Shown one piece after another: positions 1 through 64,000 of a stretch of 64,000 nt of DNA. Numbering within the stretch: the stretch's first letter is position 1; each line of letters opens with the position of its first letter. Under the pieces are notes generated by a model, which worked only from the letters and a program-made list of their open reading frames with translations, did not search any database and had not been told where the DNA came from. The translations under genes were made by a program, and so were the position numbers. Source of the DNA: Candidatus Bathyarchaeota archaeon (GTDB taxonomy: Archaea > Thermoproteota > Bathyarchaeia > Bathyarchaeales > Bathycorpusculaceae); contig CAVYRJ010000009.1 in the NCBI GenBank assembly GCA_963770935.1, positions 32,001-96,000 on the forward strand. Reading direction: 5' to 3'.

Positions 1-270
1 GACATGAATGGCAATTATGGCTTAGCATTTACCCCTGAAGTTCCTGGAAACTACAAAATAATCGCAGATTTCGCAGGCACTAAGTCATATTACCCATCGA
101 CTTCAACAACATACCTATCTGTTGGCGAAACAGCTCCAACTCCAACACAACAACCACAAGTAGCTTTGCCTCCGACTGAAATGTACTTTGCAATCTCAAC
201 ATTAGCCATAATCGCAGCAATCGCCGTAATCGGCGGTTTAATAATGATGATGCTGAGGAAGCGTCAATAA
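1..270 (+). CDS. C-terminal end of a large beta-propeller-type surface protein (truncated by window start)
   Basis: GNYGLAFTPEVPGNYKIIADFAG..YYPS, P/T linker, TM helix and RKRQ tail closely parallel the C-termini of 37632..40172 and 40715..43399. Confidence 0.85.
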   Translation, partial: DMNGNYGLAFTPEVPGNYKIIADFAGTKSYYPSTSTTYLSVGETAPTPTQQPQVALPPTEMYFAISTLAIIAAIAVIGGLIMMMLRKRQ

Positions 271-347
271 AGACATAGCAACCACAAAACAATATCCTTT
301 TTTCTTTTGTTCTACAATTGACACAATTTTTACATAATTTAAGAAAT

Positions 348-893
348 CTATAGTTTTTTCCAGTTTACAAGTATTGGCGGGAAGTTTTCATACGCTAATT
401 CGTAATTGCTACTCGTGTAATTGCCTGACACTTTAATGGTAATATAAGATGTCTGTTTAATATCCTCACTTACCAATATTCCCTCACTTGTCACATTATT
501 GTTTATAGTAGCTATTGCTACGTCATTTTCTTTTAAGAAAAAGTTGTTTTCATACAGTACATATGTTCTGCGAGAGGACATATCTGAAATTACCTCTATG
601 TAGAGCACTATTTGAGTTAGGTTTGCATCTTTATCGTAGCTTCTGTTTGTCTCTAAATATTTTATCAAGCAATCATCGGGCAAATTCGATGTAGGCGCTG
701 GCGTTAACTCAATTAATGGATAACTTGTATGATTTGGAGTTGGCGAAATACTTGGTTGCGGAGTTGTTATTGTATTATTTTCTTCAGTTATAGTACTGTT
801 ATTAACAACAACTGTTGAGTTGCTATTTTGGTTAATTTGTAAAGCATTTCTGGTGTGATAATTCACGTACACACCTGCAACAATCAATATCAT
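348..893 (-). CDS. Hypothetical membrane-anchored/secreted protein
   Basis: Hydrophobic N-terminus (frame stays open upstream), N/T/P-rich linker, many N-x-S/T sequons. Confidence 0.6.
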   Translation of the reverse strand: MILIVAGVYVNYHTRNALQINQNSNSTVVVNNSTITEENNTITTPQPSISPTPNHTSYPLIELTPAPTSNLPDDCLIKYLETNRSYDKDANLTQIVLYIEVISDMSSRRTYVLYENNFFLKENDVAIATINNNVTSEGILVSEDIKQTSYITIKVSGNYTSSNYELAYENFPPILVNWKKL

Positions 894-1269
894 TAAAACT
901 ATTATTGCAGCAGTGATTATTCTAACTTGTTTCTTTTGAATTCTAATGCGCCTTCCAAGTATTTCTTAAATGCAGTATGAAAATAATTCGCTTATATTGA
1001 ATCTTTAGTATTTAAAAATATTTTAGGTCAGATGGAGTGTTTTGCATTTTCATCTCTTTATGTCCAAAGCTTATCTTTTCTACTGGTCCATACATGACTA
1101 AATATTCAGGTTCATAGCGGGTATCTTGCCAAGAGTTAAGCACAAGATCTCAAATTTCAAAAATAAGGTTATGCCTAATGGGTAAGTCGAAGTTTATTCG
1201 GATTAGATCCTTCCATGGTTTTTTTGCTTGTAAAATAAGTTAGTTTTATAAAGATATAGGAATCACTAA

Positions 1270-1389
1270 CCGACACAAGCACCGGCATCTTTAGCTGATC
1301 AGTACTTGTTGCCCGCTACCGCAGGGATAATTGTAGCAATCGCGATAGCCACAATCGTTATTGTGTAGTTTTCAAGAAAACGATCATAA
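1270..1389 (+). pseudogene. Orphan C-terminal remnant of a surface-protein paralog
   Basis: Translates PTQAPASLADQYLLPATAGIIVAIAIATIVIV*FSRKRS*: linker, TM and KR tail with an internal stop, followed by the same CCTTTTT terminator as the paralogs. Confidence 0.7.
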
Positions 1390-1582
1390 AATCAACATTT
1401 ACAAAAACCATTTCCTTTTTCTTTTTTATTTTTGCCAAAAATAGGGCTTCTACGAAGTTGTTCTGCCCTAAATAAGGACCATGATTTTTCGCAGTTCGCT
1501 TTTCCCAGAGGTTTAGCTTTCTGCACCACTAACCATAATAGGCAGAAAGTAGAATCTTCTGGATGAGGGTTACCTGAAAGTA

Positions 1583-1729
1583 ATGTCATTTAGAGATCCT
1601 GTTTGCGGAATGGTTCTAGACGAGAACACAGCTAAATTCAAAATTTCTTATGATGGTGAAACCTACCATTTTTGCAGCCTCGTTTGTAAGAAACGCTTCA
1701 AAAGACACGCCTCAAAATTCATAAAATAA
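1583..1729 (+). CDS. YHS/TRASH-domain small metal-binding protein (48 aa; not in ORF track)
   Basis: MSFRDPVCGMVLDENTAKFKISYDGETYHFCSLVCKKRF: DPVCGM...YxFCSxxC signature. Confidence 0.85.
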   Translation: MSFRDPVCGMVLDENTAKFKISYDGETYHFCSLVCKKRFKRHASKFIK

Positions 1730-1768
1730 AAATATTTATTTTAAACAAAAAAGAAAGGGTTTTGTTGT

Positions 1769-2491
1769 TTATTTTTGCTTGAAGATTTTCCAAACGAGAG
1801 CAGCCAAGATTCCGCCGATTATTGGCCCAATGATGAATAGCCAAAGTTGACTTAGCGCTGTGGTGTCTGCTAAGCCAGCGATGATTGCTGGTCCTAAACT
1901 TCGTGCTGGGTTCACGGATGTACCATCTATGGGTATTGCAACAAGGTGGATAAGCACAAGGGTTAAACCGATTGCTAAGCCTGCGAATCCTTTAGGCGCT
2001 TTTTCACTGGTTGAACCGTGAACTACGAGTACAAAAATGAAAGTCAAGACTATTTCAGCAATTAACGCAGATGCCATGGTATAACCAGCTGGAGACGCAA
2101 GGTCATAGCCGTTTTGGCCCAAATTTGCAGCATTAAACGATGGACCCCCCATTGCTATCGTGTACAGTATGCCTGCTCCGATAATTGCACCTATGCATTG
2201 AAAAACAACATAAAACGCCGTGTCTTTCACACTTAGTTTTCCTGCAACCAACATTGATATTGAAATTGCAGGGTTAATGTGACAACCGGAAATTGTGCCT
2301 ATCGTGTAAGCCATAGCTACCACCGAAAGACCAAAAGCAAAAGAAATCCCTGAGAAACCTATAGCGTTACCCGCAATGACAGCGCTGCCGCAACCCATCA
2401 ACACCAAAACCATTGTTCCGATCAGTTCAGCAACATATTTTTTTGTTGGTGTAATTGGAGTTGGTATTGCAATTTTTTCTGATTCAGTCAT
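1769..2491 (-). CDS. aqpZ: Aquaporin (MIP family, AqpZ-like)
   Basis: Two NPA motifs (HINPA, SVNPARS), AELIGT, six TM segments. Confidence 0.92.
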   Translation of the reverse strand: MTESEKIAIPTPITPTKKYVAELIGTMVLVLMGCGSAVIAGNAIGFSGISFAFGLSVVAMAYTIGTISGCHINPAISISMLVAGKLSVKDTAFYVVFQCIGAIIGAGILYTIAMGGPSFNAANLGQNGYDLASPAGYTMASALIAEIVLTFIFVLVVHGSTSEKAPKGFAGLAIGLTLVLIHLVAIPIDGTSVNPARSLGPAIIAGLADTTALSQLWLFIIGPIIGGILAALVWKIFKQK

Positions 2492-2586
2492 TTCTTTTTC
2501 CTCTTATTTTTCTAATTTACTTTCAGTTTTCTATCAAATTACTTATAATAGTTTTCATCAAGAAAGCGCTAAAACAGAACCGCTGC

Positions 2587-3864
2587 TCAGAGTTTTTCGC
2601 TAGCAGAAATATCCATCATCATCAAACCTGAAACCAGCTTTGGATAAAAATCCGTGCTTTTCTCAGGCAAGAGCTCATGTTGTTGCGCTATTTCTGCAAC
2701 TGTTTTGGCGCTAATCGGGTTAACTAAGAATGCGATGCTAGCTTCTCCATGGTCAACTTTCTCTACAGCTTCTTTAGCCCAACGCACGTAGAGAATGTTC
2801 TCATCCATGCTTAATTCACCAGTTTTAAGGATAAACCTAAAAACTATGTCTCTTAGGATAACTACGTCAAAGATTTTAGTTTCCTTCGAAACGTTAGCAT
2901 TTACGAAGTCATAGACAGCTTTATCGTGCTTCAACAACAAACCAAAAGCTTTTGAACCATCATATACACAAAAAGCATGTTCATTAGTATGGTTTTTAAG
3001 AAAACTCTCTAAAGCATCAACTTCGGGTTCAACTTCTACCAGGTCAAAGAAAAACTTGAAGGCGTGCACTAAATCTTCGGTTAGCTTGTAATCTTTCAGC
3101 AACCTATGCGTTGGCAAAACAATTAGTCCTTCTTCTTGAACAGGTACAAGGTAGCTCATTTGGAAGTTGAAGGCATCGTCTTCTGTCCAGTTGCCTTTGC
3201 CTCGCATCTCATCTCGGTAAGCCAACGCGCTCTCATAGCGGTGGTGTCCATCCGTTATCACCATCGTCTTAGCCTTTAGATACGCCTGTAACTGATTGAT
3301 TTTTTCTGGCTCAGTTATCATCCAAACTGTATGCTTAACTTGCAATGTATCTGTAACTTGGATTAATGGCTTGGTTTTTGCTGTTTCTTCTAAGAAATCG
3401 ATGGTTTTTCTTTCTTGGTCTTGGTAGATTAAAAAAACGGGTTCGAGGTCTTTTTGGACAGTTCGCAGCATGATTAAGCGGTCAGCTTTAGGTGCTTTGT
3501 AGGTGCCTTCATGCGGAAACACCCTGTTTTCGTTGTATGCGTAAAGCCTTAGAGCTGCGATTATTCCTGTACGCTCGTATTTTTTACCGTCTAAGCTAAA
3601 TTCCTGACGAGAAACAAAAATCGCTGGTTGAGTTTCTTTTGCCATTATGCCCTCTTTTAGCCATTGTGTGATGCGTTCGTTTGCGACTTGGTACTTGTTT
3701 TTTTCTAAGGGCAGAATCAAGCGGCAGTAATTATATTGCGACTTGGCATAATATTTTCTTTGCATTTCAGTGTCTATTTTGTCGTATGGCTGTGTTATCA
3801 AATCTTCTGGGCTGCCAGCTTTCTTTGTATATCGTATGGCTTTGAAGTGTCGGATGTCAACCAA
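2587..3864 (-). CDS. DUF1015 family protein (ParB-like DGHHR motif)
   Basis: PYDKI, FPHE, DGHHRY, PTHR, KSTDFYPK motifs; last gene of the serC-serA operon; probable TTG start. Confidence 0.85.
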   Translation of the reverse strand: MVDIRHFKAIRYTKKAGSPEDLITQPYDKIDTEMQRKYYAKSQYNYCRLILPLEKNKYQVANERITQWLKEGIMAKETQPAIFVSRQEFSLDGKKYERTGIIAALRLYAYNENRVFPHEGTYKAPKADRLIMLRTVQKDLEPVFLIYQDQERKTIDFLEETAKTKPLIQVTDTLQVKHTVWMITEPEKINQLQAYLKAKTMVITDGHHRYESALAYRDEMRGKGNWTEDDAFNFQMSYLVPVQEEGLIVLPTHRLLKDYKLTEDLVHAFKFFFDLVEVEPEVDALESFLKNHTNEHAFCVYDGSKAFGLLLKHDKAVYDFVNANVSKETKIFDVVILRDIVFRFILKTGELSMDENILYVRWAKEAVEKVDHGEASIAFLVNPISAKTVAEIAQQHELLPEKSTDFYPKLVSGLMMMDISASEKL

Positions 3865-3874
3865 ACGTTTCAGC

Positions 3875-4771
3875 TCACATTTTTTCGAGCGCATCAATAA
3901 CGGCTTTAGCTATTTGTATGCTGGCTTTTAGTTGCGCTTCATGTGTTTGCGCACCCATATGGGGCGTTGCAATCACGTTGTTTAATGTGAGTAGTTTGTT
4001 GTTTTTTGGCGGTTCCTCCTCAAAAACATCCAATGCTGCACCAGCCACCTTTCCTGACACAAGGGCCTGGTAGAGCGCTTCTTGGTCCACGACGCCACCG
4101 CGGGAACAGTCGATTAGCATAACTCCTTTTTTCATTAAGTTGAACTCTTTGGTTGAGATCATGTGACGCGTGTGGGGTGTTAGTGGCACGTGGATTGTTA
4201 TGAAGTCTGCTTGGGGTAGCATTTCACCGAGCGGAACGAATCGGTCGTAAACGCATTCTTCCACAGGCAACACCTTCATGCCCAAGGCTGTAGCTAAGTG
4301 TTCAACGGTTTTGCCGATGTATCCGCAGCCGATGACGCCTAAGGTTTTGCCGTTGACTTCGTTGCCGATTAATTCCTCTTTTTCCCATTTTCCTTCACGT
4401 AGACTGGTTGTGCCCTGCACGATATTTCGTGACAAAGCCAACATGTAACCGATGGTTAATTCTGCAACGCTTATGTATGAAACATGAGGGGTATTCACCA
4501 GCTTGATGCCCATTTTTTGGGCTTTTTCATAGTCCACATTGTCTAATCCTTCGCCTGCCCGACCAATTATTTTGAGTTGTTTGGCATTGTCAAGCAGTTC
4601 CCCCTTCACTTTGGTTGCTGACCGAACGATTAGCACATCATAATCAGCGATGATTTTGGGTAACTCAGCCTTTGGCATATCCCATGCTCGCATGACTTGG
4701 TAGCCTTTATCCTCGAGAAGTTTTATGCCTTCGTCAAATATTTTATCACTTACGAGGATTTTGATAGTCAC
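3875..4771 (-). CDS. serA: D-3-phosphoglycerate dehydrogenase (short form, no ACT domain)
   Basis: VRSATKV, GRAGEGLDNVD, GxGxIG, LDVFEEEP, TPHMGAQT. Confidence 0.85.
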   Translation of the reverse strand: MTIKILVSDKIFDEGIKLLEDKGYQVMRAWDMPKAELPKIIADYDVLIVRSATKVKGELLDNAKQLKIIGRAGEGLDNVDYEKAQKMGIKLVNTPHVSYISVAELTIGYMLALSRNIVQGTTSLREGKWEKEELIGNEVNGKTLGVIGCGYIGKTVEHLATALGMKVLPVEECVYDRFVPLGEMLPQADFITIHVPLTPHTRHMISTKEFNLMKKGVMLIDCSRGGVVDQEALYQALVSGKVAGAALDVFEEEPPKNNKLLTLNNVIATPHMGAQTHEAQLKASIQIAKAVIDALEKM

Positions 4772-5844
4772 TTTAATCCCCAAATCTCGTCAATTAACCC
4801 AATGACTTCCTTAATGCCATCGAGGTTCCATTCGCCCATGTGACCGATGCGGAAGGTTTTCTCTGCCAATTTGCCGTAGCCGCCAGAAATCATGTAACCT
4901 TTCTCTGCGAGTTTCTGGTTGAGTTCTTTGACGTTTTTGCCCAAGGTATTGTTTATGCAGCTAACGGTGATAGATTCGTATCCTGCTTCGGGAAACATCG
5001 CAAAATGCTTCTTTGCCCATTGTTGAGTGTATATTGCCATATCCAAGTGGCGTTGGTAAACTTTATCGTAGGTTTCCTCAAGCAAAAGATCCATTCGTTT
5101 GTTTAGCGCATAAAGCAATGGAATATTTGGTGTAAATGGGGTTTGGTGTTTCTTTTCAAACTCAAAGATGTCCACCAAGTCGGTGTATGCTCCTCTGTTT
5201 GGAACCTGTTTGGCACGTTCAATCGCACGGTCATTTACGAGTGCAACTGCTAAGCCAGGTGGCAAAGCGAAGCATTTCTGGGTAGAACCAAAGACTATGT
5301 CGCAGTTCATCTCTGAAGGCAAAGTTTTGTCTCCAGCCATCGAAGAAACAGCATCCACAGCAAATATAATGTCAGGATACTCTTTTTTTACCATCTTGCC
5401 GATTTCAGCTATAGGGTTTCTTACACCTGTGGAGGTTTCGTTGTGGCAAACCGATAGGGTGTCGTATTTGCCGCTTGCAAGTTTTTCTGCAACCATTTCA
5501 GGTTTAATTGCTTTGCCCATTTCAACTTCGATGACATCGGTTTCTTTACCGCATGCAGCAAGGGTTTGGGCACTTCGCTGTGAGAAAGCGCCGTTTACGC
5601 ATGCCAAGGCTTTTTGTTTTACGATGCTTCGACCGATTATGTCAAACCACAACGTGCCTGATGAAGTGGTTACTGTGGGTTTGAAGTCTGCGGTTAGCTG
5701 GAAGAATTTGGCTATTTTATCAGTTATTCCGCCATATAAGTCAGAGAACTCTTTTTCTCTGTGGCCGATTAGGTAGTGAGTTTGTTCGTTAAGCATTTCT
5801 TTACTTACTTCGGTTGGACCGGGAATCAAGAGTTTCTTATGCAT
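4768..5844 (-). CDS. Class V PLP aminotransferase, probable phosphoserine aminotransferase
   Basis: IPGPT, HNETSTG, DAVSS, STQKC, FRIGHMG; overlaps the serA start. Confidence 0.85.
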   Translation of the reverse strand: MHKKLLIPGPTEVSKEMLNEQTHYLIGHREKEFSDLYGGITDKIAKFFQLTADFKPTVTTSSGTLWFDIIGRSIVKQKALACVNGAFSQRSAQTLAACGKETDVIEVEMGKAIKPEMVAEKLASGKYDTLSVCHNETSTGVRNPIAEIGKMVKKEYPDIIFAVDAVSSMAGDKTLPSEMNCDIVFGSTQKCFALPPGLAVALVNDRAIERAKQVPNRGAYTDLVDIFEFEKKHQTPFTPNIPLLYALNKRMDLLLEETYDKVYQRHLDMAIYTQQWAKKHFAMFPEAGYESITVSCINNTLGKNVKELNQKLAEKGYMISGGYGKLAEKTFRIGHMGEWNLDGIKEVIGLIDEIWGLK

Positions 5845-6156
5845 GAGCAAACCTTCAGCAAAAGAGGTTAAACCTTTAAAATATAAGGCTTTATGTAACA
5901 AATAATAACGCCTTTCAAGCATCAATGAACCATTGAAGCTTAATGATGGAAAAAACTAAAATCCCTACATAAAGCGAAAATCTTTATTGGGTGTATGTAT
6001 CATTACTAATAATCAGCAAGGGCTTATTGAAAAAGTACCTTTTTGCTGTTTTCAAGAATTGAAATATATCGAATTTAGCAATTTGATTCTTAAACCCTGA
6101 CAACAAAACTATGTTTTGATACGGAAGACGAAGCAGATGAGAAGGAGAAGGCTTCA

Positions 6157-6507
6157 ATGTACACTCTGAAGGCAGAGATAATCCCAAGTTTCCTAATTAT
6201 CTTACTTGGCTCCATAGACGCCATAACCACAGTTATAGGCGTACTGTACTTTGGAGCCGCCGAGTTGAACCCCTTAATGAATGGCATCGTGAACACAAGC
6301 ATCCTTGCGTTTCTAGCTCTTAAAATCGCGGCAACTTTTCTGATTGGTTTTACCTACATTCTAGCCAAAAGAACCTTAAATAAAACCATTAACAAAGAAA
6401 GCCGCACGTTCAGGTACTCAAACAGGCTCATGAAGGTAGCCTACTTAGGCTTGATGGTTTTCCTAGTAATCGTTGTTGTCAACAACCTCACAATTCTCTT
6501 GGCATGA
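6157..6507 (+). CDS. Small membrane protein (DUF5658-like)
   Basis: DAITT...ELNPLM...K pattern, three hydrophobic segments. Confidence 0.7.
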   Translation: MYTLKAEIIPSFLIILLGSIDAITTVIGVLYFGAAELNPLMNGIVNTSILAFLALKIAATFLIGFTYILAKRTLNKTINKESRTFRYSNRLMKVAYLGLMVFLVIVVVNNLTILLA

Positions 6508-6737
6508 ACTAACCCTGTTGTGGGCTATTCTTTTAGAAACTCTGTATAATCGGAGCTTCGAAGCAAAATAAACTCGCGCCTTAGCAAATCGATTTTAAGC
6601 TTCAGCATTCTTTAGTTGCGTTGTCCTCCAGAACTCATGTCGTTAGTCTTATTAAACGAAAACTTGATAAATACATGAAACTATAATCATCTAAAGAAAA
6701 CTCGTGTTTTATGTAAACTTTTTGAGGATGAAAAAAA

Positions 6738-7667
6738 ATGATTGAAAATGATGTCGATGATTTGAGATTGCGATTAGGCTGGCTACCAGATTATCCAAGC
6801 ATAAAGGACTATACTAAGAATCAGGACAAAGTCGCTGAAAAACTGTATCGCTTAGGCCAAAAAGACTCAATTAAGACAATGCTAAACAAAGTGGGAGTGC
6901 TAAAAGAAGCGCCTGAAGCAGTTCCAGCTTCAGTCGATCTTAGAGAATGGTGCCCCCCAGTTGAGGATCAAGGTACACTTGGTTCATGCACTGCAAACGC
7001 AGGGGTAGGATTAGTTGAATACTTTGAGAAACGCGCTTTCGGAAAGCATCTTGACGCGTCCAGACTTTTTCTCTACAAAGTTACAAGAAACTTGCTGCAC
7101 TGGACAGGCGACACAGGAGCCTTCTTAAGAAGCACAATGGAAGCCATGGTGCTCTTCGGCGTGCCTCCCGAAGAATATTACCCATACAAAATAGCCGACT
7201 TCGAAGTAGAACCCTCTGCTTTCCTTTACGCGTTCGCGGACAACTACAAGACAATCCAATACTACAGAATGGATCCCCCTGGAACCGCCAAGCCTGCTTT
7301 GCTGCAAACGATAAAGACATTTCTTTCCGCGGGTTTACCCTCAATGTTCGGGTTCACAGTCTACAACTCCCTCAACCAAGCCGCAACAACTGGTAAGATA
7401 CCGTATCCTGTTCCAAGCGACAAAGTTGCAGGCGGACACGCGGTCGTTGCAGTGGGCTACGACAACAAAATAACAATCACAAACACGAACTCCGGCGGTA
7501 AACAAACAAAAGGCGCATTGCTCATAAGAAATTCTTGGGGTCCGCTGTGGGGAGGAATGGGCGGTTACCTATGGTTGCCGTACGAGTATGTTCTCAGCGG
7601 ATTAGCCACAGACTGGTGGTCCCTGCTCAAAAACGATTGGATAAACACAGATCAATTCAAGATTTAA
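6738..7667 (+). CDS. Papain-like cysteine peptidase (family C1A)
   Basis: VDLR, QGTLGSCT (Cys), GGHAV (His), RNSWG (Asn). Confidence 0.92.
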   Translation: MIENDVDDLRLRLGWLPDYPSIKDYTKNQDKVAEKLYRLGQKDSIKTMLNKVGVLKEAPEAVPASVDLREWCPPVEDQGTLGSCTANAGVGLVEYFEKRAFGKHLDASRLFLYKVTRNLLHWTGDTGAFLRSTMEAMVLFGVPPEEYYPYKIADFEVEPSAFLYAFADNYKTIQYYRMDPPGTAKPALLQTIKTFLSAGLPSMFGFTVYNSLNQAATTGKIPYPVPSDKVAGGHAVVAVGYDNKITITNTNSGGKQTKGALLIRNSWGPLWGGMGGYLWLPYEYVLSGLATDWWSLLKNDWINTDQFKI

Positions 7668-7809
7668 GGGCATAATTTAGCACCAAACAACCAAAATCCT
7701 TTCTTTTTGCATTTTTATCTTCTAAGCAAAAGAAGAAAACAAAAATGAACAGTCTAACAAATCAAAATTTAAGCTTCTAATTATTTCTTAAATCAACAAG
7801 GATCGGACA

Positions 7810-9372
7810 TTAAGCCCTAACTATTTTCTCCAGATCATAAAGATATTTAGGAACATTCTTGTTGCTCTTCAAAGTCTGCATGAACAAACCCTTGTCTTCA
7901 TAAATGGAGAGCGGATCAAGTTCGCTGGGGAAAAAACTCAATTCAGCTTCAGTCATACCGATAACCCTCTCAAGAACATCCGAAATTGAAAACATTGGCA
8001 CCACATCTGACCCGTCACCAACAGAAACGGGAAATTCTTCGATTTCAAGTTGAGGTGGCTCCTCTCCAAACTTAAAAGTCACTGGTTTATCTTTATACTT
8101 GCGGGCGGCTTTCTGCGGGTCCTGCAACGTTTCTGTCAGCCGAGTTTTCACTTCTTCCAAAGTAATATTGCCAAACGCTACACCAGGTTCTAGTATATCA
8201 ATACCCTTTTTTATCGAGCCTATTTGGAGCGTTTCATAATCCTGCAATCCCAACATATTCAACAGGTCAAAGTCCCCAAATCTAGGTCTACCTTCGATTG
8301 TGACAAGTCGAATATTTCTCTCAGTTGCTTTTATTAAACTGCGATAAGGATCTTTGTTTAGACGTTCAGTAACCAGAATATCTGCAAGGTAGTTAGCCTC
8401 AATCCTACCTAACCTATCATCCCACCTAATTGCCTTCGCAGGATTGATAATAACCATATCAACAAGTTCTTTATCGCTGAAAATTTTCCCAAGCCCTTTT
8501 TTGTTAATTAAGTCTGCAACCTTAAGTTCCCACAGCAAATTCTTACTGCCCGTTGGACTCCAATCAGGTCCAAGACAAATGAGCACTCCATTTTTCTTCG
8601 CGTAACTAACCCTCGCGGTTGAACCGTAAAGGAGCATGTTGCTAAGAGGAGACCAAACAAGTGTGACGCCTTTTTGACCAAAATCCACAAAATGTGTTTT
8701 TCTTAACGCGTTACAATGAATAGCCACAAGCTTGTCACGAAGAAGATTGTGCTTCTTCAATTCGTCAAACTCTTTCTCAAGCTCTTTGCTAATGCCTTCA
8801 GCTAAGTGATAAATGAACGCGTTGCCCTTATCCATCTTTTTCGAATAGTCTAAAAACTCATCAGGTCTGATGGGCTGAACACTCTGGAAAACTGGAGGTT
8901 CCAGAGAACCAAAAGGTTCAACCTCCACATTTCTAAGTAACCACGCTGCATAAGTTCCTTTAAACTTCGAATAGCCATCAATAGTTGTTACTCCGCCTAT
9001 GAGCGATTTAACCTCACAATACTTTACAAGCTCTACACCATTAGTTATTGCCAGAAGATTCGCAGGCGTACTTATTTCAAGCTCATATCTTTTTAGACGA
9101 GGCCACTCATATCTGTCTCTAAAAGGCTTATTGCCATCAATTTTCCAAAGTGGAAGAAAATCGAAAGGCAAATGATTATGCAAATCAATCAAACCAGGAT
9201 AAATGTACCCATCTGTTTCGATCTTAGCAACACCGTTAAAGTTTGAAGGAATGTCCTGCTCTTTAGCTGCTACCGAAACGATTTTTTTCTCATCCACGCA
9301 AACGAATCCATCATTAATGATGTCACCTGATTCGTTAAAAGTTACAATAGTTCCCTTGAGGATATACTTCAT
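7810..9372 (-). CDS. Metal-dependent amidohydrolase (deaminase-like)
   Basis: PGLIDLHNH, HLAEG, IHC, GPDW metal-ligand motifs; GRIE..YLAD. Confidence 0.85.
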   Translation of the reverse strand: MKYILKGTIVTFNESGDIINDGFVCVDEKKIVSVAAKEQDIPSNFNGVAKIETDGYIYPGLIDLHNHLPFDFLPLWKIDGNKPFRDRYEWPRLKRYELEISTPANLLAITNGVELVKYCEVKSLIGGVTTIDGYSKFKGTYAAWLLRNVEVEPFGSLEPPVFQSVQPIRPDEFLDYSKKMDKGNAFIYHLAEGISKELEKEFDELKKHNLLRDKLVAIHCNALRKTHFVDFGQKGVTLVWSPLSNMLLYGSTARVSYAKKNGVLICLGPDWSPTGSKNLLWELKVADLINKKGLGKIFSDKELVDMVIINPAKAIRWDDRLGRIEANYLADILVTERLNKDPYRSLIKATERNIRLVTIEGRPRFGDFDLLNMLGLQDYETLQIGSIKKGIDILEPGVAFGNITLEEVKTRLTETLQDPQKAARKYKDKPVTFKFGEEPPQLEIEEFPVSVGDGSDVVPMFSISDVLERVIGMTEAELSFFPSELDPLSIYEDKGLFMQTLKSNKNVPKYLYDLEKIVRA

Positions 9373-9537
9373 AATGGTTACTCCTCTATAATTTGTTTAA
9401 CTCACGCTTACTACATTTATGAATTGCCCAAGACCAAGGCGTTACCGCAATTATGGAAAAATTGAAATACGCCAAATAATAATAGACAAATTAGTCCTTT
9501 ATATCAATTTTTTGTAAGAGGACTCGATATCCAAAAA

Positions 9538-10365
9538 ATGGTGAAGAAATTGACAAAATTTGATCCAGGCTACTGCTCAGAACCTTTTAAAACTCTCTGT
9601 ACAAATTATCCAAACTCAGATGTATACGATCCACTCCACTTCCGCGTGGAATGGGGTCCCATTTTTCACAGAGGTCGCTTAGACGGATCAGCTAAAATCC
9701 TTGTAATAGGCCAGGACCCCGCCCAACACGAAACAATTGTTCGAAGAATCTTGGTAGGTGAAGCAGGTCGAAGAATACAGGGATTTATGGCTAAGCTTGG
9801 GATAACACGAAGTTATACCATGATAAACACATTTCTATACAGTGTTTACGGGAATCCAACTGCGAAGAGTAGGAAAAACCCTCAACTTGTTAATTACCGA
9901 AACCTATGGCTTGATGCTCTTCTTTTAGGAAAACCGGTTGAAGGCGTGGTTGCGTTAGGCGATCGCGCGGACGAGGCATGGAAGATGTGGAAAGCAACAG
10001 CAAATGGACAGTCTTTCCAGAAGGCATTTGTTAAAATTACTCATCCCACGCAGCCAGAGAGTTTTTCAAAAGGAAATCATGCAAAGCTTACGGCGGCAAC
10101 CAAAAAGATGCTGCAAAACTGGAACTCTGGACTCCAAACACTGGCGCCTTCGATAAGCAACCCAGATAAACAAACTCCGCTTGTTCTTTACGGAGATTCC
10201 TTCGCCCAAGATGAGAAGTCAGAAATTTCTGAAGAAGACTTTCCAGCTGGTTTGCCATACTGGATGAGGGAAAATGATGGATGGGCACGTAGAGTTGGCA
10301 AAACAACAATGGATAAACGTGCAAATATTACGATAACGGTGCCTAAAAAGAATCTTCCCCAATAG
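9538..10365 (+). CDS. Uracil-DNA glycosylase superfamily protein (atypical)
   Basis: ILVIGQDPA (motif A), LVGEAGRR, VVALG, ITHPT (motif B); no 4Fe-4S cysteine set. Confidence 0.75.
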   Translation: MVKKLTKFDPGYCSEPFKTLCTNYPNSDVYDPLHFRVEWGPIFHRGRLDGSAKILVIGQDPAQHETIVRRILVGEAGRRIQGFMAKLGITRSYTMINTFLYSVYGNPTAKSRKNPQLVNYRNLWLDALLLGKPVEGVVALGDRADEAWKMWKATANGQSFQKAFVKITHPTQPESFSKGNHAKLTAATKKMLQNWNSGLQTLAPSISNPDKQTPLVLYGDSFAQDEKSEISEEDFPAGLPYWMRENDGWARRVGKTTMDKRANITITVPKKNLPQ

Positions 10366-10689
10366 AATATAGAGGAAACTGGAGAATGAGACGAAGGCTA
10401 CTGCAGGATATTAAGTTTCAATATAAGCTCTTTTCTTTATTCTGATTTCGCCTTGATTTCTTTGCTAGCTTTCTTCCAGCCTGCCGAATTTCCAACCCCA
10501 TAGTGATTGATACAAAAGAATAGACATTTTCGGGACCTTTGCCATTTAACACATCAAATCTTAGCTTTAAACCAGAAAGTAATGAGCGTTAAAGCACAAA
10601 TCAAATATTTAGGTGCCAACAAATCTACAATATAGCTCTGCATTAGAGGTAAGCTAAAGAAACGCTTAACTGTTAAAGCTTAGATATTA

Positions 10690-11313
10690 ATGGGTTTAGA
10701 GGAGAAAAAAATGCCATTCAACTTATTCCGCAAAAAGAAACAATCAGAACAAGAAAAACCAACCGTCCCTCCTCAAGAAGAACACAAACAACAAGCACCC
10801 GTTTCAATTCTAAAAGAACCGCAACAGGAACCGGAAGCGCCAGTTCAGGAAACAACGGAAGAACCAGCCGTTGCTACTCAGGAGCAACCACAACAAACCT
10901 CTGCAATCGTCCAAGGACAACTACAAGAAACCTTTTCCCCCACAGTTGAAGAAAAACAAGAATCAATTGTTACACCGCCTGAAGAACAAAAACCCCTAGT
11001 TACAGAACCCCCAAACAAAACCTACCTGAAAGCAATGCCTCTCCGCGAACTATCCGACCTTGAAAACATAAAAAACGAAGTCAAAAATGGAAATATCATA
11101 ATTTTACGGGTAACGCCTCTTGCTGGCAAAAGCATAGAAGATGTTAAAACCGCAGTTAATGACCTCTTTCAGTTCGCAGATTCGATAAGCGGCGACATTG
11201 CGCGCCTAGGCGAAGAACGCGTTGTTTTAACTCCAAAAACAGTAAGGATTTGGAGAGAAAAATCGCCCGCGCCAGTTTCTAGTTCCAGTCAGCCTTTGCC
11301 TACAGCAGCCTAA
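10690..11313 (+). CDS. sepF: Cell division protein SepF with long E/Q/P-rich linker
   Basis: C-terminal GNIIILRV...GDIARLGEERVVLTP SepF core; N-terminal FNLFRKKK. Confidence 0.75.
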   Translation: MGLEEKKMPFNLFRKKKQSEQEKPTVPPQEEHKQQAPVSILKEPQQEPEAPVQETTEEPAVATQEQPQQTSAIVQGQLQETFSPTVEEKQESIVTPPEEQKPLVTEPPNKTYLKAMPLRELSDLENIKNEVKNGNIIILRVTPLAGKSIEDVKTAVNDLFQFADSISGDIARLGEERVVLTPKTVRIWREKSPAPVSSSSQPLPTAA

Positions 11314-11340
11314 TTATCTTTGATTTTGCTGTTCTTTTCA

Positions 11341-13266
11341 TCACAGCAACCTATAGGTTTCCAGTATAGCAGGAACAATTGTATTTATGCCTGCTTTATT
11401 ATCCATGAAGTTAGCAAATGTCATGGTTTTTTGCTTTTCGCCGTGTACAACAAAGATGCGTTCAGGCTTAGGTGTTAGGTGAGTCAAGTAATTAACCAGT
11501 TGGCGCCTGTCAGAGTGACCTGAAAAGCCCTCAATCGATTCTACCTTCATCTTAACTGACAATGCTGCCATCTTGCCCTCGTTGTCCATCATTGTTACTT
11601 CGCCCACGCCTTTTTGAACACGTTTACCCATGGTGCCTTCAATCTGGTAGCTAACGAAGATGATTGTGTTCTTGTCGTCGTTTGCCCAGCTCTTGAAGTA
11701 CTCGATTACTGGTCCACCTTCAAGCATACCGGAAGTTGCTAAAACAATGCATGGCTCGCCTTCAATTATGCTTTGACGTACGCTGGGGTGCTCAACAATT
11801 GTGAAGTAGTCCGATTGGAACGGATTGACTTCTTCGTGGAGGATGTCGTGGCGGACTTCTCTGCCGAGGTATTCTGGGTAAGCGGTGTGGATGGCTGTGG
11901 CTTCACTTATCATTCCTTCGATGAAAACGGGGGCTTCCTTCATTAAACCACGTTTCATGTAGCCGTTAATTATAAGCATGATTTCTTGGGCTCTGCCGAC
12001 TGCGGGGACTGGAATTAGGACTTTGCCCTTGCGTTCCAAGGTTTGATTGATGACTTTTGCCATTGCGTCTTCTGCTTCAACACGGGAAGGCATAAAGTCT
12101 TCTGTGCCACCATATGTGCTTTCAGTAATCACGGTTTCTATACGTGGAAACTCAGTTGCCGCAGCTTCCAAAAGCATTGTTCTAGCGAACTTGTAGTCAC
12201 TGGTGTAAACGATATTGTGTAAGCCTTCGCCTATATGTAGATGAACCATTGCGCCGCCCAAGATGTGGCCTGAATTATGCAGTGTCAAACGGATGTCCGG
12301 GGCAATGTCAGTGACCACACCATACCGCAAAGGAATCGTGTGCAAGACGCATTCGCGCACATCCTTCTGGTCATAAAACGGAGTGACACCTTGCTTGCTG
12401 GCAACATCCAAATAATCGAGCTGAAGCATAGTCATCAAGTTTGATGTGGGCGCAGTACAGTAAACTGGACCATCATAACCATACTTGAAGAGGAACGGCG
12501 TTAAACCGCAGTGGTCAAGGTGAGCATGGCTGATGACTACTGCATCAAGGGAATCAATCTGGAACTCCGGTGAGTCAAAGCGTGGAAACGACTCAAACGG
12601 GCGGTTTGACCCCGGATTAATGCCGCAATCTAACAAAACGCTGCTTTCACGGGTTTTTATCAGGAATGCGCTGCGACCGACTTCTTGAGCGCCGCCTAAA
12701 ACTGTCATGCGTATGTCGCCAACATCGTAGGTTTTAGGTCTAAAGATGCGTTCACCAACAGTGCGCAAAATACGTTCGCGCTCTTTGCTCTCCGAGTGTA
12801 AGTAATGGCGCATGTGGGTAACAATCTTGGATTTAATCGGCGGACTACGAAGCACGTGAGGGCGCCACTTTGTTTTCTTTATAATTTCCTGCAAAACCGC
12901 GCCGTTTCTGCCGATAACTAAGCCCGGCTTTTTGGTTTCGATGATGATTTCGCCAAGGCTTGGGTCAAAATTAATGTCCGTTACTTCTGCTTCCGCAGGA
13001 ATAAGTTCACGAGCGATTTTTTCTGCTTCCACCTCGGGAATACGCACGGATGGGTCAGGTCGGATAACTATTCTTTTCCGGATAACACCAACGATTTCCG
13101 CTACAATGCTGCTTTGGTCAACTAAGATTTCCGGTTTTTTGGTATAAACCGCAAGCATGGGACCTTCGTATTCAATCCTAGTAACCTCTGCTTCTCGCGG
13201 AACTTTTTGAAGAATATATTGGCTAATTTCTATTTTGTCTTTGTCTTTATCTTGGGTTCGAGCCAA
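11341..13266 (-). CDS. fttA: Beta-CASP ribonuclease aCPSF1 / termination factor FttA
   Basis: Two KH domains, HAHLDH, GHILG, FSGHSD, VHGE; adjacent to psmB. Confidence 0.95.
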   Translation of the reverse strand: MARTQDKDKDKIEISQYILQKVPREAEVTRIEYEGPMLAVYTKKPEILVDQSSIVAEIVGVIRKRIVIRPDPSVRIPEVEAEKIARELIPAEAEVTDINFDPSLGEIIIETKKPGLVIGRNGAVLQEIIKKTKWRPHVLRSPPIKSKIVTHMRHYLHSESKERERILRTVGERIFRPKTYDVGDIRMTVLGGAQEVGRSAFLIKTRESSVLLDCGINPGSNRPFESFPRFDSPEFQIDSLDAVVISHAHLDHCGLTPFLFKYGYDGPVYCTAPTSNLMTMLQLDYLDVASKQGVTPFYDQKDVRECVLHTIPLRYGVVTDIAPDIRLTLHNSGHILGGAMVHLHIGEGLHNIVYTSDYKFARTMLLEAAATEFPRIETVITESTYGGTEDFMPSRVEAEDAMAKVINQTLERKGKVLIPVPAVGRAQEIMLIINGYMKRGLMKEAPVFIEGMISEATAIHTAYPEYLGREVRHDILHEEVNPFQSDYFTIVEHPSVRQSIIEGEPCIVLATSGMLEGGPVIEYFKSWANDDKNTIIFVSYQIEGTMGKRVQKGVGEVTMMDNEGKMAALSVKMKVESIEGFSGHSDRRQLVNYLTHLTPKPERIFVVHGEKQKTMTFANFMDNKAGINTIVPAILETYRLL

Positions 13267-13272
13267 TGTAAT

Positions 13273-13917
13273 TTAACTTCCTACTTTGAGAAGTTTGTTT
13301 TTCTCCTCATCGGATAATTCTTTGTAACCATACTGATCGATTACGATGATGTTGTAGTTGTTGCCGCTTGCCACGTCACGCTTCATGGCCGCGTTAACGG
13401 CTTTTGCGATAGTAGGTAAAACCTCATCAATGGTCAAGCCTTCACGGTACTTGTCCTCTAATATACCGTAAGCGACTGGCGAACCGGAGCCTGTGGCAAC
13501 AGATTTTTCCTCAGTTAAGCTCCCATAGGGATCCAAATTGAAAACGTGGGGGCCAGTATCATCTATGCCGCCAACCAATACCTGAGTTGAGAGGGGCACA
13601 TACCTTGCTGAAAACAGCAGGTTTGCGACTAGTCTTGCCGCTGAGCTTATAGGCATTGGACGGTTCATGTTAATCTTGTAGAGGTGCGCGTTTGCCGTCA
13701 GGATATCGACAACTTTCTGCGCGTCGGCGACTGTTCCAGCGATGGTCATACCCATGTGGTCGTCGATTTTATAGACTTTTTTGCCGAATTTATGCGCAAC
13801 GTAGTAGCCCATAGTTACTCGAGTGTCTGAAGCTAAGATTACGCCATCTTTGCAGACGACGCCAATCGTGGTTGTACCTTTTAGTACTAACTGGCTAGTT
13901 GTATTGTTTTGTGACAT
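13273..13917 (-). CDS. psmB: Proteasome beta subunit
   Basis: Propeptide LKG|TTTIG, ATGSGS, RDVASG. Confidence 0.95.
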   Translation of the reverse strand: MSQNNTTSQLVLKGTTTIGVVCKDGVILASDTRVTMGYYVAHKFGKKVYKIDDHMGMTIAGTVADAQKVVDILTANAHLYKINMNRPMPISSAARLVANLLFSARYVPLSTQVLVGGIDDTGPHVFNLDPYGSLTEEKSVATGSGSPVAYGILEDKYREGLTIDEVLPTIAKAVNAAMKRDVASGNNYNIIVIDQYGYKELSDEEKNKLLKVGS

Positions 13918-14087
13918 AGTTTGGTGCTCCCTAAAACTCTGTTTATCGGAATGCCATCCAATAGGAAGTAGCATCATGTAATCGTTCCGTGGGATTTATT
14001 AATATTTCGCCCAACCTCCCGAATCCAACGTGTTAGTTTGGAAGGGCGTTTCCTAAACATTTTTATGTTCGCTTGAAGGTTTCAATG

Positions 14088-14160
14088 CAATTGGCGGGTG
14101 AGTGGATTCTCCTACCCGTTCCGCCAAGAGAAAAATAAAACCCGGGAGTAGGGAGAAAAA
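14088..14160 (+). promoter_or_regulatory. Structured 5' leader of queT-queC; candidate preQ0/preQ1-type riboswitch
   Basis: Stem TTGGCGG/CCGCCAA, A-rich linker AAAAATAAAAC, loop TTCTCCTAC complementary to the RBS region GTAGGGAGAA; TATA-like TTTTAT at ~14061. Confidence 0.5.
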
Positions 14161-14164
14161 TCGC

Positions 14165-14692
14165 TTGAAAATACGTACAAAAGATTTAGCTTTAATCTCG
14201 ATCTATGCTGCACTCTATGCAGCACTTGTAGTTGTTCTTGGAGGATTCTCTTATGGACCCGTTCAGGTCCGCATCGCAGATTCGATGCTTGCGGCGGTCC
14301 CCCTGCTTGGTATAGCAGGAGTTTTGGGGCATACGCTTGGAGTATTCGTTGCTAACATATTCTCGCCACTTGGTCCAATTGACCTACTTAACACTGTACC
14401 TTCATTTGCCATGTCTTTTGTTGTGTACTATGTTTACAAATGGACAAGAAATGACTATACCGTTATCGGAACATGCCTAGCTTACTCTGCTGTCTTAGGA
14501 GTAACCGTTGGATCGATGTTATCTTATGTTTTATCACTGCCACTGCTTCCCACCATAGCGTATGTAGCCATTGGAAATGTTATTGCTAGTGTGCTAATCG
14601 GATGGACGCTGTTTAAGGTATTAAAGAAAATCGGGTTGTTCCGAAGGTGGTTTCCAGAAAGAGATAACAGAACCTATGAAGCACAAAATTAG
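14165..14692 (+). CDS. queT: QueT-family queuosine-precursor transporter
   Basis: AALYAAL, FSYGPVQVRIAD, ANIFSPLGPID; TTG start after GGGAG; upstream of queC. Confidence 0.85.
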   Translation: MKIRTKDLALISIYAALYAALVVVLGGFSYGPVQVRIADSMLAAVPLLGIAGVLGHTLGVFVANIFSPLGPIDLLNTVPSFAMSFVVYYVYKWTRNDYTVIGTCLAYSAVLGVTVGSMLSYVLSLPLLPTIAYVAIGNVIASVLIGWTLFKVLKKIGLFRRWFPERDNRTYEAQN

Positions 14693-14715
14693 AGATTTGA
14701 AGGAGAAGTGCATAG

Positions 14716-15372
14716 ATGAAACAGAACAAAAAATGCGTCATCGTTCTTAGTGGTGGACCAGACTCCGCCACGGTTGCCTACTGGGCAAAGGCGCAGGGTT
14801 ACCAAATCTACCCCATAACGTTCAACTATGGACAAATCGCCCTCAAAGAAACAGAATCCGCAAGAAAAATCTCTGAAAAACTCGGCACAACCACCAAAAT
14901 CATTGACCTCTCAGCACTTAAAGAAATCTTTATCAGTGTAACTTCGCTCTGTAACATCGACATTCCGTTAACCACTGAGTTTAGTGCCCCAATCATTGTG
15001 CCGTTTCGCAACGCCATATTCCTTTCAGCAGCAGTTGCTTACGCCGTCGCAGTTGGTGCTAACATGATCTTTTATGGTGCCCAAGGCTCAGATGAACCTT
15101 TTTACCCTGATTGCCGACGAGAATTTTATGAAGCGTTCGAGAAAGCTGCAAAACTGGGCACATGCCAAGAAATTACCATCCAAGCACCCTTCAGCGGCAA
15201 ACGCAAATCAGACCTGTTCAAAGCAGGCGCAGAGTTAAGGGTGCCTTTCGAACTCACATGGTCCTGTTACTTAGATAGAGCAAAACACTGCGGTAAATGC
15301 GAATCCTGTAATAACCGAAAAAAAGCCTTCCAAGAAGCAGGAGTAGCAGACCCAACGAAATATGAAAACTAA
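14716..15372 (+). CDS. queC: 7-cyano-7-deazaguanine (preQ0) synthase
   Basis: LSGGPDS, VPFRN, YPDCR, TWSCY..HCGKCESC. Confidence 0.95.
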   Translation: MKQNKKCVIVLSGGPDSATVAYWAKAQGYQIYPITFNYGQIALKETESARKISEKLGTTTKIIDLSALKEIFISVTSLCNIDIPLTTEFSAPIIVPFRNAIFLSAAVAYAVAVGANMIFYGAQGSDEPFYPDCRREFYEAFEKAAKLGTCQEITIQAPFSGKRKSDLFKAGAELRVPFELTWSCYLDRAKHCGKCESCNNRKKAFQEAGVADPTKYEN

Positions 15373-15647
15373 TCAGTCAACAACGCCAGAGAAGATGCTG
15401 ATGATGCTGCAACAGCATTTTGCACAACTGTTGCATCTTTCAGATCAACTACGTTTTACCATGCATTAAATCTTCAACTTCCATGGCTGCCCAAAACTAA
15501 CCAAGGACCAAAATTTTTCAACAATGTTGCCTTAGGCATATTTGTATCCGAGAGGTGTGCATAATTTTGTATCATCTATTTTTCTTCTGTAACTTTGCCT
15601 GAAAACCTTGTTCAATTAGTGGCCACTAGAACAAACCGCCTTTTCCT

Positions 15648-15691
15648 GACTTTCTGTGACTATTACAGACTACTGTAGACTATTACAGACT
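15648..15691 (+). repeat. 10-bp-phased GACT array
   Basis: GACT at 15648, 15658, 15668, 15678 and 15688; TATTACAGAC occurs twice. Confidence 0.7.
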
Positions 15692-15907
15692 CAACCTGCA
15701 GACGCCACAAACCCCAAATCAAAAAAACAACCCGAAAAAAGCTCTGCCAAATCGCAAATTCAACTGTTTTTCTTCTACAATTGAGCAAAAATCTGCATTG
15801 GCAGAAAATACCGCTAAAAACATGCTGGAAACTGGTAACTAAAAGCTAAGCGGCAAAAACCATTATTAGTCAACAAGGTTATTTCCTAGTTTAGGAAGCG
15901 ACGAAAA

Positions 15908-16459
15908 ATGGATGTTTTTGAAGCCATACAAGAGCGCCGTTCTATCCGCAGCTACCAAGACACATCTGTTCCTAGAGAACTGATGGAGAAGATTCTAGAG
16001 GCTGGGCGGTTAGCGCCTTCAGCTAAAAACTGTGAGCCGTGGCACTTCATAGCCGTCACGGAGACGGCGAAGAGAAAAGCGTTGTCCGGGGGCACATGGG
16101 CAAAATTCCTAATTCAATCCCCACTTGTGATTGTTGCATGTGGGGACAAGAAAGCTTCTCCTGAATGGTACGCCATCGACGTCGCATTGGCTGTAGAGAA
16201 CATGATTTTAACCGCAGTAAGCTTGGGCTTAGGAACCTGCTGCGTAGGAAGCTTTAACGAAAAAAATATCAAAGCAACCCTGAAAATCCCCGAAAAATTC
16301 GAAGTCCTGGTCATGATAGCCGTCGGCTACCCAGGCAACCACATAGATTTATCAAACAAACTCTTAAACATCGTGCGGACTAGAAAATCTCTCAGTGAAG
16401 TCGCCAGTGAAGAAGAGTTCGGGAAACATTTAATCCCTAAGAAAATCGAAGAGCTCTAA
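15908..16459 (+). CDS. Nitroreductase family protein
   Basis: RRSIRSY, APSAKNCEPWHF, GLGTCCVG, AVGYP. Confidence 0.92.
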   Translation: MDVFEAIQERRSIRSYQDTSVPRELMEKILEAGRLAPSAKNCEPWHFIAVTETAKRKALSGGTWAKFLIQSPLVIVACGDKKASPEWYAIDVALAVENMILTAVSLGLGTCCVGSFNEKNIKATLKIPEKFEVLVMIAVGYPGNHIDLSNKLLNIVRTRKSLSEVASEEEFGKHLIPKKIEEL

Positions 16460-17526
16460 ACTAAAGTTCTCTGCTTCTCCCCAGAGACCAAACTAGAAAC
16501 CCTCACGCCAATAAGCCTGACTTTTCTGTCTTTGCGCAGATTAATAAACAATAACTCGTTTGCGGTTTTTTGCAAGTCGCGGAGTCGGTTCGTTAAGAAG
16601 GGAAGGGTTTTGCTTCTTGTATGAGTTTCAAAGCCTTGGTATCGAATCTTAACGGTTACAGTTTTAAAAAGTAAGTGCTGTTTGACGGTTTCCTTCAATA
16701 CGTCCTCACAGAGGGTCTCCAATGCTTGAAAAATTATTGTGGAATCTAAAATATCCTCTTCGAATGTGGTTTCGTGACTTATGCTTTTAACACCTTCACG
16801 TTCCTCTACTTCGCTGCGGTCAATGCCCTTGGCCATAAGGTGCATCTGCAAACCCACAACCCCAAACATAGAACTTAAAACTGACGGGTCGTAGCGCGCA
16901 AGGTCACCGATGGTGTTTACCCCTAATTCCTTGAGTTTGGCTTCGGTTTTGCGCCCAACCCAAAGAAGCTTGCGTACCGGCAGGGGATCAAGGAATTTTT
17001 CGACTTCTTCTTTGACGATGGTTAAACCGTCGGGTTTCTGGATGTCGCTAGCAACTTTGGCAACGAGCTTGTTGGGTCCCACACCGATGGATGCAGTTAA
17101 TCCCTCTTTTTCTTTAATCTCCTTTTTAATCCGACGCGCTAGCTCCTCAGCTTCAGCCCAACTCCCAACCTTGTCTGTGACATCCAAAAAAGCTTCATCA
17201 ATCCCCCATTGCTCAAACTTACCAGCGTACCTACGCGCCACCGCCATAATTTCGCCTGAAACCCGAATATAGAGCGGAAAATTCGGCGCCAAATAAACCG
17301 CCCTTGGACAAAGCCTCCAAGCCATAGAAATCGGCATTCCAGAGCGAACACCTGATTTTCTTGCTTCATAATTACTCGTGCTAACTACACCTCTACCCTT
17401 GCCACCTTTAGGGTCAGCGCCAACAATAACGGGCGCGCCTTTAATTTCAGGGCGTTCCCGCTCCTCAACTGCCGTGTAAAAGTGATCCATATCTAAATGG
17501 AATATTATCCTCTTTTTATCACTCAT
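16456..17526 (-). CDS. dinB: DNA polymerase IV (Y family)
   Basis: HLDMDHFY, SNYEAR, GIDEAFLD, NKLVAK. Confidence 0.95.
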   Translation of the reverse strand: MSDKKRIIFHLDMDHFYTAVEERERPEIKGAPVIVGADPKGGKGRGVVSTSNYEARKSGVRSGMPISMAWRLCPRAVYLAPNFPLYIRVSGEIMAVARRYAGKFEQWGIDEAFLDVTDKVGSWAEAEELARRIKKEIKEKEGLTASIGVGPNKLVAKVASDIQKPDGLTIVKEEVEKFLDPLPVRKLLWVGRKTEAKLKELGVNTIGDLARYDPSVLSSMFGVVGLQMHLMAKGIDRSEVEEREGVKSISHETTFEEDILDSTIIFQALETLCEDVLKETVKQHLLFKTVTVKIRYQGFETHTRSKTLPFLTNRLRDLQKTANELLFINLRKDRKVRLIGVRVSSLVSGEKQRTLV

Positions 17527-17689
17527 GCGCTTCAAGGATGTTTGAGTCGTTTAATAATTTGAATTTATTGACGAAATAGTCGCTCAAACACCTTTATTTG
17601 TGTGTAAAAATCTAATCCGACACATTCAGTGCAGTTATAGCAAACTTTACATTGATGTTTCTTCTTAGTTTTTAGGCAGGTGAATCCAA

Positions 17690-17917
17690 TTGGTTGTCCC
17701 TTTCTACATGCTTATTAGAACCAGGATAGGTGAATCCAAATTTGTTGTTCATGAGACACTTAAAATAGAAGGCGTAAAAGTGTCCCATTCTGTCATGGGC
17801 AACTATGACGTTATACTGTACGCAGAAGGAAAAGACCTTGACGATGTAAGACGCATCCGAGATACTGTGTTTAACATCAGTGGCATAACAATAACTGAAA
17901 CAGTAGTTCACGCATGA
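17690..17917 (+). CDS. Stand-alone Lrp/AsnC ligand-binding (RAM) domain protein
   Basis: VMGNYDVI...I.GITITET pattern; AGGTGA RBS before TTG. Confidence 0.8.
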   Translation: MVVPFYMLIRTRIGESKFVVHETLKIEGVKVSHSVMGNYDVILYAEGKDLDDVRRIRDTVFNISGITITETVVHA

Positions 17918-18039
17918 TTTTTTTAATTTAACTTTAATCCAGATTTTAGGCCTAATTCAATATTGCAGACTGATGGGTGTTACTCAGTTGTGTGGCGAAA
18001 ATAAAATAATGCTTGAGAGAAAAACGAAAAGTAAGGTTG

Positions 18040-18177
18040 TTAGACTTTTCTTCTTCGTTTCTTTGGTTCTCTAATGAAGGCTTCCTCAACAACTTGCTCA
18101 ACAATATCTAAATCTGAAAAATTAGTAGCAGTCGGGAACTCTAAAGTGCAGCTTTCGAACTTTTGATTACTCTTCAT
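18040..18177 (-). CDS. Small hypothetical protein (45 aa) with basic tail
   Basis: MKSNQKFESCTLEFPTATNFSDLDIVEQVVEEAFIREPKKRRRKV; TTTATA upstream. Confidence 0.55.
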   Translation of the reverse strand: MKSNQKFESCTLEFPTATNFSDLDIVEQVVEEAFIREPKKRRRKV

Positions 18178-18245
18178 ATTTAATTCAGAAACACGTTCAC
18201 CGATGTTATAAATAGATTTTATGAATACAGAATTCAGGTTAAAAC

Positions 18246-18612
18246 TTATTTGGAGCCAGAATCGTTTTCATCCATGGCTTCGCGAATTATCTCGACTTCC
18301 CGAACACTATAGCCGTTTGTTGGTGGCTTTTAGGACTATGCGTTCTTGCCAGCCGCAGTCGGGGCATTCGTAGCTTGGCGGTAGTATTCCTATGTGTGCC
18401 CACATGTCTCCTCCTGTGCTTTTTGCACGTTCAACTTTGGGGCTTTTGCATCTGGGGCAAACCTGAATATCAACTTGGTATCCCTGCTTCTCAAGCTCTT
18501 CAAGGGCTTCTGTAACTTCCTTGGCGTTTTGGATTGCTGTTTCTTCCTGCACCTGCTCTACGATGGTGAGCTGCTTCTTCCGCTTTTTCTTCTGTTCTTG
18601 AGTTTCTCCCAT
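18246..18612 (-). CDS. Zinc-ribbon protein (one apparent +1 indel near 18308)
   Basis: CPRC...CPDC; removing one base extends the frame to SVREVEIIREAMDENDSGSK*. Confidence 0.65.
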
Positions 18613-18761
18613 TTCATTGCCACCCTAATACAACATTTCTATAGGTGTATCTTAAAGAAAGGTTTTCTGGTTGGATTACTATCAGAAAATGGTATGCGCG
18701 CGAGCATATTTCGATTTTAACAGAACTTTATAAGGGAAATTTAAGGGAGAGGTCGAATCTT

Positions 18762-18902
18762 TTAGTGTCCTGAGTGGGTAAATAGAATCAGGGTTTCGCA
18801 TTGTGGGCATTGATGGTAGATTACTTGTTTTTGGCGATTGCATTTGGGTTTCATTTCTATGAAGCAGGTTGGGCAAAGGGGCGCTTTAGTTTTTGCTGGC
18901 AT
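18762..18902 (-). CDS. Small CPxC zinc-finger protein (46 aa; not in ORF track)
   Basis: MPAKTKAPLCPTCFIEMKPKCNRQKQVIYHQCPQCETLILFTHSGH. Confidence 0.6.
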   Translation of the reverse strand: MPAKTKAPLCPTCFIEMKPKCNRQKQVIYHQCPQCETLILFTHSGH

Positions 18903-19175
18903 TAATCCTAAGCTATCTTTTTAGCGATATAACCTTTGTCCGAAAAATCCCTGATTGAATCTAAGAGTACCAGTCAATTAAGGCTGGCGTTAACAGTGCT
19001 GTTAAGTCCTGAGTTAAGGTGTTTATTTGGTCGCAGCTGAGTTGACTGTAGGAGCAAACCTTCTTGTTCACACTTATCACAAAAGACTATGGCTAAGTTA
19101 ACTCATAAATTTTTGTATAAAAACAACGAAAAAAAACCAATCAAAACAAAATAAAAACCTCTTCAGCAATATGAC

Positions 19176-22395
<3,220 letters not shown>

Positions 22396-22929
22396 AGTGA
22401 CTTAAGTCGCTCATTCACCCTTCACTCCACACTAGTTAGGTGGGGAGTTGCATCTCAGTTTTTATGGTATAACCCATATTGCTGAATTGCATTAGAAGCG
22501 GAATTCGTTAATATAAGTGTATCGTTGGACAGCTGCATGGTTTGTTGGCGTTGTTTTTGTGCGTGGGTCTGCTTCTTTTGCTCTTCACTCGAGCAAATGT
22601 TTTGTTGCCGAGTTGCATTTGTGGGGAACCTTACTAGCAGCTTTCCGCCATATAAGATTGTCGTACCATATAGAACAACATTGATACTTTTTGTTCTGTT
22701 CAAACCCAATTGGAAATGGAATTTAGGTTTTTTTATGTCTAGACTTTCTTTTTAGGGCATCATTGCACCCTGCGGGCAAATTCGCAGAAAAATTATAGAC
22801 CTACGTATAAAGGTCAGTATTCTAAGCAAAAAAAGCTACTATTGACTAGCTTACTTTTTAATATTTAGCAGTAACTTTTATTTGGGTTGTGTTTTATGTG
22901 TTGGTGTAATCTGGGGAAGTTTGTCGGGT

Positions 22930-23006
22930 GCCTCGATAGCTCAGCCCAGTAGAGCGGCTGCCTTGTAAGCAGCAGGCCGCGGGAGCAAGGCCCGCTCGAG
23001 GCTCCA
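22930..23006 (+). tRNA. tRNA-Thr(UGU) with non-canonical D and T loops and encoded CCA
   Basis: Acceptor GCCTCGA/TCGAGGC, D stem GCTC/GAGC, anticodon arm GCTGC-CTTGTAA-GCAGC, T stem GCGGG/CCCGC. Confidence 0.9.
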
Positions 23007-23016
23007 TAAAAAAATT

Positions 23017-23247
23017 TTAGACTTTAGTTTCGGGGTCTTCTTCTTTGGCTGCCTTGGGATCTTTTCCCGTCAACGAATACTTTCGGGCTTTCGTCTCGAT
23101 GATTTCTTGTTCAAAGAATTTCTTGAGTGATTTGAACACTTTTTTGCAGGGTTCCCCAGTTTTGTCGGTTAGTTCCTGAAGAGTTAACTCTTTACCTTCT
23201 GTTTTGAGTGTTTGGTAGACTTTTTCGTCGACTTTATTTAGTTTCAT
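23017..23247 (-). CDS. Small winged-helix protein
   Basis: KVYQTLK...LTLQELTDKTG....VFKSLKKF....IE pattern. Confidence 0.6.
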   Translation of the reverse strand: MKLNKVDEKVYQTLKTEGKELTLQELTDKTGEPCKKVFKSLKKFFEQEIIETKARKYSLTGKDPKAAKEEDPETKV

Positions 23248-24194
23248 TCCAGTCCACTGCCTTGTTCTTTGTTTATTGGCAGAGTGGCTTTTTCAAGTTT
23301 GCGGTACTTTCTGCAAAAATTAGTTCCTGCCTGCGTCGATTGAGAATTCGTAAATAATCCGAAGCCCTCTGAGGATTGCTCAACGAATCCTCTGGTGATG
23401 CCTTTTTGGTCTGCAAATAGGCCTTGGCTTTATTTTGTGGTTTGGCGCCACTTACCGTTGCAAAAACTAATAAAATCACAAGCTATGCAAGAGCATTTAA
23501 CGCCTATATCGCAGCAATCATCTATTTGTTGTTTTTCCATTTCTAAACTTCCATTGGAAAACAATTATCGGGTTTAGTAATAAAAGGCAAATTCCTAAGC
23601 CTTGCATATGTCAAATTCAGTAGCATCGCTCATTATTTCTAATTTAGAAGCGTCTAAAATAGGTCACTTTTCAAGGGAAAAACTTGCCCCATAATTGTCT
23701 GTTTTTTCTATCCAACAGTTTGGATAATGCCTGCCCTTAGGAGTCGATGGACAAAGAATTATCCGATTATAAAAGGGGAAAAATTGATTGGCATTGCCCA
23801 CGAACCATGTTAAAATATCAACAACTCTCTCCTGACAACAACAAGCAACTTGGAAAAGACGTCTCACATCAACAACAACCAAACAAACCCAAAACCACAA
23901 CCTAAACTAAAAACAAAAGCCAAAAAACAGCCGCCCAGCAAGGCTTGTTCATAAAAACTCCTACAACAACCAAAACAAAAAATAGAAAACAAGAAAAGCA
24001 AACTCAAAACAAGCCACTACATTTTTGCAAAATCAACTGTTCTTCTTCTGTAGTCAAACAACAAATGTCTAAAATTCCCTTTAATCTTTAGGCTTGGCAG
24101 ATAGGCATTTTCAGATTAATTCTCACTTTTTTGTATGCACAGATTCAGGCATAACAAAAGGAACAATAAACCCGCTGAAGAGGGCAACTAACCA

Positions 24195-24809
24195 CTATAG
24201 CTTGCCTAGAAGTACTCGAAAACCGCTCTCCCGCGCAACAACCCAACAATTGCCAAAGGTTTCATTAAACAATACAGGCAATATTTTTGCGCCGATTTTA
24301 GAGCGTATAACCATCTGAAAACTTGCTTCTGGCGCCATCACTTTTGGAGCGCCCGTCACAATTGCTCTCACTGTTTCCATGCCTGCACTCACAGGAGGAT
24401 TCGAGAGGACACAATTGAACTTTAAATCTCCAACAGGCTCGTAGAAGAAGCCGAAGCGTACCTCGGAGTTAGTAACCCTGTTTAAGCCGACGTTCTTCTT
24501 GGCTAACCGAACCGCACGCGCATTCACGTCTGTCATGACAACTCGCAACTTTGTATTGAATTTAGCAGCTGCAATTCCGACAACACCGTACCCGCAACCG
24601 ATGTCCAAAACGAAGCCTTTTTCTGGCAAAACCATAGATTCGATGAGCAACCTAGTGCCAGAATCAACTTTTCGCTTCGAAAAAACACTTGATGCAGTCA
24701 AAAACTCGAAAGGTTTGCCGCAGAGACTGGTTCGAACAAGTCCGAAGCGCTCCTTGGACTTAGGCGCAGACACAAAATAGTGCTCAACGCTGTTTTGGTC
24801 TTTGCTCAT
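24195..24809 (-). CDS. Class I SAM methyltransferase (RsmC-like)
   Basis: VFSKRKVDSGTRLL, VLDIGCGYG, SNPP. Confidence 0.9.
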   Translation of the reverse strand: MSKDQNSVEHYFVSAPKSKERFGLVRTSLCGKPFEFLTASSVFSKRKVDSGTRLLIESMVLPEKGFVLDIGCGYGVVGIAAAKFNTKLRVVMTDVNARAVRLAKKNVGLNRVTNSEVRFGFFYEPVGDLKFNCVLSNPPVSAGMETVRAIVTGAPKVMAPEASFQMVIRSKIGAKILPVLFNETFGNCWVVARESGFRVLLGKL

Positions 24810-25815
24810 GTGCGCTTCCAGTCTTCCAAACTTTTGGGTAAGTGCCCCGTGGCATTAGCACACGAGAAGAAGCTGCAACTACGCCGTGGGTTAGCTCAAT
24901 TATTTCCTGGGTGGACACAAGAGCTTTTGCCAACGCAATTGCTTCGCCTTTCAAAGTGAAAACTGCAACAACCGAACCCTTCATGATTCCAGTGTCAACA
25001 TGCAGTACCCCTGGCGCAGTCAAATTAGCTCCATGACAGAGCGCATCAACAGCTGAGTCGCGAACGATTATTTTAGGTATCTGCATGAGGGCCACTTCCA
25101 TGGGCTCGATGAATTTGCAAAGGAAGGATTGGTCTTTTTTCTCTTCATATTCGCCAAACCAGTAAGCTACATCGTGCAAGGTGACTTTTTTGGTGCTGGT
25201 TTCAAGGAAGGGTCCTGCACGTGTGCGGCGAAGCTCTTGCATGTGTGCGCCTACGCCGAGGATTTCGCCGATGTCAAAGCAGAGTTTGCGGATGTAGGTG
25301 CCGCCTTCGCAGCCGACTTTGAAGAGCACGTTGCGTCCATTCATTTCGATGTATTCGTTATAGTAAATCCTCCTGGTACGCAGTTGCCTCTTAACTGAAG
25401 AACGTAATGGGGGGCGCTGAAAAATTTCGTCCTCAAACTCTGCAAGGACGCGTTTAACTTGGTCTTCACGTACGTCGCCATGGAGTTTCATGACGCAAAC
25501 GTATTCTTTGCCACTGTGGAGAAGTGCCTGAACCATTTTGGTAGCGTCTTCTAGTGTGATGGGCAAAATACCCGTAACTTTCGGGTCAAGGGTTCCTCCA
25601 TGCCCAATCGCATCTAAATGCATGATTTTTTTTACCCAGGCGGCAACCTCGTGGCTTGTTGGACCTGCAGGCTTATCCAAATTTATGGTGCCGTATTTGA
25701 TGTATTCTTTTGCTGGTCGCTCAGAGGGTTTGCAACCGTACTTTGGGTCGGTGTGGTCCTCTTTTTTTGTTAGCAGTTCACGTTTGGTTTCCCATGGAGG
25801 GGTTGTTCTGGGCAT
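24784..25815 (-). CDS. cbf5: H/ACA pseudouridine synthase Cbf5
   Basis: LDKPAGPTSHEV, GHGGTLDP, GTYIRKLC, PUA domain, YPKVWK. Confidence 0.96.
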   Translation of the reverse strand: MPRTTPPWETKRELLTKKEDHTDPKYGCKPSERPAKEYIKYGTINLDKPAGPTSHEVAAWVKKIMHLDAIGHGGTLDPKVTGILPITLEDATKMVQALLHSGKEYVCVMKLHGDVREDQVKRVLAEFEDEIFQRPPLRSSVKRQLRTRRIYYNEYIEMNGRNVLFKVGCEGGTYIRKLCFDIGEILGVGAHMQELRRTRAGPFLETSTKKVTLHDVAYWFGEYEEKKDQSFLCKFIEPMEVALMQIPKIIVRDSAVDALCHGANLTAPGVLHVDTGIMKGSVVAVFTLKGEAIALAKALVSTQEIIELTHGVVAASSRVLMPRGTYPKVWKTGSAHEQRPKQR

Positions 25816-25878
25816 TCTCGGGTTTTTTCTCCTAGTTGGTGGTAAGAAAAAGAAGTTTGAGGTAATTAAAGTTTAAAA

Positions 25879-26157
25879 TTACTCTGCTTTTGCGGGTTGG
25901 GTCATATCTTTGAGTTTGCCTGCAGCTTCTAGGGCTTGAGCAACTTCCTCGTCTGAGGCGCCTCTTTTAACTTCAATCTTATCTACAAGAGGCATGACAT
26001 GGTTTATGTTGACTCGCCTGCGCTTAACACCTGTAACTTTTCTTGGTCCCGTAACTAAAACGAAACTCTTGTCCATGACATCGATAATGACGCATTTTTT
26101 GCCGTTTTCTCGACCGAGCTGTTTTATGCATAACCTTCCGACTTCAATAGCGGGCAT
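25879..26157 (-). CDS. rpl14e: 50S ribosomal protein L14e
   Basis: IEVGRLCIK..GRENGKKCVIID...VLVTGP...GVKRRRVN. Confidence 0.95.
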   Translation of the reverse strand: MPAIEVGRLCIKQLGRENGKKCVIIDVMDKSFVLVTGPRKVTGVKRRRVNINHVMPLVDKIEVKRGASDEEVAQALEAAGKLKDMTQPAKAE

Positions 26158-26403
26158 GTTTTGTTGTGTCTCCTTAAAAACCAATAAACAGAGAATCTGT
26201 ATTTAAGCATGACATTATTCGAGTTAAAAAATTAGAAAGCACCGCGTGTTTTGTAATGCTAATTGCTTCAATAAGCGCCAATGCTGACCTATCCCCCTAT
26301 GTGTTCTCGAATAGGATTGTTAGTGGCTTAAACATGAAGTTTCCCAAAGTTTTAAAGCATCCATCCCCAACTATGTTTCTGCAAGTAGTTACCGTGGTCT
26401 AAT

Positions 26404-27463
26404 TTGAGTTTAAATTACCATTACATGCAGCTTCCACGTGAAGTAATTGTTGGAAAAGGCACTCTCAAGCGTGTTCCGGAAGTCGTCAAGAGGTTAGGCA
26501 TCAAAGGAAAAGCTCTAGTGATATCGGACCAGCTATGTTACGAACTTGCTGGGAAGACAGTTTCTAAACTTCTTGAAGAGTCAGGTTTGGCTGTAGATTT
26601 TCTTCTTGTTAAAACCATGACAACCAAAGATGTGTTAGACGTTGAAAACCAAATAAAAGAGTTAAAGCCGCAAATACTCTTTGGTGTGGGCGGCGGAACA
26701 ATAATTGACTCCGCCAAAGTAAGTTCAGGTAGCCAAAACATACCCTTTCATCAGCGTACCCACAACCGTCTCCCATGACGGCATCGCCAGCCCCCTTGCC
26801 TCAATCAAAGGCTCAGACAAACCCTACTCGATTCTGGCGCAGGCACCCCTGGCAATAATTGCTGACACCGAAGTTATTGCTCAGGCACCTTGGCGGTTTG
26901 TGATAAGTGGTTGCGGAGACATAATCTCCAAGTTTACCGCTGTCAAAGATTGGAAGCTCGCGCACTTAGAAAACGGCGAATATTACGGTGGGTATGCGGC
27001 TAGTTTGGCGTTGATGAGCGCGAAATTGGTAACGGAGAATGCTGAGCTAATTGTTTATCGGCAGGATGAAGGTTTGCGGATTCTTCTGGAAGCTTTGATT
27101 AGCTGTGGGGTTGCTATGAGCATTGCTGGGAGCAGTCGCCCCTGTAGTGGCTCTGAACACCTCTTTAGCCACGCCTTAGATATCATAAATTCAAATCATG
27201 CCATGCACGGCGAACAATGTGGTGTTGGCACAATCCTCACTGCTTACCTATACAGAACAAATTGGCAACGCATAAAAAGCACTCTCAAACAAATCGGCGC
27301 CCCAACAACCGCCACTGAATTAGGCGTTAAAGACTCAGATATTGTTAAAGCGTTGGATTTAGCGGCGAAAATAAGGCCCGAGCGCTACACAATCCTGCAC
27401 AGACTAAACCTCAACACGGAAGCCTGCGAAAAAACAGCCAAAGCCACGGGAATAATCAATTAA
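26404..27463 (+). CDS. egsA: sn-glycerol-1-phosphate dehydrogenase (one apparent frameshift ~26745)
   Basis: GVGGGTIID; after the shift [14 protein letters not shown]; [22 protein letters not shown]. Confidence 0.92.
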
Positions 27464-28102
27464 ACACGTATGGGCTGAATTTTCTGGATGGTTGTGTTTT
27501 TAGGTTTGATGTTTGTTTGCTTTGTTTTTCGGGTTTTGTTTGATTGTGGCTGTAGGTTGTAGCGGCGTTTTTTCCATGCAGGTTGTTGATTTAAGAGCTA
27601 GAACTTGTTGATGGCGGCGAAGGTTTTGGATCTGAAAATCTTGGAGTTATTGCTAAGAATAGTTCGGCTCCAAATTAATTGTTGAATAAACTAAGGCGAT
27701 GAATTAGTTCTGTATCGTTTGTTCTTTTTTGGATTTTCTTCTTTAGTTGTGGTTGTGGGTTTTTTGTGTGCACAAGGGGACTGGGTGGTTGTGTTTCGGT
27801 TTGGGGTTTGTTTGGTTGTGGTTGTTGAGGCTGTTTTTCATGTTGGTTGTGGCTGGTTGTGGATCAGTTGTGGGTGGTAGAAGTACTCTTTTTGAGCTGA
27901 ATTTATTTATGCTTGGGCGGTTCTTTAAAGAAAAGGCTCGGCTACGTATCAACTGTTGCGTAAACAGCTAAGGCAATACGCCAGAAAACGTTATCATGTG
28001 TTCCAGCAGGATGCGAGAAACCAATAGCGCCGATCATGCGCAACCCATAGCGTTCAACGTTTAATTTGATTCAAACGCTATAAAAAGGAGTTTGAGTTGC
28101 TA

Positions 28103-28939
28103 TTATGGCTTAGCAGTTTTTGCTGCTTTGGGCGCCTTTATAGTTTTAACTTCGGTTGGGGTTTTTTCTTCTTCCGTTGGCTTTGCTTCTGCTACTGGTT
28201 CAGTTGTTTCAGATGCAGGGGCAGCTGGAGTGGCTGCAACTGGGACTGGTTTAGGCTCTGCTTTGAAGGTTTCAACGAACCTTGTCTCAGCCAACTCTGG
28301 AAGGAACTTTTGGATGTCCATGGCGATGCCTCGTTTAGCGATTTGTATACCCTCAACGTAGAAGGTTTCTTCAGGCAGGTCTATGGTTAAGTCACAGCCT
28401 TGTATAGTTAGTTTGAATTTGTTTTCTTCTACCACCGGGACTCTGCGATGAATTATGGCGCCGATTTTCTGTTCCGCTGTGTCAAGTTTGTTTGTTATTG
28501 TGACGTCGTAGATGAGGGTTCTTCCTGCTAGTGGTGGATTGAAGTCTAGTAGGACTCTTCCTGCGCCTACAGAGCGAATGGTAGCGTTCTTGCCTTGGTA
28601 TTCGATGCGTGCACCGACGACAGGGTTAATTTCTTTTGCATAGAGCTGTTTGATTGAGACGCGTTTGATTTTTTCTGGGTCACGTTGCCCGAAGCCTTTG
28701 TCGGGAGAAATCTCCACTGTTCCGGGTTTGTTTACTTCCATTGTTGCTAATGCTTCATCTAGGGCTTTTAGGACCCAGCCTTCGCCTAAAACAACAAGTT
28801 CAGGCTCATGAATTTGTCCTTCTTTGTGAAGATGCTCTTTCTTTGCGACAGCATCTTTGGTAGTGTCGAAAACTTCGTTTGTTTCCTTAACTTTGGCGAC
28901 ATAATCGATTAGTATGAAATCTCCTTTTTGTAGGGCCAT
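28103..28939 (-). CDS. Long archaeal FKBP-type peptidyl-prolyl isomerase
   Basis: GDFILIDY, VFDTT, GFGQRDP, DFNPPLAG. Confidence 0.92.
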   Translation of the reverse strand: MALQKGDFILIDYVAKVKETNEVFDTTKDAVAKKEHLHKEGQIHEPELVVLGEGWVLKALDEALATMEVNKPGTVEISPDKGFGQRDPEKIKRVSIKQLYAKEINPVVGARIEYQGKNATIRSVGAGRVLLDFNPPLAGRTLIYDVTITNKLDTAEQKIGAIIHRRVPVVEENKFKLTIQGCDLTIDLPEETFYVEGIQIAKRGIAMDIQKFLPELAETRFVETFKAEPKPVPVAATPAAPASETTEPVAEAKPTEEEKTPTEVKTIKAPKAAKTAKP

Positions 28940-29247
28940 CTTGAATCATCCTTTGTCTTAACGGGACTCTTTAAGTTTCAAACGCGCATAAAAACTTTGT
29001 CTAGGAAAACAACTTGCAGTTATCTGCAATGATTTATGCTACCTGATTTAAGAATAAAGTAGCCATTTAAGATTATGTATAAAACTTGAGTCCATTGATA
29101 AGGGCTAAACTTACCAATTTGAGTTTAATTCTGAAAGATGATGCAGGTGTGAAAAATGCTGTTTAATCATCATTATCATCATCACCTTCTCCAGCGCACC
29201 CATTTGGATTGTAAAGCTCCTGTCAACTATTTTACACTGCGCAAGAA

Positions 29248-30348
29248 TTATTTTTTCTTGCCGTTCGCCTGCTCAAGTTTTGTGGGCAAATACTCATCAA
29301 CGATATATGTTAATCCGTAGCGGCTGAAAGCTTCCTGCTCCGCCTTGCGCTTAATTTTAAGGAACAGCTTGATTTCTCGTTGCCAAAGTGGGTCGTTTTG
29401 GTACCGCGGGTCCTTCTGTAACTCGTAGAGACGTTTAATGTCAACTTCATCTAGTGGGTCGGTAGGTAGCTTGTACTCGACGATGTCGGATGCCCAAACC
29501 CCACTCCAGACAGCGTCAGGCGTATTTAATTCTCTGAGGTGGGCGGCGTTGGCTGAGCCGGAGATGATAACTTGGGCAATGTGCATTCCCCAAGGGTCAC
29601 CATCAGTCAGAATAAAGACTGGCAAATTCAACTCATCGTGCAAACGTCTAATGAAGCTACGGGTTTGCCTTGGAGCTTGTCCACCGCAGGAAATAAGCAG
29701 CGACTTGTGTTTGTTGTGTACGTTTTCTTCGATGAACCTTGTGAATAGGGCGCCTTTCTCGATGGCTATGACTTTGTCGGCTTTTGTGTTTATGAATTCG
29801 GCTGAAGTTAAAGCTGGACCGATGAGTACTCCGTCTGGGTGGCTGGTTAAGTTGAGTGTTTTGCCTTCGTAGCCTGGAACAGTGTAGCCTATGTCTAAGT
29901 CGCCAAAAATGGCGCTGCGTTCTTCAGGAAAGATATGGAAGTCTTCTCGGGCAAAACCCGTGAGGGTTTCAAGATCGGTGATAATGTTGTTTGATTCCTG
30001 CTGATCAGTGAAGGTCATCTCGTAAGCTTGTGCTGAATAATAGACATCTCTTAACGTGGAGGTTTTGCGTTGGGTTGTGAGTTCGTTGCTGAACATTGCT
30101 GCCCAAGCGAGTTGTGTGAAGGGTTTGATGTGGCGGATGTTGCGGGCGCTTCGGCTAACAATTCTTTCGCCTAGGATGTATTGACGCAGTGTTGGATCAT
30201 AGTTGATGTTTTCAGTGGAACGGCTAGGCATGTTAATGGTTGGAAAGACACCTTGGTCTAGTTGATTGTAGATTTGTGTGCCGAAGGTTTTGAGGCCTGC
30301 AATGACCTCGTTTTGTCTTTCGGCGATTTTAGCTTTCTTCTGCGCCAT
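29248..30348 (-). CDS. top6A: DNA topoisomerase VI subunit A
   Basis: TLRDVYY, AIEK, TDGDPWG, KAEQEA. Confidence 0.95.
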   Translation of the reverse strand: MAQKKAKIAERQNEVIAGLKTFGTQIYNQLDQGVFPTINMPSRSTENINYDPTLRQYILGERIVSRSARNIRHIKPFTQLAWAAMFSNELTTQRKTSTLRDVYYSAQAYEMTFTDQQESNNIITDLETLTGFAREDFHIFPEERSAIFGDLDIGYTVPGYEGKTLNLTSHPDGVLIGPALTSAEFINTKADKVIAIEKGALFTRFIEENVHNKHKSLLISCGGQAPRQTRSFIRRLHDELNLPVFILTDGDPWGMHIAQVIISGSANAAHLRELNTPDAVWSGVWASDIVEYKLPTDPLDEVDIKRLYELQKDPRYQNDPLWQREIKLFLKIKRKAEQEAFSRYGLTYIVDEYLPTKLEQANGKKK

Positions 30349-31857
30349 ATTTCTGTACACTCTTGAGTAGTTTATCTATGTCTGGACGCTTTTCCTGCTG
30401 GGCAAGGGTGGTTGCGAACTCGGCGATTTTGGGCAGGTACTTGCTGAAAATTCCCAATCGTTTCTTCTCCATGTGCACATGCTCTTGTCTTGCCAGAAAA
30501 TGCTGAAGCTGACGTGCAACTTCACGCAGGGCGTTTGCGACTTCTCTTCGTACTTCAGGTCGGTCGGAGATGAATTCTTTGCCCACCGTTTTGTAGGGGA
30601 CTTTGGTACTGCATATATGCACAACTATCGCGATGGGCATTTCAGGAGCGACCTTGTATCGACGCCAATTCATCGCGGCGATTACACGGTAGGAAACATC
30701 GCTTGCTTCGTCGTATAGCAGGGGGATTTTGTTAGCAAAACGGTAAATAACAAAGGTGCCACGTTTTGGCACGTCTCCACCATAAGCCATGGCCAACTCA
30801 ACAATGAATGGGTGACCAGCATAAGTGGATGGCTTGCGTTGGTGAACAACAAGGTATTCTGGTTTGAGTTCTTTTTGGATACCAGCTTTAAGCAGGTCTT
30901 CGCCAAGTGGGGAGAGGCAACTGGCATCGGGGGGCAGGAAATCCTTGTATTTTTTGAGGTTCTGCATTAAACGCACAATTTCTTCATGAGATAGTTTTTT
31001 GGGATTTTTGTTTTGGGGAATGCCAGCGAACTCGAGGAATTTTTGGGCAGTTATCTCGCCGACTCGGTGAAAGTGCCCTTTTAAGAATTCTTTCATATTA
31101 GAGAATGTTGTTATTTGGATGAGGCGTTGGAGAAGTTCTACATCGACTCCATAAGGATGGGGCATGGTTTCTTTAGGCGACTCAGGCATAACGGTAGTTG
31201 CCCGTGTAAACTTGTAGAGCCTGACCTTTAGGGTCAACAAAAGTTATGTTTGCATATGGGTTTACCATGGCAGTTTGCTTGAAGTACTCTATGATTTTCG
31301 GCATGGCACGCAGGTAATCGCCTTCCAACGTGAATTCAACGATGGTGCCGCGCCAATTGGTCTTTGTTGATGAGGACTTTGCGGTCTAAAATTATGGGTT
31401 TGTTCCGCTGAATATCAATCATTAATTTGAAACTATAAATTTTTTCTTGACCAGTACTCGAGGTTACAAAAACTGGTTGATGCGTTGTGATTTGTCCATA
31501 GAGCACTGCCATTTTGCCGCCTAAACCGAAGGTTCCTCGTGCCTGTTTGAGCTTGTATTTGCTGCCGTAGAGCACTTGGCCAAAAGCTGAGGGGATGAAT
31601 CGGGGTGGAATTCCGCTGCCGTTGTCTTCGACGCGGAGTTTGTAGATTTGGGTTTCTTTGGTGGCTTCCCCCTCGTAGGATAAGCGTACGTAGACATCTG
31701 GCGGGATTTTTTGACTCTCCGCTGCATCAAGCGAGTTTTCAACAATTTCTCGTATGGCAACAAAGATGGCACGTGAAGGGTTTGTTAAGCCTGCAATGTC
31801 GCGGTTTCGGTAGAAAAAGTCTGATGCACTGATTTCTTCAAAGGTTGCTTGAGCCAC
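30329..31857 (-). CDS. top6B: DNA topoisomerase VI subunit B (two apparent +1 indels, ~31357 and ~31223)
   Basis: EIVENSLDA, DNGSGI, RGTFGLG, RFANKIPL; the middle piece WRGTIVEFTLEGDY...NPYANITF lies in a third frame. Confidence 0.93.
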
Positions 31858-32229
31858 TTGCCGCTTACACCACTTTCCCCGTTTTTAGTTTGCAGATTGT
31901 TTAGTATATTTGCTTCTTGTTCTTTAAGTTAACTGCACCTTGAGGAGAAACACCTTGTTCCAAAAGCAGGCTTCAGCATGCTTGAATGGTTACTTTTGCT
32001 TTAAACATGTAAAATAATCGCTTGTATGGCGAAATTGAAAGTAGCTCGGAGAATTCTATAGCCCCTATTTAAAGTATTTAAAATTCACAGGCAAGGAAGA
32101 AGATAGAATAATCAGATAAAATCACGACTGTCTTTTGTTAAAAGCTCTGCCTGAACAACTGGTTGTCAGCTAAAGATCACGAAGCTACTATAGCCAATTG
32201 ACTGCTCACGTCGACTATACTTCAATTTG

Positions 32230-32607
32230 CTACAAGATTAGCTGCGGCTTCATAATTAATGAGGATTTATTCATCGATGCTAACTCGTAGAAGGTTGAGC
32301 TTTTTATTGCTTTTTTGCGGCAAGTATCTGCACATTGGTAACAGAAAATACACTTATCGAGTCTGAATTGGGGTCGATTTTTTCCATCAACCTCAACCAT
32401 TTCAATCGCTCTTGAGGGACATTCTTTGCCGCATAACCCGCAACCGACACAAAGCCGAATATCGAATAAGGGTTGACCTCGAAAATTATCAGGCAACTGA
32501 GGCTTAACAAATGGGTACATAGATGTAGCTGGCTTGGTAAAGAAGTTCGTTAATGCGCTTTCAAATATTTGAGGAACACGTGGTTTTTTCGCCATTTCCT
32601 TTGCCAC
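32230..32607 (-). CDS. 2x[4Fe-4S] ferredoxin, NuoI/HycF-like
   Basis: YPF...FRG, CVGCGLCGKECP, CIFCYQCADTC. Confidence 0.85.
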   Translation of the reverse strand: MAKEMAKKPRVPQIFESALTNFFTKPATSMYPFVKPQLPDNFRGQPLFDIRLCVGCGLCGKECPSRAIEMVEVDGKNRPQFRLDKCIFCYQCADTCRKKAIKSSTFYELASMNKSSLIMKPQLIL

Positions 32608-33020
32608 CGCCTAAATGATTTTGGCAAAAGCAATTCGAGAGTCTGTAACTTGGTTTAATGGCGGGGTTTACTTTGCCAGATTTGATTTTTTCTTTGGCTT
32701 GCAAGAAAGAACGTGAACTTCAACTTAGCTTAAGATGCTATTGCTCTCTATCCATCTGACCTTCAAGGAAGAGCTTAACGCACTGAAGAACAAATTTTGT
32801 TTTTGCTTTTGCCCTGCTTAACATATAGACTTCGCATCCTTAATTGTTTACGGTTCAATCATCTTTTTTGGACACCTTTTAACCATAAATCAGCATTCCT
32901 AAACAGATGGGCACCAATATCGCAGTAAATATAGCTATTGAAGCGTTTGAGGCAGGCTCTGGGTTAGCTCTAGTTTTTTATTCAACATTTCTTGAAATAA
33001 CCACAAATTAGAGCGGTAAG

Positions 33021-34864
33021 TTACTTCTTGGGCGTTTTGGTTGGCTCTTTTTTCTCTGGCTTTGTTTCAAGTTTCTCAGGTTTGGTTGTTTTGGTGTAGT
33101 AGTATTCGCCGATGCCCTTCTGGAACTTATCCATCTGCGAATCCTCCTTGTTTACTCTGGGACGGAAAGTAACTGAGTCTCTGCGGAAGGTGATGTCCAT
33201 TTCCTTGAGAAACGTGTTCATGCCTTTTCTTAAACTGGTTGGCGGATGTGCTAAGCCGCTGACTCCTGGTTCACCGTTGAAAACCATCAAGCGGTCAGCA
33301 ATGAAGTCTTGGGTTACCACGTCGTGTTCAACCACGAAGGCTGGAATACCGTGCGCTTCCACGACACGTCGCAGGGTTTTTGCCACATTTAATCTTTCTT
33401 CAACATCTAAGTATGCACTTGGCTCGTCAAGCAGGAAAAGGTCAGTTTTGCGGCTAAGACACGCGGCTATTGCAACTTTTTGGAGTTCGCCTCCACTGAG
33501 TTCCATCACATTTTTATCCATCAAGACTTGGAGACGAAGCGGCTGGGCAATTTCGGTTTTGTACCAGCTTGAAGTAAAGTTATCCTTAGCCACGTTCATC
33601 AGCAGTTCTTGCACAGTGCCTTCGTAATCTGGGGCGATGTACTGGGGCTTGTAACTTACTGTTAACTTGCCCAGTTGACGTTTATCATCTGTTTCATCTA
33701 AGCCTGCTAAAATCTTGGCAAAAGTAGTCTTCCCAATCCCGTTGGGACCAAGAATACCGATGATTTCGCCTGTTCGTATTTCTCCTGGTTCTATGGCAAG
33801 TTTGAAGCCTTTGAAGGTTTTCTCCATCTTTTCCCATTTGAGCAGAGGTTCACCGACCATTTCTCCTAGCGGTTGGAGGTTTCTCGTGGAAGACTATGGC
33901 TTCTTTTCGGAACATTATGTTTTCGTCGGGGATGTAGCCTTGCAAGTAAATGTTAATGCCTGTTCGGACGCCATGAGTGTGTGAGACGACACCGTAGACG
34001 CTTGGTTCCCCATAGAAGACGCAGATTTGGTCAGATAAGTAGTCGATGATTGCTAAGTCGTGCTCAGCCACAACGATTGTCTTCTGTTGTTCTTTGAGGC
34101 TTCGGATGGCTCTTGCAACCACAAGCCGCTGCTTAACATCTAAGTAGCTTGATGGCTCATCAAAAAGGTACACGTCTGCTTCACGACTAAGCGCTGCCGC
34201 AACCGCGACTCGTTGAAGTTCTCCGCCACTGAGTACATCCAGCGGTCTATCCCAAATCTTCTTGAGCTCCAACTCTTCAGCGATTGCATCAAGCTGTTTA
34301 CGTTCATCGACTTTTTCCAAGAGCTCACCAGCCTTGCCTGTTACCGCCTTGGGAATTTTATCGACGTATTGCGGTTTGCTGCTGACTTTGAGTTTTTTCT
34401 CACTCAGCTTCTGGAAGTAATCCTGAAGGCTTGAACCCCGATAATACTGAATAATTTCTTGCCACTCGGGCGGTTCATCGAACCTTCCTAGGTTGGGTTT
34501 GATTTCGCCTGAAAAAACCTTAAGCGTGGTGCTTTTGCCTATGCCGTTTTGTCCCAGTAACCCTAAAACTGTTCCCGGCGAAGGCATCGGCAGGCGGAAA
34601 AGCTTAAAGCTGTTTTCGCTGAAGCGGTGGCTGCAATCCTTCTCGAGCTCATCAGGCAGGTTGACGATGCTGATGGCTTTGAAGGGACATTTTTTGACGC
34701 AAATTCCGCAGCCGCTGCAAAGAGTTTCCGCTATTATTGCTTTGCTTGCCTTCGACTTTTATGGCTTCCACTCTGCTGCGTACCATAGGGCAGAAGCTAA
34801 CGCAGAGTGAATTACATTTTTTGACTTTGCATTTGTCTTCATTTAATACGGCGATTCGCGTCAT
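33021..34864 (-). CDS. rli1: Ribosome recycling ATPase ABCE1/Rli1 (two apparent frameshifts, ~33870 and ~34745)
   Basis: MTRIAV..Fe-S domain, two GxNGIGK, two LSGGELQ, DEPS, RPRVNK. Confidence 0.93.
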
Positions 34865-35040
34865 GGGTGGCGTCGTTTAATGATTCCTACAAGATAGTTA
34901 TAAATGTAAACCTCAAAAGAAAAAGAAACAACAAAAAGCGAAGCTGACTTTTTCATTGGGTCAAAAAATTAACCTCAAAAATCTCGTGGAATAATCAAAA
35001 TTAAAAGAAAAATATCAACAGGCGGAGTTTATGGTTTATT

Positions 35041-35109
35041 TTACCATTCTTCTTCTTCCCATTCTTCATCTTCGCCTTCTTCCCATTCATCTTCTTCTTC
35101 GAATATCAT
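35041..35109 (-). CDS. 22-aa acidic Trp-repeat micropeptide (not in ORF track)
   Basis: MIFEEEDEWEEGEDEEWEEEEW*; GAGGTGA RBS 9 nt before ATG; TTAAA/TTATA boxes upstream. Confidence 0.7.
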   Translation of the reverse strand: MIFEEEDEWEEGEDEEWEEEEW

Positions 35110-35380
35110 GTGCTCTTTTCACCTCTCGAATAAGCCGTATAAGCTACCCTACCCTCGGAAGGGTTTAAGCCTTTAGATTCGTCAGTTGTCGTTAATCCCA
35201 AACCAAAGCTTGGGCTAAAACATCGGTTATGCAATAATTCTTCTACTAAATCCCTATTTGTATCGAGACTTCGTAAATAACCGTTAACATAAAATAGGCC
35301 TACAAAACTTCAACTTTTTTTTCCAAATTTTGTCAGTTGCTCAAATCAAAATAGATAAATCCGCACAGGCAGAATTAAAG

Positions 35381-35447
35381 TGGGGATGATGTAAGGCGAC
35401 GGCTTCGAGCCTAAAGCTGTGAGAAATCGTCAATAATTACTGACCCA
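35381..35447 (+). ncRNA. Box C/D methylation-guide sRNA candidate
   Basis: Terminal stem TGGG/CCCA, box C ATGATGT, D' TCGA, C' GTGAGA, D CTGA; D' guide GGCGACGGC. Confidence 0.7.
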
Positions 35448-35647
35448 AATGCCAACATAGAAAACAAGGCTTTACGGACTGCAAAATTCACTTCTTTTAT
35501 GTATATTCAAAATGTAGACTTGGATTTTGGTAGTTGAATCTTGATCTAAGCTTGAAGGATTTAAAGCCGATACAAGTTTTGCATAGTTTAAAGATTGAAA
35601 ATCGCGAAGTTCTTTTGATTTGTTTTCTTTAGCTCTTGCAAGAATGA

Positions 35648-36835
35648 TTATGTTTGTTTGATGAATGGTTGTGTTTTTTCATTTAGAACGTGTGCAACAA
35701 CATTCATCAGCGGGGTTCCTATAAGATGATGTGAAAAAAGTTGGTGGTCTTTTAATTGTTCAAGTATTTCTAGAGCCACGCCAATTGAGGCTTTTTCTGA
35801 AGCACACATAAAAGGTCCGACTAGGTCGTATCTTTTTGTGGAATAGTAATTTGTGCATCCGCACCAATTCATGCAATATTCGTTTAGTTCACATTGTGTG
35901 CATTCAGTATTTTTGGCGCTGCTTGAGTTGGGTTTACATACTTCACTAGGTTTAAATCCAATTTTTACGTTTCCAAGACAGTGTGTTTTTCCATCGTCAG
36001 ACCCAACTAGTCGTTCGCATGGGTAAATATTTCCTGCTGGAGAAAATGCAAATTCTCCTTGCCCCATTCTACATCTTTCAGCAGGCTTATATCCGTCACG
36101 TAGTATGACTGTGATTTTTCCGTCAATTAGGTTAATGTATTTGGGGTGCCCAGTCAAGTAGAAATCAATGTATTTTTTTCCTATTTCTCTATACACAGTT
36201 GGTAATAGGTCAGCTTCTTTCTGAGTCCAATCGGCCGAAATGTTCGGATTTAGATAAATATTGACAGCTCCTAGGGAAACAAGATAGTCTATTACCTCAG
36301 GTAGATCTTGCAGATTTTCAGGAGAATAAACTGCGTTTACCGGAATAAGAGGGAACTGACTGAGAGCTCTTTTTAGGTTTCTTTCCACTATTTCGGAGGT
36401 ACCTGAGCCGTCTGGAAAACGTCTGTAAATGTTTTGTACTTTTGCGGGACCATCACAACTTATGCATAAAATAATTTTTTTCTCTGTCAGGAACGCAGAT
36501 ATTTCATCAGAAAAAATCGTTCCATTAGTAACAACAGATATGTTTACGCGGTTAGCATCATAGGATTTGTGTTCTTGGATGAGTTTTGTGATTTTTTGGA
36601 TCCTGTTAAATTCCAGGAGTGGTTCACCGCCAAAGAAACCGAATTCTATTCGTTCATCTTTGGCAACTTTAGCGAAAGCAAAATCAACAATCCTTTTCGC
36701 CATCGACAAAGAAATTACTGATTTCTTTTTTTCAATGTAACAGTATTTACAGGATAAATTACATTGCTGTGTAACAAAAATAGTACATTTCATAGTTTTG
36801 GGATAATAAGAAAAAGGGGAAGGGGTAGTTTCCAT
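35648..36835 (-). CDS. Radical SAM/SPASM protein
   Basis: CNLSCKYC, FFGGEPLL, TNG, SCDG; SPASM C..G..GNIYPC and CTQC...C...CGC...C. Confidence 0.92.
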   Translation of the reverse strand: METTPSPFSYYPKTMKCTIFVTQQCNLSCKYCYIEKKKSVISLSMAKRIVDFAFAKVAKDERIEFGFFGGEPLLEFNRIQKITKLIQEHKSYDANRVNISVVTNGTIFSDEISAFLTEKKIILCISCDGPAKVQNIYRRFPDGSGTSEIVERNLKRALSQFPLIPVNAVYSPENLQDLPEVIDYLVSLGAVNIYLNPNISADWTQKEADLLPTVYREIGKKYIDFYLTGHPKYINLIDGKITVILRDGYKPAERCRMGQGEFAFSPAGNIYPCERLVGSDDGKTHCLGNVKIGFKPSEVCKPNSSSAKNTECTQCELNEYCMNWCGCTNYYSTKRYDLVGPFMCASEKASIGVALEILEQLKDHQLFSHHLIGTPLMNVVAHVLNEKTQPFIKQT

Positions 36836-36850
36836 GTTTATCTTTTTGAC

Positions 36851-37270
36851 CTAAACTATGGCGTTTATGGATTCAGAAACGGCAATCATTTTTCCAAAAC
36901 TGACTGTTTTGGCAGAGTTCAATTTAGCTTTGAGATTCTCTAGGATTGGCGCAGAAAACCTGACCCATTGTTCAGTAGTCAAGACATAGACGTTTCCTTT
37001 GAAGTGCAGATGCGGCGATATCATACCGCCATGCCACCAAATTGGAATAACTGCTGATAAGGTGTTTGCCGTTGGCGCTTTTGGTGCTGCAGCAATGTCC
37101 GCAGGCGCTAAAAATGATCCCATAGCAAGACCCATCTGTGCCTCTTTAGATAGCGCTGGAATTTTGCTATTCTTTATGAAGTCACCGACTTGATTTTCAA
37201 AGACTGCCCAGAATTCTCGACGTCCGCCATTTCTCCAAATCCAATACAAAAAGGGATTAGATTCTGACAT
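36851..37270 (-). CDS. Uncharacterized 139-aa protein, putative partner/substrate of the radical SAM enzyme
   Basis: 15 bp upstream of the rSAM gene on the same strand; GAGGT RBS; YWIWRNGG and WWHGGMISPHLHF motifs. Confidence 0.75.
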   Translation of the reverse strand: MSESNPFLYWIWRNGGRREFWAVFENQVGDFIKNSKIPALSKEAQMGLAMGSFLAPADIAAAPKAPTANTLSAVIPIWWHGGMISPHLHFKGNVYVLTTEQWVRFSAPILENLKAKLNSAKTVSFGKMIAVSESINAIV

Positions 37271-37631
37271 TTCAAATACCTCATAATGCGTTTTTGGCGC
37301 AATAGAAATGGTTGTATTTCTGTGTAATAAGCTTTGCAGTAAGACAAAATTGGCAAGACTGAATAATTGTTATATCCTATGCTTTTGGAAATGTGTTGCT
37401 GCAAAAACAGTTACATCTTCTAATTTGAAGAGTTTTAACTCAAGATCTAAGACCACGTTTTCAGTCTAAATGAAAGTTCTTGAGCCAAGCGCATCTTTCC
37501 TTTGATGATAAGCTTGAAGGGCTTGCCAACTTCCTCAAAGTTAGCGTTGTTTTCCTCACAATCGGTGAGTGAGGCTTATTAGCACTAATACATAAGTACT
37601 GTTCCACGAACTTTAAAGGAGAATAAAAAAC

Positions 37632-40172
37632 TTGAAAATATCAAAAAATAAAAGTGCTACATTATTTGCAATGTTTCTATTGTTAACTATTTCTGTACCG
37701 ATTTTCGCTCTTATGCCAAATGCAGATGCGCATGATCCTTTATGGAATATGCCTACATACACTTACATCAGTGCTGCGCCAAACCCGATAGGAGTTGGTC
37801 AAACCGCAATTATAGTGTTTTGGGTCGACAAACTGCCCCCTACAGCAGCCGGACATGCCGGTGATAGATGGTTCTTCTACGTCGATGTCACAAAACCTGA
37901 CGAAACCAAAGAAACCGTAGGGCCATTCACTTCAGATCCAGTCGGAGGTAGCTATTATTCATTAACACCACAAGAAACAGGAACATACACATTTACCGCA
38001 CGTTTTGGACCACAAGTAATAACTGGAAGCAACGGAACAGGCATATACAACTATAACATTGCTATCAACGATACTTATCTGGCAAGCAGTGCAACAACGA
38101 CGCTTACAGTGCAGGATGAGCCAATACCAGAACCTGTGAACTATCCGCTCCCAACCGAATACTGGACACGCCCAATAGAAGGACAAAATGTCCAATGGTA
38201 TACAATTGCATCAAACTGGCTTGGCGCTCCTCAAATATATGGGAAGTATCAGCCAGGCGGTAGTGCACCAAATAGCGCCCACATAATGTGGACAGCACCT
38301 TATGCGTTTGGAGGCGTGGTCGGAGGAGACCCATCCCAAACAGGCATCGAAGGCATAACATACTATGATGGAACTGCATACGAAGGCGTTTTCGGCGGTC
38401 CACTAATTATTTCTGGAAAACTCTACTACCCTCTAACATTGAGCACCTCCAGAACTGGTTCAGGATACACATGTGTAGATCTAACTACAGGCGAAACGAT
38501 TTGGTGGCAGAATTACACAGTCGCTCCGTCGTTCGGTCAACTCTACGACTATGAGTCAATTAACCAGCATGGAGTCATCCGAAACGGTTACTTATGGGCA
38601 TCTTCCGGCACTACATTGATTGCATACGACCCCTTAACAGGAAACTGGGTGTTCAGTGAGACTAACGTTCCTTCAGGAACCGCAGCTTATGGTCCAAACG
38701 GCGAGATACTGAGATACGTGCTCAACGCAAATGGCAAGTGGCTTGCTTTGTGGAATAACACTGCAGCCCACGATCTAACAGCCTCAACTAATCCAACAGA
38801 TTACACGAGCTCAAACTACAACCAATGGCGACCAGTAGGAAAAACAGTTAACGCTAGCACAGCCTACTCATGGAACGCATCAGTACCCTCCCTTATGACT
38901 GGGGCAACCATACAAGCCGTTATCAATGACGACCTATTACTTGGCAGCAATGGCACTTTACCTACACCTGGCAGCAGTTGGAGTCCATATACAATGTGGG
39001 CAATAAGTCTCAAACCAGAAAACCGAGGACAACTACTATGGATGAAAAACTACGACGCACCAGACGGCAACATCACCAGAAGCTTCGCACCAGTGTTTAT
39101 GAGCGAGCTAGTGGATCCAAAGGCACGCGTCTTCACCATGTATGACAAGGAAACTATACAGTGGGGAGGTTACAGCATTGACAATGGCACAAAGCTATGG
39201 CAAACTCCAACAGAAACCTCATTCAACTACTATGCTGATGTTGGTCTCACAAGATTCGCTGTCGCATATGGCAAACTTTACTCCAGTGGCTATTCAGGAG
39301 TAGTCTACTGTTACGACCTTATTAGCGGACAACAACTATGGAACTATAGCGCACCAGCCGGTTTAGAAGCAGCTTATCCAGGTTACCCACTAGGTATAGG
39401 TGCAATCGCTGACGGAAAAGTCTACTTATTCACAACTGAACACTCTGCCAATTCACCACACATAAAAGGCGTACAATTCCGCTGCATTAATGCCACCACT
39501 GGAACTGAAATATGGACTATAGATGGATACGGCTCAAGTGGCGCCATGGCTATTGCAGACGGCTACATGGTATATCTAAACTTATACGACATGCAGTTAT
39601 ACACCGTTGGTAAAGGTCCAAGCGCAACCACAGTCACCGCATCACCAAAGGTTTCAGTTCAAGGCAGCAGCGTACTTATCGAAGGCACCGTAACAGACAT
39701 CGCTACAGGCACCACACAAAAAGAACAAGCTGCTCGTTTTCCAAATGGCGTTCCAGCTGTTTCTGAGGATAGCATGAGTGATTGGATGGAATACGTATAC
39801 ATGCAAAAGCCTCGACCAATGAATACAATTGGCGTTGAGGTGGTCTTGAGTGTTCTCGATGCAAACAGCAACTTCAGAGAAATAGGCAAAGTTACAACAG
39901 ATTCTGACGGATTCTACACACTCAACTGGAAACCAGACATTGAAGGACCATATACAGTGTACGCTTCCTTCGATGGATCCGAATCATACTGGCCATCACA
40001 TGCAGTAAGCTCTTTTGCAGTAGATCCAGCTCCACAAGCAACAACAACACAACAACCAGTAGCAGCAGTACCACAAACCGAAATGTACGTCCTAGGCATA
40101 GGTGTAGCCATAATCCTAGCCATCGCCATAGTAGGCGCAGTATTATTCAGGGCAATCAAAAAACGACAATAG
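37632..40172 (+). CDS. Large surface glycoprotein with PQQ-like beta-propeller repeats
   Basis: Signal peptide, PNPIGVGQ, repeated xDLxTGxxxW blades, NQHG, EHS, GKGPSATTV, C-terminal TM and KKRQ. Confidence 0.85.
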   Translation: MKISKNKSATLFAMFLLLTISVPIFALMPNADAHDPLWNMPTYTYISAAPNPIGVGQTAIIVFWVDKLPPTAAGHAGDRWFFYVDVTKPDETKETVGPFTSDPVGGSYYSLTPQETGTYTFTARFGPQVITGSNGTGIYNYNIAINDTYLASSATTTLTVQDEPIPEPVNYPLPTEYWTRPIEGQNVQWYTIASNWLGAPQIYGKYQPGGSAPNSAHIMWTAPYAFGGVVGGDPSQTGIEGITYYDGTAYEGVFGGPLIISGKLYYPLTLSTSRTGSGYTCVDLTTGETIWWQNYTVAPSFGQLYDYESINQHGVIRNGYLWASSGTTLIAYDPLTGNWVFSETNVPSGTAAYGPNGEILRYVLNANGKWLALWNNTAAHDLTASTNPTDYTSSNYNQWRPVGKTVNASTAYSWNASVPSLMTGATIQAVINDDLLLGSNGTLPTPGSSWSPYTMWAISLKPENRGQLLWMKNYDAPDGNITRSFAPVFMSELVDPKARVFTMYDKETIQWGGYSIDNGTKLWQTPTETSFNYYADVGLTRFAVAYGKLYSSGYSGVVYCYDLISGQQLWNYSAPAGLEAAYPGYPLGIGAIADGKVYLFTTEHSANSPHIKGVQFRCINATTGTEIWTIDGYGSSGAMAIADGYMVYLNLYDMQLYTVGKGPSATTVTASPKVSVQGSSVLIEGTVTDIATGTTQKEQAARFPNGVPAVSEDSMSDWMEYVYMQKPRPMNTIGVEVVLSVLDANSNFREIGKVTTDSDGFYTLNWKPDIEGPYTVYASFDGSESYWPSHAVSSFAVDPAPQATTTQQPVAAVPQTEMYVLGIGVAIILAIAIVGAVLFRAIKKRQ

Positions 40173-40471
40173 AAACAAACACCAACAAAACAACATTTCC
40201 CTTTTTTTGTATTCCCGAACTCAATACAATTTCTAAATTTTGAGTAAGGTTCCTTAGTACATTTACAGGCAGCCATGTGTGAAAAGTAACTGGTAAGTTC
40301 TTAGTCTCCCGTGTTTTTCTTTTGTTTTTTTCTCTTTGCGAGGATGGGGTGCTCTAAAAATTTCCCATCCCATCTTTTAGATTGAGGCTGTTTGGTTTTT
40401 TGGTTTAGGGCTTTTTCCAGTTGCGGTTGGGATGGGGCAAGTGGATTTTTCTCACAAAAACTATGTTGGAT

Positions 40472-40492
40472 GGGTGGGATGGGATGGGCGGG
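40472..40492 (+). other. G-quadruplex-forming motif
   Basis: GGG-T-GGG-AT-GGG-AT-GGG-C-GGG. Confidence 0.65.
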
Positions 40493-40714
40493 TATGTTGA
40501 GTTTGTATTCTATGGGTTATGTAGGGTTGATAAAAGAAGAAGAAAGTAATGACGACCGCAGATTCTCGATTTATAAGCCTTTCGCAAATCATAATAGCAA
40601 ATATCTGGATAGGGGGCTATTGAGCGAAAGTGTGAGTTTACGTTTTTGCCCTCGCTCAAGAGCAAAAGCTTGCGTTTTCGTTCAAAAATAAAATTATAGG
40701 AAAGAAAAGAAAAA

Positions 40715-43399
40715 ATGAAATCAGAAATAAGGAAGACTAAAACATTTTTGCTTGCGCTAATTATGCTGCTAAGCATTATTGCTACACTTTTTGCCTCGTC
40801 ATCAGTCGATGCTGCTGTTACTACCTACCAATCCTACATCTACGTTTCCGCCTCCCCTAACGTCGTCGGTGTTGGCCAATCGATGTTGCTTGTCGCTTGG
40901 ACAGCTGACATGCCCCCAGACATTGGCGAAACAGCAGGCACAGTTCCCAGTCCAAACGGTAGAGCTGGCTGGAACGGTATGCAAATTAATCTGACAAAGC
41001 CAAATGGCGAATCAGTACTTCTTGACATGCCGCATAGTGATCCAGTCGGCGCCAACTATATTTCCTACACACCTGAGACCGCGGGCACATATTACATTCA
41101 ATCTATATTCCCTGAAACCTGGAAAAACACCACCACTACACAAGCGCATTATTTTGCTACAGTCAGCCCAAAAAACAGCTTCACCGTACAGAACGAACCA
41201 ATACCAGCCTGGACTGATACACCACTGCCAAATGGTTATTGGACTCGTCCACTTAACAGTGCAAACAGATTCTGGTATGTGCTAGCAGGAAACTGGCTTG
41301 CTGGTCCTAGCGGTGGAGGTGGTTCAAGCTTAACAACCCCCTTCCTGCAGCCAGCAGGTACTTCAGGCGGCGTCCCTCAGCTTTTGGTCACTTGTCAAGG
41401 CACAGCAAGCGCTCACATACTATGGACAAAACCATACTATATGGGTGGACTCATGAGTAATCAATTTGAAGATACAGGCTACCAAACGGCTCACTACCAA
41501 GGTCTTGGTTGGACTGGCGTCACAATCCTGCAGGGAAAAATCTATTATGCTCCACGCGCAACCGATCACACAACACAGGGTTACGTCGTCGTCGACTTGT
41601 ACACCGGTGAAACATTGTACGCTTCAAACAACACTAAACCTGCATTCGGTCAAATATACAACTATGAATCCCCTAATCAGCACGGAGGCTTTGCATACCT
41701 ATGGAGAACATCTGGTGTTACCATAACTAATCCTGGCGGCGTCAACGGCACGGTTTGGGAGGCGATTGACCCATTCACAGGTCAAACAGTATACAAGATA
41801 GCCAACGTATCTTCAACAGGCACCCAAGTCTACGGCAAAGACGGAAGTATAACATACTACAACCTTGTCAACTATGGAACTGCAACAGTCCCCGACTATC
41901 GTTTGACTATTTGGAACAGCTCGGCAATACCATCTGAGTTGCTGGGAGACTCTGGAACCAACTATTGGCAATGGAGACCAGCCACAGGCGGCAGAGGTCA
42001 ACAACTTGGCGGCGAATATGTTCATGACGGAAACCGGGCCTACTCCTTAAACGTGTCAATTCCATCTCCCTATAACGACCGAAATTCACTGCTCAACGAA
42101 ACAGGAACGATCCGCTGCGTACGAGAAAGTGACTACCTCATATTTGGAACCGCTGGAAGAAACGATGAAAGAGGCGACGTCCCAGGCATGCTAACAGCAG
42201 TTAGTTTGAAGCCAGAAAATATAGGCAAACAACTGTGGAAGATAACCTTCTCAGAGCCATATTCACCAACAACATCCAACGCAACAATGAACCTAGCAGG
42301 CGTATATCCAGAATCAAACGTGTTTGTCTGCGGAAATGTCGGCATGCAAGGCGGCTCAAAGGTTCTCAAATGGTGGGGCTATGACTTAACAACTGGAAAA
42401 CAGATCTGGGAAACTGACACCTTGCCACAATTGCAGTACTACGTCGGCCTGTTTAACACCTACAACGGCTTGTTGTTGACCCAAGGTTATAGCGGAGTAA
42501 TGATCGCCTTTGACCTAACGACGGGAAAACAAGTGTGGAACTACACTGCTGATGGAGTTGGCTTTGAATCTCCCTACGGCAATTATCCCATCGGTATTTC
42601 GGCTATCGCTGACGGAAACGGGTTAATCTACACAGCAGCCAGTGAGCACTCGCCCACTCAACCACTGTGGCGTGGTCCAAACTTACGCTGCATTAATGCA
42701 ACTGACGGAAGTGAAGTTTGGAAAATACTATTCTGGGGAGCCGGTATGTCACCTACTGACCCTCACAACATAGCAATGGCAGATGGCATCTTAGTCGGTC
42801 TCAACTTCTACGATAATGAACTCTATGCATTCGGCAAAGGTCCAAGTGCAACCACAGTCTCTGCGCCTCTATCGGGCACGGCAGTAAATTCTGTTCTAAC
42901 CATCACCGGAACGGTCACTGATCAGACCCTAACTGGCAAACGAACCTCCAACAACGCCTACGAATTCACTCTCAAGGGTACACCAGCAATATCTGACGCG
43001 GACATGGGCAGATGGATGGAGTACCTCTTCATGCAGCAAAGCTACCCGGCAGATGCAAAAGGCGTTCCAGTTAACTTAGCAACCATCGACCCCAACGGCA
43101 ACTACTTTAACATAGGCACGGTTACATCTGACGTCAACGGCAACTACGGCATTCCGTTCACCCCCAACGTTCCAGGCACCTACCAGATCCTCGCAAACTT
43201 CGCAGGCTCTGCAGCCTATGGACCATCATCTGCATCAACCTACCTGACCGTTGCAGAAGCAGCACCAACACCAACAACTCAACCTGAAATAGCAATACCA
43301 GACAATACATCAACAATCATTGGCGCAACAGTCGCGATTATAATCGCCATCGCAATAGTTGGCGCTTTAATGCTTTTGGCAATTAGAAAACGACCATAG
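40715..43399 (+). CDS. Large surface glycoprotein with PQQ-like beta-propeller repeats (paralog)
   Basis: Same architecture and motifs as 37632..40172; TM and RKRP tail. Confidence 0.85.
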   Translation: MKSEIRKTKTFLLALIMLLSIIATLFASSSVDAAVTTYQSYIYVSASPNVVGVGQSMLLVAWTADMPPDIGETAGTVPSPNGRAGWNGMQINLTKPNGESVLLDMPHSDPVGANYISYTPETAGTYYIQSIFPETWKNTTTTQAHYFATVSPKNSFTVQNEPIPAWTDTPLPNGYWTRPLNSANRFWYVLAGNWLAGPSGGGGSSLTTPFLQPAGTSGGVPQLLVTCQGTASAHILWTKPYYMGGLMSNQFEDTGYQTAHYQGLGWTGVTILQGKIYYAPRATDHTTQGYVVVDLYTGETLYASNNTKPAFGQIYNYESPNQHGGFAYLWRTSGVTITNPGGVNGTVWEAIDPFTGQTVYKIANVSSTGTQVYGKDGSITYYNLVNYGTATVPDYRLTIWNSSAIPSELLGDSGTNYWQWRPATGGRGQQLGGEYVHDGNRAYSLNVSIPSPYNDRNSLLNETGTIRCVRESDYLIFGTAGRNDERGDVPGMLTAVSLKPENIGKQLWKITFSEPYSPTTSNATMNLAGVYPESNVFVCGNVGMQGGSKVLKWWGYDLTTGKQIWETDTLPQLQYYVGLFNTYNGLLLTQGYSGVMIAFDLTTGKQVWNYTADGVGFESPYGNYPIGISAIADGNGLIYTAASEHSPTQPLWRGPNLRCINATDGSEVWKILFWGAGMSPTDPHNIAMADGILVGLNFYDNELYAFGKGPSATTVSAPLSGTAVNSVLTITGTVTDQTLTGKRTSNNAYEFTLKGTPAISDADMGRWMEYLFMQQSYPADAKGVPVNLATIDPNGNYFNIGTVTSDVNGNYGIPFTPNVPGTYQILANFAGSAAYGPSSASTYLTVAEAAPTPTTQPEIAIPDNTSTIIGATVAIIIAIAIVGALMLLAIRKRP

Positions 43400-43776
43400 A
43401 AAAAACAAAAATAACCAATCCCTCTTTTTCTTTGCTGAAAAACTTTTTTGCCACTATCCGGTCGAGCCATTAACCAGCAAATTCAAACAACTTTTAAACT
43501 TCTTCATTGCCACAGCAACATAAGCGGTCTTGTTACCCTTCTTAGCCAAATGGTTATTTCCAATTTTTTCGAGAGTTTTTATGTAGTTTTTAAAAGTTTA
43601 TTCCATAAATTCTTTGACAGTTATTGTATCGTTTTTTTATAGAAAATCCGAAAAGTCTCTTTGTCAAAAACATCTTTTTCCCAGAAAGAAAAAACCAAAT
43701 AAATGTTCTAAGAAGTATGGTTATCTGACTCGCTAATTGTTAACCAATCCTACAATGATCTTGCTGACTTTGGCTT

Positions 43777-44499
43777 TTACACTACTTTGGCGTCAAGTCC
43801 CTCAATTACCAACGTTTGGTTTTGCCCAAACAACTGATTGTATAGGTAATCGCTTTCGTTATGCTGGAACGCAATCAGTTTAAGGTCATATGCCATTTGG
43901 CTTTGAGATGCGCTTTGTCCGTTTGCATAACCAGTTTGAGCGGTCACTGTTCCCCAGATCGAAACTGTCGGATTTTCCAAGTGCTTTTCTGAAAACTTGC
44001 TTAAACTAACCATGCCCGTGAGAGAAATTAACCGTGATTGCCCAGCATCCAAAATGTTGCTAAAGCCGCTTGTTTGCAATCCCGTCCGCATATCAGAAAT
44101 TATTGTGTTACTTATTTCGAAAGAAGGTCCCCCTAAGGAGCCTTGGGCTGGACTGCCGTTTGAATCATTTAATCCGATTTCATTTTTTGTAATTTGTTCA
44201 GCTATGTACCCTCTGAATCCAGTCATACTAACCATTTTATCGCCGTTGTTGGTGACTTTCAATATTATTACATACGAAGCCAAGTTGTATTCTGAACTGG
44301 ATCGCGAAATGTCATAGTTAAATCCCGCCGAATTTGTGTAAACTATTGGGTGACCAATGTAGATGTATGCAATTTTAACATTTATATTGGGTTTGGGCTC
44401 AGGGAGGACGTTGTTCCAGTATATGTAAAAAACGCTTGTTAGCAGGATTGCAGATAAACCAACGGCTAAAACTATCAGAATTACGAATTTTGGCTTCAT
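43777..44499 (-). CDS. Hypothetical membrane-anchored protein
   Basis: N-terminal TM helix, LKVTNNG beta-sandwich-like stretch. Confidence 0.65.
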   Translation of the reverse strand: MKPKFVILIVLAVGLSAILLTSVFYIYWNNVLPEPKPNINVKIAYIYIGHPIVYTNSAGFNYDISRSSSEYNLASYVIILKVTNNGDKMVSMTGFRGYIAEQITKNEIGLNDSNGSPAQGSLGGPSFEISNTIISDMRTGLQTSGFSNILDAGQSRLISLTGMVSLSKFSEKHLENPTVSIWGTVTAQTGYANGQSASQSQMAYDLKLIAFQHNESDYLYNQLFGQNQTLVIEGLDAKVV

Positions 44500-44711
44500 T
44501 TTAATGTCATCATTGTCCGTTTTAAATTACAATCAATGCTAAAATCTATATCATTCTATCTATAAGAACAATAGCAAATTAACTAGTAAGCCGGATTCGT
44601 AATTTCACTTGAAAACCCTTTTTTTCTGCTGACGTTTTAGGTCTTATAGATAAGCATTTGATTTAAATTCGAATAGGACCTCTTTCTTTCCTCATAAATC
44701 TGTTTGAGAAA

Positions 44712-45013
44712 TTATTTCATCTGTTCAGCATAATTTATTTGAAGATCTGTTATTAGTCTTCTCAAACGCTCCTTTTCCGCATCTTCTATGTAGGGCTCCA
44801 TCTTGTCAACAAGCGAGATTATGCAGTCAATGGCAACATGTGCTTTTACAAGATCTTTCTTTATTTCACTCGTGCCTGGATTAACCCGCAGTCCGATATA
44901 ACGCCATGCTTGCTCGCTAAGAAGCATAACGAACAACTCTAAGAGCTGATAGATATCTAAACGAGATATGTCAACAGAACTCGGTTCTTGATCCATCTTT
45001 TCCGAATCACTCA
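44712..45013 (-). CDS. DUF1844-like protein
   Basis: QAWRYIGL..P....KDL.KA..AID; DLQINY. Confidence 0.75.
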
Positions 45014-45297
45014 TATTAGAATTCAATCCCAAACATCCTCCCACACCATCATGTTTCTTCTCTAAACCTTCATTCTAACTAATAATTTCAATCTGCAACT
45101 CCAAGCTAAAAATATATAGGAGTTTCGTGAACGTCTATAAAAAACCCAAGAGATTCCGAAGAATTTCAGTATAAAAAAACGCTGAGAAATCCAAATATAC
45201 ACTATTAAGGTCAAAACAGAAATGTATAAGCTTTTATACGTATGTTGATGAGAGATGTTAAAAAGAAAATGTTTGCTTCCGAGAGGATAAAGACTAA

Positions 45298-48200
45298 ATG
45301 CCCTACATAAAAAAAATTGAGTTAAAAGGCTTTAAGTCTTTTGGACCACAAACCGTCAAGGTTAGCCTAGACAAGGGTTTCACTGCAATTACTGGTCCAA
45401 ACGGTAGCGGCAAAACCAACATCATGGATGCTTTGCTTTTTTCGCTTGGGGAACTTAGTACAAGAAGGCTCCGGGCGGAAAATTCTGCTAAGCTTATTTT
45501 TCACGGTTCAGAAAAGGCTGGGCAAGAAAAAGCTAAAATGGCAAAAGTTGTTGTTCAATTTGATAATTCAGATGGCATAATGCCCGTGGACACAACCACA
45601 GTCACCATTTCCCGCGAGGTTTACCGAAACGGGCAGAGCGTTTACAGATTAAACGGACGCCGGATGTCGCGTGGGCACATCACCGAAACACTCTCTATGG
45701 CTTCAATAAGCAGCATAAGCCAAAACATCATTCCGCAAGGCACAATCACGCGGTTAACCGATATTAATCCGCTTGAGCGAAGAAAAATCATCGAAGACCT
45801 CATCGGCATAGCCCAATACGACGATGAAAAGACAGAGGCAGAAGAGAAACTACGCGCCGCGGACATTTCAATCCGTACCGCCATGGGCAGAATTGATGAA
45901 GTCCAAAAACGCCTCGATGACCTTGAACGTGAACGTAACCAACTTTTACGCTACAATTTCATTCAAACCGAAACTAAAAAGTTCCAAGCCATAAAAATCT
46001 CAAGCGACATCACCCAAATGGACAAAACAATAAAGGAAAACACTAGCACAAACCGTTAAGGTTAAGGAAAGGGTTGACAAACTAAAGGAACAACGAAATC
46101 TTCGCAGAACCAAACGCCACGACATCGAAGGGGACTGGCGAAAACTTAGCGGCGAAGGTCTTGAGCAGGGCGGCTCCGAGGTTCTTAAGGTTCAAATAAA
46201 GATTGGAGAATTAAAATCAAAGCTCACCGAGTTAACTACGAAGATTAGTTCTGGGCAAGCTAGCCTTGAAAGTTTTAAGCGTGTTAAAGAAAACAACCTT
46301 GCCCAACACGAGAACCTACGAAGTGAGATTCGGGAAAACCGCTTAAAAATTCGTTCTTTTCGCAGTGAACATGAAAAACTCAAAACCCAAATAACAGAGA
46401 AAGAAGCCGCACACGGTGTTTTGGCGCAGGAAACTTCGCAGCTTTGGGGAGGACTAGATGATAATAACCTGCAAATACGTGCGTTGGAAGCTCAAATTGA
46501 ATCTCATGTTAAACGAATAGCTTATTTACGTTCGGTTTATACACAGGACAAATCGGCTCTGCGGCTTTGCACTGGAAGAATCAAAAACTTATCTGTGAGA
46601 AAAGAAAAGTTCCAGACCAGCCAACTTGAAATCGAGAAATCGTTATCTGAGCTTGAGCAGGTTCAAAGGGACCAGAAAACGCAGTTAAGGAATCTTGAGC
46701 AAACAATAGAGCGTAAAAAAGCTCAGAAAGAAACCGTTCAAAAAGAAATCACTGATGCAGAAAAGATTGCAAGTTCCGCTAAAGATGCCGTAATAGAGTT
46801 TGCAACCCAAAGAGACCTTGCCGCAACAATCGCTAATGAAGAAAAAGCGCTCCGCGGCATCGAGGAAATGGGCGATGTCGACGCAATTGCGGGGATTCAT
46901 GGCAGACTGCGTAATCTGATAAAGATTGATAAAGGCTTCAAGAAAGCCGTTGACGCAGCCGCTACGGGTTGGCTTGATGCTTTGGTCGTAAAAGATATTG
47001 ATACTGCCTTTACATGTACTGAAACGCTTAGGCGCATGAAACTGGGAAGAATCAAAATCATCCCGCTTCATGGGGCAATTAACATTAAAAACAAGGCGCC
47101 GCCAAAACGAGAAGGCATAGTTGGACCTCTTGTGAGCTTTCTGAAGTATGATAGTACCTTTGAGCTTGCAGTTAACTATGTATTCGGCGACACAATGGTT
47201 GTTTCAAACGATAAAGCGGCTTTTGCTCTTTCAAATGAGGGCTACCGTGCAGTTACAGTCAATGGTGACTTGTATGAACCAGGCGCTTTCGAAAGCGGAT
47301 ATTACCGTGCACCGATAGATTTCTCAACTATAATTCCCAGCGAGAAAGCATTAAGCAGCTTAGATGAAGCAGTTAAAGCCCTTCAACAACATCTAACCCA
47401 AAGAGGAACTGACATTATCAGTATTGAGGAAGAACTCGAGTACACGAAAATCGCGATAACAAGACTTACAGAATCCGTGGCAACTCTAGAAAGAGAAATA
47501 ATTAGGGTAAAACGGGGCGTTAAAAGAACCCAATTCAACATTCGACATTTAGAAAAGTACGGCGGCAAACTTGAACGTGAAGCAGCATCCTACAAAGGTC
47601 GCATGGACGTTTATAAAAATGAAAGAAACGCCATCCGAAGAAACCATCAAAAAATCCACGCTGAAATCGCAGCTCTAAGATTGAAGACCAATGTGGCTCA
47701 CATCCAAGAACTTGAGGTTCAACGTGAAAAAATCGGCGAAGAATTAAATACGCTACGGCAACGATTGGGTTCTGCGCAGACAGAGATTTCTACTCACCAG
47801 TCACAATTTGACAGGGTTCTACGGATTGGCTACAAAAACACAAAGATTCAGATTTCAAAGATTGAGCAACAACAAAAAAAACTTGAGAAAGAAGTAGCTG
47901 AGGCGCTTTCTGAACGAGAAATAATCAAGAAAGAAGCAGATGAACAAGAGAAAAGCCGAGTTGACCTCTCTAAAGCGGTTTTTTCTGCTCGTGAAGAATC
48001 CAAAAAATTCACGTCCCAAATCGACTCCATCGACTCGGAGCTAAGGCTGCTTGATTCGGAGTACGAGCAAGCAGAGAGACTTCTAAATCAACTTCAACTT
48101 GGCATAGAAACAAACCAATTCCGATTACAACAGCTTCAAAATCAACTTAGAATGTTCGGTTACGAACAGCCAATGGAAACTAATCCAAGACAGGTGCAGG

Positions 48201-48850
48201 AAGCTGAAACAACCATTCGCATGATGCAGTTTGAAATGGAGCGCATAGGCGCCATAAACCAGCTTGCAGCCTCGCACTATTCTGAACAGATTTCAAGGTA
48301 CCGAGAACTATCTGTGCGTTTAAACGAGTTGGAGCGGGAAAAGCAAGCTATTGTGCTGTTTATGGATGAGATTGAATCTAAAAAACGCAAGGTTTTCATG
48401 GTTGCCTTCGAAAAAATCAACACAAGCCTAAAAGTTTACTTCGAAAAACTCACAGGCGGCGGAGAAGCCACACTTAAGCTTGAAAACCCAGAAGAACCCT
48501 TCAACGGCGGAATAGATATGGTTGTGCAGTTCCCAAATAAGCCTTCTATTGTTGTGAGTGGAGCAAGCGGCGGTGAACGTTCCGTTTCAGCTGTCAGCTT
48601 CATCTTCTCACTCAAAGAGTTCACACCAGCAGCTTTCTACGTCCTTGACGAAGTAGATGCACACCTTGACGCTTTCCACACAACAAAGCTTGCTGAAGTG
48701 CTTTTAGAGGAAGCGGGGAAAATCCAGTTCATCGTCATCAGCCTTCGACCAGAGATGGTTAACAAGGCGCAGAAAGTCTACGGAGTTTATGAACGTAATG
48801 GAGTTTCAAACGTAGTTACCGCAAAATTCCCTTCGGAGGCACCTAAATAA
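45298..48850 (+). CDS. smc: Chromosome segregation protein SMC (one apparent frameshift ~46050)
   Basis: GFKSF, GPNGSGKTN, hinge GIHGRL/LGRIKIIPL, SGGE, LDEVDAHLD. Confidence 0.95.
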
Positions 48851-48851
48851 C

Positions 48852-49571
48852 ATGGCGTCTGTATCAACAACTCCGACGAGGCGTCCGTTTTACCTTCGAC
48901 CTCCCTGGAACATCCTGTTTGAATTAAGCAAACTCGAGAAGCTTACACCATGGAACATTAACATAGCTTATTTACTAAGGTCATTTCTTGCAGAAATGGA
49001 GCGAACACACCCAGAAAAAGTCGATTTTCGCGCTTCAGGGGTAGCATTGGATTCTTCTGCTTTGATTTACTTGATGAAGTCTAAGTTATTGCTTACTTTG
49101 CAGGAGCCACCTGTTCTGCCCAAGGCGCCAACCGATTTTGTTCCACCGCCACTCTTTCTTCCTCTGCGACATGAATTGACTTCCACAACCATTCAGCATT
49201 TATTGGAAGTCTTAGATGACGTGCTGAAAGGTGAAAAACTTCTAAGCCTCACTCACGGGGTTGAGCAGCATCCTGTTTTGCCAGCTGTCACTGATTTGCT
49301 ACCTCAGTTTGACAAGTTCATCGCAGAGCTTGAATTGCAGGTTGACCAGCTGTACGCTATCCTTATCGAGAAAACTGGCGGTCAAGGCATAGTTGATTTT
49401 TCAACCCTAACCAAAGGCGCTACACGCATTGAAGCTTTGCGAATGTTTATCTATTTGTTGTTCCTAGCGCAGGATGGCTTAGTTAGCCTTTGGCAGAATG
49501 AAGAATCCGAGGAATTGTACATAGCTGTGGGGAAACTGAAAGTTGGAAAAGCCGAAAAACCCAATAGTTGA
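48852..49571 (+). CDS. scpA: Kleisin ScpA
   Basis: PWNINI, DFRASG, FIYLLFLAQDG.V.LWQ; follows smc. Confidence 0.85.
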   Translation: MASVSTTPTRRPFYLRPPWNILFELSKLEKLTPWNINIAYLLRSFLAEMERTHPEKVDFRASGVALDSSALIYLMKSKLLLTLQEPPVLPKAPTDFVPPPLFLPLRHELTSTTIQHLLEVLDDVLKGEKLLSLTHGVEQHPVLPAVTDLLPQFDKFIAELELQVDQLYAILIEKTGGQGIVDFSTLTKGATRIEALRMFIYLLFLAQDGLVSLWQNEESEELYIAVGKLKVGKAEKPNS

Positions 49572-50154
49572 AGAAAGCTCAAATCCAACTCCTGAGGTTG
49601 AGCAGGCACAGGAAAATGAGCGTAAAACTCATAGTCTAGCGCTTTTAGAAGCGGCTCTCTATGTTGCAGGTCGCCCCTTAGATCTAAACGAGCTATGTCA
49701 AGTAATTGGAAGCCGCTCTAAAAAACGGGTGACGATTTACGTTGAGACACTCATGGAAGAATATAAGGCACGCAGCAAAGCTCTTGAGATTTTGCCGCTG
49801 AAAAATGAGCGATATGTTTTACAGGTAAAAGCAGAATTTACACCTTTGATAAAAAAGCTGGTCAACAGGCCCCTTCTATCTTCTGGCCCCCTAAAAACTC
49901 TCTCCTACATTGCCTATCGCCAACCCATCTCCCAGAAAAGAGTAATCGAAGTCCGAGGGCAACATGCATATGGACATGTAAAGTTACTCAAGGATATGGG
50001 GTTGATAAATGCTGAAAGAAGCGGACGTTCAATGGCACTAAAGACCACCGATTACTTTTCAGACTACTTTGGATTAACAACGGACACTTCAGTAATGAAA
50101 AGAGATTTGAAAAAGATTTTCGGTGAAGCATTAAAAGAAGATGCCCAAACTTAA
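49543..50154 (+). CDS. scpB: ScpB
   Basis: LEAALYVAG, KTLSYIAYRQPI, VRG, TT..F.DYFGL. Confidence 0.92.
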   Translation: MEKPKNPIVEESSNPTPEVEQAQENERKTHSLALLEAALYVAGRPLDLNELCQVIGSRSKKRVTIYVETLMEEYKARSKALEILPLKNERYVLQVKAEFTPLIKKLVNRPLLSSGPLKTLSYIAYRQPISQKRVIEVRGQHAYGHVKLLKDMGLINAERSGRSMALKTTDYFSDYFGLTTDTSVMKRDLKKIFGEALKEDAQT

Positions 50155-50496
50155 AAGATAGTGGCTTTCATTCGTCAAAGCATTTAGCTAAATACTTTCA
50201 ATTGCGATTAGCTTTTTCTTTGCAGTTTTCCGTAATATTTCTGTGCTGGTCTACTATGTAGATATACAAAGAAACCGTAAACTTTTTATTTGCAACACGG
50301 TGTAACTTTTAAAGTACGTGGAGTTTAAAGAGGAAAGAACATGAGGGATCGTCACCTCAATAGCTGGGATCGTCGGGTACATATTTTCTAATTCACCCAG
50401 GTCACCCTCTAAACAATTCACGAAAAAATTCTCGCAAACATCTTCTTTTCTAGACGAGTTTATAGTTGATTCAACTGATAGGAGACAGAATTAAAA

Positions 50497-52200
50497 ATGG
50501 CAAAAATGTCTGGTGCACAAGCACTCTTAGAATCCCTAGAACGACAAAAAGTTGAAGTTATGTTCGGCATCTTAGGCGGAGCAATCCTCCCAGTATACGA
50601 TGCATTATGCAAAAGCAAAATTCGACATATCTTGGCAAGACACGAACAATGTGCTGCCCACGAAGCTGAAGGCTATGCACGTGCCAGCGGACGAGCAGGC
50701 GTATGCATGGCAACCAGCGGTCCAGGAGCCACAAACCTAGTCACAGGCATAGCTAACGCCTACATGGATTCCTCCCCAATCATTGCCTTAACTGGCCAAG
50801 TGCCCTCTTCCGGCGCCAACACCAGCTACATGATTGGAAGAGACGCCTTCCAAGAAGCAGACATCATAGGCATAGTTACAGCAGTCACCAAATACTGCTA
50901 CCAACCAAGAACCGTCGCAGAAATCCCAGTTACAGTCAACAGCGCCTTCCACATAGCAACAACAGGCAGACCGGGACCAGTGCTCATTGATTTACCCAAG
51001 AACATTCAAGCTGGAATCGTAGACATTGAAATTACAGACAAAATAGAAGTCGCAGGTTACAGAATAACAACTGAACCGGACCTTGCAAAAATTAGCGAAG
51101 CTTCAGACTTACTTGCTAAAGCTCAAACCCCAATAATACTGGCAGGCGGCGGAGCCATAATCGCTGGAGCCTCTGATGAAATCGTCAAAATGTCGGACTT
51201 ACTGATGGCTCCAGTTGCTACAACCTTCATGGGAAAAGGCGCCTTCCCCGAAACTCATCCTCTCTCACTGGGAAGTATAGGCATGCATGGTAACCCAGCG
51301 GCAAACAGGCTAATGGGTGAAGCAGACGTACTGTTAGCCATCGGGACAAGATTTAGCGACCGAGCAACAGCGAACCTCGACACGTTTGCCCCAAATGCCA
51401 AGATAATCCATATAGAAATCGACAACGCAGAAATTAACAAAAACATAGAAGTTGATGTGCCCATAGTCGCAGATGCAAAAATCGCCATGAAAATGCTGTT
51501 GATGGCAACATCCAAGAAGCTGCAGAAAGGCGAAGGCAAAGAATGGACAAAACGGGTTAAAGAAGTCAAGGAAAAGCTAAGTCCATTGATAAAAGATCTG
51601 CCAAAAGACGTGGTTCCCAAGTCCTTATTGTCTGAACTAAGAAAATTATTGCCAGACAGCGCCATAGTTACAACCGAAGTTGGACAGAACCAGATGTGGT
51701 CAGCACTATACTTCAAAGCACTAAAACCGCGGACATTCATCAGTTCAGGCGGACTTGGCACGATGGGCTTTGGGTTCCCAGCAGCCATAGGTGCTAAAGT
51801 CGCATGCCCAGACCGACAAGTCGTAGACATAGCAGGCGACGGCAGCTTCATAATGAGTGAACAAGAATTAGCATGCAGCGTAACAGAAAATATACCGGTC
51901 ACAGTCATCGTCTTAAATAATTCAGTCTTAGGAATGGTTGCGCAGTGGCAACGAACCTTGTATGACCGCCGCTACATGGCTGTCAACTTAGGCAAGGTTC
52001 CAGACATGGTTAAGCTAGCTGAAGCATACGGAGCTCAAGGCTTCCGCGTAAACAGCATCGCTGAATTCCACAAAGCAGTTAAGACAGCACTAAACAGTAA
52101 AGTAACAACGGTAATCGACGTGCCTATTGGTTCAGAAACCGATGTGGTTCCTTTTGTGCCTCCAGGCTGCGGATTACCCCAACAGAGAGGTGACTACTAA
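50497..52200 (+). CDS. ilvB: Acetolactate synthase large subunit
   Basis: RHEQ, TSGPGATN, DAFQE, GMHG, GDGSF..NN. Confidence 0.96.
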   Translation: MAKMSGAQALLESLERQKVEVMFGILGGAILPVYDALCKSKIRHILARHEQCAAHEAEGYARASGRAGVCMATSGPGATNLVTGIANAYMDSSPIIALTGQVPSSGANTSYMIGRDAFQEADIIGIVTAVTKYCYQPRTVAEIPVTVNSAFHIATTGRPGPVLIDLPKNIQAGIVDIEITDKIEVAGYRITTEPDLAKISEASDLLAKAQTPIILAGGGAIIAGASDEIVKMSDLLMAPVATTFMGKGAFPETHPLSLGSIGMHGNPAANRLMGEADVLLAIGTRFSDRATANLDTFAPNAKIIHIEIDNAEINKNIEVDVPIVADAKIAMKMLLMATSKKLQKGEGKEWTKRVKEVKEKLSPLIKDLPKDVVPKSLLSELRKLLPDSAIVTTEVGQNQMWSALYFKALKPRTFISSGGLGTMGFGFPAAIGAKVACPDRQVVDIAGDGSFIMSEQELACSVTENIPVTVIVLNNSVLGMVAQWQRTLYDRRYMAVNLGKVPDMVKLAEAYGAQGFRVNSIAEFHKAVKTALNSKVTTVIDVPIGSETDVVPFVPPGCGLPQQRGDY

Positions 52201-52712
52201 TGGAAGCTGGAAAAACCAAAGTCATAAGCGTCCTGGTAGAAAACAAACCGGGAGTTTTGCACCTCATCGCCAACCTTTTCCGCCGCAGAAACTTTAACAT
52301 CGAAAGCATAACAGTTGGACCCACCCAAGAGCCAAACGTAGCCCGAATGACTATTACAGTAAACGAAGACGAAAAAACAATCGATCAAGTCGTCAAACAA
52401 GTCGCAAAACAAATCGACGTTCTAAAAGTCAGCGAGCTAGAGCAGGGCAACTTTGTGATGCGTGAACTCGCCCTCATAAAGGTTAATGTGCCAAGCCCCA
52501 AAGAACGCTCCGACGTAATCAACTGCGTAGAAGTCTTCCGAGGTAGAATCATAGATGTCTCAACCGATAGCTTAACAGTGGAAATCACAGGCACTCCTGA
52601 CAAAATCGACGCATTCCTAAACCTAATGAAATCCTACGGAATAATAGAACTCGCAAGAACAGGCATAACAGCACTAGCTCGTGGCGCAAAATCGATAAGA
52701 ATCGACGAATAA
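52200..52712 (+). CDS. ilvN: Acetolactate synthase small subunit
   Basis: VENKPGVL, RRNFNIESI, RELALIKV, ARTG. Confidence 0.96.
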   Translation: MEAGKTKVISVLVENKPGVLHLIANLFRRRNFNIESITVGPTQEPNVARMTITVNEDEKTIDQVVKQVAKQIDVLKVSELEQGNFVMRELALIKVNVPSPKERSDVINCVEVFRGRIIDVSTDSLTVEITGTPDKIDAFLNLMKSYGIIELARTGITALARGAKSIRIDE

Positions 52713-52807
52713 ACAGCATTGCCTAAGCGGAAACCCTTAATTGTTGGTTCTTCAAAAATGCCCATTATCTTAAGTGTATTTAGTTTAATTTAGGGATAAG
52801 AGAAATC

Positions 52808-54088
52808 ATGAACATAACAGAAAAAATCTTAGCTAAAGCTTCAGGAAAAAAATCCGTGCACCCGGGAGAAATCGTCGACGCAAATGTCGACATGGTAATG
52901 GTGCACGATTTAACTGGACCTTTAGCGGTTGAAGCCTTCAAAAAAATAGGCGTAGAAAAAGTTTGGGATAACAAAAAAGTAGTGGTAATTCTGGATCATC
53001 AAGTTCCAGCTGAATCGGTTAAGGCAGCGGAACTACACAAGACCATGAGGCAATTTGCCAAAAACCAAAACGTAACATTCTACGACGTTGGAAGAGGCGG
53101 AATATGCCATCAAGTCATGCCCGATAAAGGACACGTGGTTCCCGGAACTATCATATTAGGTGCCGACTCACACACTTGCACTTACGGAGCATTTGGAGCT
53201 TTTGCAACAGGTATCGGTTCAACAGAGGCAGCTGCAGTAATGGCTACAGGAAAAATCTGGCTGAAAGTTCCCGAAGCCATCAAAGTAAACGTTAAAGGCA
53301 AATTCAAACCAAACGTCACAGCCAAAGACCTAGTTTTAGCAATAACAGGTAAGCTGGGGGTTGATGGCGCAATTTACAAGAGTTTAGAGTTTACGGGTCC
53401 AACCGTCAAAAACATGACTGTTTCAGGACGCATGACCCTGTGCAACATGGCTGTTGAGATGGGCGCAAAAAACGGCATAGTTGAACCCGACGAAACCACC
53501 CGCAAATACTTAGAAGGCAAAATAAAAAAAATGCCCGACTTAGATGCTTTGAAAAGCGATCCCGATGCTAAATACAGTCAAACCGCCGAATTCGACGTTT
53601 CATCCATGGAGCCTCAAGTGGCATGCCCATCATCAGTTGACAACGTTAAACCAATCAGCAAAATAGGGGAAGTTAAAATTGACCAAGCCTTCATTGGTTC
53701 ATGCACTAACGGAAGATTAGAAGATTTGCAGTTAGCTGCAAAAATCATGAAGGGCAAAAAAGTTGCCGACGGCGTCCGTGCCCTAGTTATTCCTGCGTCT
53801 CAGGAAATCTATCAGCAAGCCGACAAAGAAGGGTTGCTACAGATTTTCACTGAGGCAGGCGCAATCGTTTGCGGCTCGGCTTGTGGACCATGCTTAGGCG
53901 GACACATTGGGTTGTTGGCAGCTGGAGAAACCTGCGTTAGCACCTCTAACCGTAACTTTATCGGGAGAATGGGCAGCACCCAAGCCAACGTCTATTTAGC
54001 TTCACCTGCAACAGTAGCTGCTTCAGCATTAACAGGAAAAATCACAGACCCCACAGTTCAGGAGATAAAAGCATGTCCAGCAAAATAA
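52808..54088 (+). CDS. leuC: 3-isopropylmalate dehydratase large subunit
   Basis: DSHTCT, IGSCTNGR, CGPC, SNRNF. Confidence 0.92.
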   Translation: MNITEKILAKASGKKSVHPGEIVDANVDMVMVHDLTGPLAVEAFKKIGVEKVWDNKKVVVILDHQVPAESVKAAELHKTMRQFAKNQNVTFYDVGRGGICHQVMPDKGHVVPGTIILGADSHTCTYGAFGAFATGIGSTEAAAVMATGKIWLKVPEAIKVNVKGKFKPNVTAKDLVLAITGKLGVDGAIYKSLEFTGPTVKNMTVSGRMTLCNMAVEMGAKNGIVEPDETTRKYLEGKIKKMPDLDALKSDPDAKYSQTAEFDVSSMEPQVACPSSVDNVKPISKIGEVKIDQAFIGSCTNGRLEDLQLAAKIMKGKKVADGVRALVIPASQEIYQQADKEGLLQIFTEAGAIVCGSACGPCLGGHIGLLAAGETCVSTSNRNFIGRMGSTQANVYLASPATVAASALTGKITDPTVQEIKACPAK

Positions 54089-54573
54089 AAGCGCCAGCCA
54101 TAGTGTTCGGCAACAACATCGACACAGACGTCATCCTGCCAGGAAAATACCTAATCCTAGTGGACCCTTGCGAATTAGCAAAACATGCCTTAGAAAGCTT
54201 AGATACAACATTCCCAGACAAAGCCAAAAAAGGAATAATCATCATAGGAGGAAAAAACTTTGGCTGCGGCTCAAGTAGGGAACAAGCACCCATAGCACTA
54301 AAGTACTCAGGCGTGAAATGCGTCATCGCAGAATCGTTCGCACGTATCTTTTTCCGAAACGCAATAAACATCGGCTTACCAGTCCTCGAATGCAAAGGCA
54401 TCTCAGACGCCGTTAAAACAGGCGACACCGTTGCTGTGGATTTTGAAGCGGGCAAGATAGAAAATGTATCTAACGGCAAAAAGTTTCAAGTAGATAAGCT
54501 ACCACCATTTATCTTAGAAATATTTGCAGATGGCGGATTAATCGAAAACCTACGAAGGAAAATGAAAAAATGA
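54073..54573 (+). CDS. leuD: 3-isopropylmalate dehydratase small subunit
   Basis: IDTD, NFGCGSSREQA, SFARIFFRN. Confidence 0.93.
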   Translation: MSSKIKAPAIVFGNNIDTDVILPGKYLILVDPCELAKHALESLDTTFPDKAKKGIIIIGGKNFGCGSSREQAPIALKYSGVKCVIAESFARIFFRNAINIGLPVLECKGISDAVKTGDTVAVDFEAGKIENVSNGKKFQVDKLPPFILEIFADGGLIENLRRKMKK

Positions 54574-55607
54574 CAGAATATAAAATATCCCTCATTCCCG
54601 GCGACGGCATCGGACCAGAATTGTCAGAAGCCACCCTAAAAGTCCTAGAAGCAGTCGAAAAGAAATTCGGCTTAAAATTCAAAATCATCGACGCACCAGC
54701 TGGCGACATCGCCCTTGAAACTCTTGGCGCTGCATTACCTGCCGAAACAGTAGAGAAAATCAAGGATTCACACGCTTGCCTAAAGGGTCCAGTAGGCGAA
54801 TCGGCAGCTGACGTTATCGTGAAACTCAGAGTCATGTTCGATTTGTACGCTAATTTGCGTCCTCTGAAAGCTTACCCCAACGTTCCTGTTGCTCGACCAG
54901 ATATCGACATGTTGTTTGTCCGAGAGAACACTGAGGACGTTTACAAAGGCTTAGAGTTCACAATAGGCACCGATACAACTCTTTGCCTTAGAGTTATTAC
55001 AAGAAAAGCTTGCGAACGTATCGCCAAGAAAGCGTTTGAAATGGCACGTTTACGCAATGGCAAAAAGAAAGTCACCGCCATCCACAAAGCCAACGTTATG
55101 CGAGTAACCGACGGCTTATTTGCCAGCGTATGTCGTGAAACAGCAAAACAGTATCCAGACATAGCGTTTAACGAACTCTACGTTGACGCCGCATCCATGC
55201 GCTTAATTAAAGAACCACAAATATTTGATGTCTTCTGCACCTGCAACATGTTCGGCGACATCCTAAGCGACGAAGCCGCACAGCTAATCGGCGGGTTAGG
55301 CATGGCTCCAGGCGCAAACATCGGCGACAACTTTGGCCTCTTTGAACCAATACATGGCTCCGCACCAAACAGAGCAGGAAAACACACCGCTAACCCAATT
55401 AGCATGATACTTTCCGCAAAAATGATGCTGGAATGGCTAGGAGAAAAATACGGTGACAAGAAATGCTTACAAGCAGGCGCAGCCATAGAGAACGGTGTAG
55501 TTTACGCTCTGCGTAACTATCAATCTGTTCCAGACTGCGGCGGCAAAACCACAACCGTGGGCATGGCAGAAGCTATCGCTGCAGCCTTAACGGTTAAAAG
55601 TGGCTGA
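54570..55607 (+). CDS. leuB: 3-isopropylmalate dehydrogenase
   Basis: PGDGIGPE, RENTE, HKANV, NMFGDILSD, HGSAP; leu operon context. Confidence 0.88.
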   Translation: MTEYKISLIPGDGIGPELSEATLKVLEAVEKKFGLKFKIIDAPAGDIALETLGAALPAETVEKIKDSHACLKGPVGESAADVIVKLRVMFDLYANLRPLKAYPNVPVARPDIDMLFVRENTEDVYKGLEFTIGTDTTLCLRVITRKACERIAKKAFEMARLRNGKKKVTAIHKANVMRVTDGLFASVCRETAKQYPDIAFNELYVDAASMRLIKEPQIFDVFCTCNMFGDILSDEAAQLIGGLGMAPGANIGDNFGLFEPIHGSAPNRAGKHTANPISMILSAKMMLEWLGEKYGDKKCLQAGAAIENGVVYALRNYQSVPDCGGKTTTVGMAEAIAAALTVKSG

Positions 55608-57138
55608 AAGCATGACAAACAAAACCTCAAGAACCATCCGAATTTTTGATACCACATTAAGAGACGGGGAACAAACCCCCGGAGTTTCTTTAACAGCCGA
55701 CGACAAAATTGAGATAGCCCGCCAACTAAGTAAACTAGGCGTTGATGTTATCGAAGCAGGTTTCCCAAGCTCATCGGAGGGCGAACGCAAAGTCGTCAAA
55801 GACATAGCAAAACTTGGCTTAACCTCGGAAATTTGTGCATTATCACGCGCAACAAGAAAAGACATAGATGCAGCACTCGCCTGCGATGTCAGCTTAATCC
55901 ATGTCTTCATCCCGACCTCTCCAGTCCAAATGAAATATGCCGTCAACTTGACAGAGGAGCAGGTGTTAGCTTCAGCGGTGGACTCGATTGAATATGTTAA
56001 GAAGCATGGCGTAAAATGCGAGTTTTCACCAATGGATGCCACCCGCAGCGAGCTGCCATTCCTAAAAAAAGTCTGCAAAGCCGCACAGGACGCAGGCATG
56101 GACACGCTAAACGTTCCCGATACCGTAGGCATCATGATTCCTAAGACCACCTCCAAACTAGTTGAAGACCTAAAAACCGTTGTCTCCGTGCCAATAAGCA
56201 TACACTGCCACGACGACTTTGGTTTGGCAGTTGCAAACAGTTTAGCTGCAGTTGAGGCAGGTGCAGCACAAGTTCACGTCGCTGTCAACGGCTTAGGCGA
56301 ACGAGCAGGCAACGCTTCACTAGAAGAGGTCGTTATGGCGTTGCATATGATTTACAAGTACAAAACTGGCGTAAACACACGCTTACTCTACAGTACCTCG
56401 CGACTGGTTGCAGCCTTAACAGGCATTACAGTGCAAGCTAACAAAGCAATTGTCGGCGAGAACGCTTTTGCCCACGAATCAGGCATCCACACAAGAGGCG
56501 TAACAGAGAAACCATTAACATTTGAGCCAATAAACCCAGAACTAGTTGGGCGCACAAGGAAACTGGTCGCTGGAAAGTTGGCGGGAACCCGAGGCATTAA
56601 AGCTGGACTTGAAGAAATCGGCATTCACCCAACGGAGGAGCAACTAAAAGAAATCGTCCAGCGCGTCAAAGAATTGGGTGACAAAGGCAAAATGGTCACA
56701 GACGCCGACTTAATAGCTTTAACCTCAGCTGTTATGGGTGAAGTTGTTGGGGAAGAAAAAATCGTTGACCTATGCGACATGGCAGTTGTAACAGGCATCA
56801 AAGTTATCCCAACCGCTTCCGTGCGTTTAGTCTTGAACGGCAAAGAATACGTTGCCGCTGAAACAGGAGTTGGACCCGTAGACGCAGTGCTTAAAGCCAT
56901 CCAGAAGTTAACCAGCAGCATCGAAAACATCCGCCTAAGCGAATATCGCCTTGAAGCTATAACGGGAGGATCCAACGCAGTCGCGGAAGTTGTCATTAAA
57001 GTCGAGGATGAAAAAGGCAACATCGTTAGCGCCAGAGCAGCCAGAGAAGACATCGTTATGGCATCTGTTGAAGCGATGATAAACGGCATAAACAAACTCT
57101 TGCTAAAGAACCATCAAAAGCAGGGAAACAAAAAGTGA
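55600..57138 (+). CDS. leuA: 2-isopropylmalate synthase (LeuA/CimA family)
   Basis: DTTLRDGEQ, HCHDD, GERAGN, HESGIH, GPVDA regulatory domain; CimA not excluded. Confidence 0.8.
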   Translation: MAESMTNKTSRTIRIFDTTLRDGEQTPGVSLTADDKIEIARQLSKLGVDVIEAGFPSSSEGERKVVKDIAKLGLTSEICALSRATRKDIDAALACDVSLIHVFIPTSPVQMKYAVNLTEEQVLASAVDSIEYVKKHGVKCEFSPMDATRSELPFLKKVCKAAQDAGMDTLNVPDTVGIMIPKTTSKLVEDLKTVVSVPISIHCHDDFGLAVANSLAAVEAGAAQVHVAVNGLGERAGNASLEEVVMALHMIYKYKTGVNTRLLYSTSRLVAALTGITVQANKAIVGENAFAHESGIHTRGVTEKPLTFEPINPELVGRTRKLVAGKLAGTRGIKAGLEEIGIHPTEEQLKEIVQRVKELGDKGKMVTDADLIALTSAVMGEVVGEEKIVDLCDMAVVTGIKVIPTASVRLVLNGKEYVAAETGVGPVDAVLKAIQKLTSSIENIRLSEYRLEAITGGSNAVAEVVIKVEDEKGNIVSARAAREDIVMASVEAMINGINKLLLKNHQKQGNKK

Positions 57139-57947
57139 AAGTAACCTATCAGGGCGAAACAGGCGCCTACAGCGAAATGGCTGTCTTCAAGTTTTTCGGC
57201 AGCAAAGCAGAGCCTATTCCCTGCAAAGATTTCCGAGAGGTCTTCGAATCCGTTAAAACAGGTACGGTTCCTAACGGCGTGGTTCCCATTGAGAACTCCA
57301 TTGAAGGCAGCGTCAACCAAAACTACGATTTATTCCTTGCTTACGACCTCAAAGTCTGCGGTGAAGTCGCAGTGAAACTTGCCCACGTCTTAATCGCTAA
57401 TTCCCAAACCAAACTTGACGACGTCCAAACAGTCTATTCTCACCCCCAAGCGCTGGCGCAATGCCGCAGCTACCTTGAAAAGCACAAGTGGGAAATCATC
57501 CCCGCATACGACACGGCTGGAGCAGCCAAAGCCATCAAAGAAAAAAAGCTTTTCAACGCCGCAGCCATCGCAAGTGAAAAAGCCGCCGACCTCTACGGCA
57601 TGAAAATTCTTGCCCGAGACATCGCCGATAACCCGTCAAACTACACGCGGTTTCTTGTCCTCTCACATGAAGATGCAGCGCCAACTGGAGACGACAAAAC
57701 TTCAATCATATTCTCAGCTAAGCATGCCCCTGGCACTTTGTACCATGTTCTTGGAGAGTTTGCGTCAAGAAACATCAACCTGACAAGAATCGAATCCAGA
57801 CCCACAAAAACCACCGCTTGGCAATACAACTTCTACCTTGACTTTGAGGGTCATAGAACCGAAAAACGCTGCGCTGAAGCAGTGCAAGCGCTAGAAAAGT
57901 ATGCTACTTTCGTGAAAATTCTGGGATCGTACCCCAGAGCAATCTAA
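57135..57947 (+). CDS. pheA: Prephenate dehydratase
   Basis: PIENSIEG, SHPQALAQC, NYTRF, IESRP, LGSYP. Confidence 0.95.
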   Translation: MKVTYQGETGAYSEMAVFKFFGSKAEPIPCKDFREVFESVKTGTVPNGVVPIENSIEGSVNQNYDLFLAYDLKVCGEVAVKLAHVLIANSQTKLDDVQTVYSHPQALAQCRSYLEKHKWEIIPAYDTAGAAKAIKEKKLFNAAAIASEKAADLYGMKILARDIADNPSNYTRFLVLSHEDAAPTGDDKTSIIFSAKHAPGTLYHVLGEFASRNINLTRIESRPTKTTAWQYNFYLDFEGHRTEKRCAEAVQALEKYATFVKILGSYPRAI

Positions 57948-58080
57948 CTCGACTCTTTTCGCCTGAATTATTTCTTTGCTTTCTTTCGCGGCAAATCTGC
58001 AACACAATTTCGCCTGGGTACCAAAGGGTGCCAATAAAAATAACTAACTTGTGGAAAAACCAGATTAAAGAAGAGCTAAA

Positions 58081-58953
58081 CTATTTTTCTGTTGATTCTA
58101 GCATTTTATACATGTTTTCGTAGGATTCTACGAAATCGCTGTCGGATTCCTTTAGCCTCTTCTTTAGCTGTTCCATGCGCTCAACGATAGCCTTATTGTC
58201 TTTGCTTTTGATTAGGCTAAGCAGCTCTTGGGCTTTAGCCATAAAAGTGTCCTCGATTTTTCCCAGTTCAGGCAGGTTAGTCTGCACTGCAGCGTAGAGG
58301 TCAGGGGTTTCCAGCGCGGTTGCTTCTGCCAATGTGAAGAGCATTCGGTAGGTTGTGCCAGCTACCTTTTTTGTTTCTGGCAGATTCTTCTGCTCTAGAA
58401 GCGTTTCACAGGCGACTAAGCCAAGGAAATGAGGGAGGCCAAGCACGACTGACATAAGTTCATCGTGTTTTTTGGGTGTCATGATGAAAACATGTGCTTC
58501 TTCCTTTTCCAGCCAATGTTTGAATTTTTCCGCAAACTCCTGTTCCGTAGCGTTCGTAGGGGTTAAGACATAGGCTTTGTGCTTGACGCCGTTGCTTCCC
58601 GGACCAAAAACTGGATGTGTACCCAACACGGTGGCGCCTTTGACATATTGGTGCATGGTTTTGACGGGTGCTTCTTTGATTGAGCAAATATCCATAACCA
58701 CTTGCCCTTCGTGGAGAGACGGGCTAATTGCTTTAACTACCTCTTCCATCGCATTTATTGAGACGCATAGGATAATTTGGTCGGCGTCTTGGACAGCTTC
58801 TTGAAAATTTGTAGTTAGGTCAACCATTAAATCTTTTAGATTTTCAAGTCTCGTTTTTTTCCTATCAGCCAATACCACATCGTAATCTTTTGAGAGGAAA
58901 AATTTGGCGAACCAAATACCCATTTTCCCCGCGCCGATTACGGCAATCCTCAT
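58081..58953 (-). CDS. tyrA: Prephenate/arogenate dehydrogenase
   Basis: GAGKMG, DICSIK, HPVFGP, HD.LM....LPH. Confidence 0.92.
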   Translation of the reverse strand: MRIAVIGAGKMGIWFAKFFLSKDYDVVLADRKKTRLENLKDLMVDLTTNFQEAVQDADQIILCVSINAMEEVVKAISPSLHEGQVVMDICSIKEAPVKTMHQYVKGATVLGTHPVFGPGSNGVKHKAYVLTPTNATEQEFAEKFKHWLEKEEAHVFIMTPKKHDELMSVVLGLPHFLGLVACETLLEQKNLPETKKVAGTTYRMLFTLAEATALETPDLYAAVQTNLPELGKIEDTFMAKAQELLSLIKSKDNKAIVERMEQLKKRLKESDSDFVESYENMYKMLESTEK

Positions 58954-60029
58954 TTAGCCGCCTCGCAGATTTTATCTAGACCTTCTTCTATTTGGTCGTC
59001 TGGTGCAGTTAGGGATATCCGGAAGTGTTCGCGGTAGTCGCCAAAAGCTGTGCCTGGAGCTACAGCGACACCTTTGTCGAGTAATTCTAAGGTGAATTTT
59101 TCTGAGTCTAAGCCGTCAAGTTTGGGAAACACATAGAAGGGTGCGTCAGGTTTGGTGAATTTGAAGCCTGCTTCTGAGAGTTTGGTGCTTGCGAGGTCTG
59201 CGCGTTTTTTGTATTTGGCTTTGATTTTGGACGCTATTTGCTTTTGTAGTTCTAATCCTTTTAGCGCGGCGTCTTGGATAAAGAGTGGCACGTTGTTTAT
59301 TGTGATTTGGTTCAGTTTGGTTATATTATCAACTAGGGGTTTGTTGGTGATTACGTAGCCGACTCGCCAACCTGTCATACTGAAGGTTTTAGAGAACCCA
59401 TTTGACAGGATATGTTTGCAATCGCCGTCGTAGTCGATGATACTTTTTGTTTTAGTGAAAGCTATTGTCCCATAAACCTCATCGGAGAGTATGGTTACGC
59501 CTTTTTTGTTTGCAATTTCCATTATGCCATCGAGGGTTTTGGTGTTAATCAGTTTGCTTGTGGGGTTGTTGGGGTTGTTGAGGATAATCATGCGGGTGTC
59601 TTTGTCAATTAGGCTCTCCAGCTTATCGATGTCTATATTCCAGTCGTTCTCAAACTCGGTTCGCAGCAGTTTAGTTTTGGCGCCTAAACTTTTGGCGATT
59701 AAATCGTAAGCTGTCCAATAAGGAGTAGGAATAATGACATTTCCGCCGCCCTTCATCATTAAAAACATCGTGGCAAATATGCCCCATTTAGATCCAGGTG
59801 TAATAACAACATTTTCCACTTTAACACCGTGCAGTTCAGCGAGTTTCTGACGAAGTTTATTCTCGCCGTAAGAAGAAGAATACTTGGTTCTGCCCGTCTT
59901 CATAGATGCGTATGCGGCTTCCACTATTTCAGGCGGCGTTGCCAAGTCTGGGTCGCCAAGGTTTAAGCGGATTATTTTTTTTCCTTCACTTTCAAGTTTG
60001 AGGGCTTTCTCGTTTATCTCGTAGAGCAT
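58950..60029 (-). CDS. Class I PLP aminotransferase (aromatic/aspartate)
   Basis: GDPD, NPNNPT, SDEVY, GFSKTFSMTGWRVG. Confidence 0.92.
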   Translation of the reverse strand: MLYEINEKALKLESEGKKIIRLNLGDPDLATPPEIVEAAYASMKTGRTKYSSSYGENKLRQKLAELHGVKVENVVITPGSKWGIFATMFLMMKGGGNVIIPTPYWTAYDLIAKSLGAKTKLLRTEFENDWNIDIDKLESLIDKDTRMIILNNPNNPTSKLINTKTLDGIMEIANKKGVTILSDEVYGTIAFTKTKSIIDYDGDCKHILSNGFSKTFSMTGWRVGYVITNKPLVDNITKLNQITINNVPLFIQDAALKGLELQKQIASKIKAKYKKRADLASTKLSEAGFKFTKPDAPFYVFPKLDGLDSEKFTLELLDKGVAVAPGTAFGDYREHFRISLTAPDDQIEEGLDKICEAAK

Positions 60030-60054
60030 CTTTGGACTCTCCGTTAAGAGTTCT

Positions 60055-60315
60055 TTATTCTTGAACGGCACTGCACATATTAACTATTTCGCGGTAAACT
60101 CGTTCAATTTGAGCAGGATCAAGCTGACATTGGACAGATTTGTCCTTTATGCGTCTGTAAACTTCATTTTCCCTTGATGAATCGCGTATTGGCATGTCCT
60201 GCCTTTTCTTCGATTCACCGATGGCTTTGCAAACTCTAACTCTTTCGCACAAAGCCTTGAGGACTTCGTCGTCGATTTCATCTACCCTTTTTCTCAGCTT
60301 TTGGATTTCATCCAT
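60055..60315 (-). CDS. Chorismate mutase (AroQ type)
   Basis: LRKRVDEID...ER....IGESK...RDSSRE. Confidence 0.9.
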   Translation of the reverse strand: MDEIQKLRKRVDEIDDEVLKALCERVRVCKAIGESKKRQDMPIRDSSRENEVYRRIKDKSVQCQLDPAQIERVYREIVNMCSAVQE

Positions 60316-60317
60316 GT

Positions 60318-61421
60318 TTAGTGCTCCTTGAGGACTTTGGCTATGTAGCCAGCACGGATCAGGTGATCAGCTAAGGTTATGGCAACTGCCGCTTCGACTG
60401 CGGGTACGGCTTTTGGAACAACGCATGGATCATGTCTGCCCTTAACGTTCAAAGCTACATTCTCCATAGAGGATAGGTTAACAGTTTTTTGTTCCTTAGC
60501 AATCGAGGGCGTAGGCTTTATCGCCACACGAATCATGATCGGCATACCACTGGATAAGCCGCCTAAAACTCCGCCGGCATATTCCGTTGACGTGATAACT
60601 TCTCCATTCTTCAGGAGAAATGCATCGTTATTCTCTGAACCCCTAAGCTCAGCAACCTTAAAACCTGCGCCAAACTCGACACCCTTAACCGCTGGAACAG
60701 CAAACAGAGCTTTAGCTAAATCAGCATCCAACGAATCAAACAATGGCTCACCTATCCCAACTGGCATGTTAAACGCGATGCATTCGATCACTCCACCAAG
60801 GCTATCACCTGCTTTTCGGGCTTCGATTATTGCTTCTTCCATCTTCTCTGCGCAGGCTAAGTCGGGACATCTTGTTGTGGCAGCATTTTTGTTTTTGCGG
60901 ATTTCTGCAGCACTAAACTTTTTGTCAGTTTTAACTTTGCCAATCGATTGTGTATAGGCCAAAATGTCGATGTCATATCTGTTTAGGAGCTTTTTGGCTA
61001 TGGTTCCTGCCATTATTAGGGCAACTGTGACTCTGCCTGAGAAGCGTCCGCCGCCACGGTAGTCGTTGAAGCCGCCGTACCTTACGCGGGCTGGGTAATC
61101 TGAGTGCCCCGGTCTTGGCAGGTCCTTAATGGCTTCGTAGTCGCTAGAGTTGGTATCCTTATTTTCCACCATCAAAGCGATTGGTGCGCCTGTTGTTAAG
61201 CTGTTAAAAACTCCGCTGAGAATTTTTGCAAAATCCTTTTCGACACGTGCCGAAACAATTTTAGTTTCTGCTGGAACTCTTCGGTCAAGTTCCTCTTGGA
61301 AATTTTTTTCGGAGAGCGGCAACCCTGCTGGACAGCCATCCACGACTACGCCGACGACTTTGCCATGGCTCTCGCCAAACGTTGTAATAATGAATTCTTT
61401 ACCTATCGAATTTCCCGCCAA
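60318..61421 (-). CDS. aroC: Chorismate synthase
   Basis: TFGESHG, RPGHSD, RGGGRFSGR, KPTPSI, GRHDPC. Confidence 0.96.
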   Translation of the reverse strand: MAGNSIGKEFIITTFGESHGKVVGVVVDGCPAGLPLSEKNFQEELDRRVPAETKIVSARVEKDFAKILSGVFNSLTTGAPIALMVENKDTNSSDYEAIKDLPRPGHSDYPARVRYGGFNDYRGGGRFSGRVTVALIMAGTIAKKLLNRYDIDILAYTQSIGKVKTDKKFSAAEIRKNKNAATTRCPDLACAEKMEEAIIEARKAGDSLGGVIECIAFNMPVGIGEPLFDSLDADLAKALFAVPAVKGVEFGAGFKVAELRGSENNDAFLLKNGEVITSTEYAGGVLGGLSSGMPIMIRVAIKPTPSIAKEQKTVNLSSMENVALNVKGRHDPCVVPKAVPAVEAAVAITLADHLIRAGYIAKVLKEH

Positions 61422-62698
61422 CTAAGTCAGCTCCTAACTGTTTTAGATGAGTGAAGAACTGTCGGATAAGACTTTCTGACGCACTGAGCATTTTGAATTG
61501 TGGTTTCTCCCTTGGCTCCTAATGCGGCAACTGCGCAAGCCATAGCTATTCGGTGGTCATTGTGAGGATCTATGGCTACGCCGTGTAAGGGTGAGCCGCC
61601 CTGAATGATTAAGCCGTCGTCAGTAATGGTTACTTTCGCGCCCATCTTTGTTAACTCAAGGTAAAGCGATTCGAGACGGTCAGATTCTTTAAGCCGGAGT
61701 CTACGAGCCCCAAAAATGTGAGAAATACCCTTCGCATAACATGCAAGGACGACTATGGCTGGGACAAGATCAGGAATATTCTTCGCATCAACTTCTACAG
61801 GTTTAAGTAAACTTTCTGAACCTTCAATCTCAACCCTGTCTTCGCAAACTTTCCCGTTTATCCCCATATGTTTTAAAATACCCAAAATTGCTTTGTCGCC
61901 TTGAACACTGCCATAGTCAAGGTTGTTAATCTGGACTTTAGAGTTGATTATTGCTGCAGCAGCGAACAGAAAGGCGGCTGAGGAAAAGTCTCCTGGAACC
62001 CTGCTGTCTGAGGGTGTATAGGTTTGGTTTGCTGGGATGTGAATGTGGTTTTCGTGTGCAGGCACTTTAACTCCATGATTAGCTAAAACAGTCTGAGTCA
62101 TCTTTACGTAATCCGCAGACTCCAACGGCGAACTAAGCATTATCTCCGTGTCGACACTTGCCATTGGGCAAGCAAACATCAAACCAGAAATAAATTGCGA
62201 ACTCACATCACCCGGAATGGAAGTCTCTCCTCCTACAATTCCCCCTCCCGAAACAAAAACTGCATCTCTTTCGCCCAGCTTTCCAAAATGAACTTTGGTG
62301 CCAAGTTCCTTGAGGCTTGCCAGCAAAGGTTCCACAGGGCGCTTTTCAATGGAGCCCTTAAACACCAACGTCGAAGAACCAATTGCCAAAGCAGCTACGG
62401 GAATCATGAAACGCAACGTTGCCCCTGATTCACCACAATCAATAGGCTCCTTTGCGCCTTTAAGCGGAATTGCACCTTTGATGGTCCAGCAATCTTCAGC
62501 AATTGTAATTATTGCTCCCAAAGCAGTAACAGCACGGAGCGTGGCTTCGGTATCCTCGGAAAGAAGAGGGTTAGAAACTTTAGAAATCCCGTTAGCGAGG
62601 GCGGCAGCAATGACCATTCTTTGCGTATAAGATTTGGAGGGGGGCGCACAAACTTGACCAATCAACTTTTCAGTTTTTTTAACTAATACATCAGTCAT
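61399..62698 (-). CDS. aroA: EPSP synthase (apparent +1 indel ~61462)
   Basis: PPSKS, ESGATLRF, SSQF, KESDR, DHRIAM; removing one base gives KSYPQFF...GGKFDR*. Confidence 0.95.
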
Positions 62699-62700
62699 TG

Positions 62701-63571
62701 CTATAGCACCTTAGCTTTCTCGCTGTTCAACTTTGCCTGCAACACTTCACCATCGTATCTTAGCAGGGCAGCTTCTACGGAAGCAATTTTATCTTTGGAT
62801 ACGACAACTGTCACTGCTGGTCCTTTTCCGCAAAGCCCCGCTGCAACAGCTCCAGCAGCCAATGCATCAATGGCGATTGCTGGATTAAGGTTAGAGGCTG
62901 AAGAATAGATTAAGCCATTTAGCGTTAATGCCTCCCAAACTCTCCCCTCCAAAACCCTGTCAAACGCGATTTCTACAAGAGGCTTGACGGATCTGAGCCT
63001 GCCTACGTTTGAGTTAGCAGTATAGGCTTTCTGTGGCGGTGCATGGAATAACACCACCAAATCATCTGGTAATGGCAACTGCTTGATTATTTCCCGACTC
63101 AGAGTTATCAGTGATTACAATGCCACCAAAGTATGAAGCGCAAGCATCATCAAAAGCACCCGTCACGGTAACGTTTGCGTCAAAAGCTGCTTCGACACCA
63201 AGCTTGACGATTTCTATGTCATCGAGTGTTTTCTTTAATGCCGCGATTGTTGCTAAAGCAGTTGCGTTTGCAGCAACACTGCTGCTTTTTAGACCTCTGG
63301 CGATAGGAATGTTGGACTGGGTTTTTATTTTTGCTCCAAAACTCTTCTCTAAACCGAAGAGCTGCAGAACTCTTGTCACGGTTTTTTCTATTAAAAGGGA
63401 GCTTTCTGTTGGGTCAGAGGCAATCTCTCCGCTGATAAATCCTACCTCATTGGTTAGTTTGACTTCTGCCTTTGTCCACAAGTCAACTCCAAACGCTGCA
63501 CCCTTCCCTAAAGCAATCGCGTTTACGATTGTTGCAGCCCCATGCGCTATAGCAGTAGCTTTGCCAGCCAA
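62701..63571 (-). CDS. aroK: Archaeal GHMP-family shikimate kinase (apparent +1 indel ~63102)
   Basis: GAATIVNAIA.GKG, IPIARGLKSSS, TGAFDDA, AGLCGKGP. Confidence 0.92.
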
Positions 63572-63573
63572 GT

Positions 63574-64000
63574 CTACACCTTCTGCAAATGTTTAAGCGC
63601 TGCGTGCCTCATGACTTCAACAGGCGCAGGTTTCCCCGTCCAGATTTCAAACGATGCAGCACCTTGATAAATCAACATCTCAACCCCGCTTACAACTTTG
63701 GCTCCTACAGCTTGTGCTTCTTTAACCAGTTTGGTCTCTATGGGGTTGTAAACTATATCCATTACCGCTAAATTTGGACCTTAACAATTTAGGTGCTACA
63801 ACGCTTTCTTCTGACTTTGGGTTTCATTCCGATTGATGTGGCGTTAATTAGAATGTCTGAGTCTTGTAGGTTCTGCTGGATTTCCTTTGGTGAAAGTGAA
63901 CCCGCAAATATTTTTTTGTTAGCTAATTTTTCCAGCAGTTTAGCCAGGTCTTGAGCTGGTTTTAGGGTTCGGTTTAAAACTGCAAGCTCATCGGTTTCCT
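63574..64000 (-). CDS. aroE: Shikimate dehydrogenase, 3' part (indels ~63780-63825; truncated by window end)
   Basis: LNRTLK, INATSIGM, MDIVYNPIET, GVEMLIYQG..SFEIWTG. Confidence 0.9.

Follow-up and report, generated by a model that had tools for sequence, protein, structure and literature searches.

A covarying pseudoknot leader upstream of archaeal queT genes, probably a 7-deazaguanine riboswitch

Does the short leader of an archaeal queT-queC locus hold a metabolite-sensing RNA, and if so, what does it sense? The locus lies in a 64,000-nucleotide stretch of the genome of a Candidatus Bathyarchaeota archaeon (GCA_963770935.1, contig CAVYRJ010000009.1, positions 32,001 to 96,000), hereafter the window, to which all coordinates refer and on whose forward strand all the features discussed here are found. 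The first gene, queT (14165-14692), encodes a QueT-family ECF S component of 175 aa (Pfam PF06177, 9.3e-23); it opens with a TTG start 9 nt past the Shine-Dalgarno (SD) sequence. The second, queC (14716-15372), begins 23 nt past the queT stop and encodes a 7-cyano-7-deazaguanine synthase (Pfam PF06508, 1.1e-61). Bacterial preQ1-I and preQ1-II riboswitches are described as controlling queT by means of SD-sequestering pseudoknots (PMC11625349; PMC5372724), and archaea are reported to employ very few known riboswitch classes, mainly those for TPP and fluoride (PMC5473149). Judged by comparison across genomes, the queT leader is a real, widespread, covarying cis-regulatory pseudoknot that is specific to archaeal queT. 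It is also, probably, an undescribed class of riboswitch for a 7-deazaguanine, preQ0 being the probable one, that turns translation off.

The leader in the window and its predicted fold

Where does the leader begin? A TATA-like box of the queT-queC promoter, TTTTTATG, occupies 14060-14067. From its position and the usual archaeal spacing between such a box and the start of transcription, the transcript would start about 1-4 nt 5' of the first stem, near 14088, so that the motif described below would make up the entire leader (14088-14164), about 75 nt from the presumed transcription start to the TTG at 14165. An initial annotation of this DNA had used a TATA-like box to put the start of transcription just before the first stem, and the arrangement recurs in relatives: a TATA-like hexamer starts 31-36 nt 5' of the GGCGG of that stem in 67 of 97 distinct upstream regions when a simple regular expression is used, and CTTATAA-like boxes stand at the same place in several of the 20 upstream regions that the expression scored as 'none'. 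Among the assembled contigs of four RNA-library runs, one spans 14595-14745 and bridges the junction of queT and queC, a single contig that falls short of proving a single transcript; none covers 14042-14212, which has no bearing on expression or on the transcription start.

The leader opens with the 5' strand of stem P1, TTGGCGG (UUGGCGG in the RNA, 14091-14097); it is fully complementary to the P1 3' strand CCGCCAA at 14121-14127, exactly as had been annotated. Within the 23-nt loop of P1, the pseudoknot model leaves the conserved bases GUGAG of L1 (14098-14102) without partners. The loop's 3' half, TTCTCCTACCCG (as RNA UUCUCCUACCCG, 14107-14118), consists of the anti-SD UUCUCCUA at 14107-14114, which is the 5' strand of helix P2b, and of CCCG at 14115-14118, the 5' strand of helix P2a, whose core CCG (14116-14118) is invariant. 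L2, the two bases UU at 14119-14120, lies between P2a and the P1 3' strand. Beyond P1 comes the A-rich linker L3, GAGAAAAAUAAAACC (14128-14142), with invariant bases A14135, A14137-39, C14141 and C14142; the initial annotation had noted the A-rich linker, which is indeed there and ends AAA(A/C)CC. The P2 3' region, CGGGAGTAGGGAGAA (as RNA CGGGAGUAGGGAGAA, 14143-14157), supplies CGGG (14143-14146) as partner of 14115-14118 in P2a, and UAGGGAGAA (14149-14157) as partner of the anti-SD in P2b. The latter strand includes the SD, GGGAG, at 14151-14155.

The predicted structure of the window leader is thus an H-type pseudoknot, with a 7-bp P1 and the P1 loop paired with the SD region. The pairing of loop to SD region comprises 4 + 4 + 4 canonical pairs, interrupted on the 3' strand by an AG bulge and a G bulge; every pair was verified, and the SD is covered by this pairing. 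A pseudoknot of this type, with the loop meeting the SD region, is what the initial annotation had drawn, and the drawing stands. How much weight can a single sequence bear? Very little: the fold z-score of the window copy is -1.41 and 19 of 200 shuffled sequences fold equally well, so that by folding the single copy is indistinguishable from chance. The evidence that goes beyond chance is comparative.

Recurrence, covariation and linkage to queT

Homologous leaders were sought among relatives. A tblastn search with QueT over 41 relatives found QueT in 35, and the leaders of 30 returned loci were examined. A strict regular expression recognized the same leader in 27 of the 30, a model later added one more (in genome G040), and the remaining two (L020 and L021) have a different, compact leader that is described below. 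A covariance model, R1, was trained on the 27 leaders with the P1 pairs alone annotated. R1 finds matches in 115 of 151 sampled genomes of the window's order, usually one per genome, and in 84 of 105 high-quality genomes of that order. In a phylum-wide sample with other classes included, 28 of 151 genomes have a match. Of the 62 genomes of another class 23 carry a match, as do 5 of 17 in yet another, and genome G307, which belongs to a further family, has one too. The motif thus extends beyond Bathyarchaeia to three other classes of Thermoproteota.

The motif keeps company, almost without exception, with one gene. The first open reading frame behind it is QueT in 71 of 72 cases, and in three genomes that carry two copies of the motif QueT follows all six. 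Presence and absence also go together: in the 16 genomes of the same order designated G025-G040, 14 have both motif and QueT and two have neither, and the two agree in all of five genomes from other classes, four lacking both and one having both. A second open reading frame was called at 52 loci, and at 33 of these it is QueC. The linkage to queT seen in the window is thus nearly exclusive among relatives as well, and queC often follows.

Is the structure preserved as well? The initial annotation had called for conservation and covariation of both helices in the leaders of relatives, and here the answer is affirmative. Alignment A6 contains 100 hits in 94 distinct rows and was fitted to P1 only. 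P1 is paired in 91.3% of cells, as against 37-65% when the partner strand is slid along the alignment, and five of its seven pairs have changed on both sides; values this high were not reached in any of 500 shuffles, though related genomes are not independent and shuffle counts overstate the significance. The closing pair of P1, for example, changes from G-C to C-G in five distinct sequences. P2b (columns 21-28 of the alignment against 65-70), to which the alignment was not fitted, has 85.1% of its cells paired, and five of its six pairs have changed on both sides. For the whole structure the figure is 90.3%, against 45-60% when slid. The variants of P2b include UUCUCC/GGAGAA, GUCUCC/GGAGGC, CCUCCC/GGGAGG, CACCUCC/GGAGGUG, UCUCCCA/UGGGAGA and CCACC/GGUGG, together with GUCUCAUG/CA..GAGAC and UUUCCGAC/GUCGGAAA, in the last of which the SD itself is altered. 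Relatedness among the genomes inflates every one of these counts, but the variants are spread over several families and classes. A calculation of pairing energy agrees: the mean for a loop and the tail that belongs to it is -17.0 kcal/mol, as against -15.1 kcal/mol with the tails of other sequences (none of 2000 permutations is as low) and -10.4 kcal/mol when the loop's own tail is shuffled.

P2a is a different matter. Its 3-bp core, CCG/CGG, is paired in 98.2% of cells and is invariant, so that P2a gives no covariation information; the CGG is missing in two divergent homologues (L082 and L084). Conservation extends to the bases that the model leaves unpaired. For the GUGAG that follows P1, the counts among 92 distinct rows are G 91, U 92, G 87, A 86 and G 90, and this conserved segment is a candidate part of a binding core. 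The UU of L2 (columns 34-35) is U in 91 and 92 of the 92 distinct rows, and the 3' end of L3, A.AAA(A/C)CC, is fixed in 91-92 of them. Altogether some 15 unpaired positions keep 93-100% conservation from class to class while the loops vary in length, L1 measuring 6-12 nt and L3 8-15 nt among the homologues. A structured, covarying leader, an invariant unpaired core and linkage to the genes of one pathway are the generic marks by which riboswitches are recognized, and all of them are found here.

A second hairpin can form inside the P1 loop. The inner hairpin pairs GUGG (14102-14105) with CUAC (14112-14115); it excludes SD pairing, since it and the anti-SD have bases in common, and it is in the minimum-free-energy fold. 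In the window it contributes -4.3 kcal/mol on top of P1. Across the alignment (columns 13-17 with 26-30), 85.5% of its cells are paired; shuffles give 82.8%, and sliding the partner gives 41-69%. A U-A pair has become G-C in four sequences, and in the two sequences where a changed anti-SD base preserves P2b a G-C pair has become U-G. These observations lend modest support to the view that GUGG/C(U/C)AC is a likely element of the ON state.

Another hairpin, CGGGT/ACCCG, had been proposed in the initial annotation as the competitor that would free the SD. The complementarity is certainly present, in 95.7% of cells across homologues, yet no pair has changed on both sides, and the hairpin is broken in the five G-to-C variants, where P1 is compensated instead. 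We have accordingly set aside CGGGU/ACCCG as a selected alternative hairpin.

The compact leader deserves separate mention. It is about 34 nt long and precedes a QueT paralogue in five genomes of the window's family (loci L020, L021, L153, L154 and L156); the paralogue is about 30% identical to the window QueT, and all five match Pfam QueT. Its elements, in order, are the stem (G)GUAG/CUAC(C), then UUU and CCG, a loop of 8 nt with AC as its last bases, UUAAAAAAC, and C(C)GG running into the SD. With the main motif it shares QueT downstream, an AAAAAAC-C(C)GG tail, and CCG/CGG pairing beside the SD; it differs in having UUU as L1, an L2 of 8 nt ending AC, and no extended anti-SD. The pattern occurs in 4 of 201 genomes of the order, and of the four genomes of the window's family that have no R1 match, three carry it. 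This mutually exclusive distribution supports the idea of a common purpose, and suggests that the compact leader and the main motif share one regulatory job. By eye, the compact leader resembles preQ1-I.

A model for the switch, its ligand and the alternatives

What might such a leader do? In the model that we propose, P1 would be kept in both of two mutually exclusive folds. In the ON fold, the GUGG/CUAC hairpin in the P1 loop would occupy part of the anti-SD and leave the SD free. In the OFF fold, UUCUCCUA-CCCG would pair with CGGG...UAGGGAGAA, and the resulting pseudoknot of P2a and P2b would bury the SD. A pocket for a 7-deazaguanine may be built at the junction of P1 and P2a from the GUGAG, the UU and the A.AAA(A/C)CC segment. 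Binding of the ligand would then steady the pseudoknot and shut off translation of QueT, and with it that of QueC.

Which 7-deazaguanine would be sensed? The window's genome (G000, 91% complete) has QueT, QueC and one open reading frame of the TGT family that also carries DUF5591; searches of the same genome found neither QueD nor QueF. In the order as a whole, QueD was found in only 4 of 81 genomes of at least 90% completeness, which makes salvage of a precursor probable. A search for QueE (TIGR03365 and TIGR04508) gave only sub-threshold radical-SAM matches, a result to be read with the archaeal controls, which also fell mostly below the cut-off. Most of these archaea, then, probably cannot make the 7-deazaguanine skeleton and would import a precursor through QueT. 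The frequent pairing of queT with queC raises the possibility that the imported compound may be 7-carboxy-7-deazaguanine, the substrate of QueC. For the ligand itself, preQ0 is the most likely candidate: QueC produces it, archaeal tRNA-guanine transglycosylase inserts this very base, and the lack of a QueF match in the window's genome makes it the probable choice. Feedback by preQ0 on both the transporter and QueC would be the simplest logic.

One alternative is that the leader is a preQ1-I riboswitch that has expanded and diverged, keeping the fold and the ligand while L1 was lengthened to accommodate the anti-SD and L2 was shortened. The order of elements (P1, L1, P2 5' strand, L2, P1 3' strand, A-rich L3, P2 3' strand at the SD) agrees with that given for preQ1-I in a review (PMC11625349). 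The compact leader of the same family could be seen as a relative too, with UU following P1, AC just ahead of the 3' strand of P1, the same tail AAAAAAC-C(C)GG, and a P2 made of CCG/CGG. The database searches point the other way. With Rfam 15, no match to preQ1-I (RF00522), preQ1-II (RF01054) or preQ1-III (RF02680) at E <= 10 was obtained in window positions 13900-14300 or in any of nine homologous loci chosen from diverse genomes. The compact leader likewise has no Rfam match, RF00522 included; the searches of window, loci and compact leader gave just chance-level snoRNA or miRNA matches. The hallmark of preQ1-I, as the same review describes it, is a specificity cytosine in a UC or AC that directly precedes the 3' strand of P1 (PMC11625349). 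Here the dinucleotide is replaced by UU, and all 92 distinct sequences have U as the last base ahead of that strand. The base 3' of this final U is a C (column 36), and it covaries with the G of column 8 as a base pair; being Watson-Crick paired with G8, it is not free to read a ligand. A U at the specificity position means either that a guanine-like face is recognized differently or that the ligand is not the one we have proposed. The archaeal aptamer is, moreover, about twice the size of preQ1-I. The initial annotation had leaned towards a preQ1-I with longer helices; given the absence of an Rfam match and of the cytosine, that assignment is not sustained, and descent from preQ1-I seems to us unlikely.

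Might the leader work with no ligand at all? It could be a constitutive pseudoknot that sequesters the SD, keeping translation low or stabilizing the mRNA, or it could be controlled by a protein or another trans-acting factor. At 3-4 + 6-8 bp the anti-SD/SD helix is a long one, and folding predicts that it forms even with no ligand present. The nested ensemble for the window leader gives a probability of only 0.24 that the SD is unpaired, and the minimum-free-energy structure already holds the anti-SD/SD helix; with SD pairing predicted to be this strong when no ligand is present, the pseudoknot could be constitutive. It might be added that few metabolite riboswitches are known in archaea, as the article cited above has it (PMC5473149). 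Simple occlusion of the SD, however, has no need of some 15 fixed unpaired bases, which are typical of a small-molecule pocket, nor does it account for a mutually exclusive hairpin that tracks the anti-SD, or for the tie to one transporter family whose bacterial members are under riboswitch control. We regard a ligand-independent role as improbable, to about the same degree as kinship with preQ1-I.

Far less probable is an RNA thermometer, in which the SD helix would melt with temperature. The SD is sequestered, to be sure, and the G+C content of the helix differs between lineages, from 0.46 to 0.71. A thermometer needs neither an invariant unpaired core nor a pseudoknot, though, and linkage to queT has no obvious thermal logic; the motif is found in wetland and soil metagenome-assembled genomes. 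Finally, complementarity by mere chance can be dismissed, as can a queT reading frame extended at its N terminus from an in-frame GTG at 14102, despite the open reading frame there and the lack of significance of the single-sequence fold, for the lengths of L1 (6-12 nt) and L3 (8-15 nt) vary by non-multiples of three and P1 and P2b show compensatory substitutions, which together rule out the extension, and the Pfam QueT match and the homologues begin around the TTG.

We return, then, to the ligand-responsive OFF switch as the preferred reading. A fuller version of it, towards which we incline with rather less assurance, is that no earlier riboswitch class was both native to archaea of the TACK group and widespread among them, this one being the first; that it senses preQ0 or imported 7-carboxy-7-deazaguanine in a pocket unlike any of the modes (alpha, beta or gamma) used by the three bacterial preQ1 classes; and that it governs salvage in lineages lacking de novo synthesis. 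If this is so, a structurally new 7-deazaguanine riboswitch class is present in most sampled Bathyarchaeia and in other classes of Thermoproteota, and translation in archaea is subject to riboregulation through the SD. On the same picture, abundant archaea of sediments and wetlands would depend on an outside supply of a deazapurine precursor to make archaeosine. With a leader of about 75 nt and ligands that are commercially available, the proposal is simple to test in vitro.

Comparison with known riboswitch classes

How does the archaeal leader stand beside the riboswitches already described? From the 2024 review of the preQ1 family the word 'archaea' is absent (PMC11625349). A search of the literature, conducted outside supplements and most subscription journals, found no archaeal riboswitch described for queT, preQ0 or archaeosine.

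The SAM-II and fluoride riboswitches are also H-type pseudoknots that sequester the SD and are stabilized by their ligands. They have other conserved cores and other gene contexts, and neither has an Rfam match in the archaeal leader.

PreQ1-II is portrayed as an HLout pseudoknot built of four helices, one of them an inserted P4 hairpin, and as restricted to Bacillota; the complete SD is sequestered in a pseudoknot helix, and control is by translation only (PMC11625349). PreQ1-II (the COG4708, or queT, motif, RF01054) and the archaeal leader are both placed before queT, and in both the full SD is held in a pseudoknot helix beneath the presumed pocket. The two differ in that the archaeal leader is without P4, has other conserved bases, and consists of just two crossing helices and a small inner hairpin.

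The closest likeness is to preQ1-I (RF00522). The two share an H-type pseudoknot, an A-rich L3 that ends AAA(A/C)C and is expected to run alongside P1, a P2 whose 3' strand adjoins or includes the SD, and control of queT or another queuosine-precursor gene; by analogy, the translational OFF logic proposed for the archaeal leader would be shared as well. The differences are those of scale and of detail within this common plan. Where preQ1-I takes about 34 nt, the archaeal leader takes about 65-75; its L1, of 6-12 nt, starts with an invariant GUGAG, and its P2, of 3-4 + 6-8 bp, would bury the whole SD. Its L2 is UU in place of the UC or AC that supplies the cytosine, its hosts are archaea, and its probable ligand is preQ0.

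Pairing and variation in the queT-queC leader

For the H-type pseudoknot leader ahead of queT-queC, cut at its predicted start, the MFE fold pairs window positions 14095-14101 with 14161-14167: CGGGUGA of the 5' strand of the 7-bp stem P1 is joined to UCGCUUG, a stretch containing the TTG start codon. As homologues of this leader have start regions that differ from the window's, the pairing is probably peculiar to the window's sequence. Two divergent homologues, L082 (genome G033) and L084 (genome G307, from a further family of the phylum), retain P1 and the anti-SD/SD helix as well as the CCG, but carry CAAAA where the CGG partner of P2a should be, so P2a is either dispensable or replaced there.

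In a metatranscriptome library from a wetland, one contig of 151 nt (window 14595-14745) bridges the junction between the two genes, covering the stop of queT and the start of queC. This fits co-transcription, though a contig is no proof and DNA carry-over is possible. Upstream of the leader, where the divergently oriented gene for the proteasome beta subunit begins, lies a weak match to the C/D-box snoRNA snR39 of Rfam (window 13936-13981, minus strand; 18.3 bits, E 1.1). Its score is far under the Rfam gathering score, and the match is probably due to chance.

7-Deazaguanine genes and probable salvage

Whole-genome searches covered 81 genomes from the order (the window's source genome and 80 others, each at least 90% complete) and found QueD (PTPS, PF01242) in only 4, the source genome not among them. 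QueC and QueT are common. This distribution suggests that these archaea are auxotrophic for the 7-deazaguanine skeleton and rely on salvage, possibly of 7-carboxy-7-deazaguanine. The sole TGT-family match in the source genome lies outside the window (contig C8, 129463-130971, minus strand); this 552-aa ORF has a strong TGT domain (280 bits) plus DUF5591, the domain for which ArcS is known. The assembly, which is 91% complete, showed no further gene of the TGT family.

A compact leader ahead of QueT paralogues

QueT paralogues in the window's family are preceded by another leader, a compact one about 34 nt long (L020, L021, L153, L154 and L156; in L020, from genome G019, at 1419-1500). It was present in 4 of 201 sampled genomes of the order, three of them same-family members without the main motif, and an Rfam search gave no match to it. 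Its elements run in the order 4-5 bp stem, UUU, CCG, an 8-nt loop with an AC end, UUAAAAAAC and C(C)GG, the last continuing directly into the SD. On visual inspection the compact leader resembles preQ1-I, the bacterial riboswitch class (RF00522) with an H-type pseudoknot.
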